Notes: generated from the sequence alone by a model not told the origin. DNA of 64,000 nucleotides from Octopus bimaculoides (GCF_001194135.2 NC_068989.1:44342402-44406401); one strand, 5' to 3'. Positions 1 to 64,000 are shown, counted from the stretch's first letter. Translations and numbers: made by a program.

Positions 1-934
1 AGGTGACAGAAGAGAGTATTAATGAAAGAGAAAGTGAGAGGACGATAAAGAGTGCAATAGATGAAAGAATGGGGGAATGAGATGAAAGAATGGGGGAATG
101 ATAGAGTTACATGATTGCTTCTAAAAATATTGAATAGAAATAGTTTGAGCGGCTGCTCTATGTTACCCAATTCTTCACAGCCACTTTCAGCTCGTTGGTA
201 TCATCAATTCGTTGATTCCGATGACTGTCTCCGAAGAATTAAACCGAAAAAGTGTAAGCCGAAGAGCACCAGATCCGAGCTGGACCGTCGACCAGCCTTT
301 TTTTGACTGATTTGAACCTAAAGATGTATGTGGTCATACATGGTGAGGAGAGCTAGTGATGTGTAGGAACAGAGTAATAGAAAATGATTTATACCAATGT
401 TGAGTTATAGAAAACAGAGTAATGTGTGAGAGTGTGCTGCTAAGTGAGTGTCAGTAATAAGAGATGGGAGAGGAAGTAACGGGAAAGAAAAGGTGAATAT
501 GAAGAGATCTAATGCGATGTACCTCGCTTCACAGGTGATGTGATGAGAGAAATAGGATTATAGTATGGCAGCACGTTGATGGAAGGGTGGTAAGAGATAG
601 AAAAGAGAGTACCGAAGAGTACCGAATGGTATACAGAGACTTAATGTGAACATAATGGTCGAAAAAGACTGAAATATGGATACTATACATCTCGGTCGCC
701 ACCTCTGCCATGACCAACTTCTTCACGTTCTTTTTTTCCATGGCTGCTTTAGTTGGTCTGGTCGTTGGCGCTGCGCTGCATGTCACGGTACTGCGTTATT
801 TAGTTATCTATTTATTATGTCTCTTCCTCTCCTTTTCTCTCTCCCCATATATATATATATATATATATATANNNNNNNNNNNNNNNNNNNNNNNNNNNNN
901 NATATATAAGCTAAATTTAAGGGTATATAAATAC

Positions 935-1155
935 TTATTTCTTTGTTGCCCACAAGGGGCTAAACATAGAGGGGACAAACAAGGACAGACAAAGGGATGA
1001 AGTCGATTACATCGACCCCAGTGGGTAACTGGTACTTAATTTATCGACCCCGAAAGGATGAAAGGCAAAGTCGACCTCGGCGGAATTTGAACTCAGAACG
1101 CTACGGCAGACGAAATACTGCTAAGCATTTCACCCGGCGCGCTAATGTTTCTGCC
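935..1155 (-). mobile_element. tRNA-derived SINE, type M (central GCCTTTCATCCTTTCGGGGTCGATAAA domain), with tail type A
   Basis: Reverse complement shows a pol III-like head (TTCTGAGTTCAAATTCC B-box-like), the central domain shared with about 25 other copies in the window, and a 3' tail TTTAGCCCCTTGTGGGCAACAAAGAAATA. Confidence 0.9.
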
Positions 1156-1687
1156 TGCTATAATCGGAGCCATCGTTCCCAAACCACCAGTAACTCACTA
1201 TTAGGATACATACGGGCAATGCAATGAACATAGGAGAAACAGGCTTACCTTGCGTGAAATATATAAGTAAGGAATGTATATTTCAATATCAATTGATTTT
1301 ACCCTCTGTATGACAAACATGCTCTGGGATCGTCAGTTGAAAATGACATTTTTAACATCGATTTCTGAAATATTCATCACATTACCTCGTACGCGTTCTT
1401 TACTTTAAACGCCACTGCGTCATTTAAAACGAAAACTATTGTGAACCAGTATAAATTTAAATAAAGAAGTATTATTACTGTTATTAATGAAAATAATAAG
1501 GTGGCTAGCAAGTTTACAACTTTACAGGCAAAATATAAGCTAAATTTAAAGAGTCAGTAGGGTATATAAATACCACTTGCTATAATCGGAGCCATCGTTC
1601 CCAAACCACTAGTAACTCACCATTAAGATACACACAGACAATGCAATGAACATAGGAGAAACAGGCTTACTTTGCGTGGAATACATA

Positions 1688-2560
1688 AACTGAACCACAA
1701 AAGAAACGTCGCACACACTAAAAAGAAACCGGTTTATTAACAGGCTGCTATAGCATTGACTGAAAAGTGCTAATTAAGAAACCGTTCTTTCCTAATGATA
1801 AAACGTTTCTTGAAACATGTTTGACGTCGCATGGTGTCACGTGACGATGGAGTGTCCTGGATTCAATATCTCGTGTGACCACCGTTAGCGTTGATTATCG
1901 CCAGATTTCTGGTTGAGGGCAATCTCGCCCCATATGATGCTCTATCCTCCGCATGAGTCTCTCTCTACCACACAGCCATTCTCCAAACACTAGCTCAGCC
2001 ATCTGCCACAGAAATGCAATATCGACTTTCGTCAGAGAAGACTACAGTCCTCCACTGCTGATATCGCCAGTTCTGACGTTTTTGAGCCCACTGCAGACAT
2101 GCCCGTCGATGACGATCCGTGAGGATTGGGCTTCTAGCCGGACGTCGACAAGACAGATTGAAAGATCTCAGCCGATGGCGAATTGTCTCTGCACAAATTA
2201 GGTCTGTGGTGTATCCCTATGATCTGCCTAGCTGATTCCGTTGCCCTCCGGAATCGGTCCTGTAAGTGCTGTCGGTGCAGGTGGAGATCTTGAAGTGCCG
2301 TTGCAACCCTCGGTCGGCCACTGCATGAACGATCATTCGTGCTGTTTGCAGCATTGTATCGTTCCCTCAGCCACTCAATTGTTTTAATACTGCAGTTCAA
2401 GTCATTAGGAATAACCCATGGACGTTGACCAGCATGGAGACGTCCGATGGCTTGCTCCCTCTGATTTCGTGTCAGCCTTGGCATGCTTGCTGCGTTCGGG
2501 AAACGAATTTGTTCTTTATTAACAATTTAGTTGAACATAGAGTGGACAATACAAAAAAAG
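1688..2560 (-). mobile_element. Degenerate, internally deleted Tc1-like DNA transposon
   Basis: ORF 2134-2484 encodes a paired-like HTH N-terminus (MPRLTRNQREQAIGRL...SGRPRV). The downstream frame reads WAQKRQNWRYQQWRTVVFSDESRYC, the first Asp of the DDE triad. A TIR-like end (AAACTGAACCACAAAAGAAACG) lies at about 1688; the partner TIR was not found. Confidence 0.8.
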
Positions 2561-2774
2561 GGGGTCGGGGGATCTAATGATAAAACAACATGAGAGACAC
2601 ACAAAAATTAATGATACTATATAAAAATTAAAAAAAACGAATGAAAAGCAAAAAGGAGACAGACGAAATACCTCTAAGCATTTCACCCGGCGTGCTAATG
2701 ATTCTGCCAGCCTTACTGTTCTATATAACGATTTCAAATTTTAGCACAGGGTTAGATTTTAAGACTCATTTTAG

Positions 2775-2965
2775 CACTTTTTGAGGGGAGGAGTAAGTCG
2801 ATCACATCTACCCCAGCATTCAAACTGGTACTTATTTTCTCCACCCGGAAAGGATGAAAGGCAAAGTCGATATCTGCGGAATTTGTACTCAGAGCACGAA
2901 GACGGACGAAATGTCGCAAAGCATTTTGCCCGGCACGGTAAACGATTCTGACAACTCTTCGCCTT
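2775..2965 (-). mobile_element. SINE type M, degenerate; head fragment also at 2660-2725
   Basis: GGATGAAAGGCAAAGTCGA core and head motifs. Confidence 0.8.
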
Positions 2966-3298
2966 GCTGTATTATATAATTAGATTTCATAGAGTTAAAG
3001 CTGGTTAAAAGATTATATGATGACATTAACTCATCTTTTTATATATCTTATATTGGAATTAATATATCTAAACACATATGAAAATATGTATTTTATATGG
3101 AGAAGGAAAAAAAACGCATTTGTACTTGAGAATGAGATATCGCACCACATGATTTTACTAATTATGAAACGGATAATGCAATAATACAATGGTGTTGTTT
3201 GGATTCTCCGGGGTATGTTGTATGGGATGTTAGATTTTAAAACTCATTTTTGCGCAATAAAGTTGTAAATGTCTTTCTATTTAATTTATTTAAAAAGT

Positions 3299-3671
3299 GG
3301 AGGCGCAATGGCCCAGTGGTTAGGGCAGCGGACTCGTGGTCATAGGATCGCGGTTTCGATTACCTGACCGGGCGTTGTGAGTGTTTATTGAGTGAAAACA
3401 CCTAAAGCTCCACGAGGCTCCGGCAGGGGATGGTGGCGAACCCTGCTGTACTCTTTCACCACAACTTTCTCTCGCTCTTACTTCCTGTTTCTCCTGTAAT
3501 TCAAAGGGTCAGCCTTGTCACACTGTGTCACACTGAATATCCCCGAGAACTACGTTAAGGGTACACGTGTCTGTGGAGTGCTCAGCCACTTGTACGTTAA
3601 TTTCACGAGCAGGCTGTTCCGTTGATCGGATCAACTGGAACCCTCGACGTCGTAAGCGACGGAGTGCCAAC
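3299..3671 (+). mobile_element. tRNA-derived SINE of about 380 bp (probably the octopus OR1-like family)
   Basis: A-box TGGCCCAGTGG and B-box GGTTTCGATT in the head; body near-identical to 40692-41049 and 49515-49907; 12-bp TSD ATTTA(A/G)AAAGTG with one mismatch. The family name is from memory and unverified. Confidence 0.85.
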
Positions 3672-5469
3672 ATTTAGAAAGTGTTTGTGATGGATAAATC
3701 AAAAAAATTGGTCATAAATTCCATTTATGGAGGGTCAGATGAATTTGCGACGGTTCCACGACATAGTAGTACCTTATTTAAGCATGTTCTTGTCATAAGC
3801 ATAGAATTATATTAGTTCACTTGTAATTATCTTTTAGCTGACCCACTGAATGTTTAATTTGGATTGGATGAACCTTTTAGCCATTTGTCAAAAGCAATTT
3901 TAAAGATGTCTTGGTTGAAAATTAATGGTATTTATGGTTAGGCGAATGTATATGAGTAAAAGAGTAAATAGGTTTTAGCGATAGTGGATTGTATCATTCT
4001 GTTTTTCTTTTCCTGTGATTGTCTGAAGGGTTCTGAGTATTTTGATAATATTGTAATTTCTCAGTGAATCCTTTGATGTAGTATTCCGAATTTTCCAAAA
4101 TTATTTCTTCATTTAAAGATGACTTGGAGATTTTTAGGAATATACTTTTGATTGCGTTGTAAACAATGTTTACTGGTGATTGGATAATTGTTGTGTGCAT
4201 ATGTGTGCTAGTATGCTTTTTTCATAGGGCCAGAGCATCGAGCTAAATAAATGGTGGCATCTAAGAAATTAATTACTTTTTAGCGGGCTTTCGCTGTAAT
4301 ACTAAATCCTAACTCTTCAAGACTGAAATTGCTTTCGAAAAATAATAAAACTATCATCCACGTTTAAACCACAAGATATGAAAGGGTAATAGCTTGTATA
4401 AATATCCTTACAGGGCTCCCACTTCTACCTTCATCTTATGTTCACTTCAAGGTTTCAGTATTTTGCTTTTTATCCAAAAAGTGTTCTTAAAAAAAGGAGG
4501 GACTTTCTAGCCTAAAATATTGTTTCACTATCAGATGGCTTAGTAGATAATAGTTTTGGCAAAACGAATAGCATTATTCAAGTTAGATTTAGTGATGGGC
4601 GGCTAATAATCGCGTATATCAAATTGAAAAAAGTAACATTCTTTCATATTTTGAATTGAATTAAATCAGTTTATTACGGAAGTTGAATTGTACCGCAGGA
4701 ATATAGGTGATAGATGCTTAATCTTAGATTCTAGTTACAGCACCGATGTCTGATTTTGAAAGATTAATGAAAGCACTGAACTTGTGTCTTTTAGAGTAAT
4801 ATATAATTTTCTGCACATTACTTCCAAAAGTTAGTGATTAATATGGTTTATATCCAGCTTGAACGTTTATAAGTTTTCAACATCATCATCATCATCATCA
4901 TCTCCCCCTCCTCTTTATTCTATTATAATTCGATTCACATCAAGGATACATCATAGGTATGTGAATCGACTCCAGTACTTGATTGGTACTTTAATTTATA
5001 GACGTCAAGAGGATGAAAGGCACAGCTAATCTCGGCAGAAATTCTACTCAGAATGTAAAGAACTGCAATGAAATAACAACGTAAGACCTACCAGTTTTGC
5101 CATTTCACCGCCTGCGTCAAAGCTGGCAAGAAAAATTACAGAAAGATAATTCAAAAGAATTGAAGTATGGCGTTGATGGTTTGGGCAACTTGGTTAGTAC
5201 TGAACCTTGACAATGATGAACATTAGTGGCGATAAACAGAGAAGAGTCTGATGTTTTGGATGGGCCCAGTGGAAGGTGTATGGAGCTAGCTAGTTCAGAG
5301 AAATAGAAACCGTTGTAGTAGCCATGGAATGGAAAATGTTGAAACAACATGCCTCTGGACCACAGGCTATAGGCATGGTTGGATTATCTATCAAGTAAAA
5401 TAGTTACGCACTAAGCAATGAGGGAACTGCAGAGTATTTTTTTTCTGTTGACATATTTAGCACGATGCA

Positions 5470-5697
5470 ATAATTATTTCTACTCTAGGCACAAGGCCTT
5501 GAAAATTTTTGGGGAAGGGGGCTAGACGATTATATCGACCACCGTATGTAACTGGTACTTATTTCATCGACCCGACCCAGAAAAAAGGAAATGCAAAGTC
5601 GACCACGGCAGAAATTGAACTCAGAACGTATTGGCGGGCGAAATACCGCTAACCATTTTGCCCGCCGTGCTAACGATTCTGCCAGCTTGCCGCTTTG
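5470..5697 (-). mobile_element. SINE type M with tail type B (GGCCTTGTGCCTAGAGTAGAAA-(ATT)n); older copy at 4925-5112
   Basis: Similarity to the other type-M copies. Confidence 0.85.
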
Positions 5698-6257
5698 ACG
5701 ATGCAATAATAATGGCGCTTCTATGGTACACGTGGAAGCAGTGACATACCGTTGATATTTTTAGGTTACATGCAATGGACTTTAAAAAAATCTCCTTCCA
5801 ATATCCTGTTTGTAAAAATTTTATCCATATTAATTATTTCAAACTAAGTTACTTGTTAATCGCTGGTAGGGACACCGTATATTATGCAACTACTATATAC
5901 TACAAAGGATATTAAAGGCTTATAAGTTAATACTGTGTCCTGCCTGTGTTAGCAGTGCGATTCAATAACTTTTTAAAGTTATCTCTACAAATTTTCTATA
6001 AAAATATATAAAACTGGTATACCCAATTGTGTTACACCGTGGTTATTTAAGCAATGTGTTCGGAGATGGTTAATGGGCTGAATGTGGTGCTGAAGTAGGA
6101 GCAATATCTCCTGAAATATGCATATACACCCTTTACCATTTCTCTATCTTCGATCGCATTGATTACTTAGACGGATTCGTATACGAAACGTAACTTTCAG
6201 TGCTGGCTCTTATTTCTGTACAAAATCTTTGGTGATAACTTTAAAAAGTAAACTACT

Positions 6258-7355
6258 AGGCGCAGGAGTGGCTGTGTGGTAAGTACCTTGCTTACCAACC
6301 ACATGGTTCCGGGTTCAGTCCCACTGCGTGGCACCTTGGGCAAGTGTCTTCTACTATAGCCTCGGGCCGACCAAATCCTTGTGAGTGGATTTGGTAGACG
6401 GAAACTGAAAGAAGCCTGTCGTATATATGTATATATATATGTATGTGTGTTTGTGTGTCTGTGTTTGTCCCCCCACCATCGCTTGACAACCGATGCTGGT
6501 GTGTTTACGTCCCCGTTACTTAGCGGTTCGGCAAAAAGAGACCGATAGAATAAGGGATCTATNNNNNNNNNNNNNNNNNNNNNNNNNNNNNNNNNNNNNN
6601 NNNNNNNNNNNNNNNNNNNNNNNNNNNNNNNNNNNNNNNNNNNNNNNNNNNNNNNNNNNNNNNNNNNNNNNNNNNNNNNNNNNNNNNNNNNNNNNNNNNN
6701 NNNNNNNNNNNNNNNNNNNNNNNNNNNNNNNNNNNNNNNNNNNNNNNNNNNNNNNNNNNNNNNNNNNNNNNNNNNNNNNNNNNNNNNNNNNNNNNNNNNN
6801 NNNNNNNNNNNNNNNNNNNNNNNNNNNNNNNNNNNNNNNNNNNNNNNNNNNNNNNNNNNNNNNNNNNNNNNNNNNNNNNNNNNNNNNNNNNNNNNNNNNN
6901 NNNNNNNNNNNNNNNNNNNNNNNNNNNNNNNNNNNNNNNNNNNNNNNNNNNNNNNNNNNNNNNNAACCCTAAGGTTAGGGTTCGGGTTAGGGTTAGGGTT
7001 AATTGTTTCAGAATCGTTTGTTTATGTAGTCGGCACTTAATGTATATCGGCTGAATGGACGTCAGTGATTGGTTGAAATTACAGAAATACGACAACTTTC
7101 ACATGGAATAACTTATAGATTTCTTTTTTTTAAAGAAGACTAAGAGAAAAAGATGTTTTATATGACACATTCTACCAGTGTTCCAAGTTTCAAAGTGTTT
7201 CGTTAATGAAAAATGTGGCCCCCATTTTAAAAAAGATCCAGAATAAGTACTAGGCTTACAAAGAATAAGTCCTGGGGTCGATTTTCTCGACTAAAGGCGG
7301 TGCTCCAGCATGGCCGCAGTCAAATGACTGAAACAAGTAAAAGAGTAAAAGAGTA
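6258..7355 (+). mobile_element. CORE-type tRNA SINE interrupted by a nested MITE at 6555-7239
   Basis: Head GGCTGTGTGG...GGTTCAGTCCC, CORE-like CCTTGGGCAAGTGTCTT, internal (TA/TG)n, and tail TGACTGAAACAAGTAAAAGAG resuming at 7240. Confidence 0.9.
6555..7239. mobile_element. Non-autonomous DNA transposon, Merlin-like (GG termini, 8-bp TSD), containing TTAGGG repeats
   Basis: TSD AGAATAAG at 6547-6554 and 7240-7247; ends GGATCT...AGATCC; (TTAGGG)-like run at 6965-7001. The left part is mostly N-gap. Superfamily inferred from the termini only. Confidence 0.65.
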
Positions 7356-7763
7356 CTTGTATACAAGTAGCATTCGAATACTAGTATTATTAGAAAATTG
7401 AATTTTCAACATACGGAGATAAAAAAAAATGGGTTCGTCTCATCACTAATGTACAAGATTGAGCTATCAGTTGAAACTCCAAAACCCTATACAAATCATT
7501 TCGGAAAACTCCGCCGTCTCTTGTTTTCAAATGGTTAATAGATCTTGAGATTTCTTGCAGGAAGTTTTTTATTTTATGATGGTAGTGGTGATGGGATAGT
7601 GGTTAGTGGATAGTGGATAGTGGTTAACTAGTACGGTTCACGATCATAAGGTCGTGAATTCAATTCCTATATAGGGCAGCACGATGTGTCCTTGAGCAAA
7701 GAACTTCAGTTTACGGTACTCCAGTCTACACAGCTGTAAATGAGTACCAGCTGAATGATGGCG

Positions 7764-7767
<4 letters not shown>

Positions 7768-7820
<53 letters not shown>

Positions 7821-8115
7821 CTTTCTCCCTTCAGTTGTCACATCCCAGATGTTCCGCTGGATCAAGGGTGTGGTCTTGAGAGCGACTATACAGGCATCGA
7901 AAATTATTAGTAACAGCATGGTACATGTTACTGTGTCATACTCACTCGCAACTAATGGCTGTCTATGAGTTATACTGTATGTATGCATGCATGTATATAT
8001 GTATATATGTATATATGCATGCACGTATGCATATATGCATATATTCATGTATGCATATTTGCATATATGCATGTATGCATATATGCATCGCTGTATGTAT
8101 ATATGCATGCATGTA
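7768..8115. repeat. (CT)n microsatellite (7768-7815) and degenerate (ATGC/ATAT)n repeat (7975-8115)
   Basis: Directly visible. Confidence 0.95.
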
Positions 8116-8594
8116 AGAGTAACTGCATGTCAATTTCGGTTTGCAAAACAAAATTAACAGCTTCGTCATTTTGATTGGTCAATAGCAATATTGAACAGAA
8201 TAAAGAATAACATTCAACGATTTCAGAATATACCTGACTTGCTCTCCTTACCATACTCTCTCTCTCTCTCCCTCTTTCTTTTCCTCCCTCTAGATTCTTA
8301 CATACATCACGCACACTATCACTCTCTGACATAAGTAGAAAGTTAAACTCTCGTTTAATACCAAACCAACTATCAGATCTGGGCAACAGTTGCAGTAGTA
8401 GGAGCAGCCGCAGCAGAGAGAATCTTGCTCGGTACGAAAGATACAGAACAGGATGAAAGACAAAGAAAAGAAGGTGGGAATAAGCAAGAACCAGATGTAA
8501 CGTGTTTTCTGTTCACGTGTTTGGTTAGATTATACTCTTAGTTGTTCATGTCTTAATAGATGTGATTGAGATTCAATAGAAGAGTGAAGGGAGA

Positions 8595-9535
8595 TTGCTG
8601 TTGTTGTTGTTGTGGTGGTGGTGGTGGTGGTGGTTGTTGTTGTTATTGTGATGGTGGTGACTGTGCTGGTTGTGGTTGTGTTTGTGTTGCTGTTGTTGTT
8701 ATTAATTTTGTTGTTGTTGTTGTTGTTGATGTTGGTGGTGGTGGTGTAGGTGATGGTGGTGGTGGTGATAGTAGGAGTGGTTGTGTTGTTGCTGTTGNNN
8801 NNNNNNNNNNNNNNNNNNNNNNNNNNNNNNNNNNNNNNNNNNNNNNNNNNNNNNNNNNNNNNNNNNNNNNNNNNNNNNNNNNNNNNNNNNNNNNNNNNNN
8901 NNNNNNNNNNNNNNNNNNNNNNNNNNNNNNNNNNNNNNNNNNNNNNNNNNNNNNNNNNNNNNNNNNNNNNNNNNNNNNNNNNNNNNNNNNNNNNNNNNNN
9001 NNNNNNNNNNNNNNNNNNNNNNNNNNNNNNNNNNNNNNNNNNNNNNNNNNNNNNNNNNNNNNNNNNNNNNNNNNNNNNNNNNNNNNNNNNNNNNNNNNNN
9101 NNNNNNNNNNNNNNNNNNNNNNNNNNNNNNNNNNNNNNNNNNNNNNNNNNNNNNNNNNNNNNNNNNNNNNNNGGTGATAGTAGGGGTGGTTGTGTTGTTG
9201 TTAGGTAGTGGTGGTGGTGGTGGTGATAGTAGGGGTGGTTGTGTTGTTTGGTGGTGGTGGTGGTGGTCGTCGTCGTCATGGTAATAGTGGTGACGGCGGC
9301 GGTGGCAGTGGTGGTGGTGGTGATGCTGCTGCTGCTGTTGGTGGTGCTGATGCTGGTAGCAGTAGCGGTGGCGGCGGCGGTGATGGTAGTGGTGGGTGGC
9401 GACGGTGGTGTACTAGTGGTGATGGTGACGGTGACGGTGGTGATGGTGACGGTGGCGATGGTGCTACTGGATGGTATCATGCTTATGAATGTATGATGGT
9501 GATGAAGGAGAATACCGATGATGATGATGATGATG
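8595..9535. repeat. Compound (GGT/GTT/GAT)n simple repeat with a recurring GGTGATAGTAGGGGTGGTTGTGTTGTTG unit spanning a gap
   Basis: Directly visible; it accounts for the low-complexity ORFs here. Confidence 0.95.
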
Positions 9536-9939
9536 TAAAAAGGTCGTACGCATAGTAACTGTACTTGCAAGCGATTGACGTAATAATTTGTAGCACCTGC
9601 TGCCACCTGCTGTTGCTGCACCTACTGCAAGGATGCAGATTGTATTGTGCGTATGTTAGTAAGTTCATTTGGTTTTGTTGGTGCAGCTTCCAGATGTCAA
9701 AGGTTAACAGTTCTGAAACTATACACCACATTGTATCNNNNNNNNNNNNNNNNNNNNNNNNNNNNNNNNNNNNNNNNNNNNNNNNNNNNNNNNNNNNNNN
9801 NNNNNNNNNNNNNNNNNNNNNNNNNNNNNNNNNNNNNCAATAGCGTATTAATTATTATCTCAGCAATATTAAATGACCATAATGCTGTGTAGAATCAAAA
9901 TGCAAAATGCACTGGACAAACTGTTAGAATCACTAACAC

Positions 9940-10745
9940 ACCACACAAAAGCATTATCACTCATCTTTTATATCCGAGGAATTTCGACCCACCACAACCA
10001 TGCAATGGTACAAGATTGACTGTAACTACAATGACAAGTCATGTCCTACAAGCAACCATTATTTCCGGCTGTCATTGAGGAGAGATCGCATACATTCCAC
10101 GCATGCCCCTTATTCACTCAAATGTGTCATTTGATTTCAAGTACCTCCAGTTCCCAGTGCAATTATGCTTCACGATGACAATCAACAAAGCCCAGGGTCA
10201 AACTTTAAAAACTGTGTGTCTCAATTCACAAATACCCTGCTTTTCTCATGGACATCTGTATATCGCATGCTCTCGAGTTAGCAGTGCAGATGACTTGTAT
10301 ATTTATTCTACCAACACTGGACTTACGCAAAACATAGTTTACCCAGAAACATTGTCGGCTTCACTTAACATATGTTGAAGTGTGCAGTCTGCCCAAACAT
10401 TAGAGACGATGCTTTTCACAATGAAGCAGCTTCCTTTCCATGTACCTTACTTTCTGCAATACAGATAGCTCTACGTCCTCATACGTCATCCAATTCTTAA
10501 AATCCGTAAGTCTAGGTAATTCTGGAGGCAATATTAGGATTTCCTTCTAAACTAAGCTGCCATTCTACATGTTTTTGGTGCCAACAATTTTAGCATTGTT
10601 CATCACAAAATTACCGAAAAACGTTTATTAAGAAGAGTTTTTGCTTCACACTCCTCGTATGCCGATTCTTCCCATAAGAAAGAAACAAATAATACAATGT
10701 GGCTGTAGGTCATAGCACCCTGGCAACGCTGGGATGCATTGCTAG
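9940..10745 (+). mobile_element. Helitron 3' remnant: C-terminal PIF1-like helicase exon, terminal hairpin and CTAG
   Basis: Translation RNFDPPQPCNGTRL...IPRMPLI...FKYLQFPVQLCFTMTINKAQGQTL...FSHGHLYIACSRV...NIVYPETL contains SF1B helicase motifs, with one in-frame stop. Imperfect hairpin CCCTGGCAACGCTGGG at 10718-10733, then CTAG|T at 10742-10746. Confidence 0.9.
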
Positions 10746-10893
10746 TATCTTATAATTTTCAAATCCGCCGCGCAAGCGAAGTTACATTCGGCAGCAAATA
10801 ATAATTAAAAAAATTAAAACTGCGTACTAGAAAGGCTTTGAAACTACGAAGATTTTTACTGTGAAAATAATAAAGGTAGAAAATAAAAAGAAA

Positions 10894-11133
10894 TTTTCAT
10901 ACCGGTGCGTAATAAAGTTAATAGACAACATATTTTCATATATAACAGTGTATAAACATTTTACGTGTTTATACACGAAAGAGGTGACCTTAAACTGCCC
11001 TTTCTAGCATGTAAGGTGTCATGTCAAAGGTCACCTCTTTCGTGTATAAATGCCTAAATTGTTTATACACTGTTATATATAAAAGTATGTTGTCTATTGG
11101 GTTTATTACGCATGCTAGCTACCGGTATGAAAT
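10894..11133. mobile_element. Palindromic fold-back MITE (arms of about 100 bp, spacer of about 35 bp)
   Basis: TTTCATACCGGT...GAAAGAGGTGACCTT is the inverted complement of AAGGTCACCTCTTTC...ACCGGTATGAAA. Confidence 0.85.
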
Positions 11134-11931
11134 CTTTTCTCAATTTTCTACTCTTTCCATTTTTCTTGAGTGTCAAACGTCAAACTAATACACTTGCTTG
11201 TTGTTCCTTCACCTGTCTTTGTCTTTCTATAAATTTGAACTATATATATCAGGCTGAGTAAAATGTAAGCAACGTTTTGAAACATGAAATTCATCGCAAT
11301 ATATTTCAACAATGCGGAAATTTTAATCTTCAAAGTAAGTATCCTTACAATCAACAAACTTTTGCCAACAAGTTGCAAGTTTGTTTATTCCGGTAATATA
11401 AAAATCTGGAGTTTTGGAGCTGATGAACTCTTTGAACGCACTTTCAGCATCGGTTTGATTTTTGAACTCCTTCTCTTGCAGAAAACCATCAAGTTGCTTG
11501 AAAAAGTGGAAGTTGGTAGCAGAAAGTTCTGGGAAATAAACTGGGTGGGGAAGAATTTCGTAGCCAAATTCCCTCAACTTCTGGAGTGTCATTAGCAAAA
11601 CGTGTGGTCGAGCATTGTCATGAAGAATGATGGACTCTCTTCCATTGACCAGTCTGGGACGAAGGAGTAGCAGTTTTTCGTTCATTTTTGGCAATTTCAT
11701 GGCAATATGTTTCTGTAGTAATGGTTTTTCCGGGCTTTAAGATGTTATAGTGGATGAGTGCAGCAGTACACCACCAAACAGTCATCGTAACCTTCTTTTT
11801 GAAGAGCTCAGGTTTAGGGGAGGTTTTCGGTGCTTTATTTTGGTCCAACCACTGTGAAGAACGTTTTTTTTTTTATCATTGTAGAGAATCCACTTTCCAT
11901 CGCAAGTTACAATACGATCGAGAAATGGATC

Positions 11932-12076
11932 TGATTTTTTATTGCCTATAAAAGGCGAAACAAAGAATCTTCCGTCAAACATTACAACGCATAAAGACAA
12001 TACAAACGCGACAAACACAAACTCAGGGAAATAAAAATACAAAAAGAAGATGAAATCAGAAGAAAAACTAAAATAA
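11932..12076 (-). mobile_element. 5'-truncated 3' tail of the ORF1-only retroposon family inserted into the mariner
   Basis: Perfect 13-bp TSD CGAGAAATGGATC at 11919-11931 and 12077-12089. The minus strand ends GCCTTTTATAGGCAATAAAAAATCA and resembles the 3' UTRs at 34310-34440 and 35320-35432. Confidence 0.75.
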
Positions 12077-12537
12077 CGAGAAATGGATCGGTCTGGTTAC
12101 AGAGAAGAAGCAACGAGCAAATTTCATATCTGCACATTTTCTGATTTTCATTCAAATCGTGTGGCACCCATTTGTCATCCTTCTTTGATTTTCTGATCGC
12201 ATGCAAATGGTTGCATGCAGTTTTCTGGCTAACTTGAAGTTGTTTTTTTTTCTGCCAGTTCTCGAGTGGTTTTACGTGGATCTTTCTCAATGACGGTTTT
12301 TAATTGACCGTCATCGATGACAGGTGGGCGTCCACTACGCTCACGATCTTCAAGGCTCAGGTCTCCACTGCAAAATCGCTTAAACCATTTTCGAGCTGAC
12401 CACTCACTGGTCATTTCCTCGCCAAACGTTTTGTTGATATTTCGAACAGTTTCAGCTGCTTTACGTCCTTTTTTTGAAGTTAAATAGCAAAATTGCTCGA
12501 ATGTCGCGCTTTGACAGTGCTATTTCAGATGAGTATA

Positions 12538-12962
12538 TTAGGATGTTACGAAAATAATGGCCGATTTCAGAAACATGATTTTATTCCCGAAAGATTAACA
12601 ATTTCATCTTCAAGGCTCTCTTCACCACGACGGAATTTCTGAAACCACCTTCGTACCGTGCGATCACTTGTGGACCCCTCTCTTCATGCTCTGTTGATAT
12701 TGGCAGCAGTTTGGGAGGCACTGTGCCCGAGGTTGAACTCATGCAAGAAAAGTAAGCAAAGGTCCTTTTTTGTCATGTTCATAATTATGGGAGCCTATGC
12801 TTCAAAAATGTTTTCTGTCTGAAACAAGTAGAAAATTATTAAAGAGCATACATCAATTATTAAGTTTGTCGAAAATCATCTAAAATATTATTAAAATACA
12901 ATGATAAAATTTCTTTTCAAAGCACAACATTTAGAGCGGCCATTATTTTCGGAACAACCTAA
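12538..12962 (-). mobile_element. Internally deleted mariner (MITE-like) of a second family, nested in the first
   Basis: TIRs TTAGGATGTTACGAAAATAATGGCCG and CGGCCATTATTTTCGGAACAACCTAA, TA on both sides. Residual N-terminus LLFLHEFNLGHSASQTAANIN...RTVRRWFQKFRRGEESLEDE. Confidence 0.9.
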
Positions 12963-13139
12963 TAGCAACGGTGAAAAAATATCAATGTTAATTTATTGAT
13001 GCATTTGGGCAAGTCTATGTCTGTATTATCAGACACTTGCAAAAAAATGCTTTAAAAAAAATTCAAAACTCTGCAAAAATCCAGTACAAATTCTTCATGG
13101 TTCAAAACGTTGCTTACCTTTTACTCAACCTGATATATA

Positions 13140-14423
13140 CAGGAGTTGGACAAAATAATGGAAACACCAAGCATTATAGCATCATAATTTTGTAATATTT
13201 ATAAAACTATCAAAAACTGGTTAATTTGTATGTTTTTTGATTTATTATTAGTGTTACTTAATGTTTTGCTAAAATTGCTGTTTCGTTTCAGATATCATCA
13301 GATAAAGGTAATTAAAATTCATCAAAATGACAGATCTATCAGACTTCCAAAGAGCTCAAATTGTTGGTGCCCGTATGACAGGTGCTAGCGTAACAAAAAC
13401 AGCCGAAATGTTTGGTATCAAGAAGTACTGTCTCGAAAGTAATGACAGCCTTTGAGAAAGAGGGAAAAAAACCTCCTCGTCGAAACAAAACTCCGGAAGA
13501 AAACCAAAACTTTCAGATAGGGACTCTTATGTCGGACTTTTATGTGAATTGTTGGAAAGGATCACAAAAGTATAGCTCTCAAAATTACTGCAGAGCTTAA
13601 TGACCACTTCGAGAACCCAGTTTCCACAAAAACTGTTCACCGGGAGCTATACAAAGCTGGATTTCATGGGAGAGCTGCAATCAGAAAACCACTAGTTTAA
13701 AAAACAAACGTTGCAAAGCATTTAGAGTAGAGCAAAAACCTACAGAATTGGTCCCTAGAGCGGCGGAAGAATGTTATTTTCTCGGACGAGTCATCCTTTA
13801 CCTTATTTCCGACAACCGGTCGAGTATATGTGTGGAGACAGCCAAAAGAAGCATTTGACCCAGACTGCCTTCTTCCAACTGTTAAACATGGAGGAGTATC
13901 TGTGATGATCGAGGCGGGGGGGGGGCTATATCTTGGAAATCCGCCGGCCCAATGGTTTCCCTTCATGGCAGAATTAATAGTCAAAACTATTTAAGCATTT
14001 TATCTGATCAAATTCATCCTATGGTTGCAGAACTGTTTCCGCAGGGAAACACACTCTTCCAGGATGATAATGTACCAATTCATACAGCTAAAGTTGGTAC
14101 TGAATGGCACGAGGAACATTCTAGTGAAGTTGAACATCTTATCTGGCCACCACAGTCCCCAGATCTCAATATTATTGAACATTTATGGTGCATTTTAGAA
14201 AAACAAATAAGGAGTCGATATCTTCCACCATCATCCCTACAAGAACTGGAGACTGTTTTAGCTGAAGGATGGACAAAAATTCCTTTGGAAACAATTCAAA
14301 GTTTGTACGAGTCCATAGCTCGTAGAATTGAAGCTGTAATTACTGCCAAAGGCGTTCCTACCCCATATTAAAATAAATTTGTTTGAAATTTTAAGGTGTT
14401 TCCATTATTTTGTCCAACCCCTG
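13140..14423 (+). mobile_element. Full-length Tc1-like (DD34E) transposon, frameshifted
   Basis: 29-bp TIRs CAGGAGTTGGACAAAATAATGGAAACACC and GGTGTTTCCATTATTTTGTCCAACCCCTG. ORF from ATG 13326 (MTDLSDFQRAQIVGAR) through VIFSDES, FQDDNVPIH and WPPQSPDLNIIEHLW to a stop at 14371. Confidence 0.95.
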
Positions 14424-14458
<35 letters not shown>

Positions 14459-15705
14459 AAGTTAATTGCAGAATAAAACTGTTAGGTCATCGACTCAAAA
14501 AGCCACAGCCCACCAATGACCACATATAAGAAGTACAGCATAAACCACAAAACCAAATTAGCAAAAGGAAGTCAAAATTTTTATACATAAGAATAAAATC
14601 GATTAAAAACATAATAGAATAACATAAATAAATAAACTGCGATTAAAAAGTTGATAGACCGGTACAGATATAGTGGAATAAAAAAATATATATATAGAAA
14701 AAATAATATAGAGAAAAAAAATAATACATAGGGGAACGTAGTAAAATAGTTCATTCGTTGAGGTTAATGGCTAATAAAAGAAGTTTAAATTTAAATTGTA
14801 CGAAAGTTCATTACTTCCCTCACGACAGCAAGTTTAGCAGGTAAAATCCAATTTCGTAATTCATACACAGGAATACCGAGGTACACGGGACGACATAATA
14901 ACAGAACATCCAATGTGTAACAAAGTAAAATCCATATTTCACCATCAGCGTTATTTAAGTCCAAGAAAATCAAGGCACAAAAGTCGATACATTAAACCAA
15001 CATCCAACAGGTAACATCGGTAAAGTCAAACCATAATTTAACATCATTTACAATGGATTACAAATATAGCTCGGAATACAAACACAAAACACCTATGGCC
15101 ATTTCGGGGGTATATCACCGTATTTAGAGCACAATAGAGCACAAACTAGTGATAACCCCGTCTTCAGGGTAAAGAACACACACAAGCATCAACGAAGGCA
15201 CCAGTAAAAAGAAAATTTGTCTCAACTAGTTTGAGCACTTCTTTTACAGCCTTGTATAAATTCTTGGTTTTCTAATACAAAACCGTTAATATTGAATAAT
15301 TATATATATATATTCGAAATCTATGTTTACAGATAATTGTATTTTTTTCTGTAATTTTCACTAGTCTTGCTCGATTTACGTTTTTGTTACTTCGCTAAAT
15401 CCCCTTTGAGAATTATTCGGTCTTAGTAGACACATGACATGTGATCTTCTTCTAGCACATTAGCAGTCCACCTAGTGGCCTCCTTTATATATATTTTTTA
15501 TATATACTTATATATACATATACAATAATCGTTTGAGATCTCAGATATTTTTTCTGAATCTCCCTGATTCTTTTAATGTACTTGTTACCTGGTATTAAAT
15601 TGATATTAATTAATATCCAATTTTTTTACCCTATTGTTTAATTTCTTTATATATATATATATATATNNNNNNNNNNNNNNNNNNNNNNNNNNNNNNNNNN
15701 NNNNN

Positions 15706-15724
<19 letters not shown>

Positions 15725-15736
<12 letters not shown>

Positions 15737-15918
15737 TGTGTGTGTCAGTGTTTGTCCCTCACCATTGCTTGACAACCGGTGTGGATGTGTTTAGAGACCA
15801 ATAGAATAAGTACCAAGTTTTAAAAATAAGTACTGGGGTTGATTCATTCGACTTAAAATTCTTCAAGGTGGTGTCCCAGCATGGTTGCAGTCTAAAGACT
15901 GCAGATAAGAGATAAAAG
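15725..15918 (+). mobile_element. CORE-type SINE 3' half
   Basis: Tail matches 6460-7355 and 55990-56180. Confidence 0.8.
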
Positions 15919-16544
15919 AGTTACAGACTTTGAAAGTTTTTGTCGATGCTGAATATTTTTATGAATGTCCCAACAGGTATTTAATTATTGTTTTAAGAGC
16001 GAACACTCTTAAGGCATTTCTCAAACAATAACTCTGTAAATTTTTTTCTTATTTATTCGTCATTAAGTGTTGTTTCCTGTTTGCTTCTATCTAGAAATCA
16101 AAGGAAATGACTACTAATCCCTTCAAACTTTGATTTTGTAACCTGGACATCAATGTTTTGAAACTGATTTATTTTCCATTACTTTTCAGACAGATTCAGT
16201 GCCGAGATGCTGAAGCCGAAATATTATTATTGCAAATATCCTGCTCAATACCACAGATTTGCTTACCAGTTGCTTGACCTTAACTACTTGAACATGTACT
16301 TCAGTGGCTGAGAATATGTGCAACTCTGTTCATGAGCAGGAATAGTGGGGAGTACCATAGCTATGCGTTGAGAGGAATTCTTTGGGGGTTTGGATAAATG
16401 TAACGAAAGCAAAGTTTGAAGGAAATATTAGCCATTTTTCATACTTTCTAAGGGTAAGCAAATGGGAAATAACAGTTGCTACCCAAGGACAACAACTATA
16501 TGTAATAAATATAACAACAATAACAACAGCAATAATCATTTCTG

Positions 16545-16752
16545 CTATAGACACAAAGTCTGAAATTTCTGCCGAAGTAGTAGTCGATAACATTAACCCC
16601 AGTACATGAATGGTACTTATTTTATCGACTTCGAAAGGATGAAAGGCAAAGTCGACCATGGCGTTGTTTGAGCTCAGAGCGGAGGGAACCGGAATAAATT
16701 ATGCTAAGCAATATATACGATACGGTAACGATTCTGCCAATTGGCCGCCTTA
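16545..16752 (-). mobile_element. SINE type M; more decayed copies at about 17340-17465 and 18330-18430
   Basis: CGAAAGGATGAAAGGCAAAGTCGAC core. Confidence 0.8.
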
Positions 16753-19239
16753 AGAAATTCTTTCTAATTTTGGAACAAGGCCTGAAATTTTGAGTCGAGG
16801 GAGCAAATCGATACTGTCGTATTAGCTGTATGAGTATTTGATGGTTGGTATTAAGTTTAACTTTGTGTCGTCATAAACCAACAACGAACTTTGAGGAAAT
16901 AACATTTATTTTTATCGATGTCAATCACAATATTTACATTGTTATATTATAGTTTGTCAGCAGCGTAATGTAGTGAGCTAGAACCGAACGTAGTTGTAAC
17001 TGAATTACAAAGAAAAGAGATTAGCTTTGCGTGAGAGGCAGGAATAATGCTTGCCTATCCTAGTTGAAGAATTCATTTTAACTCGGGACTGAACTTCAGT
17101 CAAGGAAAACTTGACGAAGTAAGAGCTCCTTCCTTGTGCTTCTAAATTGTGCCGCTCTGATTTGTTTACACGCATTGTGTTTATATAACTACAAAAGTGC
17201 AGGAATTCTTGGAACACTATAAAACATTCTTTAATATGAGGGTGACGTTCCAGCAAGTCGCCTGACATAAGTGTGGTCCGGGCCTAGTTATTACAGTTGT
17301 GGGGTTTCGAGTCCCAGACCTCGCTACAATATTATTAACCCAAGTAGTTGACTGCGCAAAAGTCAACGTTGATCTCAGTGGTATTTCACCTCAGACTGTA
17401 GAGTCGAAAGAAATATTGCAAAGCATTTTGTCCTATGTTTTAACAACTCTGCCAAATCTAACACCTTAAGCAACGATAACAATTTCGGAGTTAGTCTTTC
17501 TCATTCGCAAAATGAGCCCCACCTAATTTTGCTCAGATTGCTTTCAATCTGAGAATTCTGATTACGTTCAACCAATTACTTTATCTCGTAAATTAAAGAA
17601 TCTGATGTTATTTGGAATTAACGCTGGGAAATTTGGGTAATTTTAGCCAATCAACAGACAGCGTGGCATTTGCAGCTTGTTACCATGACAAACGCACGCT
17701 GTTTTGGTTCACTGTTGTCTGTGCCGCTGTTGTCTATGTTGATTTTTCACACTTAGTATTTTTACATATTTTTCATTTCAAATATTTTGGGGACTACACA
17801 CACACACACACACACATGCACTTATATATTAATGATGTACATGGCAGGTATACATAATACTGAAGTACACATAAAGTAAACACATGCAGACAAATATATT
17901 AATATAACAATTTTTTTAAAAATGATAAAAACATACAACAAATGAAGAAACAAAAGAAACAGAAACATGATACATGTTGATTTTCTTAGTTATTTCTGTT
18001 TATTTAGAAACCTACAATGAACAGGTCAGACGCTAAACTATAAATTTCACAGGCTACAACTTTAAAGTTGACACCGCTCCGCTAAACGCAGAAAATTTCT
18101 GTCTCGCTATTGGTTAAAAATGCCCAGTTTTTTCGATCTTTAAACCCCTGTAACTTTTTTCTCCAATTTTTTTTTTGTCCACAACATCATACCTTCAAAG
18201 CAATGAGACTGGAAGACAACATTATTATAGCCGATTTTCAGATTTTTTTTACTTCGTTTTAAAAAGGCATATTTTGCGAATGAAAAAAAACTAGATCCAC
18301 AATTTCTAATTTAGCAGTTTTGACGGTTCTTGATTGGAATTTGATTTTATTGATCACGAAGGAACGAAAGGCATCGGGTTTTAAAGTCAAAAGGTAAAGA
18401 CCTGGAACAAATGCCGCAAGTACTCAGTGACTTTGGTATTCAGTGGCACGCGCGCATACGCACACATGCACACACACACACATACACGCACGTACACAAA
18501 CATACATACATACATAATACACAAATGTATGCATAAATACATTTATATACATACAGACACACAGGCGTAAATAGCATATATCCATTCCACTCTATATTGT
18601 TGTTGCTGCTATTATTGTAGTCGTGTAGTCGTGGTTTAGCATGAAATCAACGCTAACTGAATAGAAGGCTTTCCAGTGTGCCCATTTCGCCTTTTTAAGA
18701 TCATGTAAGATTACATCATTTAATGCGTTCTTTCCCTGTTTAAGATAGTAGTATGTGATTTGACTGTGGTTTCGCAGCTGTTTCTAGCAAATAGGGCTAC
18801 TAGTGGTGGTCATTACGAAAGGTTCAAGTTCAAGTCCAAATGTGAAATATTTCCCCCCATCCTTTCAGATTGTTCATTAATTATTTTAATTATTAGTAAT
18901 ACATTTATAGGACTTATGTATAGATTACTGGAAGTCACACATGTAGTGAAATTTTTAACCAAAGATCCCCTTTGCTTCTAACAGAAGGAGTAAATCTAAA
19001 TTTGTATGCCAGAATCAACTGGTCACTTACTCCCTTCTCTCTGTTCTGACATGCTAAAAAAGATAATAGCAACAGAAACTCTATAAGTCAAAGAAGGAAC
19101 CTTTACACCAAGATAGAAAACATTTTTAGTACCAGGAGACGTGAGAGTGAGGCATCTGTGGTGAGGAAAATAATGAAGCTTTGATTGTACGTATTCTTAA
19201 ATATACCAGGAATTAAGTTACTGGTTCGATTTTAGGACA

Positions 19240-20460
19240 CCGGGGATTGAGTTAGCTTTTGCCTGCAGAAGAATTTCTTATGCAATCTCTTGTCAACCAC
19301 AATCCCCTTAAGATGGTCTCAGTTGCCATGGATGTCTCCTTTGAGGTTTTCTTCAATTGTTTGGGTTCCAAAACTATCCTCTGCAGGAAATAGTGCACCG
19401 ATCCCGCTGGAAAACTGCACTATCCGACTTCAACGGGAAATGGGGTTGCATGCCATCTTTTGATAAGAACTTCATCAATCAAGTTCTAGTATTTGTCTCT
19501 GTTTAGTTAGTGAGAAATGTGAAAACTGTCCTTCCAGAACGCTGTGAGTTCAGCCACGATGATCGTTTTTGTGATTCTGGATAGAAAATCGATGTCTGGC
19601 TGGAGCGACTTTACCTCCGCCTCTTCTGGAAAGATGAGTCTACTCTTCAGATTTGCTTGCAACACTTTGTCAGAGATCTGATGCAAAATACAAGACAGGT
19701 CTCCAACAGCTGCTTTTGCCTTAGGAGCTTTATTGCCTTCCCTTAAGAATCTGATACTTTGGGCTAGTGTGGGTTGTTAACTGGCCTTAACGTTCTGCAG
19801 ATTCATTCTCTTCGCATTTTTTGCATGTGTAGGCCTTCTCCCATTGCCTTTGATCATCTGGTCAAAATGTGGCTCAGAGCGAAAAGCTGTGTAGTGGATT
19901 TTCTTTTCCCCATATTTTAATGTTATTTAGAGGTTGGTTGTAAAGTCTGCGATAGTGCACTGAAGGAAGGACAACTTCCTTTGGTCAGTACTCTGAGATC
20001 CTTCAAGGACAGTGGGCGCTTGAGTGCCTGGTTCCATAGTATCCACTATCTCTGGCAAGCAAACCTCGCCAACCACTTTACACAGCGATCTTCTGTTGTC
20101 CTTATCATTGACATTGCTCTACTTTTTAGTGCTGTAGTTGCCAAATCCTAGTACTTTTGACAAACTACTTCCAACAGTATCTGATGTTTCCGCTTTCTTC
20201 ACAGTTTCCTAGAACTTTCACTTCCTGTTGCCCTTTTATGGTCTTGTTGACGTGTCTGACTTTCTCATCATCAGATATTAGTAATGTACTGACTGCTTTT
20301 ATTTTGGTGGCGTTAAATACCTCCACTACTGATGGAATCCGATGGCGGAGTATAGAGGTTTTGCTGTACAAGTTGATTGAGCTGAAAACTGAAAGAGCGT
20401 CCAATTATTCTATGTTCGAATTTACCTTATTATCTTTTCATTGCCTCGACCTGAATCAAA
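19240..20460 (-). mobile_element. Highly degenerate non-LTR retrotransposon 3' half with restriction-like endonuclease (HERO/R2 group)
   Basis: Frame-hopping translation gives LQANLKSRLIFPEEAEVKSLQPDIDFLSRITKTIIVAELTAFWKD...GWHATPFPVEVG...RGLWL, the PD-(D/E)xK REL signature also seen at 53511-53786. Confidence 0.75.
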
Positions 20461-20572
20461 GGGAGGTCACACTCACTTCAGCTTGGGTATGATCTCAGGC
20501 ACAACAAAACATACGCACTTGCTAGTGTGTGTGTGTGTGTGTGAGTGATAATACTTTTTTTTTTAATTCCGG

Positions 20573-21910
20573 GTGAATCCTTGTGTTTTAGAAATTTTTG
20601 ATTCTGCAGAACTGTTGGCTTCTCGACTGAAAGAGAAGAATCTTCTAGAGAATGGTGTCCGTATAACATTTTATCGGAGTCGACAGGAAGAGTTCCTTTC
20701 TTTTTTCACGAAAGAGGAAGAGCTGGTTTACTGCAGAGATGTCAGTGGGATTCTTAAAAAACTTGGCATTGAGGAATACAAATCAGAGGAATGGTGTTTT
20801 TTCATAGACCGCTCTAAGCGTAGTTTAAAATGTGTATTGTTGTACAACGGAAATATGTATGGCTCTGTCCCACTCGACCACTCAACAACTCTGAAGGAAA
20901 AATATGAAGAAATTAAATTGGTTTTAGAGAAGATACTGTATCATGACCATAAATGGGTCGTTTGTGTTGACTTAAAGATGGTGAATTTTCTCATGAGACA
21001 GCAATCCGGTTATATCAAATACCTATGCTTTCTTTGCATGTGGGACAGTAGAGATTAAGGAAACCACTATGTTAAGAAAGACTGGCAGCTTCGAACAAAT
21101 ATGGCTCCATGTAAAGCTGCCAATATATTGGAAAAACCTTTAGCTGTGCGAGATAAGATCATTTTCCCCCCTTTGCACATCAAACTCGGATTGACCAAGC
21201 AATTCCTCAAAGCTCTTGACAAAAATTGGGAGTGCTTCAAGTATATCTGGAGTGTATTTCCAGACTTGACGATTGAAAAACTTAAAGCAGGGATTTTTGA
21301 TGAACCACAGATCCTTAAGCTCTTGAAGGACACAGATTTCGTGAAAGTAATGAGCGAAAATGAAGCATCAGCTTGGCTAACCTTTGCAGAAGTAGTGCAA
21401 AACTTCCTTGGGAAACTCGAAAGTGAAAACTATTAAGACCTTGTTACCAACTTGATATCAACTTTTCGTGATATTGGGGCGAAAATGAGCATCAAAATGC
21501 ATTATCTTTTTAGGCATCTTGATTGTTTTCTTGAAAATCTCGGAGATGTTAGCGATGAACAAGGCGAACGATTCCATCAGGACATCAAAGAGATGGAAAC
21601 TCGGCACCAGGGTCATTGGGACGCTGTGATGATGACAGGCTATTGCTGGTGTTTAAAACGAGATACTCCTGTTGCTCAACATTCACGGTGCACAAAGAAG
21701 TGCAAAATTTATTCCTTGAATTTTCTGCCAAAAATCTTAACCAATGTGCATTTTGAATTTTGAATTTTTATTTGTACTTCGTTTTATTTTGTGTTACGCT
21801 CTATTTGTTGAAAACCTGAAGTTATTTTTGAATTTAGCAGGTAAAATCACTTGAGAATTCGTTAAGATATTCAAGGCACCACACACACAAAAATTTTTTG
21901 TTGCCCACTG
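20573..21910 (+). mobile_element. 5'-truncated Chapaev3-like (CMC superfamily) DNA transposon pseudogene
   Basis: Peptides SAELLASRLKEKNLL, FIDRSKRSLKCVLLYNG, CVDLKMVNFL, PPLHIKLGL, MSIKMHYLFRHLD..ENLGDVSDEQGERFHQDI, split by two stops. The 3' end TTTTTTGTTGCCCA(C/G)TG fits a CACTGGG-type TIR. Family assignment is from memory of these motifs. Confidence 0.75.
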
Positions 21911-22084
21911 TTATATGCCTCTTATATGAATAAAATACTTACTCTATCAGGTCTAGTCAGAAAATTAGACCTGAGAGAGAAAAACTGAAGTTATTTTTGA
22001 ATTTAGCAGGCAAAAATCAATTAAGAATTTGTTGAAATATTCCAGGCACCATACTTGTCACCCAGTGTTATGTAAGACCTTTAG

Positions 22085-22340
22085 AAAGCGGTGAGCTGGC
22101 AGAACGCTTAGCTGCAGAACGCTTAGCTGCAGAATGCTTAGCTGCAGAATGCACGCTGGGAAAAATGCTTAGCTGCATGTCGTCCATCTTCACGCTCTGA
22201 GTTTAAATTCAGTCGAGGTCGATTTTGCCTTTCATCCTTTTGGGTGTTAATAAAATAAGTACCAGTTGAGCACTTGGGTCGATATATTTGATTCACCCCT
22301 CCCCGAAATTGTTATTCTTGTGCCAAAATTTGAAACCATT
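22085..22340 (+). mobile_element. SINE type M with an internal tandem amplification of a 15-bp head unit
   Basis: GCAGAA(C/T)GCTTAGCT repeated three times plus partial copies at 22100-22180, followed by a normal core and tail. Confidence 0.9.
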
Positions 22341-24084
22341 ATATCAGACCTATAGACGTTTCCTTCTATTAACATTTTCCATAGAGGATACTACTCCGCG
22401 CAAATGTCTGGAAAGAGGTATATGCTAAACGATGGGATACCATAGGGAAATATAATAAACCACTGAGCAAAATTAACTTTTGTTCGATTAAAATAATTTG
22501 ATTTTTAAATATATATATATATATAAGATATGGTAATTAATCATATATTAATTAATATCGATTAATTACCAGGAGGCCAGCACATCTAAAGAATCAAAGA
22601 GATTCAGAAATAGTATCTGCAATCTCAGGGGATTAAGGAACATTTTTATATATAACGTTGACCACTAACGTGGACAATTAATGTGCTAGAAAAAGATNNN
22701 NNNNNNNNNNNNNNNNNNNNNNNNNNNNNNNNNNNNNNNNNNNNNNNNNNNNNNNNNNNNNNNNNNNNNNNNNNNNNNNNNNNNNNNNNNNNNNNNNNNN
22801 NNNNNNNNNNNNNNNNNNNNNNNNNNNNNNNNNNNNNNNNNNNNNNNNNNNNNNNNNNNNNNNNNNNNNNNNNNNNNNNNNNNNNNNNNNNNNNNNNNNN
22901 NNNNNNNNNNNNNNNNNNNNNNNNNNNNNNNNNNNNNNNNNNNNNNNNNNNNNNNNNNNNNNNNNNNNNNNNNNNNNNNNNNNNNNNNNNNNNNNNNNNN
23001 NNNNNNNNNNNNNNNNNNNNNNNNNNNNNNNNNNNNNNNNNNNNNNNNNNNNNNNNNNNNNNNNNNNNNNNNNNNNNNNNNNNNNNNNNNNNNNNNNNNN
23101 NNNNNNNNNNNNNNNNNNNNNNNNNNNNNNNNNNNNNNNNNNNNNNNNNNNNNNNNNNNNNNNNNNNNNNNNNNNNNNNNNNNNNNNNNNNNNNNNNNNN
23201 NNNNNNNNNNNNNNNNNNNNNNNNNNNNNNNNNNNNNNNNNNNNNNNNNNNNNNNNNNNNNNNNNNNNNNNNNNNNNNNNNNNNNNNNNNNNNNNNNNNN
23301 NNNNNNNNNNNNNNNNNNNNNNNNNNNNNNNNNNNNNNNNNNNNNNNNNNNNNNNNNNNNNNNNNNNNNNNNNNNNNNNNNNNNNNNNNNNNNNNNNNNN
23401 NNNNNNNNNNNNNNNNNNNNNNNNNNNNNNNNNNNNNNNNNNNNNNNNNNNNNNNNNNNNNNNNNNNNNNNNNNNNNNNNNNNNNNNNNNNNNNNNNNNG
23501 AAGGGCTGCAAGCCACTGCTCTGTATGGATATTTGGAAGGTGGTAGAAAATATAGAAGATTTCATTTACCTTCTTCTTCCCACCGCTCACCCCTCCAATT
23601 CTGGAATTTCTTTTATTGATTCTAAAAGAATACAGATACAATTCCACCTGGACATGTTTCGAACTCCAAATCTATTTGAAAGAAAGAAAGAAAGAAAGAA
23701 AGAAAAAATTACTTCGAAATTTTCGATACTCAATAAGATTTGCCATGTCTCAGAATTCACGCGAAGTATTGTATAACATAAAAAAATCGGATAATAGAGA
23801 AGTAAATTTTGCAAGGCTGACTTGTAGCACAGCTTTAACGAAGCACGTGTGAACTGAACAGGCGACTATTGTTGATAGCCACGCTAAGTATTTCTCACAT
23901 GTTCGTCTTAAAAGTTGATGTCATTTCACATGACAACCAGCGCAGTATTTCGTATTTCTATTTCTATGGCTTGACATTAAAAAAGTTGATGACTGCTTGA
24001 CTTAATCTCTCGCCATTACTGGCAACATATAATACTTTTAAAGCGATCATTTTTGTAATTAAGATTATTGCTGTCGTCATCGTT

Positions 24085-24414
24085 GTACGAAAGAGTGCTG
24101 GACAAAATAACACCAAGCAGTATTTAGTTACGGTCCTTTAAGTTCAGAGTTCAAATCATGCCGAGGTAGACGCTGCCATCCTTAAAACTCGCCTGGCTTT
24201 TTCTATAGGTAAAGGATCTAAAATTTAGTGGGAGGGCGCTAATCGATTACATCGACCCTAACGCACGACTGGCACTTATTTTATCAACCCCCGGAAAGGT
24301 GAAAAGCAAAGTCGACGTCGGTGGAATTTGAACTCAGAATGTAAAGCTAGAAGAAATGCTTCTTAGCATTTCATCTGGCACGGTGACGATTCTGCCACCT
24401 CACCGCCTTTTATG

Positions 24415-24445
<31 letters not shown>

Positions 24446-24564
24446 TTGTTGCATTTGGGGATGGTCAGGTTGCCAGTTTAGCCAGTTTATCTGAACATGA
24501 CCATCTCCAAATGCAACAATATCTGTTTCAACACACGATTTCACATTGAAACTCTTGCAAAACA

Positions 24565-24597
<33 letters not shown>

Positions 24598-25145
24598 CGT
24601 GCTTCCACATGCTCAGTAGCGAAGTGGAAGCACGTTATAAAAATAAAAGTACTAAATAATAATAATAATAATCCTTTCTACTATAGGCACAAGGTCTGAA
24701 ATTTTTAGGGGAGAGGGATGAGTCGATCACATCGGCTCCAGTGAGCAACTGATACTTATTTTACCGACCTCGAAAGGATGAAAGGCAAAGTCGACCTCGG
24801 CGGAATTTGAACTCAGAACGTAAAGACGGACGAAATCTCGCTAAACGTTTTGCCCGGTGTGCTAACGATTCAACCAGCTTATCGCGTAATAATTTTGACA
24901 CAAGGCCAGCAATTTAGTGGGAAGGATTTAGTCGATACTATCGACTTTAGTACTTAACAGGGTCTTATTTTTTCGACCCCAAAAGGATTTGAGCTCAGAA
25001 TGTACAGAGCTGGAACAAATGTCGCAAGTTATTTTTTCAGACGCTTTAACGATTCTCTTAGTACTGGGCGCGATTCATTCAACTAAAAATTCTTCAAGGT
25101 TGTGTCCCAACATGGCCGCAGTCTAATGATTGAAACAAGTAAAAA
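24085..25145. mobile_element. Cluster of SINEs (type M at 24085-24185 +, 24200-24410 -, 24665-24885 -, 24890-25055 -; CORE tail at 25060-25145) with (AAT)n tracts
   Basis: Repeated core motifs. Confidence 0.85.
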
Positions 25146-25149
25146 CGAA

Positions 25150-26230
25150 ACCTCCATTTGCGTAGATCAGAGTGTTCTACTTTCCAGATTACATTTTCAC
25201 TGAATTTCTTTCATGTATTGTTCATACTTGGAGATTCCAAAATCTTCCATGAGGATGTTTTGTATTATGAGGATCCACGTCTCTTGAATCATTGAAATAT
25301 AATACTTTGTAAAGTCTAGCCGAAATGTAGTCTATTATTCTTCCCTTTTTTATAGGTTTCTAAATGTGATTGCTATGAATTTCATTTCGTTCATGACGAG
25401 GGCTGGTTCCACATCGCGGGACACTGGTTCTCCCTCTTATATATGGGTTCTTCCTCAACGGAAAGGATTTCTACGCAAGAGATATACCCCACCTCGCATA
25501 TTTAATACCTTCTTTCCCTGCAAGATCTTTTATAAGGAAGCTTGTTTACTCTAACGGACTCCATCTAGTCACTGTCCTAAGTGGATGGGGTGGTGCTGCT
25601 ATGAGGATGTACTTCCTGTCGTTTAGTATTTAGCTGTTATTGTTGCTGTTGCGGTGGGTCTTTCCTTGTTTTCGCTGGTTGTGACTGGAACAGAGGCCTT
25701 TGGGTCCCGGGGCTCTTCTAGTAATAAAGACGAAGCAATTTTATTTGTTAACTCACAAATTATGCTTGATGTCACCTTAGGACTGACAATCGCTGATTTT
25801 TTACTGTTGCTTTTGTTCTTTTAGACCTTCTGTTGAGAAAGCTTTTAGATAGATTTTGCTGCCAAATGTGTATTAACTGGGTCATCTACCTAGGGTATTG
25901 AGATTTAAGATGTTCCTCTTAACACTCTCTGCAGGAAATAGTTCTTGTATTGTTTTGTAAGTCCGTGCTGATCCCACCCAACCACGCATATCGTCAAATG
26001 TTATATGTGCGCTGACTAACTATCTTTATTATGCTACATAGATCCCTACTAACCAGTCGAATAAGGTCACCGATGTCCCTGACACTGAGCCTTGTGTTCT
26101 TTCTTCCCAAGTACTGTGGAACCAGCGCACGAACAAGTGTGTCGCAAACTATTTGAGTTTGTACTCACACTCCGTCCTCTGTTTTAAAGATAACACATGA
26201 TGTCTTATGCCCACCCTCTACTCACGAAGG
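25150..26230 (-). pseudogene. Old, stop-riddled copy of the ORF1-only (Gag-like) retroposon family
   Basis: Minus-strand translation LVPQYLGRKNTRLSVRDI aligns with LLPTYLGQRASRIRVEGI. GR*PS*YTFGSKIYLKAF aligns with the CCHC knuckle GRIPRCFKCGQKGHIRAKC. KYEQYMK aligns with the C-terminal KIYEQYLK at 34150. Confidence 0.6.
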
Positions 26231-28196
26231 ATATTTAAAATATATGTAACTGACGCATGTTAAAGTAAAATATCCTTTTTAAATTTTGCCATGGTTGTTG
26301 CACTCATCATCACGTATATGATGATGGCTGCAACTATCATGACAAAGACGACAATGTTGATATTGGCATGAAAACAGTAAAAATAAGAATACTGAAGGAA
26401 AGGACGACAACAAAATATAAATATACTTGTAGTTTTCAATACTAAGGCCGACTGAATATGATAGGTGCAGTCAGCAAGACAGACCACCTTCAAAAGAATT
26501 GTGAGAGTGGTCTGTCATGGTGCTTTGAAAAATCCATGAAAGGTGATTTTGAGGATAGTGCTAAAAAAAACTCTGTCCATACTTTAAACAATTATTTAAA
26601 GGAGACCTTTTGGATTGATTTACTGTATTTTTTCCTTTCTTTTAAACTAACAATCGATGTAAAAACATTCTCATCATCCCTGCAGTATTTCCTAGTTTAG
26701 TACCGTACTAAACACTCCCAACCATCTTTAGAATTTCGATTCTTTGGAATTTTCTTCCTACGGTATTTATCTCAACAGACATCAACCAGCTGCAATAACT
26801 TTACCAGTCCGTGGGGTTTTACGAAATTGATTGAGCCGTCCCTTCTTCAGGCAAAATAAAGCGTTAAAAAAACAAACTATTGTCTATAAATTCTTATCCA
26901 GGCCTTCAATTATCTCTAAATGTCAAATCCCCTGGAGTTCTCTCCTAGCACATTATAGAGGAGGTATCATTTAAAAAAAAAATTTATTCCGGATGAGGAA
27001 CTGAGACAAATTGTAAGTCATTTCAATTGATCAGCTGTCAAAACGACTTGGAGGTTATGGTCCATTAAATTGTCACTAGTTTCTAACTCTCTCATATTTA
27101 ATGGACATAAATGAATAAAATAATCTCGTTGGATTTGAACTCAGAACAGAAGATGACTAAGTTAGATACCATACGACATTTACTAAAATACTCTGTCGTC
27201 CCTGTTTCCTTGCTCATCTGTTTGATTTCATACTGATTGCTATCAGGAGGTCCTTTCCTCACTCCCAATATTTCAATTATTGATGTTTTAAGTAATCACA
27301 AAAGCTCTAAATTTCAAGAAAATCCTAGCAACTACTAGCTTTCTGTAAAGCTTAATAGAGTTCTTGTTTCTACATCTGAGATGCTGTTGCTGCAACATGT
27401 AGCCTATAGAAATGTCCTACACCACAAAGAAAAGCCACGTAACTAATTTGTATGAAGTCACTCACAAACATTTCAACCTCTCACGGATAGCCGTATATCT
27501 CTTCTTTGACTTTTCTATTAGTGTCTCCTCATCCTTGAGTATTATTGGATTCGTGCTACCATCATTCAGGTACTCTTGACTCATTTGTCTCTTTATCTCG
27601 TTACCTATGTTGTTTTCAAACTTCTAGGCCTTCAACTAGCCACTACATCCAGTTCTTTCTTCCAGAATCTCGGCCCTCTGGAATTTTCTCCCTCTGCATG
27701 TTTTTTTTTTCTCTGGTGGTGGTGTAAAAGATGAATGTTAATCGCATCGATCTCTTCGGTTTGGGAGGGCGTGCGGAAGCCATAGGAGTTACCTGTCCAG
27801 AACAAACAAATTTTAATCAGAAGTGTCTTGCGCTCACTTAAGGCTGCATCAAGACAAAAAGATCACTGTGTCGAGTACTCGGGATTCGACCTAAATGGCA
27901 GCGGGTATTGCCAAAGTCTTACATCCGTGGTTAGGTTGCTTAAATCCATTAACAGTTGGCGAGGATTAAAGACGGCACAGTAATATTGATAAATGACTTT
28001 TTGTACTGCTTGCAATTCCTCCTCGTAGTGGTAGGTGTTCCACTAAACACTTACTCTGCATAAAGATGAAGTGTTCAGGGTTACGTTATGTCCCAATTTC
28101 TTGTAACTGATACTAACTTATCCATAGCCGTCTAAACACTACGACGGAACCCCGGGCAAAGCAATGCATTTGGCCTTATAATATTTATTCATTGGC

Positions 28197-30060
28197 AAAG
28201 GCGGTGAGCTGGCAGAAACGTTAGGACGCCGGGCGAAATGCTTCCCGGTATTTTGTCTGCCTTTACGTTCTGAGCTCAAATTCCGTCGAGGTCGACTTTG
28301 CCTTTCATCCTTTTGGGATCGATAAATCAAGTACCAGTCGCGTACTGGCGTCGATCTAATCGGCTGGCACCTTCCCCCCAAATTTCGGTCCCTGTGCCTA
28401 GAGTAGAAAATATATATGTGTATATATATATATATATATATACGAGTATATATGTACACACACTTTGTTGGTTTATTATTAAAATATCATTAGTATCAGA
28501 AAAATTCCGCCGAGGTCGACTTTGCCTTTCATCCTCTCAAGGTCGATAAAATAAGTACCAGTTGAGTANNNNNNNNNNNNNNNNNNNNNNNNNNNNNNNN
28601 NNNNNNNNNNNNNNNNNNNNNNNNNNNNNNNNNNNNNNNNNNNNNNNNNNNNNNNNNNNNNNNNNNNNNNNNNNNNNNNNNNNNNNNNNNNNNNNNNNNN
28701 NNNNNNNNNNNNNNNNNNNNNNNNNNNNNNNNNNNNNNNNNNNNNNNNNNNNNNNNNNNNNNNNNNNNNNNNNNNNNNNNNNNNNNNNNNNNNNNNNNNN
28801 NNNNNNNNNNNNNNNNNNNNNNNNNNNNNNNNNNNNNNNNNNNNNNNNNNNNNNNNNNNNNNNNNNNNNNNNNNNNNNNNNNNNNNNNNNNNNNNNNNNN
28901 NNNNNNNNNNNNNNNNNNNNNNNNNNNNNNNTTCTTTCGGAGTCGATAAAGTAAGTACCAGTTGCGTGCTGGAGTTGACGTAATTGACTAGCCTCCTACC
29001 CATAAAATTTCGGGCCTTGTATTTCTAGTAGAAAAAAAAAAAAGGTATTAGTTGTGTTTGTTTTCAGTGCAAACTCATTGCGAAATCCGAGCCTTTATAA
29101 ACCTATAATTCTCTCTCTCTCTCTCTCCTCTACCAACACAGTTTTATAAATACTGACAACGAAAACACGATCTCTCTGCTTGAATTTAAAACCCGATAAA
29201 CTAGTAACGAAGATGTCAGAAAAATTCTCCCATTTTGAGTAATCAACCAGAAGCCATACGGTCAATGCAATTTGAAGCCAAACTAATTTGGGATGGATGA
29301 TGGAACTGAAAATAGAAAAGGATAAGAAAGAAATCTCTATTCTTGTCCACATGTGATGTTGAAGCCATTGTGAAAATTTAAATACATGCTTTTCCCGCCT
29401 ACTCCATATACAAATAGAAAAATGAATAATAACTGCAAAAAATTAATAACAACATAAATTGAAATTAATGGAAACCAAGCAACGCGACATTGAGTCATGA
29501 AATGCTATTATTTTAAGAATAACTTTGCAAGCAACATCTTTTAAATTCAATTAATTAATGGTAAACCCCGAGCAAGATATAATTAAACTGACTCCATGTC
29601 AGGATTGTGTTCTAGAAATATAAAAATGAAAGTGTTGGATTTCTTTTGCAATCATTCAGGTTTAGAATGTGGTAACTTAACATAATTAGCTGCAACAATA
29701 TAACACCGATGCTTCATTTGCTAACAGGAAAGCGAGCATTCACGAAGAAAATTTAGAAGTTAGTAAGAATTAATTGAACAATGATATAACTTCGGTGAAG
29801 CAATATCAATCACAATAGAAACAGCAGGAGCAAAGATACGTGTTTACTTCTTGTCATAATTGTGGTCAAAGCGGCGAACTAGCATAATCGTTAGTACACC
29901 AGACAAAATGGTTAGTGGCATTTCTTCCGGTTTTACGTTCTGAGCTCAAATTTTGCCGAGGTCGACTTTGCCTTTCATCTTTTCAGAGTCGATAAATTAA
30001 TTACCAGTCAAACACTGGTAATTGATGTAACCAATTAGACCCATCTCCCGAAATTTCAGT
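28197..30060 (+). mobile_element. SINE type M copies (28197-28410, 28490-28568, 28931-29030, 29865-30060)
   Basis: Head GGCGGTGAGCTGGCAGAA, core and tails. Confidence 0.85.
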
Positions 30061-30758
30061 AAAAAAAATTAAAAAAAAAAAAAAAGGAATTTTTATTAAA
30101 GCACATTAAATGAGTCTCGTCTCGAAAAAAGATTGCTTATATCTGATTTACGAAATATTTATTCGGAGTTTTCTAGCGTTAATCCAGGGCTACCAGATGT
30201 AGGGGAGGTGTTTCATCAGTGGTTTCATTTTATTCTGCAGTTTTCTGCTTCCACCTGGTCTATTTCCTGCTTCAGTTTTGACTAGCCACATTGTAAAAAA
30301 TATTAGTATAGATTAATGTTCATAGTGTCTTGTAGAAACGGTGCCTTCTCTGCCATTCACAAGCCTAACATGAGTGTAATTTGTATTAACCTCTAAAAAT
30401 TCGAACTGCTGGTGGAACTAGCGATTCAAATTTTGAATTACGTACACGATGAGGGGAAAAAACCGTACCAGGTTCGAAAATTCAAGCAGCGAATATAGTT
30501 TTATTACTTCCACCTTAGAGAAGGCGGTGGTATTGTTTTCAGTCGTTTTTGTTTGTTTGTTTGCTTGCCCGTGGACAAGATATCTCCAGAACCGCTGGAT
30601 GGATTCAGATGAAACTTTCAGGGATGCTTGATTTTTTATTACCCATAACGAGCCAACAAAGAGGGACATACATCACATTGGGGACATAAAACGTATGATA
30701 TAATGAAAGAGGAAAAAATGTGAAATGAAAATGGTGTTACTTGCCCCATCAAGTAACA

Positions 30759-30867
30759 ACACGTGTCTGTGGAGTGCTCAGCCACTTGCACGTTAATTTC
30801 ACTAGCAGGCTGTTCCGTTGATCAGATCAACTGGAACCCTCGTCGTCGTAACCGACGGAGTGCCAAC
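30759..30867 (+). mobile_element. 5'-truncated OR1-like SINE nested in the retroposon 3' UTR
   Basis: Matches 3565-3671; 9-bp TSD CAAGTAACA at 30750-30758 and 30868-30876. Confidence 0.9.
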
Positions 30868-30926
30868 CAAGTAACATCACTTGCTTCGTTTTCTCTGTTC
30901 TCCATTATGTCTACCCCATACCTTTT

Positions 30927-32163
30927 TTAAAGTTCTTTATATTCTATAAACTGTGATAGTTTTTCTTTGTTAAAGTCTACTATCCACAGTTCACATTCCT
31001 CTTTGTGTCTCTTTATTTCCATCCTTTGCTGTTCCGTTATTAACAGAACCGTGCCTTCCACTCTATCTTCATTCTCTACATCAACATGAACTGTGTTTTC
31101 CCATTCAATTGCCCTTTCAAACAGTTCATCATCATATATTACACACGCAAAACAACCAATGGGAGGAGAAGTTTGTGTATCATTGTGTGAAAGTGTTCTT
31201 TTCTTTTGCTTTAGTGATAGAGGGGAGTGGGAATGCTTAGTGTCTCCAGGGCGAGGGTGGGACAAAGAGGGTATAGGTGGGCCTTGAGTAATTGTAGGGT
31301 GAAGTTCTGTATGTGTTGGACTTATCTTTTTTCTCTTCTCTTTCTTTTCCCGGTATTTTCCCATTCTTCCTCTTCTTTTTCTGTTTCTACTGGTACCATT
31401 TTTCCCTCCTCTTGCCCATCCTGAGGTTTCTCTTGTGGCTTCTCCTGGGGAACTTCTTGCATTTCTTCAGCTTCTTTATCCGGTGGAGGGCATTTCGCTC
31501 TTATGTGGCCCTTCTGGCCACATTTAAAACAGCGAGGGATTCTGCCCTCCACCCTTACATTCATTATAGTTTCATTCACTGTCACCGTTTCAACTATTTT
31601 TCCTATCGCTTCTTTTGAACCTTGAATAATCATATTCAAGATTTGGCCTTTCCAATTCACACTTTTCGTGACCTGGAGCACCACTATCTTGTCCAAGACA
31701 GCAGTTGCTATCCAGGCCACATCTATCTCTGGTGGAATTCCTTCCACCCTTATCCGAGACGCTCTCTGCCCCAGGTACGTGGGTAGAAGTACTAACTCTT
31801 CTTTAGTGATGTTGCCGAGTGTTTTTTTCGCCGTGTTTTCATTTTTGAACCTGACCTCAACTTCTCCGAATATTGACCCTCTGGCAAGATATGTGATGTC
31901 TTGCCAGATTGGCCTCAGCTCCTTCTCCACTTGTTCTATTGTCATATGGTCAATTTTTCCCTTCTTAATTGAGTAGGTTTTGTATGTCACCGTTCTTCCT
32001 TTCATTATTTTGTTGTTTCTTGCGGGGGTGGGGTTACTTGCACGTTGTAACCGTCCCGACTTAAAAGCTTCTTGTATTTTCCCATTTCGATCTCAACTTT
32101 ATCATCCGATTCTCGGGCGACGTCTACGAACTTCCTATTTCTTCCTTCCAATTCCTTATCCAT
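30927..32163 (-). pseudogene. Gag/ORF1p-like protein of about 410 aa: RRM-like region, one CCHC zinc knuckle, E/K-rich linker, unique C-terminal domain; two frameshifts (about 32020 and in an A-run near 31330)
   Basis: ORFs 31322-32005 (FGEVEVRF, LLPTYLG, VEGIPPEI, VEGRIPRCFKCGQKGHIRAKC) and 30927-31364, plus an upstream frame MDKELEGRNRKFV...VQVTHP. Confidence 0.85.
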
Positions 32164-32576
32164 AACTTCTATAGTTCTTAGTAGTTCTTTTTCAGATGCT
32201 GACAGCTCCGACCCGCTAAGGTCTGATTAAGACATTTTTTGACTTGCCATACTCCCCTCAAAACGCTGAGGAACAGTACAACCATACACACCGCTGCAAT
32301 GCAGCACAAAACGAATCACAATACTTTTCAATAAACAATAGGAATCACGTACTTTCAGGGATGTTTTGCCTCGTGACTGGCACGAACCGATTAGATTTTG
32401 GAATCGATCCGGTACCGGACAAAGATTCTGGATTATTTTTCTTGTTTTTTACTTCATTTTTGAGAGGGGTCGGGTTCATTTTTAGTATTCTCGTTTGTGA
32501 GAGCAGTTGAGTTTATTTCAGATATTCTCATTTTAAAAATCATCTCCAGCTAATCGTTGATAGGACGTTGCTGTTG

Positions 32577-34440
32577 TCGTTGGTGTTTCGTTTGGGTCAG
32601 TTGGGTTGGGGTGTGTGCGCTCCATGTGAGTGCTGTTGTTGTTTGACTGTTGTTTGCTGAATTGTTGGATTGTTGANNNNNNNNNNNNNNNNNNNNNNNN
32701 NNNNNNNNNNNNNNNNNNNNNNNNNNNNNNNNNNNNNNNNNNNNNNNNNNNNNNNNNNNNNNNNNNNNNNNNNNNNNNNNNNNNNNNNNNNNNNNNNNNN
32801 NNNNNNNNNNNNNNNNNNNNNNNNNNNNNNNNNNNNNNNNNNNNNNNNNNNNNNNNNNNNNNNNNNNNNNNNNNNNNNNNNNNNNNNNNNNNNNNNNNNN
32901 NNNNNNNNNNNNNNNNNNNNNNNNNNNNNNNNNNNNNNNNNNNNNNNNNNNNNNNNNNNNNNNNNNNNNNNNNNNNNNNNNNNNNNNNNNNNNNNNNNNN
33001 NNNNNNNNNNNNNNNNNNNNNNNNNNNNNNNNNNNNNNNNNNNNNNNNNNNNNNNNNNNNNNNNNNNNNNNNNNNNNNNNNNNNNNNNNTGGCTGGTGGT
33101 GGCCGTCCTCTTCAGCGCAGGGGGGCCCACTGAGATGTTGAGAGCATCAAGAGCTGCGGAGGTGGACTGGTGGGGGTCTGGACTGGAGGTGTTGGTCCGT
33201 GTGGGCTTGCCGGACCTCCACAAGATTGCGGGGGGGCTGGTGCTGCCGGGCGAAGCAGGGTTGGGAGTGGTGGTTGAGGGAAGACCGCCTGTATGTTTAC
33301 TATGCGGGGTGGGAGCATGAGGGCTGGGTGTCCCCAGAAGCGCGAGGAGGAGGAGGTGGAGAAAGAGTATCAGGAGGAAGAGGGTGCAACCGTGGAGGAG
33401 GAGAAATTGGAAGAGCAATATACAGTGGTAAAAAGAAAGAAGAGTAATGACTCACCACCAAAATGTCCGAGGAAGAAAAGAAAGGCAAGAGGAGAGGGGA
33501 AGCAGAGTGAAAAACAAGAGAATACAAATGAGAAGAGAAAAAAATGAAAAGACAACAAAAGTGAGGAACGAACGCAGAGACCATCAACTAGCAAGGAGGA
33601 AAGAGTACAGAAGAGAAAGGAAAATGAAAGAGAGACGATAGCAATACAGAATGAGAGACAGACATAGATAGAAATGCCAGCGACAGAGGACGGGATTGGT
33701 GAAGAGAGAAGGAGAGTGACACCAAAAGGGAGAAACCTGAGAACAATGGTGCAATACCCAAAAGGTGTAGAGATAGAGAAGAGAATTGCCAAGATGAAGA
33801 ACGTTATCAGAGTGAAATTAGCGGCCAAAGAGTATAGCGAAGGTTTTAAAGCTATTTTGCTGGAAAAAGAAAGAGGAGAGAAATTGAAGGAGTTGTTTGG
33901 TGAAAGAATAAAGATGACAGGAATACCAATTGGTTACGACGAATTGCCGCCGGTGGTGGCCTTCGAAGAGTTAATAGAGTATATGTTATAAACCAACAGA
34001 AGCAAAACCGATATGAACTGTTCATTTAAAAACAGTAAAATGGACTACCTGCTTATGGGGTGTAGGTAAGCGGGTTGACGAGCCGGTGTGCTATGATACC
34101 CTGCCGCCCGTGGTGGAACACGAAGAGTTGAAAAATTTTAGAGAAAAATATAAAATATATGAACAATATTTAAAAAAATGAAGATGTGAACTATTTACTT
34201 AAAAAAAAAACGGGAAAAAAAAAGAAAAATCTCCAAAATAATGACTAAATGTAACCACTCGACTCCAGGGATCGAGTGGGCATTGCGCCTCATTTTATCA
34301 TTTTCATATTCTCATTCGTTCTTTTAAGTTTTTTCTTCCTTGCTCGATTTCTTTTTGTATTCTTATTTCCCTGATTATATGTTTTACGTTGTCTTTGTAA
34401 TGTGTAAACTCTATTTTAGCCCCTTGTGGGTAATAAAAAT
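32577..34440 (+). mobile_element. ORF1-only retroposon, second lineage (5' part in a gap), with a chimeric 3' end
   Basis: VVVEGRPPVCLLCGVG.HEGWV is a degenerate knuckle (33250-33330); E/K linker; C-terminal ORF 33674-33991; 3' end TTTAGCCCCTTGTGGGTAATAAAAAT. Confidence 0.8.
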
Positions 34441-34444
34441 CGAG

Positions 34445-35432
34445 TACGTCGCCGTCTCAGAGTAACAACTTGTTTGTTTGAGTCTCATCATTTTTGACCA
34501 CGGTTGGACTGTTGAGTGTGAGGCCATATGAGGACGCAGTGTCCGAAGCACAACCCTTCTCAGAATGGGAAGGCTGTGGAGAAAGACAAAGAAGAAGTGG
34601 AAATTGGAGTACAAATTGAAGCAATGAAAGACGGAGACGGCAAAAGCGATACGAAGTGTGCCAGAGATACAGAAGCAATAAAGACGAAGGAAGACGGAAC
34701 GAAAGCGGCAAAGGAGGGGAGTGACGGGTTTGTCTGCCTCAAAATGAGGGAAAAGGCGAAATCAAGAGAACACTCGCAAGGACCTGCAGCAGAAACAGAG
34801 AGGACGTCTAAAAAAAGGTAGGGAGCCGCCTAAATTCAAGCATACGCATACAGTAGAGAGGGAACCAAGAGAGAAAGAATTTAGATATAAGACACTTTTA
34901 GTCTACTACGAAAAGATTGTGGAAAGGAGAATATCCAAGTGGAAGGGATTAGTAAGGGTAAAGCTAACCAGGAAGAAATTCAAGGGGGATGAAAGGTGTG
35001 TTCTATTGAATGACGATAGATATGACGTGTTCATGGATTCATATGGAGAACAGGTAACTATGGTTGACTGGCCGGTGCGGTATGATACCCTATCGGTCGT
35101 GGTGTAACATGAAGAGTTTAAAAATTTTAGAAAAAAATATAAAATATGATATGAACAATATTTTTTAAAAAATGAAGATGTGAACTTTTTGATTTTAAAA
35201 AAAAGGGGGAAAAAGAGGGAAAACTGTCCAAAATAATGATTAAATGTAACCACTCGACTTCGGGGGTCGAGTGGGCATTGCACTTCTTTTTTTATTCATT
35301 TTCATATTTTCATTCGTTCTTTTTTTTTTCTTCCTTATTCGATTTCTTTCTGCCTTTTTATTTCCCCGATTATGTGTTTTGTTTTGTCTTTGTAATGTAT
35401 AACTTCTATTTTTAGCCCCTTGTGGGTAATAA
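34445..35432 (+). mobile_element. ORF1-only retroposon, internally deleted copy, in tandem
   Basis: Charged linker at 34530-34820; C-terminal domain ERRISKWKGLVRVKL..PVRYDTL, homologous to 33674-33991; 3' UTR highly similar to 34085-34440. Confidence 0.8.
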
Positions 35433-35825
35433 ACAATTAAAGATATTGGTGTTGCCTTGGCAGAGGAGTGCTCTTGTTTTAAAAATGTTATTGTTGTAAG
35501 ACAACTTGTTGAAAATTATGTGATCTATCATAAAAACAGGCAGTTTTATCTCGGAATCAGAGATATTCTTTAGGAAATAGGCGATAACCCTAAGGACATA
35601 GAAACAGAGAAGGTAAAAAAACAAAAATGGTAAAGACGTTATTCATAGTAGCTTGGTTTATTGTATTCATTCGAACAATAAACTAAGTTTGCTCAAAACT
35701 TTAGATTTTCGGAAGCCACAAGTTACAATACCTGTTCAGCTAGTAAAGCTTGGGAAATAATTTTCTTTGATTAGTCACGTATAAAATATATTGAAAACAT
35801 TCTCATAATTATTGATTCATTTTAC

Positions 35826-35862
35826 CTGTGGGCTGAAGTTTTCCATTGTTTTGATATGAATC
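35826..35862 (-). other. Candidate 37-nt exon of an unidentified host transcript, with a possible downstream acceptor at 35589
   Basis: TTCTCTTTGCACTTTACTGTTTCAAG acceptor and CAG|GTAAAA donor; 236 nt further on, a strong acceptor TTTTACCTTCTCTGTTTCTATGTCCTTAG. Reading frame unresolved. Confidence 0.3.
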
Positions 35863-36129
35863 TTGAAACAGTAAAGTGCAAAGAGAATACTTCCAAAATG
35901 TTCAAATGTCTAAAAATGGTTTTGGGTCTGCCCCAGTTCAGAAAATTTTAACTAAAGTAGACTCACCTAAATATCATCTCAAACTGAATGGCGCTTCGAA
36001 CGGATCAACTCATTCAATAAAGCAAACAGTAAAATATTAATCATCTCAAAACTAATAACTTTGATGCTAATTGTGAAAGTTACTTTTTAATTACAGAAAT
36101 GACATAATAAGAGGAAAATGCTTTCAGCA

Positions 36130-36660
36130 ATAATAACAGCAAATAATATTAATCCTTTCTACTATAGACACAAGGCCTGAAATTTGGAGGAGGGGGATAG
36201 TCGATTACATCGACCTCAGTGTTCCACTGGTACCTAATTTATCGACCCCGAAAGGATGAAAGGCAAGGTCGACCTTGGCGGAATTTGAACTCAAAACGTA
36301 AAAACAGATGAAATGCCGCTAAGCATTTCCCCCGGCGTGTTAACGATTCTGCCAGCTCGCTGTCTTAATAATAATAATTCTTTCTACTAAAAGTACAAGG
36401 CCTGAAATTTGGTGGGAGGAGACTAGTCGATTACATCGACCCCAGTGTTTCACTGGTAATTAATTTATCGGCCCCGAAAGGATGAAAGGCAAAGTCGACC
36501 TCGGCGGAATTTGAACTCAGAACTTAAAGACGGACGAAATGTCGCTTAGCTTTTTGTCCGGCGTTCTAACGATTCTGCCAGTTCGCCGCCTTCTTAGTAA
36601 TAATAATGGCTTCAAATTTTGGTAGAAGGTCAGCAATTTCAGGGGAGGGAGTAAGTCGAT
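36130..36660 (-). mobile_element. Two head-to-tail SINE type M copies plus a third tail
   Basis: 36130-36365 and 36370-36592 are near-complete copies. Confidence 0.9.
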
Positions 36661-37249
36661 TCGGAAGAAGTCTACGAGTCGCTGTAAACCCATGTTTCAA
36701 AAATGTGAAAACAGCCTTCATGTAATCATAAGCTGATATCATCTGCTCCCTGCTGAGAATTCAATTGTTCGTGCTCAGCTAGCTAGCTAGCTAGATAGAT
36801 AGATATCATTATTGTTATGTGTAATTCAAAGACTTTTATATAGTCCTTTATTGCTTAGTTAAGCCTAGAATCGATTGTTTGAAGTTGTTTAAACAGCGAG
36901 CATCATCGTTGACGTGAACTGATGAAATGATTGATACAAGCTCTGTAAAAGAACATGTGATAACATTATGTCGATGCCATTGAAGATGATCAGTCAGAGA
37001 TTAGTCGTGACACAATACCTGATCAAGTAGTATAAATTAAATTACCAATGACTAACAATTCAAAGAGTTCCTACACACGATTTGGAATACGTAAAAACCT
37101 TCAGGTTTGCTGCTATTATCGTTAAGTACCACTCGAGTCAAAGTATTGCTTGCAGGCCGTAGCCATCGCTCATTATAGTCGGCAGAACACCGAATTGTGT
37201 GACTTTTGCGGACTTTCTTCTTTCTTTATTTATTTGACACGTTGCACCT

Positions 37250-38100
37250 TTCCACTCGAGCTCATTAAATGGATTTTATCCCTTCGCGTCTTGGAGCACG
37301 CACCTAATCTCTGACAACGCAATCTTCGTGCTTAGTGTTGAAGAATTAATTGAGAGCCAATCGCACCGCAATCACTTCGGTAGCGATGTCTTTTCTAATC
37401 GCCTCTTATAAGTTTATAAGTAGGTTTTCCTCTACTCTAGTTTTATCTATTGTTACTTTCTTACTAAACCACATCGATTCTACGCTAATCATTCTTTTTA
37501 GCATTCTTTGTTGTTGACGATTTCCCCCGCTCAACTAATTCCTTAATCCGGTCTCTGCATGCTTGGCATGCCGGAAACAATGCGTTCAACTTCCAGTAAC
37601 CTGAGCCTTGCCTACGAAGCCCACTGCTTTGAATTTTTGACAATCTACGATATTTCTATCTACTGACCTGCAGAATACTTTATCTGCATAAGGTCTGAAT
37701 GACCCGATGTTGTTTCTTCATGTTCACAATGCCACATTCGAGAAATCAAGCCGGTACCTATTAGCTGGAAATGTCTGAGCCTGTTTGAGAGGTTTCTGCA
37801 TCCCCTCTCCTATCAGCTAATCCCTCACAGTCCTAGCGTGCATCTAAGATGGAATTCCAATCATCCACTCGTACAAAAAAGTGTAAGGTTCAATAGAGGA
37901 CCTTTTGACATCTAAAGAAAGCTTGCCACCTAGCCCCTGTTGGAGCGTAGACGGCTACTAGTCTAAAGGTATAGCCCTCGTTGTTGGATACGTCCAGCAT
38001 CACTAACCTGCCTTCTGAGTTCACAAAGACGGTCCATTTCAAGAGATCCAGACCTTTTCGAAACAACGCAGCATCTACATCCCTTGATCCCCTAACATTA
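37250..38100 (-). mobile_element. Degenerate L1/Tx1-clade LINE ORF2 fragment (APE endonuclease and linker)
   Basis: FNVRGS at the N-terminus, EGRLVMLDV..FRLVAVYAPT, WNSILD and GSGYWKLNA motifs, with many stops and deletions. Confidence 0.8.
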
Positions 38101-38584
38101 AATATATAGGTCACGAGAGCGTTGAAATTAACAAAGATGGCTTCATCCCACGAAAATAATAGCTGAGGTGTGCTTCAATTACTTTTGATGAATTAACCGA
38201 ATCTGAAAGTAGGATTAAGATCTAAATGTTTTTATCAGGAAGAATATTCTTCTTTAAAAAGGTATCAGTCGAGAAAGTAAATAACATAGAGCAACAGTTG
38301 GAATGCTACTATTTCACCCCCCCCCCCTAAGATAATTTCCAGGCAATTCTACCAACTGCTGTTTATAAGAAAGAATATAAAATGCAAATGACTGATTTCT
38401 TAGAATATTTTTATCATTTTCTTTCTCTCTGACCTTTTCACATCCTTTTTTATTCATATCTTCCATTCTTTCTTTGTTCCATGTTTTTTATACTGTTAAA
38501 GTTAACTCATTTAATCACGTGAACATTAAAAAGTTAATTAGAAATTATTGAGCCGTAAAGAAAAGATATTTGTCACTGGTAAAT

Positions 38585-39660
38585 ATTGGTTTCAAATTTT
38601 GGCACAAGGACAGCACTGCGGGAGAGGGTAAGTTGATTATATCGATCCCCCAGTACTATTTTATCGACCCCGAACGGATAAAATAAGTACCAGTTGAGCG
38701 CTGGGATCGATGTAATCGACCTACACCCTTCCACGGAACTGCTGGCCTTGTTCCGAAATTTGAAATTAGTGTTAAAGGAAGGTAAGGCGGTGAGCTGGCA
38801 GAATCATCACTGCACTGGGTAAAATTCTTAGCGGCATGTCGTCTGTCTTAAAGTTCTGAGTTCAAATTCCACCGAAGTCGACTTTACCTTTCATCCTTTC
38901 GGCGGTTGATAAAATAAGTATTAGTTGAGTACTGGGGTCAACGTAGTCGACTTACCCCTCCCAGAAATGACTAGCCTTGTACCAAAGTTTGAAACCAATT
39001 TTAAAACCAGGACAAGGTGGGGAACTAACAGAATCGTTAGCACATTGGACAAAAGGTTTGGCAGGTTTTAGGTTCTGAGTTCAAACTCTGCCAAGGCCAA
39101 CTTTGCCTTTTGTCCTTCGGGAATCGATAAAATAGAGTACCAATTGAGTACTGAAGTCAATGTAATCAATTTCCCCCCTTCACTCAAAATTACCGGCCTT
39201 GTGCTAAAAAAAACTGGAAATAATTAGAAAGAATATTGGTTTCAAATATAGGCACAAGGCCAGCAAGTTCAGGGGAGGGGGTAAGTCGATTACATTGATC
39301 CCAGTGTTCAGCTGGTATTTAATTTATCGACCGCCGAAAGGATGAAAGGTAAAGTTGACTGCGACGGAGTTTGAACTCAGAACGTGATAACGGACGAAAT
39401 GCCGCTAAGCATCATGCCCGGCATACTCACGATTCTGAATATTAAAGGCATATTAGGGTGGTGGGTTAGCAGAACATTCTAAGCGTCGAGAAAATGCTTT
39501 ACGGAATTTGTTTCGACTTTTTTACGTTCTAAGTTTAAATTCCACCGACTTCAGCTTTTCCTTTCATTTCTCTGTATTTGATAAAATGAAGTATCAGTTA
39601 AGTGGATATCGACTAACAGACCCCACCCCTCAAGAATTGCTGCTTTTGTACCTACATCAA
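38585..39660. mobile_element. Dense cluster of about six SINE type M copies in mixed orientation
   Basis: 38585-38690(-), 38680-38765(+), 38783-39000(+), 39013-39225(+), 39235-39440(-), 39455-39660(+). Confidence 0.85.
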
Positions 39661-40544
39661 AAACAATGTTAAAGGTTAGTGCTTATCTCCCTTCTTTATG
39701 ACGTGAAGCTCTTAGGAATAAGTCTCCCTGGATAGGGCATTGTTTGATCTCTTATAAATAATTCCTCCTTTCCAAACTAATATCTACAGGAGCAAGTGAA
39801 TGTTTCATTTTGAGCAGACAAACTGCTCATCTCCCAAGTGTAGTTTTTCAATAATCATATCCACTCTTCATTTCAATCAATTTGATCACCGGTCATCATC
39901 AATTCTCTCATTATTTCCCAACTATATATTTCCCAACTAAGGGCAATAACTTAGAAATGTTCCTACAACAAATCTCTTCTGAGAATAGAATTATCTAGTA
40001 ACGGTATGATGAAACAAATCACATTTTCTTAATGCTTTAAGTAATGTCGAAGTGAACAGCATCTTCAGTTAAACAGAATATAGGAATAAAATACCGTAAT
40101 TTTAACGTGTGGCTTTTAAGTCGTTCGAAGTATCTGAATTGTTGACAATGAAGTTTTTGACATCATTGAGGTCTCGTCTTACCGAATTATCAGGTGACGT
40201 TTATGAGATGCTTGGCTGTTTCATCGTCTCAGTCTCATCATCACATACGTTAATACCGTGTTTCGAGTTGCCTCAAAATTTTTAGAAGGAAACACCAGTG
40301 GCCTCTGATAAGATTTTTAACTGAGTGCGGGTATTTTTATATATTTATTTATATATGTTCTTTCTTCCTATCGTTTAATTTTGTAAACTGTCTTATTTTC
40401 CAACAAATAATTTTACTTTGTAAACTGTTCTTTTATCGGTTGTTCTTTTTTATTTCAAAGGAAAAAAACTGTATTGCCAAGGTTAATTTAATTTATTCGT
40501 TGGTGAAATAATTTACGTTTAATAGAATGAAGTATATCATATAA

Positions 40545-41049
40545 TCATTATACGTGGCTCTGTAGTAAGGTTTCGGATTCAATCACACTTTGTGGCACCT
40601 TCAGCAAGTGTCTTCTACCATAGCCTCGGACCGACCAAAGCCTTGTGAGTGGATTTAGTGGATAGAAACTGAAAGAAACCATGTGTGTGTGTAGGCGTAA
40701 TGGACTCGCGGTCGTAGAATCGCGGTTTCGATTCCCAAACCGGGCGTTGTGAGTGGTTATTGAGCAAAAACACCTAAAGCTCCGCGAGGCTCCGGCAGGG
40801 GGTGGTGGCGAACTCTGCTGCACTCTTTCACTACTACTTTCTTTCACTCTTTCTTCCGTTTTCTATTGTACCTGTATTTCAGAGGGCCAGCCTTGTCCCA
40901 CTCCGTGTCACGCTAAATATCCCCAAGAACTACGTTAAGGGTACACGTGTCTGTGGAGTGCTCAGCCACTTGCACGTTAATCTCACGAGCAGACTGTTCC
41001 GTTGATCGGATCAACTGAAACCCTCGTCGTCGTAACCGATGGAGTGCCA
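40545..41049 (+). mobile_element. CORE-type SINE head (40545-40690) followed directly by an OR1-like SINE (40692-41049)
   Basis: Similarity to the 6258 and 3299 copies. Confidence 0.9.
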
Positions 41050-41630
41050 CGTTGTATATATATCTATACATATAAATTTGACATTGGCGATTCTTTCTTG
41101 TCTTGGGATTCACGGTCAAACGGCTGGGTGGAATTGCGCGAAAAATTACATGTGTAGAATGATCCGGTGGTGATGCTGGGCTTTGTATTATTTTCATAGC
41201 TCCCATGGTTACAGAGATAATCTACTATAATAATACTCATGTGTTTATGAATGAGAAAGGAAGGGGTGATAGATGAATAAGGAAGGAAGGGGTGATGTCA
41301 TACTTGTTAGTGGGATAATGAAAATTGTACGCTGAAAAAATAATCAAATAGCATTTCAACTCTGTGTGAATATGTGTAAAAGGGGGGTATGTGAATGTGT
41401 GTGCGTGCAGTGGAAGTGGAATGGTTCGTCTTTGCTAGCTTTGTATTTGGGTTTATTTTTTGATTTGGTTGACTCTTGGTTTTTTTGGTCAATTATTTTT
41501 AGCGTTTTGACAGAAAAAGTCATTCTGAAATTGTTTTTTAATGTAAGCGTGCCCAAACAAGTCGAATGCTAAATCAGAGCAGATTTTACAGCCACATCAT
41601 CCAAACCGACCGGGTGAAACTTAGCTGCTA

Positions 41631-41662
<32 letters not shown>

Positions 41663-42099
41663 NNNNNNNNNNNNNNNNNNNNNNNNNNNNNNNNNNNNNN
41701 NNNNNNNNNNNNNNNNNNNNNNNNNNNNNNNNNNNNNNNNNNNNNNNNNNNNNNNNNNNNNNNNNNNNNNNNNNNNNNNNNNNNNNNNNNNNNNNNNNNN
41801 NNNNNNNNNNNNNNNNNNNNNNNNNNNNNNNNNNNNNNNNNNNNNNNNNNNNNNNNNNNNNNNNNNNNNNNNNNNNNNNNNNNNNNNNNNNNNNNNNNNN
41901 NNNNNNNNNNNNNNNNNNNNNNNNNNNNNNNNNNNNNNNNNNNNNNNNNNNNNNNNNNNNNNNNNNNNNNNNNNNNNNNNNNNNNNNNNNNNNNNNNNNN
42001 NNNNNNNNCCGTAGAAGCGGAACTTGTCTATAAGAATACAACATTAAATGATATTACAATTCACATCATAAATCTGATTACATGTTTATTCTTTTTTTT

Positions 42100-42314
42100 T
42101 CTTCTTCTCTAGGCGTAAGGCCCGAAATTATTTGGCGGGTGGGGAGCAGTCGATTAGATCGACCCCAGTACGCAACTAGTTCTTAATTTATCGACCTCGA
42201 AAGTATGAAAGGCAAAGTCGACCTCGGCGGAATTTGAACTCAGAACATAAAGACAGACGAAATACCGCTAAGTATTTTGCCCGGCGTGCTAACGTTTCTG
42301 CCAGCTCGCCGTCT
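42100..42314 (-). mobile_element. SINE type M; decayed copy at 42715-42850
   Basis: Core, head and tail B are visible. Confidence 0.9.
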
Positions 42315-43648
42315 TTGATTACATGTTTATTACCGATGAACGGAACACAAACCAGAGATTATTCTTCGTTTTGCTTCCATATTGAATAATTAAAAAAAAA
42401 ATCATTTTCTAGACAAGAGGGAAGCAAATGCAAATGATTCCGTACAGGGTCTCCGAGACTGGTGGGAAGAAAAAGAGAAGGGAACGAAGGATGGAAGCTG
42501 ATATTCTCAAACCAGAAACTTGGCCCAAATTCTTGTAACAAAGTGGATTCTACTAAAAGCACCCAAAGTGTCGGATGTTGGTGTTAAATTCGACGACCGA
42601 TTATGTTTACCATTTGGGATCGCTATGGCGAGATTTGAACACGGAACGCGAAGAGCGGGAACAAATATATCTATGCTTCCAATTTGATGTTTTTGCAGTT
42701 CCGCCAATCCTCCGTCCTAGATAGATACATTTTAATTTGCCCCGAAAGGATGAAAGGTAAAAACGACCTCGGTGGGATTCGAACTCAAAGCGCAGAGAAT
42801 AGAAACAGATATCGTACGACATTTTATCTGACGCTCTAACGACTCTACCAAGTCGTATAATGTCCACTGATCTGGTTTTCTTGTGGAGAAAAAAAAGAAA
42901 AAAGATGAAACTATTATTATTTAGATCATGAATAACACAAAAATAATTCAATAGAGTCCCTAATTATGACGTCAGTGTCCTGAAAAAAAAAGCACTTTCT
43001 CCTTAACAACAGTCTTGCTTTGAATCGGTCATTCACCTATATCATAAAATAGAATGTAGGTCATGCGAAAGCAGAAAATAACAAAGATGGCTTTAAGCCA
43101 CAAGAATAACTTGATGAGATTGCTTCTGATAAGACAACAAAGATAACCAAATTGGAAAGTACAAGTTATATTTGGATAAACATTTTTTTAAAGAAAAATA
43201 TTCTTCCATATAAAAAAATATAAATTGAGCAAGTAATAACGTAGCATAGCAGTAAAATATTGTCTTTTCAACAACACCACCCACAACACCCAAGAAAATT
43301 CCAGAAAATTTCACTTATTGTTGTTCAGATGCATATATGGCCCTGTAGTTAAGAAGTTCGTTTTGCAACTATTTGATATCAGGTTCGGTCTTACTGCAGG
43401 GCACCCTGGACGAGTGTATTCTTCTATAGGGCCTATTTAGCCCTCACACAAGGGGATAGGTTCATGTGATAACAGAATATATATCACACAGAACGGTGGG
43501 CCTGCTTGATATATGCCCAGAGATCAACCCCTCTCCGTGACATGTATGCCAAAGTCATAGAACCATATAAAGTGTCGTTTTTCTCAAATTTTGATGTTAA
43601 GCATTCAATAGCACTGTTTAATAATTTATTATACTCACAACCCTCTTT

Positions 43649-43903
43649 GTGGAGGCGCGTGGTTAGGATGTCAGCATCATGATCGTAAGATTGTGGTTTC
43701 GATTCTTGGACCGGGTGACGCGCTGTGTTCTTGAGCAAAACACTTCATTTCACGTTGCTCCAGTACACTAAGCTGGCAAAAATGAGTAACACTGCGATGG
43801 ACTGGCGTCCCGTCCAGCTGGGGAACACATACGCCACAGAAACCGGGAAACCGGGCCCATGAGCCTGGCTAGGCTTTAAAAGGGTGCATGAAAAAAAAAA
43901 AAA
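43649..43903 (+). mobile_element. Composite tRNA SINE (CORE-like plus V-domain-like), poly(A) tail, 12-bp TSD; second copy at 48716-48915
   Basis: TSD ACAACCCTCTTT at 43637-43648 and 43904-43915; GTGTTCTTGAGCAAAACACTT (CORE-like) and CTGCGATGGACTGGCGTCCCGTCCAG (V-SINE-like). Confidence 0.8.
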
Positions 43904-45289
43904 ACAACCCTCTTTAAAAATGTCAAATACCATTTCTTCGTTTTTGTCTTCTGCAATCTGCTTTTCTTACATTTTTCTGAAAAAGGAAAAAAAAATTTTT
44001 TTTTAAACATTACTATTAAGTGGGCTTTGTTTTTCAAGTTCATATCCTACCCATTCAATGAAATGTCGCACGCTATTTTCTCAGTCTTCACATTCCTGCT
44101 AAATTTCCACCCGCTGATCTGAAGTACTCATTGAGTTATGTACTTTTGGTAGATCTATAAATAGATCTGCCAAAAGTACAATCAGAAAATACTTGGATAA
44201 AGAAGTTGTTAGATTAGAAGCCTGAAGATATGTAAACGCTGTTATCATTTATCTCATATTTCAGAATTTCTTTATGAAACACTAGCAAACACAGCCGTCC
44301 TTTCGACAGTTTAAGTTGCTTTGGTGGTATTTTTTCACCAAATAATTGAACTACCGAGAAACTTTATGAGTAGCACGGCAATCTATGTTTCCGGTTGACC
44401 TTGGAACGGAAAATGAAATTGAAGGCTAGTTATTGTGGAGGTCGTCGCACTTTAATGATCATACAACATATAATTTTACAAGCGATGCAAATAGAGCCAC
44501 TGAAGTGTTTTGAGAGCAGATTACGGATAATGACTACAAAATATAGTTGTTTTACATGAAAGCGAAATTTCTTGTCACAAACAGCCACATAAATGGTGTA
44601 AGAAAATTGAAGGAAGACGTTGAAACTTCCTCTCTGTGAGTTTCTTTTTTATTCAATAGGAAAGGGGGCTATTTTTTTCGGAGAGATAAGCTAACAAAAG
44701 CCCCTTTATTCTTCCCACATAGCTTGCGCATAAACTAACAGCGAATGCCGCATAAAGTTAAATTGGTATGGAGCTTTCTGAAAGATACGTATGACTTTCG
44801 CTAGTCGAAGCAAAACTCTTATTTAAAGGTTGATTCTTTGGGACGAATCATATGAGATGGTTTAAAAAGGGCTAGAACGGCAATGCTAAAACGTATTTGA
44901 AACAATGGACAACAGTCGAAATATCATAATGGATGGATAAATAAGCATCCTTAAAGTGAAACAACGGTATCAAAGGTAAACAAAGGTATCAACAAATACA
45001 ACAGAGGGAAGGGAACATAACCTTTCAAGTAACTGAGAATAGGTAAAGGTAAGCTTGGCAAAGTTTAATGCAGTTTAAATATGTAGATTAAGATAGTTTG
45101 GTACTGGACATTCATCGCGTATAGTGTTCCTAGTCAACTGAATCACCGTCGTTGGTGGACAGCGGAAATAAATAGACAAAACCCTTTCAATTTTATAAAA
45201 AGATTAAAAAGTATGGAAGATCCTACCCACGAAAAACTATGTCTATTTACGTTCATTTACGCGGGAGCTCTGGGCAAAATGTTATAGTG

Positions 45290-45415
45290 CATGGCTATCG
45301 TTGGGACATAAGTAATGTGTGTGTAAAGTTTGGTGAAAATCGGTTGAGAATTGTGGAAATGCATGCGTTAGTCATTATACACACAAACTGAGATTTATAT
45401 ATACTATATATCTAC
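45290..45415 (+). mobile_element. 3' remnant of a Helentron/DINE-1-like non-autonomous element
   Basis: AAGTTTGGTGAAAATCGG...GGAAATGCAT...ACACACAAAC...TTTATATA motif order. Confidence 0.4.
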
Positions 45416-45650
45416 ATGAATGTTCTTATTATTATCTCATATTTCAGAATTTATGCTTATACATCAGACAAGAAATTTTCTGCTTCTGTAAAATTACATC
45501 TCTATATACAAGGAACTCATTGCTGGTAGGGCTTTCACTAGAAACGTGGTGTTGAAGCAATTACTGAGATAGAGGTTGTAATGTTTTTATTCTATTTTTA
45601 TTTTCCGTATCATTTTCATGCCGTTATTTCTTACAGCACGGGTACACCAG

Positions 45651-46529
45651 TTGTAAATAAACGACAGGGTAAAAAAAACATACAACATATACTGAATGTA
45701 CAACCGGACGGGGGCCAGACACAGAAGCTTCCTAATTCTTCATCAGTTATTATCAACCAGATGGTATTATTCAGTTTCGCACCTTCAATGATAAGACTGA
45801 GAACTTCCCATGCTGGCGGAGCCCGCAAAAGTTGCAGAGAATATAAGGCCGAGAACAAACAAAACAATACAGAGAGGACATACGAAAGTGAATAAATGTA
45901 ATTTAAGATGACGGACAAAGACAAAACAAACAAGAAATGAGCAAAATATAGCCTCAGGGCCAAAAAGACAAGATTGGTAAGTAACACTTAGAAGGCATCT
46001 CAAAGGGTTAGAAAATAACAAACAGCAAGACAGTGGGACACAGAAAATTCAAGACCGGTCAGCTACGCAACCGGTGTGAAAAAGGGAGAGAAAGAAGAGC
46101 TGGACACGGGTCACGTGTCAGCGGCAGGCAAAGGAAAAGAAGGTAAGAGAGAGAGAGAGAGTAACAGAGAGAAAGCAAAGGAAGGGATGACTGGAGAACA
46201 AGGAGAAAGGTTAGAAATAGAAGAGAGAGTGAGAGAAAAAAAGAAAGGCTAGAAAAAGAAGTAAGATAGCAAGAGAGAAAAAAAAGGAGAAAAAAGTGAA
46301 GGATAGAAATAAAGTTGCACGGATATATAAAAGTTACTGTTAATTAAAGACGGAGTGCGTTCCGTTACTTAATAAATGAAAAAAATGTATTGTAAATAAA
46401 CAACGACAGGGTAAAAACATACATCATATACTGAGTATACAACCGGACGGGAGACAAAAGGTCCCTAATTCTTCGTCAGTTATCAACCAGATGGTATTAC
46501 TCAGTTTTAGCACCTTTAATGATAAGACT
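45651..46529 (-). mobile_element. Retroelement remnant bounded by about 145-bp direct repeats (45651-45798 and 46390-46529), possibly Penelope-like
   Basis: Direct repeats are visible; the minus strand carries CTGA(T/C)GAAGA; no coding motif. Confidence 0.45.
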
Positions 46530-49014
46530 ATGTCCGATCGCAAGCATTCACTCTTGGACAAAGATTGCAATTCCATTTAACAAAACAAGGATGAAGAAGA
46601 ATCATGATTTACGCCACAGTGATTCAGTCTTTAGCCAGGTTGGAAAAGATTTTGTACTCCTTTCATATAAACTTCTCCATTTGTTGCACTAGTAATACAT
46701 TTATTTACGCCTAAGGTATTATAAATTAGCATTTTTTAAAGTTCATGGAAATATTTTTGTAATATCAATAAAATTCAATTGTGTTAGTAACCTGTCGTAA
46801 ATGTCTATTATTCCAGTACTATATGACAGCAAAAAGTTAGTTTTTCATCGAAATAGCTTACGATGTTTCGATTTGTATTCTGAGCATACCAGATTTTATT
46901 GATTCATCAACTACAGCCTCCTTCATTAATGATGAAATAACCATTATGACATTGCTAATTATCATTTTGAATACCAATTTTATGACCTTTACTGCCAGAC
47001 TTGTATACCATCGACCACTTTTTTACTACTTTCTCTCAGTCATGGGCAAACTGCAGTCCGCAGTCACAGAAATCTCTGAATGGCACACCTAACGAAAAAT
47101 TATTTTGAATATTTTTAACACTGCAGCCCACTTCTCAAAAAAAAAAAGGTTGCCCAATTAATGAGAAAAAAATATCTTGACTGTATTTTAATGACTAAAT
47201 CTGAATGTATGATTAACACCTTTATTCACGTTTTAATCATACTTTTAGATCTGATTATTGCATTAGAAACAAATCAATTAGATCATTTTATTGACATGAA
47301 GCCATCTTATGACCTTTATTTGCAGCTTTCTCGTGACCTACATTTTTATGAGTACAGGTGAATGACCGAGAGGGAGACTAGCTGTTAATAAGGGGATTAT
47401 ATATTTCAGGTCATTGGCCTCGTGCCGAGGGAGTACAAGCATAGACAAGCATAGATAATATATATATTTACACATTTCCATTTGTTTGATTTCTGATCAT
47501 CACGGGGCAGTTTTATTCCTGAATGTGTACATCATCGCAGTCTAGTTTCTGTGAAGAGTTTCGATGTAATTTCCGAACACTTATTGCTAATTAATTTTAT
47601 ATCCGTGTCCGTGAAGTATAAAAGATTATGCTTCAATGTCAGACTTTCTCTAAAATTTTAACCATAAAAAGAAAACTGAATATAATATACGATCACATAT
47701 ATAGACACCTACAATTAACTTAAAGTGCAAACGGCTGCTCTGCAGCACAGATCAAAGTAGAAATTAGAGTGACAAATTAAGTTTATTCTAGCCTAGGTAT
47801 CAAGTTTTTTTATAAATGATTTAGAAATAGATGTTTCTACTTCGAATCCAGTCAAGAATCAGGCAAATATTTAGGAACAAAACTGCCTGGTGACGATCGC
47901 AAATCAAACAAAGACAAACGTTGAGCAAATACAAATATGTTATACTCCCTTGCTATGAGGTCAATACCCTGAAAAACACATAATCCCCTTAACAACAGAA
48001 ATTCTCACAGTCGGTTATTAATGAATTGTAAATGATAAAGGGGTGGTTGACAAAGACAGAATGAACAAAAAATTTGGATTTTCTGAGTTCTTGCAACAAC
48101 AAAATTGTCGAAATTTTTTCCTGAAGCTTATAATAAATTCCAAAAATATCAGGATAAGTGTGAGAATATAAGAACATTAATTATGTACAAAACAAACAGA
48201 AAAAAAAATCTCTTGAACAAAATACAAGATTTAAAACCAGTTCGAGAAATTCCAAATCATGGTTTGCTGTTCTCTTAAAAACAAATGCTTCATAATAATT
48301 AATGAGAAAAAATATCATGACAGAATCCTACAGCTTGTTCGCAATTTTCGAAATGTATTTTAATGACTAAATCTGAATGTATTCTTAACACGTTTATTCA
48401 CGTCTTAATCATACTTTTAGATTTGATTATTGCATTAGAAACAAACCAATCAAATCATTTTATTGGCATGAAACCATCTTACGACCTATATTTTAAGCTT
48501 TCTCGTGACCTACATTTTTATAAGTACAGGTGAATGGCCGAGAGTGAGACTAGCTGTTAATAAAGGGATTATATATTTCAGGTCATTCACCTCGTGCCGA
48601 GGGAGTACAAGTATATCAATATTTATATTTACACATTTCTTGATTTCTGATCATCAAATTTACATATTTGCTTAATTCCTAATCATCACGGGGCAGTTTT
48701 ATTCTTTGAAGAGTTTCGGTTAGGGTGTTGGACTCACGATCGCAAGATTGTGGTTTCGATTCCTGGATCGGACGACGCGTTATTTTCTCGAGCAAAACTT
48801 TTCATTTCACGTTGCTCCAGTCCACTCAGCTGGAAAAAATGAGTAATCCTGCGACGGATCGGTGTTCCGTCCAGGTGGGGAATTTATAAGCTATAGAAAC
48901 CGGGAAACCGGGCCGATGAGCTTATATGATTTCGGAATGACCTTTATCCTTTTATATATTATCTATAAATTAGCAATCGATGTATCTTAGCCCCTGATTT
49001 TTTTTTCTCTTTAG

Positions 49015-49385
49015 AACGTCGCAGAGGTGGTTGTGTGGTAGGAAGTTTGCTTTCTAGCCACATGGTTCCGAGTTCAGGCCCACTTTGTGGTACCTTGGGC
49101 AAGTGACTTCTATATCCCCTGGCCGACCAAAACCCTATGAGTATATTTAATAGACGGAGACTGAAGCGCGCGCGCACGTGCGTCTTTGTGTTTGTCCCCT
49201 CCCTTATTTCTTTACGTCACCATAACCGCTAGGTTAAATGGACGTAAACAATAGCATAAGTACCACATTTTATAGCAAAAAAAAAGAAAAAATTAATGGA
49301 ATCGATTTCCCCGACTAAACCCTTCAAGAAAGTGAATCAGCGTGGCTGCAGTCCAATTACTGAAAAAAAAAAAAGATAAAAGCAA
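49015..49385 (+). mobile_element. CORE-type SINE; further copies at 50018-50390(+), 50480-51025(-, gap), 52190-52345(-), 54985-55105(-), 55790-56180(+), 59610-59822(+), 59880-59996(-)
   Basis: CTTGGGCAAGTG core and shared tail. Confidence 0.85.
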
Positions 49386-49514
49386 ATGGAAAAATATCGA
49401 GACTAAGATGCTAACCACAAGGGGAGTCGCTCGCTGTGTACGTACAGTACAGATGATATATTCCATACAGTTTTGACAGAATTGTGTATATTATTTATAA
49501 ATTAGTAATATAAT

Positions 49515-49907
49515 GTTGTTGTTGTTGTTGGCACTCCGTCGCTTACGACGTCGAGGGTTCCAGTTGATCTGATCAGCGGAACAGCCTGCTCGTGAAATTA
49601 ACGTGCAGGTGGCTGAGCATTCCACAGACACGTGCACCCTTAACGTAGTTCTCGGGGATATTCAGCGTGACACAGTGTGACAAGGCTGACCCTTTGAATT
49701 ACAGGCACAACAGAAACAGGAAGTAAGATTGAGAGAAAGTTGTGGTGAAAGAGTACAGCAGGGTTCGCCACCATCCCCTGCTGGAGCTTCGTGGAGCTTT
49801 AGGTGATTTCGCTCAATAAACACTCACAACGCCCGGTCTGGGAATCGAAACCGCGATCCTATGACCGCGAGTCCACTGCCCTAACCACTGGGCCATTGCG
49901 CCTCCAC
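49515..49907 (-). mobile_element. Young full-length OR1-like SINE with (CAA)n tail
   Basis: 12-bp TSD TAGTAATATAAT at 49503-49514 and 49908-49919. Confidence 0.95.
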
Positions 49908-50695
49908 TAGTAATATAATATATATTATCTATAAATGTTACGGCGTACAAGGGTACGCATAATTACATACATAAAATAATTACATTAAGATAAATTATGC
50001 TCAATGAAAAGAAATCAAATGGGCGTGGTTGTGTGGAAAGAAGCTTCCTTCCCAACCACATAGTCCCGGGTTCAGTTCCACTGTGTGGCATCTTGGGCAA
50101 GTGTCTTCTACTATAGATACGGGCTGATCAAAGCCTTGTGGGTGGATTTGGTAGATGGAGTCTGCAAGAAGCCTGCAATATAAGTGTGTGTGTGTGTGTA
50201 TGTGTGTCTGTTTTTGTCCCCATCACCACCATCAATTGAAAACCGATGTTGGTGTGTTTACGTCCCCGTAATTTATCGGTTCGGCAAAAGAAAGTAAATG
50301 AACGTTTTCTAGATTTACAAAGAATAAGTCCTGGGTTGATTTGTTCGACTAAAAAACCCTTTAATGACTGAAACAAGAAAAAGAACAAAAGAATTAAGGA
50401 ATGGAACGTACAATCTTGTAATTCAAACCGTCTTATGGCTCAGTGATTCAGCCATAGAAAGACTTGTATTTTTCTTTAAAACGAAGAGGTCGCTAAGTAT
50501 CCGGGTACAGTACGATTTGCATAGTTTTGTCTTTTACTTGCTTCAGTCACTGGATTGCAGTCATGCTTGGGCACCACCCTGAAAGGTTTTAATAACACAA
50601 ATCGACCCTAGTAGTTATTTTTAAAGTCTGATACTTACTCTATCGGTCTCATTTGCTAATCCTCAATTCAGGGGGACATAAACAAACCAGCACAC

Positions 50696-50728
<33 letters not shown>

Positions 50729-50828
50729 NNNNNNNNNNNNNNNNNNNNNNNNNNNNNNNNNNNNNNNNNNNNNNNNNNNNNNNNNNNNNNNNNNNNNNNN
50801 NNNNNNNNNNNNNNNNNNNNNNNNNNNN

Positions 50829-50860
<32 letters not shown>

Positions 50861-52150
50861 ATGGACTTCCACGTAGTGTCCGTTTACTAAATCTACTTAC
50901 AAAGTATTGGTCGACGTGAGGTTATAACAAAAGACACTTGCCCAACGTGTCGCGCAGTGAAACTGAACCCGAAACCTCGTGATTGCAAAACGAACTTTTA
51001 AACTTCACACCTATTCCTGCTCCTATAGTGCTATGCCTGCGCCGATCGAAATTATTTGCTCTCTCACCTACAGGGCCTGGGGTCAGGCTATCATTAATAT
51101 GAATACAGAGCTGATAATTTCCGATATACGATCGCATAAGCAGACACCTACAATTAACTTAAAGTGCAAACGGCTGCTCTGCAGCACAGAACAAAGTAGA
51201 AATTAGAGTGACAAATTAAGTTTATTCTACCACAGGTATCGAGTTTTTTTTTATTTNNNNNNNNNNTTTTTTTTATAAATGATTTAGAAATAGATGTTTC
51301 TACATCGAATCCAGTCGAGAATCATGCAAATATTTAGGAACAAAACTGCCTGGTGACGATCGCAAATAAAACAAAGACAAACGTTGAGCAAATACAAGTA
51401 TGTTATACTCCCTTGCTATGAGGTCAATACTCTGAAAAACACATAATCCCCTTAACAACAGAAATTTTCACAGTCGGTCATTTACCTGTACTTATAAAAT
51501 ATAGGTCACGAGAAGGCTGAAAATAGTGAAGCTGGATTTATGCCAATAAAACAAGTTGCTTCTAATGCAATAACTACATCTAAAGATGTGATTAAGACCG
51601 GAATAATATGTTTGAGAAAATCCTTCTTAACGTTTTAATTACCTGGAAAGTGTTGGGGAAGCAGTTCGAATTCTGTCATTTCAAAATCTCCCCAGGGAAA
51701 TTCCATAAAAATATATCTATTCTTTGTTACAAGAAAGGATATAAAATGTATACAAACATTCGATTGCTTAGCATCTTTAATCTTGTTTTCTATCCTCATC
51801 CTAAGTCTCACCTCGTGTTTTTGTTTTTTTGTTTTCTTTTATCTGTAGAATTAGCATNNNNNNNNNNNNNNNNNNNNNNNNNNNNNNNNNNNNNNNNNNN
51901 NNNNNNNNNNNNNNNNNNNNNNNNNNNNNNNNNNNNNNNNNNNNNNNNNNNNNNNNNNNNNNNNNNNNNNNNNNNNNNNNNNNNNNNNNNNNNNNNNNNN
52001 NNNNNNNNNNNNNNNNNNNNNNNNNNNNNNNNNNNNNNNNNNNNNNNNNNNNNNNNNNNNNNNNNNNNNNNNNNNNNNNNNNNNNNNNNNNNNNNNNNNN
52101 NNNNNNNNNNNNNNNNNNNNNNNNNNNNNNNNNNNNNNNNNNNNNNNNCA

Positions 52151-52197
<47 letters not shown>

Positions 52198-53278
52198 CAT
52201 TTGTTTTTACTCAGTTTCGGTCTACCAAATTCATTTAATTTACCTTGATCGTTCCGGGTTACAGTAGAGGACACTTGCCCAAGATGCCGCCTGTGAGACT
52301 GAACCTGAAACCATAGAGTTGCAAAGCAAATTTCTTTATCACACAGTTATGCCTGTGCCTACACTTGATATCCTTGACGGTATTTATCAATGAGAAATAT
52401 TATTTCAGTTATTGTTCTACTTGTTAAGATGTGCGTTCGAGTGTTACACCTTTACCGCTTTTAACAGTCGTACAAAATCGAAGATGCAGTCGAAATATCA
52501 AGAATAATGAAACAAAGCCCGAGTGTTACGCTTTAAACAACCTTAATATGGAACACGAAACCTTAGATAAAATTGACGAAATCTTTAACATAAATGAAAC
52601 GATAAAGATCCATAAATTAATATACGAAAATGTTAATAAGAACATGTATGAACCACAGATGTTCCAGGGTACTCAGAAGTATTATTTATTCCGAGAAATA
52701 CGGACAACACCTCTGGTTATGTTTCAGGCTTTTTATGTCTCCTCAGCAAAATAACGACTTCAATGTGCCTGCTTAAGTGATTAGTGAATCACTAAAGAGA
52801 TGTACTCTACTGTACATAAGTTGGCATACGAAAATAACATATACGAAAATTACAGATAAATTACTTTCCAAGAACGCCATTTACATGGTAAGCAATACTT
52901 AAGTTAATATTAACATAGTTAATATTAACATAGTTAATGTCAACCAAAAGTAATTGAGCTGTGAAGAAAATATGATAATAGTCAATGATTAATATTAGAG
53001 GTTAGCACAGTGCGTCGAGCTGGCAGAATACTTAGCGGTATTTCGTCTTTACGTTCTGAGTTCAAGTTCTACCGAGATCGACTTTGTCAAGTTTATTGAA
53101 GTAACTTGACTTGCAGAAAATATCAATCCTATGATATACAATATTTTCTTTATATAATTCTAAAATCATTTTATTAAATTCTTTCTAAATTGAAATGTCT
53201 TAGATTTACTTCTGTGCTATTTCCACCACATCTTTTACATATAAAAATTTGATTTGTATAAATCTCTAATCTTTTTTC

Positions 53279-53281
<3 letters not shown>

Positions 53282-53354
<73 letters not shown>
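53282..53354. repeat. (TA)n microsatellite; others flank gaps at about 850, 15650, 41630, 50700, 50830 and 52150
   Basis: Directly visible. Confidence 0.98.
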
Positions 53355-53357
<3 letters not shown>

Positions 53358-54653
53358 TTGTGTGCATACATCAATGACTGATGCAACTGGACACATCTTC
53401 AGTGATGTGCCTGGTATCATCGGGTGTTTCGGGTCTTTCAACATCATACACCCTATTCCAGGTGACCCAACTGGGGCTGATCAGACCCCAGCTTGTGTCC
53501 AGATGGCCAGCTAGCTACCCCCATGACTCTTCTCTTTTGATCCACAGCCATCTTGAGGCCCTCTCTGCCGCATCGGTGGTACTGCGGATGGCCTTAAACT
53601 GCTGAAGGCTGCCAAACCCCTGCATCCAACCTCCACTGGGAGACACCTCGCTCTCCAACCAACCCACTGGCAGTCACTGACCAGACCCGCGTACGTAGAG
53701 AGCTTTCTCTGAAAAGCTTCTTCCAGGCGATCTTCCCATGGAACAGTCAGCTCCAGCAGCTCCACTTGCTTGGTGGACTCAGACACAAGGACAAAGTCTG
53801 GTCGCAGGGTGGTGACTGCAATGATGGCCAGGGAATTTCAGCTGACACTCAAGATCCACCAGTAGCTACCAGTCTCTTGCAGATGTTAGGATGCCCGCCG
53901 ATGTTTTTCTGGCAGGGGTTAGCTGTTCTCCAACTCTGACAAAGGCGATGGTTTTCTTGGAGGGTAGGAAGCGCTTTGCATCTGCCGCTTGAACTGCGTC
54001 CTCTACTCTCCACTTCCTGCCAGCTCTCACTTGGATCCCTGCTTTAGCTACCTTCGGATCACAAGAGTCCCTGTACTGGACCACTTCTCTGGCCCTTACC
54101 ACCTTGAATTCCTCTTCCAATGATTTGAAAGGCAACTGCAGTTTGGTGTTGCTGCCGTAGAGCCATCTCCGGATGTGGTTGCTGACCCACCTCTCTAAGG
54201 TCTCTACTGTTAAGATGGAGACTGCATAGACAAGGAGGGGCCACAGGATCCTAGGAAGAATGCCGTGATGGTAGACCCAGGCTTTGGACTTCCTAGGTAA
54301 GCCTGACTTGTCCATGGATTTCAACCAGCCATCCAACTCGTTACAGGCCGACTGGATAGATGTAGTATCTCTCAATGAGCTGTCGAAAACCTTGCCCAAG
54401 CTCTTGACTGGCTTCTCTGTGATTGTTAGAATTGCTGTTCCTGAGATGTTAATTCGGAACTTGTCCTCCACCTTCTCTTTCCTCAGTACCATAGATCTTG
54501 ATTTGGTTGGTTTGAAACGCATCCGAGCCCACGCCATCACCTTTTCGAGTCCCTGAATAATCCACTGGCAGCCTAGGGCTGATTCTGTCATGATTGTGAG
54601 GTCATCCATGAACGCACTAATGGGTGGTTGCCTTTGTCCGGATGCACGCAACG
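53355..54653 (-). mobile_element. 5'-truncated, internally deleted HERO-like (R2 group) non-LTR retrotransposon: RT C-terminal half, REL endonuclease and 3' UTR
   Basis: SAFMDDLT (RT catalytic motif), MRFKPTKSRS, PVKSLGK, GILPRILWPLLVY; LRPDFVLVSESTKQVELLELTVPWEDRLEEAFQRKLSTY...PVEVGCRG. Confidence 0.92.
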
Positions 54654-55937
54654 AATATATATATATATAAAATACAAAATGGGACAAGAACGCAAAACAT
54701 CCAGACAGTTAGGTGATACAAAAAAAGGGACAACAAAACATCCAGATAGACGATATAGAGAAAACAAGGACGTGCCATTCGGAGTTTTCTTTCGTCAGTC
54801 GAGTTCCAGATTTCGGCTGGTTATGCTCGAGATTGCTCCAATTTGGCCAGCCCTAAGGAAAAACTAAGCTAAGAGCATTAGATTCCTTGGAAGAAAGCAG
54901 CGAATGTATACGAAAACAAGGACTGAAAAGAAAAACGGAGAATGTTATACAAATACAAATAACGCACATACATACGTCATGTTTTTTTTTCAGTTTCTGT
55001 CTACCAAAATCCATCACAAGGCTTTGGTCAACTCAGGGCAATAGCAGAAGACACGTGCCCAAGATGCCAAGCAGTAGGACTGAACTCAAAACCACATAGT
55101 TGTGAAACAAACAATTCAAGAATACACACACTCATACACCTATGCCTACCACATAGCCACGCCTGTGTCTTACAAAAATCGTATTTACACTTCTTTGCGG
55201 TCGGTTTGATAGTCGATCGCCATAGGGTATCATAGGTTATATACATAGTCCCAGGCGGGAATCAAACTAAGAACTTTCATTTCTAAATTAAGCATAATAA
55301 CGTTCTTACAATAAGTTAGAAACAAATGTTATTTTTGGAACCATGTGCAAATCCAAGACTATAACACGTGGTGATAATCAGTGATCAAACAACTGGAAAC
55401 GCAAAATGGATATAAATATTATAAGTGCACAACTCCCTCATCATGAGGTGAATGCTCTGAAAAATATAATCTCCTTCTAAACAACTAAGCTTGGATTCGG
55501 TCATTCACCTGAACTATACAGCCAGATATAGGTCATAAGGAAGCTGAAAATAGTAGTGATGGTTTCATAATGCGATAACAATTTGATGAAACTACTTCTG
55601 ATAAGATAATTAAATATGAAAATATGAATATGAGTTGGATAAATATTTTTGACAAGAAAAATATTTTTAATAGATAGATATCTTTTAAAGAATAAAGATG
55701 ATGATTATTCGAGGAGGTAAATATCGTCGTAGGGTTTTCAAATGTTAACAGTTTATTGCTATTTCAAATCTTTAGAAAGTTCTACTATCTGTTCACCATG
55801 GTTAAGACGCTTATTTTCCAAATATGTAGTCTTAAGTTCAGTCCCACTGCGCAGCATCTTGGGCGAGTGTCGTCTACTAAGAAGGCCGACCAAAGCCTTC
55901 TTAGTGGATTTGATAGACGGAAACTGAGAGAAGCTCG

Positions 55938-55984
<47 letters not shown>

Positions 55985-56269
55985 CGTGCGTGCTCCATCA
56001 CCGCTTGATATCTGGTACTGGTTTGTTAACGTACCCATAACCTATCGCCTCGGCAAAAGAGACTGATAGAATAAGTACCAAGTTTAGAAAAATGTACTGG
56101 GATCGATTTGTTCGACAAAACCCTTCAAGGCGATGCCCTAGCACGGCCGCAGTTCAATAAATGAAACAAGTGGAAGATAAACGTTTGATAACTTATCTTC
56201 GTCTTTCGCTTTCTGTTTTTCCCTTCTCTTTATTTTTAATTCAAATCTTCCGTTCCAACCTTGTTCGTT

Positions 56270-56790
56270 TAGTAAAAACGTTCAGTAGCATTTCTTCTGT
56301 CTTTACGTTCTGAGTTCAAGTTCCGCCGAGGCTGACCTTATCTTTCATCCTTCCGGTGTCGATAAAATAAGTAGCAGTAGAGCACTGGGGTCAATGCAAT
56401 CGACTAACGTTCTCTTTTGAAATTGCCGGCCTTGTGCATAAATTTGAAACCAATATTTTTTTCATACAGTGAACATTAACAAGCTAATTAAAAATAATTG
56501 TACTGTAAGTAAATGGACTATATTAGTTGATAATTGATATTATATCAATTTTCAGGGCGGCGACCTGGCAAAATCGTTAGCAGGCCGGGTGAAATGCTTA
56601 GCGGTATTTCGTCTGCCGTTACGTTCTGAGTTCAAATTACGCCGCGGTCGAACTTGCCTTTCATCTTTCCGGGGTCGATTAAATAAGTACCAGTTACGCA
56701 CTAGGGTCGATGTAATCGACTTAATGTCTTTGTTTGTCCTTGTTTGTTCCCTCTGTGTTTAGCCCCCTGTGGGCAATAAAGAAATAGATA
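56270..56790 (+). mobile_element. Two SINE type M copies; 56555-56790 carries tail A
   Basis: The second copy ends TGTGTTTAGCCCCCTGTGGGCAATAAAGAAATA. Confidence 0.9.
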
Positions 56791-57457
56791 TATTAATTTT
56801 CCCTCCAAGTACGGGTGGCAACTACATACATATCTCGGGTATATCTGATGTCCTCAGCAAAGCATTTACACCTGTAGTTGTCTATGTAACTAAGTAGTTG
56901 AATGATCTCCTTTGCAAGAAAGATTATAGAGTAACCTCCTTTTACTAAGTTTCTTAAAGCATCTGTGTCATGAAACGTGATTCTTAATTATTCAAGAAGC
57001 TTAGCGTTTCTCTTGGAAATTTCTAGAATGTCTAACGTTCCATTAATAAAAACAGCTTGCTAACCCTGCTCTTCGCTTCTTAGTCGATTAGACTTAGAGC
57101 CATTCACGTCATTGCTATGTCAGTATATTTCTCTAGGTCACATGACTGAAAACCACCACTTATCTGTTACTTCTACATTTTCTATCTCTGAACTTTCTTG
57201 CATAGATTACTTCATTCAACCAGATTCTGTATCTAAAATCTTTCTTGCATAGATTACTTGCATAGATTACTTCATTCTTGCATAGATTACTTCATTCAAC
57301 CAGATATGTATCATCATCGAACAGTAAATAAAATATATTTTTAAGTAGTAAATATATAGATCTTGAATTTATTCTTAATCTCTTTGTGAACTATTGTAAT
57401 TACATACACGCAGCCACATCAACATCTTGTACTGACTATATATTTCCACCACATAAA

Positions 57458-58800
57458 TTAGATGAAAACTTTATCTGTACAAGAAAGCACACGAAAGGGT
57501 CCAGAATACGGTACTGTTAAAGGATGTTTAACGGCATCGTTGCAAACAAAAACATGAGTTCGGGAATAATAGTCCTTAGGCAAATATGTTTTAATGTCTT
57601 GTTTTCTGGTGTTCATATGTGGTAACTTTGACATATAATCACGCAAGCATTCAACGAAACTGGTAGTGTCGATATCTTGTGTGTTTGCAGGAACAATCAC
57701 CTGACCTGGCAGCGTCAAGGAAGAAACATAAAGTAATTCTGCAGGAGAATATCCAATATCTTCTTTGACAGAAGAGCGGAGACCCAAGAGAACAAACGGA
57801 AGAAATTCAATCCATCGAGATGAATCAGCAGAAGCACACAACACAGCTTTAATCTGTCGGTGAAATCTTTCGACCATACCGTTCGAAGCTGGGTAGAAAC
57901 TAGTAGAATGGATGTGTTTACTTCCTAAAATTTTGGTAAGCCTCTGGAAAAGCTTAGCTTCAAATTGACGTCCGCGATCTGTTGTTATTTTTAAATGTGT
58001 TCCGAAACGAGAGATCCATCCTGTGACTAAAGCTTGTGCCATAGTTAGAGAAGTGATGTCTGTGAGTGGAATGACCTCTGGCCAGCGGGAAAAACGATCG
58101 ATACAGGTTAATAAAAACGTGTAGCCCTGACTCGCAGGCCAAGGTCCTACTATATCAACATGTACGTGCTGGAATCGTGCATCTGGAGAGGAGAAAGTAC
58201 CTAACAGTGCGCGGATATGTTTATGTACCTGGATCTTTGACACTCGACACAGGTACGAGACCAATTAGCTCTGTCTCGACGCATGTTCGGCCAAACGAAA
58301 TGAGCTGAAATAAGTTTCAATGTTGCTGTTATACCAGGATGTGAAATATTGGGTAGTGCTGAGAAAACGATACGGCGATGCTTTTCAGGAACTAAAGGGC
58401 GAGGTTTACCAGGAGAAAAATCGCAAAGGATCTGTTTGTTTGATGTCGCAACCGGGGAAAATTGGAGGTCGAAAGGAATTAGTTCTAGTTGTTGTATATT
58501 ATTCAAATCAACGGATGGTTGATCTTCAGACATTTCGGCCAAGTTAATTTCTGCAGTTGAAAATAATGCGTTTACAAGTAAACGGGATAAGGAATCTGCA
58601 ACAATGTTTTCAGAACCTGGAATATATCGTATATCACTCGTGAATTGTGAAATGTAATCCAAATGTCGAATGTCACTCGGAGAAAATTTATCTGGCTTGC
58701 AGTGTAAAGCGAAATATAACAGCTTATGGGCCGTAAATATTGTGAAGTTTCTCCCTTCCAAAATGTTCCGTTAACAACTTCATTCTTATTCTTTGCAGCA
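57458..58800 (-). mobile_element. Ty3/Gypsy LTR-retrotransposon pol remnant (RNase H C-terminus, HHCC and integrase core), frameshifted
   Basis: EGRNFTIFT.HK.L, RHLDYISQFTSDIRYIPGSENIVADSLSR, HPGI..T..FVWPNM..CVECQ, HVHVDIVGP, CIDRFSRWPE, ITTDRGRQF, YPASNGMVERFHR. Confidence 0.95.
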
Positions 58801-60289
58801 TATATACGATTAGCGACATAAACATCAACATTTACTTCACATATATGGATGTCTCCCTGCAATGCAGTAGCTATAATGACATTCTAGTTGAGGGGGCTCA
58901 CAAGAGAACTACATTAACGGTGATAGATCTGCTTTGATTGAGACAATAAATTAAGTTTCTTGTAGTTTTGTCTAAATTCTGTCCAATATCTAACAAGCAT
59001 TCATATCATATATTATTTAATCTTGTAGTTGATACTGCAAATCTATCGCCTGTTCCTGCCGTTTCACATTAATTTTGTTAAACAGAATTGCAGGAGTTTT
59101 TTTTTTAAGAGTTCTATAACAGAATGAATGTTTGGATCAGATAATTATATAAGAAAAGCTTTCACCACTGACTACAAATCATCAGCAAAATACATTTGTA
59201 GGGAAAGGATGTCTCACTTAGCAAATTATTTGATTCTTTGGAAAATCCGCAAAGTTCCTAGTACAGAGATGTAAGTCTACCTCTCAATCCTTTTGCAGAA
59301 GCAGAATATTTCATAAGGTATGTGTTATACGAAGTTCTGGAATATGAGACAATAGCAACCACATTAATCTATATTCAGGTTGTAAAGCGGTGAGCAGGTA
59401 GAAACAGTGTCACACCGCCAAAATGCTGAGCAGCATTTTGTCCATCTTTACGTTCTGATTTCAATTTCCGCTGCGGTCGATTTTGCCTTTCATCCTNNNN
59501 NNNNNNNNNNNNNNNNNNNNNNNNNNNNNNNNNNNNNNNNNNNNNNNNNNNNNNNNNNNNNNNNNNNNNNNNNNNNNNNNNNNNNNNNNNNNNNNNTTCA
59601 GGTTTCTAATTACAAACCACATGTATGTGAATGCGTGTGTCCCTCACCACCGCTTGACAACCGGTGTTGGTGTTTTTACGTCCACGTAACTTAACAGTTC
59701 GGCAAAGGGAACCGATTGAATAATTATCAGGCTTTAAAAAATAAGTACTGGGGTCGATTCTTCAAGGTGGTATCCCAGCATGGCTGCAGTCTAATGACAG
59801 AAACAAGTAAAAGATAAAAGATGGCAATTTTTTTAATATACATTTAGTTTTCTTTTATCCTAATCGTTTACTTATTTCAGTCATGAGGCTGAATGTATCG
59901 ACCCCAGTACTTATTTCCTCTTTTGAAGCCTGGTACTTATTCTATCTGTCTTTTACCAAACCGCTAAGTTACGGGGATGTAAATATACTAGCACCGNNNN
60001 NNNNNNNNNNNNNNNNNNNNNNNNNNNNNNNNNNNNNNNNNNNNNNNNNNNNNNNNNNNNNNNNNNNNNNNNNNNNNNNNNNNNNNNNNNNNNNNNNNNN
60101 NNNNNNNNNNNNNNNNNNNNNNNNNNNNNNNNNNNNNNNNNNNNNNNNNNNNNNNNNNNNNNNNNNNNNNNNNNNNNNNNNNNNNNNNNNNNNNNNNNNN
60201 NNNNNNNNNNNNNNNNNNNNNNNNNNNNNNNNNNNNNNNNNNNNNNNNNNNNNNNNNNNNNNNNNNNNNNNNNNNNNNNTAAAAAAAAA

Positions 60290-61950
60290 ACACAAATGAG
60301 GTACTGAACCTCTTACAACAATTACAAATTGAGGTGCTGAGTTTCTTATCAATCAAATCTCACGAAAGTTCAGCAATTGTATTCAATCGTTCTTTCAAAT
60401 TGAGGCGCTAAGCCTCTTACCAAAATCACCAAGTTCAAATTGAGGCACTAAGACCTCTTACTCTACCTCCCCGACTAAATCTCTTGCCGCCTGCAGGCAA
60501 TCCTGCAGTCGCAAATCGGGGCCCCATAAGTAAAAATTGTATTCGTCTTTGGTAAAGGAGTCCATCACCCTGAAGAAATCATTTTCCGCCATGACCTCCG
60601 CAGTCACCTGCAGAGGCCAATCCGGGCTTTCAGTGCAGGACAGGACCTCCTCTTCCCGACCTTCCAGATTCCACACAAAGTTATCTACGGCCCCTCCCTT
60701 AAGAAAGAAGATCACAAATTCCTCATTCATTATACTGGGAGTGGGGATACAGTTTCCTCCGTCGGTGGCACAATTCCCACCGACGAGGTTTCAGGACATA
60801 CCGGCAGTGTACTGCTAACCGCCGGCACTGTCCCATTCTTTTTCTTGTCTTTGATACGGGAGGGTGTAGTTCCTCTGCTTTAATTGGAGGATCATCCCTC
60901 TCACCCGCAGCTTTGGGGTCCTTCGGTAGGCAATCATTGTTGCCCACCTTCTTCCTTTTTTCCCCTTTTTTCCGGGGAGGTCTCCACCTCCTCGACTACT
61001 TCCATCTCTCCCTCTGAAGGAGGAGGGGGAGATCTTCCTCAACCAACTGTTCCAGGACCCTACTCTGGTCCTGGGACAGTTCTTTTTAATGTGCCCTGGT
61101 TCTAGGCACAGGTGACACTTGGGGGGAGAGGCGTCCCTCAAGTATCATTGGGTACCTGCAGCCAGCCATTTTCAAAAAATCTGGAAAGACCAGATTCTTA
61201 GCTGATTGGATCTACAGGGTCAAAACAGCTTTGGACCCAACTCAATCAGCCGCCAGCAATATTTTAACAATAAGCAGCTTGGATCCGCTGCCACCCAGAC
61301 CCCGGCGTATAGTGTCTTCTATTCACTCGGGTTCTATCCCAGGTGGCAACCCGCAAACCCAAGCTCTTGTCAACTTCTTCCCACAATACGTAGGAAGAAA
61401 CAAAATCTCTTTGCCCTCTAAGTGCTGATTCGCAAATTTGCGAGCCTTCTCAGGGGTGTCAAATAGCAACCACACCGTTGCATACTCGACCCGCCTGGCA
61501 ATAAATTTTATAGATGGCAGATACTCTGCCAACTCTTTTTCAATTTGTATCTTTTTAAAGAGGACGATGGTGTCGAGCGACTTTGAGTGACTTCAAAGTA
61601 TTTCATCCACTGTTTGGGTGGGACAATCTCCCACTCCAACGCAGTGTTGTTCATCTTTTTTGCCACGTTTTGGGGGAAAAGAGTTAAAAAAAAAAAAACA
61701 CAAATGAAGGAAGGAAGAAGAAAAGAGAAAAAAAACAGTTCAAAAACACAGCAAATTATTCTTCTGGCCGTCTTGGTACTCCTGGCCAACTCGGTAATCC
61801 ACTTGGTAATCCAGAGCACAAAGCAATCACACAACAATTTCACCAAAAAATGGGTAAAAAAATAAGCACAATGTTCGCAGTTATTGGAGAAGGGATAAGT
61901 CCCCAAAACACACTTCTCACCGCTAAGTGAGACACTAAGCACAACTACAG
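60290..61950 (-). mobile_element. ORF1-only retroposon, third lineage, disrupted by stops and frameshifts
   Basis: IVPPKQWM, ATVWLLF, FLPTYCGKKLTRAWVCGLPPGI, ILEGR(fs)PKCHLCLEPGHIKKNCP; C-terminal ORF 60458-60730; then a short repetitive 3' UTR with no ORF2 before the gap. Confidence 0.85.
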
Positions 61951-62045
61951 GCAGACAAATGCCCGGAACTCAGTGGAGATTTCTTGTTCGACAAAATAAA
62001 TAAACACGAGCAACAAACCCCCACTGAATCTCTCAAAAAAAAAAT

Positions 62046-62160
62046 GTCTTACCTTGTAGTTGTGCTTCACTTGTTCAATAATTCACGACGTTGATGTACA
62101 GCGTCATGACTCCTAGCAGTGCAAAGAAAAACACTGACTAACGCATGCGCGGAAGCAATT
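62046..62160 (-). promoter_or_regulatory. Candidate pol II promoter and first-exon donor
   Basis: NRF1-like ACGCATGCGC (62141-62150) abutting ETS-like CGGAAG; minus-strand donor CAAG|GTAAGAC with exon end at 62053. Motifs only. Confidence 0.35.
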
Positions 62161-62793
62161 TCCTTACCACACGAAAACTAATTTAAGCCTTATGAAAGAA
62201 CTTACCTAGTTTCGAAAACTAAGCGACTCCTTAGAAAAGAGAGATTACAAAAGAAATTCTGAAATGATGATTCATTGTCTGATACCAGGTCTGTTTTGCG
62301 TAAATTTTTATCTTAATTAACCTAAACTAAGATAACCAATCCTGCAATTTTATGAAAATGTCAATTGCCTGAACATGTCAAGCTAACTGACTATGCTTTC
62401 TAGTATGCACTGAATATATACTACTAAATATTCTCTGAAGAATGACTGTTCTTCAAAGATAAATCCTTTATGAATTTTTTTTTTTTTAATTGCTATACGA
62501 GAAAGTAAAATATCATTGAAGAACTTTGAAATGTCTGCAGATTATTGCTATTTCAAAGCTTCCTTTCACAAGTTTTAGAAAATAAGAAGAAATATAAAAT
62601 ACATGCAAACATTTGATAATTCAACATGTCTTCCTCTTTCTCTCTCTTCCTTCTTGTTATTTTCAAGCCATGTATTCCGTTTTCCCTCTAGTTTCATATT
62701 TTATGAAATCAGTGTTAAGATTGTTCGTGCAGTGAAGGCGGCGAGCTGACAGAATCGTTAGAACGCCGGGCGAAATACTTAGCGGTATTTCGT

Positions 62794-64000
62794 CTATGTG
62801 AGTTTTGTTGGTTACGCGTCGCACATGTGTTCGTGGTGAAAATTGCTGGTTATTAGTGTTATTATTTATAATAACTATTCTTTTATTAACTGCAGTTTCT
62901 GTTAAAATTCTAATTGTTGGAGTTTTTATTTGAAAACACTAAGTGCTTGTAGAAAGCACACGTTGGCAGCTGGGAGTCGAACCCGGCAGCTGTCGACGAA
63001 CAAGTCAGACTACATAAAATATTAAAAAATGATGGAAGTGAAAGATAGCGTGGTTCAAATACAACCACCGGAGCAATTTATGCTTGACAAAAAACAGAAA
63101 ACAATAATTTTAAAAACTTATTGTTTACAAAAAAGAAAAATCGAAAGATTTACAGAAGAGAAGATTGAAAAGTATTCGAAGGAAATATGGAGCGACGTAG
63201 TGTATGTGACAAGAGGTAAGAAGTTTGGTACAGTGGAAGTAAGGTTTGCCAACAAGGAAATGGCACAAAAGCATTCCGTAGAGATTCTGAAAACGGAAGA
63301 CGTGACGCTCATCCCCACCTATATGGGGATGAGAACGTCCAGAATTAATATAACAAGGGTCCCACCGGAAGTGGATCCTATGTGGGTGGTGGAGGCAGTC
63401 CTAGTCAAAGAGGAATAGAAAATTACCCTCCTCCAGGCTGCCGTTATCGAAAACGCTAACTTGACTGGTCAATCAGTTAGTTTCATTATCCAAGCTGACC
63501 CCAAAATAATTGAAGCAATTCCCGAGACAATTCAGATAGGGGAGGAGAACCTGGTGGTGTTTGTTGAGGGTCGAAAACCCCGGTGTCTTTTGTGCGGTCA
63601 ATTAGGCCACATTCGAAGGAAAATGAGGAAAACTAGGAAGAGGAGAAAGAAGAAGAAAAAGAAGAAAAAGATGAGAAGAAAACAACAAACAAAAGAAAAA
63701 TACAATCAGCAGCTCAACCGAGAGTGGCGACTACTACAGAACAACGACCAAAAAAGACTGCAAGAAGAGAAAAAGAGGAGAAAGGCATAATAGCCGTATA
63801 CAGTAAAGATACTGAACTAATGAGAGACATTCAATTAATTAAGACTGCAAAAAAAATAGATAACTTTTCGGAGAAATACAACAATTATGACGTGTATGAA
63901 GTCTCAAATAAGACTCATAGAATTTTACAAAACAAACACCGTAAGTCAGTATCATCTATGAGACTGGACTTTAATAAGTCTATATTTAATGGACTACCAG
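62794..64000 (+). mobile_element. ORF1-only retroposon, fourth lineage, inserted into a SINE head (62733-62793) and running off the window
   Basis: ORFs 63029-63418 and 63461-63790 are separated by one in-frame stop: FGTVEVRF, LIPTYMG, RVPPEVDPMWV, VEGRKPRCLLCGQLGHIRRK, K/E linker, then a C-terminal domain resembling 33674-33991. Confidence 0.85.

What the first reader, a model, noticed from the sequence alone, without database searches (positions are those of the whole stretch)
30614..32363. Complete, TSD-flanked retroposon encoding only a Gag/ORF1-like protein: a diversified 'half-LINE' family
Seen: a perfect 13-bp TSD brackets about 1.6 kb holding a 5' UTR, one roughly 410-aa frame (RRM-like region, CCHC knuckle, E/K linker, C-terminal domain) and a 3' UTR, with no endonuclease or RT. 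Because both ends are defined, ORF2 is not missing through truncation. Homologues at 25.2-26.2, 32.6-34.4, 34.4-35.4, 60.3-62.0 and 62.8-64.0 kb keep xPTYxG, xxPPxx.xW, VEGRxPxCxxC and a post-linker domain, yet share only roughly a third of residues by eye. Known: ORF1-only LINE derivatives exist (mammalian HAL1), and single-knuckle RRM ORF1s occur in L1/Tx1 elements. Inference: several deeply diverged lineages, each keeping this architecture, suggest a long-lived class of non-autonomous retroposons that supply their own RNA-binding or capsid-like protein and borrow RT in trans. The C-terminal domain may be novel. I do not know of a description in cephalopods.
Basis: partly seen in the sequence, partly recalled or inferred. 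Interest (0 to 1): 0.88.

Follow-up and report, generated by a model that had tools for sequence, protein, structure and literature searches.

The report
ORF1-only half-LINE retroposon in octopus
This is a dead 1.7-kb copy of a mobile element that kept only the RNA-binding-protein gene and the 3' end of an octopus L1/Tx1-type LINE. It must have borrowed that LINE's reverse transcriptase to move, so it is an octopus counterpart of the mammalian "half-L1" (HAL1).

Summary
Window 30627-32350 (minus strand) is a retroposed element bracketed by an exact 13-bp target-site duplication. It has one broken ORF1-type frame (about 444 aa when read through) and no endonuclease or RT.

The protein is not capsid-like. 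It has two RRM domains, one CCHC knuckle, a charged linker and a small alpha/beta C-terminal domain, which is the "type I" LINE ORF1p layout.

The same protein family is the ORF1 of 5.4-5.6 kb autonomous LINEs in Octopus sinensis, O. vulgaris and Argonauta hians. Their ORF2 has an APE endonuclease, RT and zf-RVT, and is closest to human L1 ORF2p.

Autonomous and ORF1-only elements share a 3' terminus with a covarying 4-bp hairpin just before AATAAA.

Three more TSD-flanked 1.6-1.74 kb ORF1-only elements turned up in O. sinensis and O. vulgaris. ORF1-only elements keep the ORF1/ORF2 junction (GGTAAGT-N-ATG) and then jump to the 3' UTR. There are at least three different junctions, each shared by several elements.

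Two ORF1-only pairs are each other's closest sampled relatives (about 50% amino-acid identity), and their uncorrected pN/pS is 0.40-0.43 with synonymous sites saturated.

This is a HAL1-like half-LINE family: a new member of a known kind. Mobilisation in trans is inferred. A genome-wide census and expression could not be tested.

The parts
30614..30626 (.). Target-site duplication, copy at the element's 3' side (ACTTTCAGGGATG)
   Evidence: Exact 13-mer, only two occurrences in the window. It abuts the conserved LINE 3' terminus.
32351..32363 (.). Target-site duplication, copy at the element's 5' side
   Evidence: Contigs of paralogous empty sites join 30621 to 32361.
30627..32350 (-). ORF1-only non-autonomous LINE derivative ('half-LINE'), 1,724 bp (1,606 bp without the nested SINE)
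   Evidence: No EN/RT similarity. No terminal inverted repeats or LTRs.
32251..32350 (-). 5' UTR (about 100 nt). Whether the 5' end is complete could not be shown by homology.
   Evidence: Sequence upstream of the ATG at 32250. The 5' ends of relatives do not align convincingly.
32008..32250 (-). ORF1 N-terminal segment (MASQKMS*SDL...), with an in-frame stop at 32227-32229 and a frameshift at its 3' end (about 32005-32008)
   Evidence: Three-frame translation; family HMM match E=2e-12; coordinates.
31778..31993 (-). RRM1 of ORF1p
   Evidence: AF2 model, block pLDDT 87-97 over the RRM core, beta-alpha-beta-beta-alpha-beta topology. Foldseek best hits are tandem RRM1-2 structures: IMP3, Sxl, HuR, UP1, E about 1e-4.
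31550..31765 (-). RRM2 of ORF1p (begins with the conserved ...RIRVEGIPPEID..W motif)
   Evidence: motif conservation.
31490..31531 (-). CCHC zinc knuckle (CFKCGQKGHIRAKC)
   Evidence: Pfam PF00098, E=0.0004, 20.8 bits, exactly at the gathering score. The Cys positions are invariant in the family alignment.
31325..31489 (-). Acidic/basic low-complexity linker, with a frameshift within 31325-31364
   Evidence: low pLDDT.
30930..31166 (-). ORF1p C-terminal domain (about 80 aa). It is homologous to the C-terminal domain of the autonomous LINE ORF1p.
   Evidence: Aligns with copies D, F and B, with P0001/P0020/P0021/P0032/P0005 and with the L008 ORF1. AF2 of the D copy gives pLDDT 79.7 and a beta-alpha-beta-beta-alpha-beta fold. 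No PDB match better than E=0.06.
30875..30885 (-). Remnant of the ORF1/ORF2 junction and the ORF2 start codon (AGCAAGTGATG; GGTAAGTNATG in intact relatives)
   Evidence: junction conserved in L008, L010, L012 autonomous units and kept in L011, L012u1, L013, L015. (A aligns with L013 and L012u1 from this motif to the 3' end). Coordinates.
30750..30867 (+). Nested insertion: one 9-bp TSD copy (CAAGTAACA, 30750-30758) plus a 5'-truncated SINE (30759-30867). The second TSD copy is at 30868-30876.
   Evidence: 94-95% identical to the 3' part of SINE copies at 3504-3671, 40883-41049 and 49527-49694. A DNA contig without it joins 30749 to 30868 with 9 shared letters.
30641..30653 (-). 3'-terminal hairpin (4-bp stem GCUC/GGGU, loop GUUAU) immediately 5' of AATAAA
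   Evidence: In ten element tails, 95% of cells are paired, 3 of 4 pairs show compensatory changes, and 0/500 shuffles reach the covariation score. The register of the second alignment was set by hand.
30627..30640 (-). AATAAA plus 8 nt; the element ends here with no poly(A) tail
   Evidence: The same kind of end is seen in autonomous LINEs L007, L008, L009 and L012 and in ORF1-only L011, L012u1 and L013.
30462..30613 (.). Left half of the high-copy host repeat into which the element inserted
   Evidence: k-mer depth roughly 1,000-6,500 times the single-copy flank. The repeat is contiguous in O. sinensis locus L007 17820-17977.
32364..32567 (.). Right half of the host repeat
33090..34440 (+). 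Copy D: ORF1-only relative. Its 5' part is lost in the N gap 32677-33089. It has a degraded RRM2/CCHC, a linker, an intact-looking C-terminal domain, a 449-nt 3' UTR and the canonical tail.
34441..35440 (+). Copy F: 5'-truncated ORF1-only relative (starts in or near the CCHC region), head-to-tail behind D, with the canonical tail ...CCCCTTGTGGGTAATAAACAATTAAAG
60818..61592 (-). Copy C: degraded ORF1 (RRM1/2, CCHC). Its 3' side runs into the N gap 59997-60279, so whether it has ORF2 is unknown.
63026..64000 (+). Copy B: ORF1 with one stop, 44% identical to A in the core. It runs off the window end, so whether it has ORF2 is unknown. Its 5' end probably lies near 62792, inside a SINE copy.
25997..26164 (-). 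Copy E: only a weak remnant (LVPQYLGRKNTRLSVRDI motif)
   Evidence: HMM E=0.0015 over 25 residues.

Best explanation
Window 30627-32350 is a now-dead copy of a non-autonomous 'half-LINE'. It derives from an octopod L1/Tx1-type LINE that lost almost exactly its ORF2 coding region.

What it keeps: a 5' UTR, ORF1, the ORF1/ORF2 junction with the ORF2 ATG, about 150 nt of 3' UTR, and the 3' terminus (a small hairpin followed by AATAAA and 5-9 nt, with no poly(A) tail). ORF1 encodes an N-terminal helical region, two RRMs, one CCHC knuckle, a charged linker and a small alpha/beta C-terminal domain.

Proposed mechanism (inferred):
1. The element is transcribed from its own 5' end.
2. Its ORF1p coats its own RNA in cis.
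3. The RNA's 3' hairpin and terminus are recognised by ORF2p (APE endonuclease plus RT) supplied in trans by autonomous relatives.
4. Target-primed reverse transcription inserts a copy with a 13-19 bp target-site duplication, sometimes 5'-truncated.

Such ORF1-only lineages arose at least three times in octopods, judged from their different deletion junctions. At least two of them then persisted and diversified while ORF1 stayed under purifying selection.

Shown here: the anatomy, the TSDs, the empty sites, homology to autonomous LINEs, the shared junctions, hairpin covariation and pN/pS below 1. Inferred: transcription, cis action of ORF1p, hairpin recognition and trans supply of ORF2p.
For: Insertion. 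Exact 13-bp TSD. Paralogous empty sites in DNA contigs and in O. sinensis. No TIR or LTR.

No ORF2. No EN/RT similarity in A, D, F, L011 or L001 tails, while the positive control L010 is detected.

Same ORF1 in autonomous LINEs. L007 (O. sinensis) has ORF1 followed by Exo_endo_phos, RVT_1 and zf-RVT. L008 (O. vulgaris) has three tandem units, one with an open 1,132-codon ORF2 frame. L009 (Argonauta hians) is 5.4 kb with a 16-bp TSD. L012 has three tandem units. ORF2 matches human L1 ORF2p at E=2e-71 against 1e-24 for R2.

Shared 3' terminus. It is the only nucleotide-level match between A and any other family element compared, the L008 LINE (alignments). The hairpin covaries.

Other complete ORF1-only elements. 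L012 unit 1 is 1,691 bp with a perfect 16-bp TSD. L013 is about 1.6 kb with a 15-19 bp TSD inside a SINE. L011 is 1,737 bp with an imperfect TSD of 11-18 bp.

Junction. TAA-GGTAAGT-N-ATG is conserved in autonomous units and kept in ORF1-only elements. A, L013 and L012u1 share one post-junction 3' UTR. L011 and L015 share another. D and F share a third.

Persistence. L013+L012u1 have bootstrap 99 and L011+L015 bootstrap 96. Their pN/pS is 0.43 and 0.40 (Jukes-Cantor dN 0.39 and 0.36; dS about 2.3, saturated).

Protein. Tandem RRM fold and CCHC knuckle.
Against:
- The window copy is broken (one stop, two frameshifts). k-mer depth suggests only about 1-5 copies at 90% identity or more.
- Only about a dozen loci with genomic context were sampled, and they were chosen through gene annotations, which favours intact ORFs.
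- Deep nodes of the ORF1 tree are unresolved. The clade A+P0001+L013+L012u1 has bootstrap 28, so unsampled autonomous elements could fall inside the ORF1-only pairs.
- dS is saturated, so dN/dS values are rough.
- Completeness at the 5' end was not shown by homology.
- The hairpin has only 4 bp and rests on ten related sequences.
Confidence: 0.85

Rival explanations
1. Recurrent by-products only. Each ORF1-only copy is made afresh from an autonomous LINE transcript (RT template switching, aberrant RNA processing or recombination) and is a dead end. There are no self-propagating ORF1-only lineages.
For: At least three different deletion junctions show that ORF2 loss is recurrent. Copy D is a chimera carrying a second partial C-terminal-domain end plus an F-like 3' UTR, which suggests template switching. 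Deep tree nodes are unresolved and sampling is thin.
Against: A (window), L013 and L012u1 (O. sinensis) sit at different loci with their own TSDs, yet share the same junction and about 150 nt of post-junction 3' UTR. Their ORF1 proteins are only 34-49% identical, and L013 and L012u1 still have open frames of 396 and 490 codons. pN/pS of 0.40-0.43 within ORF1-only pairs implies selection on ORF1 along lineages that already lacked ORF2.
Confidence: 0.08
2. Host gene family. The ORF1-like proteins are domesticated RNA-binding genes, and the window copy is a processed pseudogene of one of them.
For: Several relatives are annotated as genes in O. sinensis, O. vulgaris and O. bimaculoides. Some have long open frames, and pN/pS is below 1. 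L014 (P0115, three accessions) has no recognisable LINE tail.
Against: The same protein is ORF1 of full-length LINEs with EN/RT. ORF1-only copies carry the LINE 3' terminus, the ORF2 start remnant and TSDs, and they sit inside SINEs and other repeats. The window holds five or six decayed copies. A domesticated member cannot be excluded for L014.
Confidence: 0.04
3. Post-insertion deletion. A full-length LINE inserted here and later lost ORF2 through a genomic deletion.
For: Internal deletions of LINE copies are common in general (established knowledge). Only this copy is seen in the window.
Against: The deletion end-points (just after the ORF2 ATG, and the 3' UTR) are the same as in L013 and L012u1 at unrelated loci in another species. 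The same random deletion would have had to occur three times.
Confidence: 0.02

Closest known systems
HAL1 (half-L1) of mammals
   Same: A non-autonomous LINE derivative that encodes only ORF1p and depends on the parent's ORF2p. It originated independently several times (PMC5753468, citing Smit 1999 and Bao & Jurka 2010). The octopus elements likewise show at least three independent junctions.
   Different: HAL1 derives from mammalian L1, whose type II ORF1p has coiled coil, RRM and CTD (Pfam Transposase_22), and it ends in poly(A). The octopus ORF1p is type I (two RRMs, CCHC and its own C-terminal domain; no Transposase_22 hit). The octopus elements end in a hairpin plus AATAAA plus a few nt, with no poly(A) tail.
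HeT-A and other ORF1-only telomeric Jockey-clade retrotransposons of Drosophila
   Same: ORF1-only elements that rely on ORF2p of related elements. ORF2 was lost repeatedly, yet some ORF1-only lineages gave rise to new ORF1-only lineages (PMC13534243). The octopus pairs L013/L012u1 and L011/L015 show the same pattern.
   Different: The Drosophila elements are in the Jockey clade, are telomere-specialised and are arranged in terminal arrays. The octopus elements are L1/Tx1-type. They are dispersed inside SINEs and other interspersed repeats, and one abuts a LINE tandem array. No telomeric context is evident.
L1-Tx1 LINEs with type I ORF1p (Tx1 clade, plant L1)
   Same: The parent elements have ORF1 with RRM(s) plus a CCHC knuckle, which defines type I (PMC5203782). 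Their ORF2 has APE endonuclease, RT and zf-RVT and is closest to L1 ORF2p. L1-Tx1 is widespread in molluscs (PMC10294476). In O. vulgaris, 13 recently active L1-Tx1 families with 421 insertions averaging about 5.4 kb are annotated (PMC13282606), which matches the 5.4-5.6 kb units seen here.
   Different: The window element lacks ORF2. I could not place the RT in a reference phylogeny, so 'Tx1 clade' is not proven. Strict target-site specificity, typical of many Tx1 elements (my knowledge), was not seen: targets were a host repeat, a SINE, (ATT)n and a sequence with no repeat noted.
SINE/LINE pairs with a shared 3' tail ('stringent' recognition, e.g. eel UnaL2/UnaSINE1; from my own knowledge)
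   Same: The non-autonomous element carries the partner LINE's 3'-terminal stem-loop and short terminal sequence, presumably the RT recognition signal. There is no poly(A) tail.
   Different: SINEs are short, transcribed by Pol III and non-coding. This element is 1.6 kb, looks like an mRNA and encodes ORF1p.
EKA gene family of powdery mildew (ORF1-derived)
   Same: A large family of ORF1-only derivatives of a LINE (PMC4641428).
   Different: EKA members became host effector genes. There is no evidence of domestication here.

Membership tests
Non-LTR retroposon insertion (target-primed reverse transcription product) | Flanking target-site duplication of variable length, with an empty site demonstrable | tested here: met
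   13-bp exact TSD. Empty paralogous sites. Relatives have a 16-bp exact TSD (L009, L012u1), a 15-19 bp one (L013) and an imperfect 11-18 bp one (L011).
Non-LTR retroposon insertion (target-primed reverse transcription product) | Family-wide fixed 3' end with variable 5' truncation; no LTRs or TIRs | tested here: met
   Conserved 3' terminus in ten elements. Copy F is 5'-truncated. No terminal repeats other than the TSD.
Half-LINE (ORF1-only non-autonomous LINE derivative, HAL1-like in the broad sense) | ORF1 present and ORF2 absent between intact element ends | tested here: met
   The ORF2 start remnant is followed directly by the 3' UTR.
Half-LINE (ORF1-only non-autonomous LINE derivative, HAL1-like in the broad sense) | ORF1 and termini homologous to an autonomous LINE in the same group of organisms | tested here: met
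   ORF1 and 3' terminus are shared with L007, L008, L009 and L012 LINEs. Homology at the 5' end was inconclusive.
Half-LINE (ORF1-only non-autonomous LINE derivative, HAL1-like in the broad sense) | The same deletion junction is shared by several independent insertions (a family, not a one-off deletion) | tested here: met
   A, L013 and L012u1 share one junction. L011 and L015 share another. D and F share a third.
Half-LINE (ORF1-only non-autonomous LINE derivative, HAL1-like in the broad sense) | Mobilised in trans by the parent's ORF2p | not testable with these tools
   Needs a retrotransposition assay. Here it is only inferred from TSD-flanked copies that lack ORF2.
HAL1 proper (mammalian L1-derived) | ORF1p of L1 type II (Transposase_22: coiled coil, RRM, CTD) and a poly(A) tail | tested here: not met
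   No Transposase_22 hit. The protein has two RRMs plus CCHC. There is no poly(A) tail.
L1 superfamily / L1-Tx1 (parent LINE) | ORF2 with an N-terminal APE-type endonuclease and RT, closer to L1 than to other clades | tested here: met
   Pfam Exo_endo_phos, RVT_1 and zf-RVT. Human L1 ORF2p E=2e-71 over EN+RT, against R2 at 1e-24. This holds for the autonomous relatives, not for the window element.
L1 superfamily / L1-Tx1 (parent LINE) | RT-domain phylogeny places it within the Tx1 clade | not tested
   No reference RT set (Repbase/Dfam) was available. The label rests on the ORF1 type and on the published O. vulgaris annotation (PMC13282606).
Type I LINE ORF1p (Khazina & Weichenrieder classes, as summarised in PMC5203782) | At least one RRM followed by a CCHC zinc knuckle | tested here: met
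   Two RRMs by structure prediction and fold search. CCHC by Pfam.
Retroviral/LTR-retrotransposon Gag (capsid-forming) | Capsid (CA) helical domains | tested here: not met
   The confident part of the model is two alpha/beta RRMs, and no CA-like match appears among the top Foldseek hits. A CCHC knuckle alone is not diagnostic.

The most novel reading that the evidence does not exclude
Octopods harbour self-sustaining, dispersed (non-telomeric) ORF1-only retroposon lineages that parasitise L1-Tx1 LINEs. These lineages have persisted long enough to diverge to about 50% ORF1p identity while ORF1, the GGUAAGU-N-AUG junction and a 3' hairpin stayed under selection. That would be a natural experiment showing that ORF1p must be made in cis while ORF2p can be borrowed. 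The conserved GGUAAGU, a perfect 5' splice-site/U1-binding consensus 8 nt before the ORF2 AUG, may itself be a functional signal, for example for termination-reinitiation or for U1-dependent RNA handling.
Probability: 0.5. Interest if true: 0.6.

Novelty: new member of a known kind. Interest (0 to 1): 0.5.

Why it matters
ORF1-only 'half-LINEs' are documented in the papers found here for mammalian L1 (HAL1) and for Drosophila telomeric Jockey elements. [quoted passage not shown]

Finding the same strategy in a mollusc, in a different LINE clade with a different ORF1p type and a hairpin-type 3' end, suggests it is a general evolutionary route for LINE parasites.

Purifying selection on ORF1 in lineages that lack ORF2 bears on the open question of what ORF1p does in cis.

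Practically, these elements are annotated as 'uncharacterized protein' genes in octopus genomes. The recent O. vulgaris repeat annotation does not use the terms 'ORF1' or 'non-autonomous' in its main text (PMC13282606, term search). Recognising them would clean up both gene sets and TE libraries.

Tried and rejected
- **Word-indexed protein searches** with the read-through protein, the family alignment and the C-terminal-domain alignment gave 1, 2 and 0 hits. Only the exhaustive HMMER search was informative (385 hits at E<=1e-3).
- **Encoding contigs.** P0001 and the window ORF are not on record.
- **Non-coding RNA.** Rfam found nothing meaningful in 30-33 kb. There are no tRNA genes in the window.
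- **5' ends** of A, L007, L008, L009 and L011 do not align convincingly.
- **Copy C** has no significant ORF2-start similarity downstream before the N gap, so its status stays open.
- **The EN fragment** at 37253-38060 (-) is only 32-40% identical to this clade's ORF2 and has no adjacent ORF1. I rejected it as a partner of the copies here.
- **Nucleotide search** of A against all related elements matched only the 33-nt 3' tail.
- **C-terminal domain.** Foldseek gave only weak generic ferredoxin-like hits (E>=0.06), which is no basis for calling the fold novel or known.
- **Deep ORF1 phylogeny** is unresolved. The first bootstrap script timed out and the second had a distance-cap bug.
- **DNA transposon reading** rejected: no TIRs.
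- **Bao & Jurka 2010** (PMC2923044) is not held.
Full report
**1. The observation**

- ACTTTCAGGGATG occurs exactly twice in the window, at 30614 and 32351, bracketing 1,724 bp.
- The window is repeat-rich, so 13-mer direct repeats 1-3 kb apart are common: 249 runs against about 2 in shuffles. The repeat alone proves little.
- Three further facts make it a target-site duplication.
  - It abuts a 3' terminus that is conserved across the family.
  - Contigs from genomic runs of the same organism contain host-repeat copies that join 30621 directly to 32361.
  - A copy of the same host repeat in O. sinensis (L007 17820-17977) runs uninterrupted across the insertion point.
- The element lies on the minus strand.
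- Its 3' UTR carries a later, nested insertion of a 5'-truncated SINE (30759-30867) with its own 9-bp TSD, CAAGTAACA. A contig without that SINE also exists.
- Without the SINE the element is 1,606 bp.

**2. The coding region**

- The frame is broken by one stop (32227-32229) and two frameshifts. Read through, it gives about 444 aa.
- Pfam recognises only the CCHC knuckle.
- An AlphaFold2 model of the intact core (window 31325-32092, aligned with 71 relatives) has mean pLDDT 83. It shows two consecutive beta-alpha-beta-beta-alpha-beta domains.
- Foldseek against the PDB returns tandem-RRM proteins at E about 1e-4: IMP3 RRM12, Sxl, HuR and hnRNP A1 UP1.
- The protein therefore has an N-terminal region, RRM1, RRM2, a CCHC knuckle, a charged linker and a C-terminal domain.
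- This is the 'type I' LINE ORF1p architecture, defined as at least one RRM plus a CCHC knuckle and described for plant L1 and the Tx1 group (PMC5203782). It is not a capsid-type Gag.
- The C-terminal domain (about 80 aa) aligns between copies A, B, D and F and the ORF1 proteins of autonomous elements.
- Its best model (pLDDT 79.7; the other four about 63) is again beta-alpha-beta-beta-alpha-beta. No PDB match is better than E=0.06.
- Its fold is thus a generic ferredoxin-like sandwich, and I make no claim that it is novel.

**3. Relatives**

- An exhaustive HMMER search with the intact 227-aa ORF found 385 proteins at E<=1e-3.
- All hits that carry an organism name are octopod: O. bimaculoides, O. 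vulgaris, O. sinensis and Argonauta hians.
- Fetching the DNA around them was decisive.

| Locus | Species | Structure |
|---|---|---|
| L007 | O. sinensis | ORF1 followed by ORF2 pieces with Exo_endo_phos, RVT_1 and zf-RVT; about 5.57 kb, embedded in (ATT)n |
| L008 | O. vulgaris | three head-to-tail full-length units; one ORF2 reads open over 1,132 codons |
| L009 | A. hians | 5.4-kb element with ORF1 and ORF2, perfect 16-bp TSD |
| L012 | O. sinensis | three tandem full-length units |
| L010 | species not named (Logan contig) | contig breaks just after the ORF2 start (LGCLNVKGL) |

- The ORF2 aligns with human L1 ORF2p across EN and RT at E=2e-71, against 1e-24 for R2.
- The family is therefore the ORF1 of an L1/Tx1-type LINE.
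- This fits the published O. vulgaris repeat annotation, which lists 13 recently active L1-Tx1 families with 421 insertions averaging about 5.4 kb (PMC13282606).

**4. ORF1-only elements are real and recurrent**

- In the window, copies A, D and F each go from the ORF1 stop through a 185-450 nt 3' UTR to the same kind of terminus, with no EN/RT similarity. F is 5'-truncated and sits head-to-tail behind D.
- Elsewhere I found further ORF1-only loci.

| Locus | Species | Size | Flanks |
|---|---|---|---|
| L012 unit 1 | O. sinensis | 1,691 bp | perfect 16-bp TSD |
| L013 | O. sinensis | about 1.6 kb, inside a SINE | 15-19 bp TSD |
| L011 | O. vulgaris | 1,737 bp | imperfect TSD of 11-18 bp |
| L014, L015 | O. 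sinensis, O. vulgaris | ORF1 with no ORF2 within 8 kb | not defined |

- Of the eight annotated genome loci I could fetch, four hold autonomous units and five hold ORF1-only units. L012 holds both.
- The sample is small and biased towards intact ORFs. It does not show that 'most copies continue into ORF2'.

**5. The shared 3' end**

- At the nucleotide level, A matches a related element only over its last 33 nt: 88% to the L008 LINE.
- All ten tails examined, five from ORF1-only lineages and the rest autonomous, end in ...GCCC-CTTGT-GGGT-AATAAA plus 5-9 nt, with no poly(A) tail.
- The GCCC/GGGT stem is paired in 95% of cells. Three of its four pairs show compensatory changes (CG to GC, GU to AU or UG). 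No shuffle out of 500 reaches the covariation score, and slid controls give 10-48% pairing.
- Ten related sequences and a hand-set register are a modest basis.
- Even so, this is the kind of 3' stem-loop that 'stringent' LINE reverse transcriptases recognise (my knowledge). It is the obvious candidate for the signal that lets ORF1-only RNA use the LINE's ORF2p.

**6. The deletion junctions**

- In autonomous units the ORF1 stop, a conserved GGTAAGT, one base and the ORF2 ATG follow each other (TAA-GGTAAGT-N-ATG).
- ORF1-only elements keep this motif and the ATG, then continue into 3' UTR sequence.
- A, L013 and L012u1 share one post-junction sequence of about 150 nt.
- L011 and L015 share a second junction.
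- D and F share a third, which keeps about 30 nt of ORF2 (ATGAACAATATTT...).
- Hence ORF2 was lost at least three times, and each loss was inherited by several insertions.
- A post-insertion deletion at this locus is therefore very unlikely.

**7. Persistence and selection**

- In a neighbour-joining tree of the ORF1 core, the supported groups are A+P0001 (bootstrap 100), L013+L012u1 (99), L011+L015 (96) and L011+L015+P0020 (91). Deeper nodes are unresolved.
- The two ORF1-only pairs are only 47-49% identical in protein over the codon-aligned ORF1 (51% in the trimmed core), yet they retain open frames of 282-490 codons.
- pN/pS is 0.43 and 0.40. Jukes-Cantor dN is 0.39 and 0.36 and dS is about 2.3, which is saturated.
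- Because each pair shares its deletion junction, most of this divergence probably accumulated after ORF2 was lost.
- That argues for purifying selection on ORF1 in non-autonomous lineages.
- Saturation and thin sampling keep this from being conclusive.

**8. Mechanism**

- The best-supported model has four steps.
  1. The element is transcribed from its own 5' end.
  2. ORF1p binds its own RNA in cis.
  3. ORF2p from autonomous relatives recognises the 3' hairpin and terminus.
  4. Target-primed reverse transcription creates TSD-flanked, sometimes 5'-truncated copies.
- Shown: the anatomy, the TSDs, the empty sites, the homology, the junction sharing, the covariation and pN/pS below 1.
- Inferred: transcription, cis action, RT recognition and trans supply.

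**9. Comparison with what is known**

- It works like mammalian HAL1, which encodes only ORF1p and arose several times (PMC5753468).
- It also works like the ORF1-only telomeric Jockey elements of Drosophila, where ORF2 was lost repeatedly and ORF1-only lineages spawn new ones (PMC13534243).
- It is not a member of HAL1 proper. There is no Transposase_22 ORF1p and no poly(A) tail, and the parent clade differs.
- Full-text searches for 'octopus' with retrotransposon/ORF1/zinc-knuckle terms and for 'octopus' with 'L1-Tx1' turned up no paper describing ORF1-only derivatives in cephalopods. In term searches, the octopus brain-LINE paper uses 'ORF1' only about human L1, the mollusc TE survey has it once (in a reference title), and the O. 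vulgaris annotation has neither 'ORF1' nor 'non-autonomous'.
- Repbase and Dfam could not be checked.

**10. Verdict**

The protein is a tandem-RRM ORF1p rather than a Gag. The C-terminal domain is not specific to the half-elements. The parent LINE is known. This copy is dead.
- It is a new member of a known kind. It is of solid but not exceptional interest, chiefly as an independent, non-telomeric, non-mammalian case of long-lived ORF1-only LINE parasites.

Noticed in passing
window 30759-30867; also 3504-3671, 40883-41049, 49527-49694: An extremely abundant SINE-like repeat. Its k-mer depth is roughly 40,000-120,000 times the single-copy flank. It ends ...GGAGTGCCAAC, followed in one copy by (AAC)n. 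The copy inside the element is 5'-truncated with a 9-bp TSD, and a contig lacking it exists, so the insertion may be polymorphic or absent from a paralog.
   Followed up: partly
window 30462-30613 + 32364-32567; L007 17002-17173 and 17820-17977: The host of the insertion is itself a high-copy interspersed repeat, with k-mer depth roughly 1,000-12,000 times the single-copy flank. It is also present in O. sinensis, where that copy carries a different insertion of about 650 bp some 40 nt away. I did not identify the repeat.
   Followed up: partly
window 32107-32441: In three of four DNA runs, a 337-nt contig matches this stretch with 32 differences and one 1-nt insertion after 32234. The stretch covers the element's 5' part, the TSD and 78 nt of host repeat. 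This is either a segmental duplicate of the whole insertion or a second insertion at the same site of another host-repeat copy.
   Followed up: no
L008 4053, 9332; L010 1849; L012 8980, 14258; window 30875-30885: GGTAAGT, a perfect 5' splice-site/U1-binding consensus, sits between the ORF1 stop and the ORF2 ATG (TAA-GGTAAGT-N-ATG) in autonomous units. It is retained in ORF1-only elements. Its function is unknown; it could be a termination-reinitiation or RNA-processing signal.
   Followed up: partly
L008 2300-17026; L012 2200-16850: Full-length LINEs of this clade form head-to-tail tandem arrays (three units each) in O. vulgaris and O. sinensis. In L012 a TSD-flanked ORF1-only element sits immediately upstream of the array. 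In the window, F follows D head-to-tail. This may reflect a preference for inserting next to an existing 3' end.
   Followed up: no
window 33992-34140: Copy D is chimeric. After its own ORF1 stop comes a second, partial C-terminal-domain end (...VDEPVCYDTLPPVVEHEELKNFREKYKI...) followed by an F-like 3' UTR. This suggests template switching or recombination between subfamilies. P0001 (O. bimaculoides) is likewise mosaic, with an A-like N-terminal part and a D-like C-terminal domain.
   Followed up: partly
window 37253-38060 (-): A fragment of an APE-type endonuclease from a different, distantly related L1-like LINE (32-40% identity to this clade's ORF2). There is no adjacent ORF1.
   Followed up: partly
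L007 9720-9779 and 15348-15380: The O. sinensis full-length LINE is embedded in an (ATT)n microsatellite on both sides. The other insertions examined are in a SINE, in another interspersed repeat, or in sequence where no repeat was noted, so target choice looks loose rather than strictly site-specific.
   Followed up: no
L015 7716-7790 and 9716-9790: The O. vulgaris ORF1-only copy L015 lacks the terminal hairpin and AATAAA. It is flanked by direct repeats of about 75 nt, far longer than the other TSDs. This could be a long TSD, a duplication or a recombination product.
   Followed up: no
window, more than 20 places (e.g. 28200-28413, 36150-36358, 42102-42307); 62735-62791: A second SINE family (...GTTAGCACGCCGGGCGAAATGCTTAGC...) has more than 20 copies in the window. 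L013's ORF1-only element is inserted in one copy of it. Copy B appears to start inside another, after ...GTATTTCGTCT near 62791.
   Followed up: partly
L001-L004 (Logan contigs, 1,690-1,703 bp, four runs): A relative (P0007, 294 aa, no C-terminal domain) assembles to nearly the same 1.7-kb contig in four independent runs, with no ORF2 start. This fits an ORF1-only transcript or repeat unit. The species and library type are unknown.
   Followed up: partly
L014 7971-8843: P0115 (O. sinensis LOC115225585, three accessions) is a divergent family member with no ORF2, no recognisable LINE tail and no TSD found. It lies inside a larger gene model. It may be a domesticated or intronic copy.
   Followed up: no
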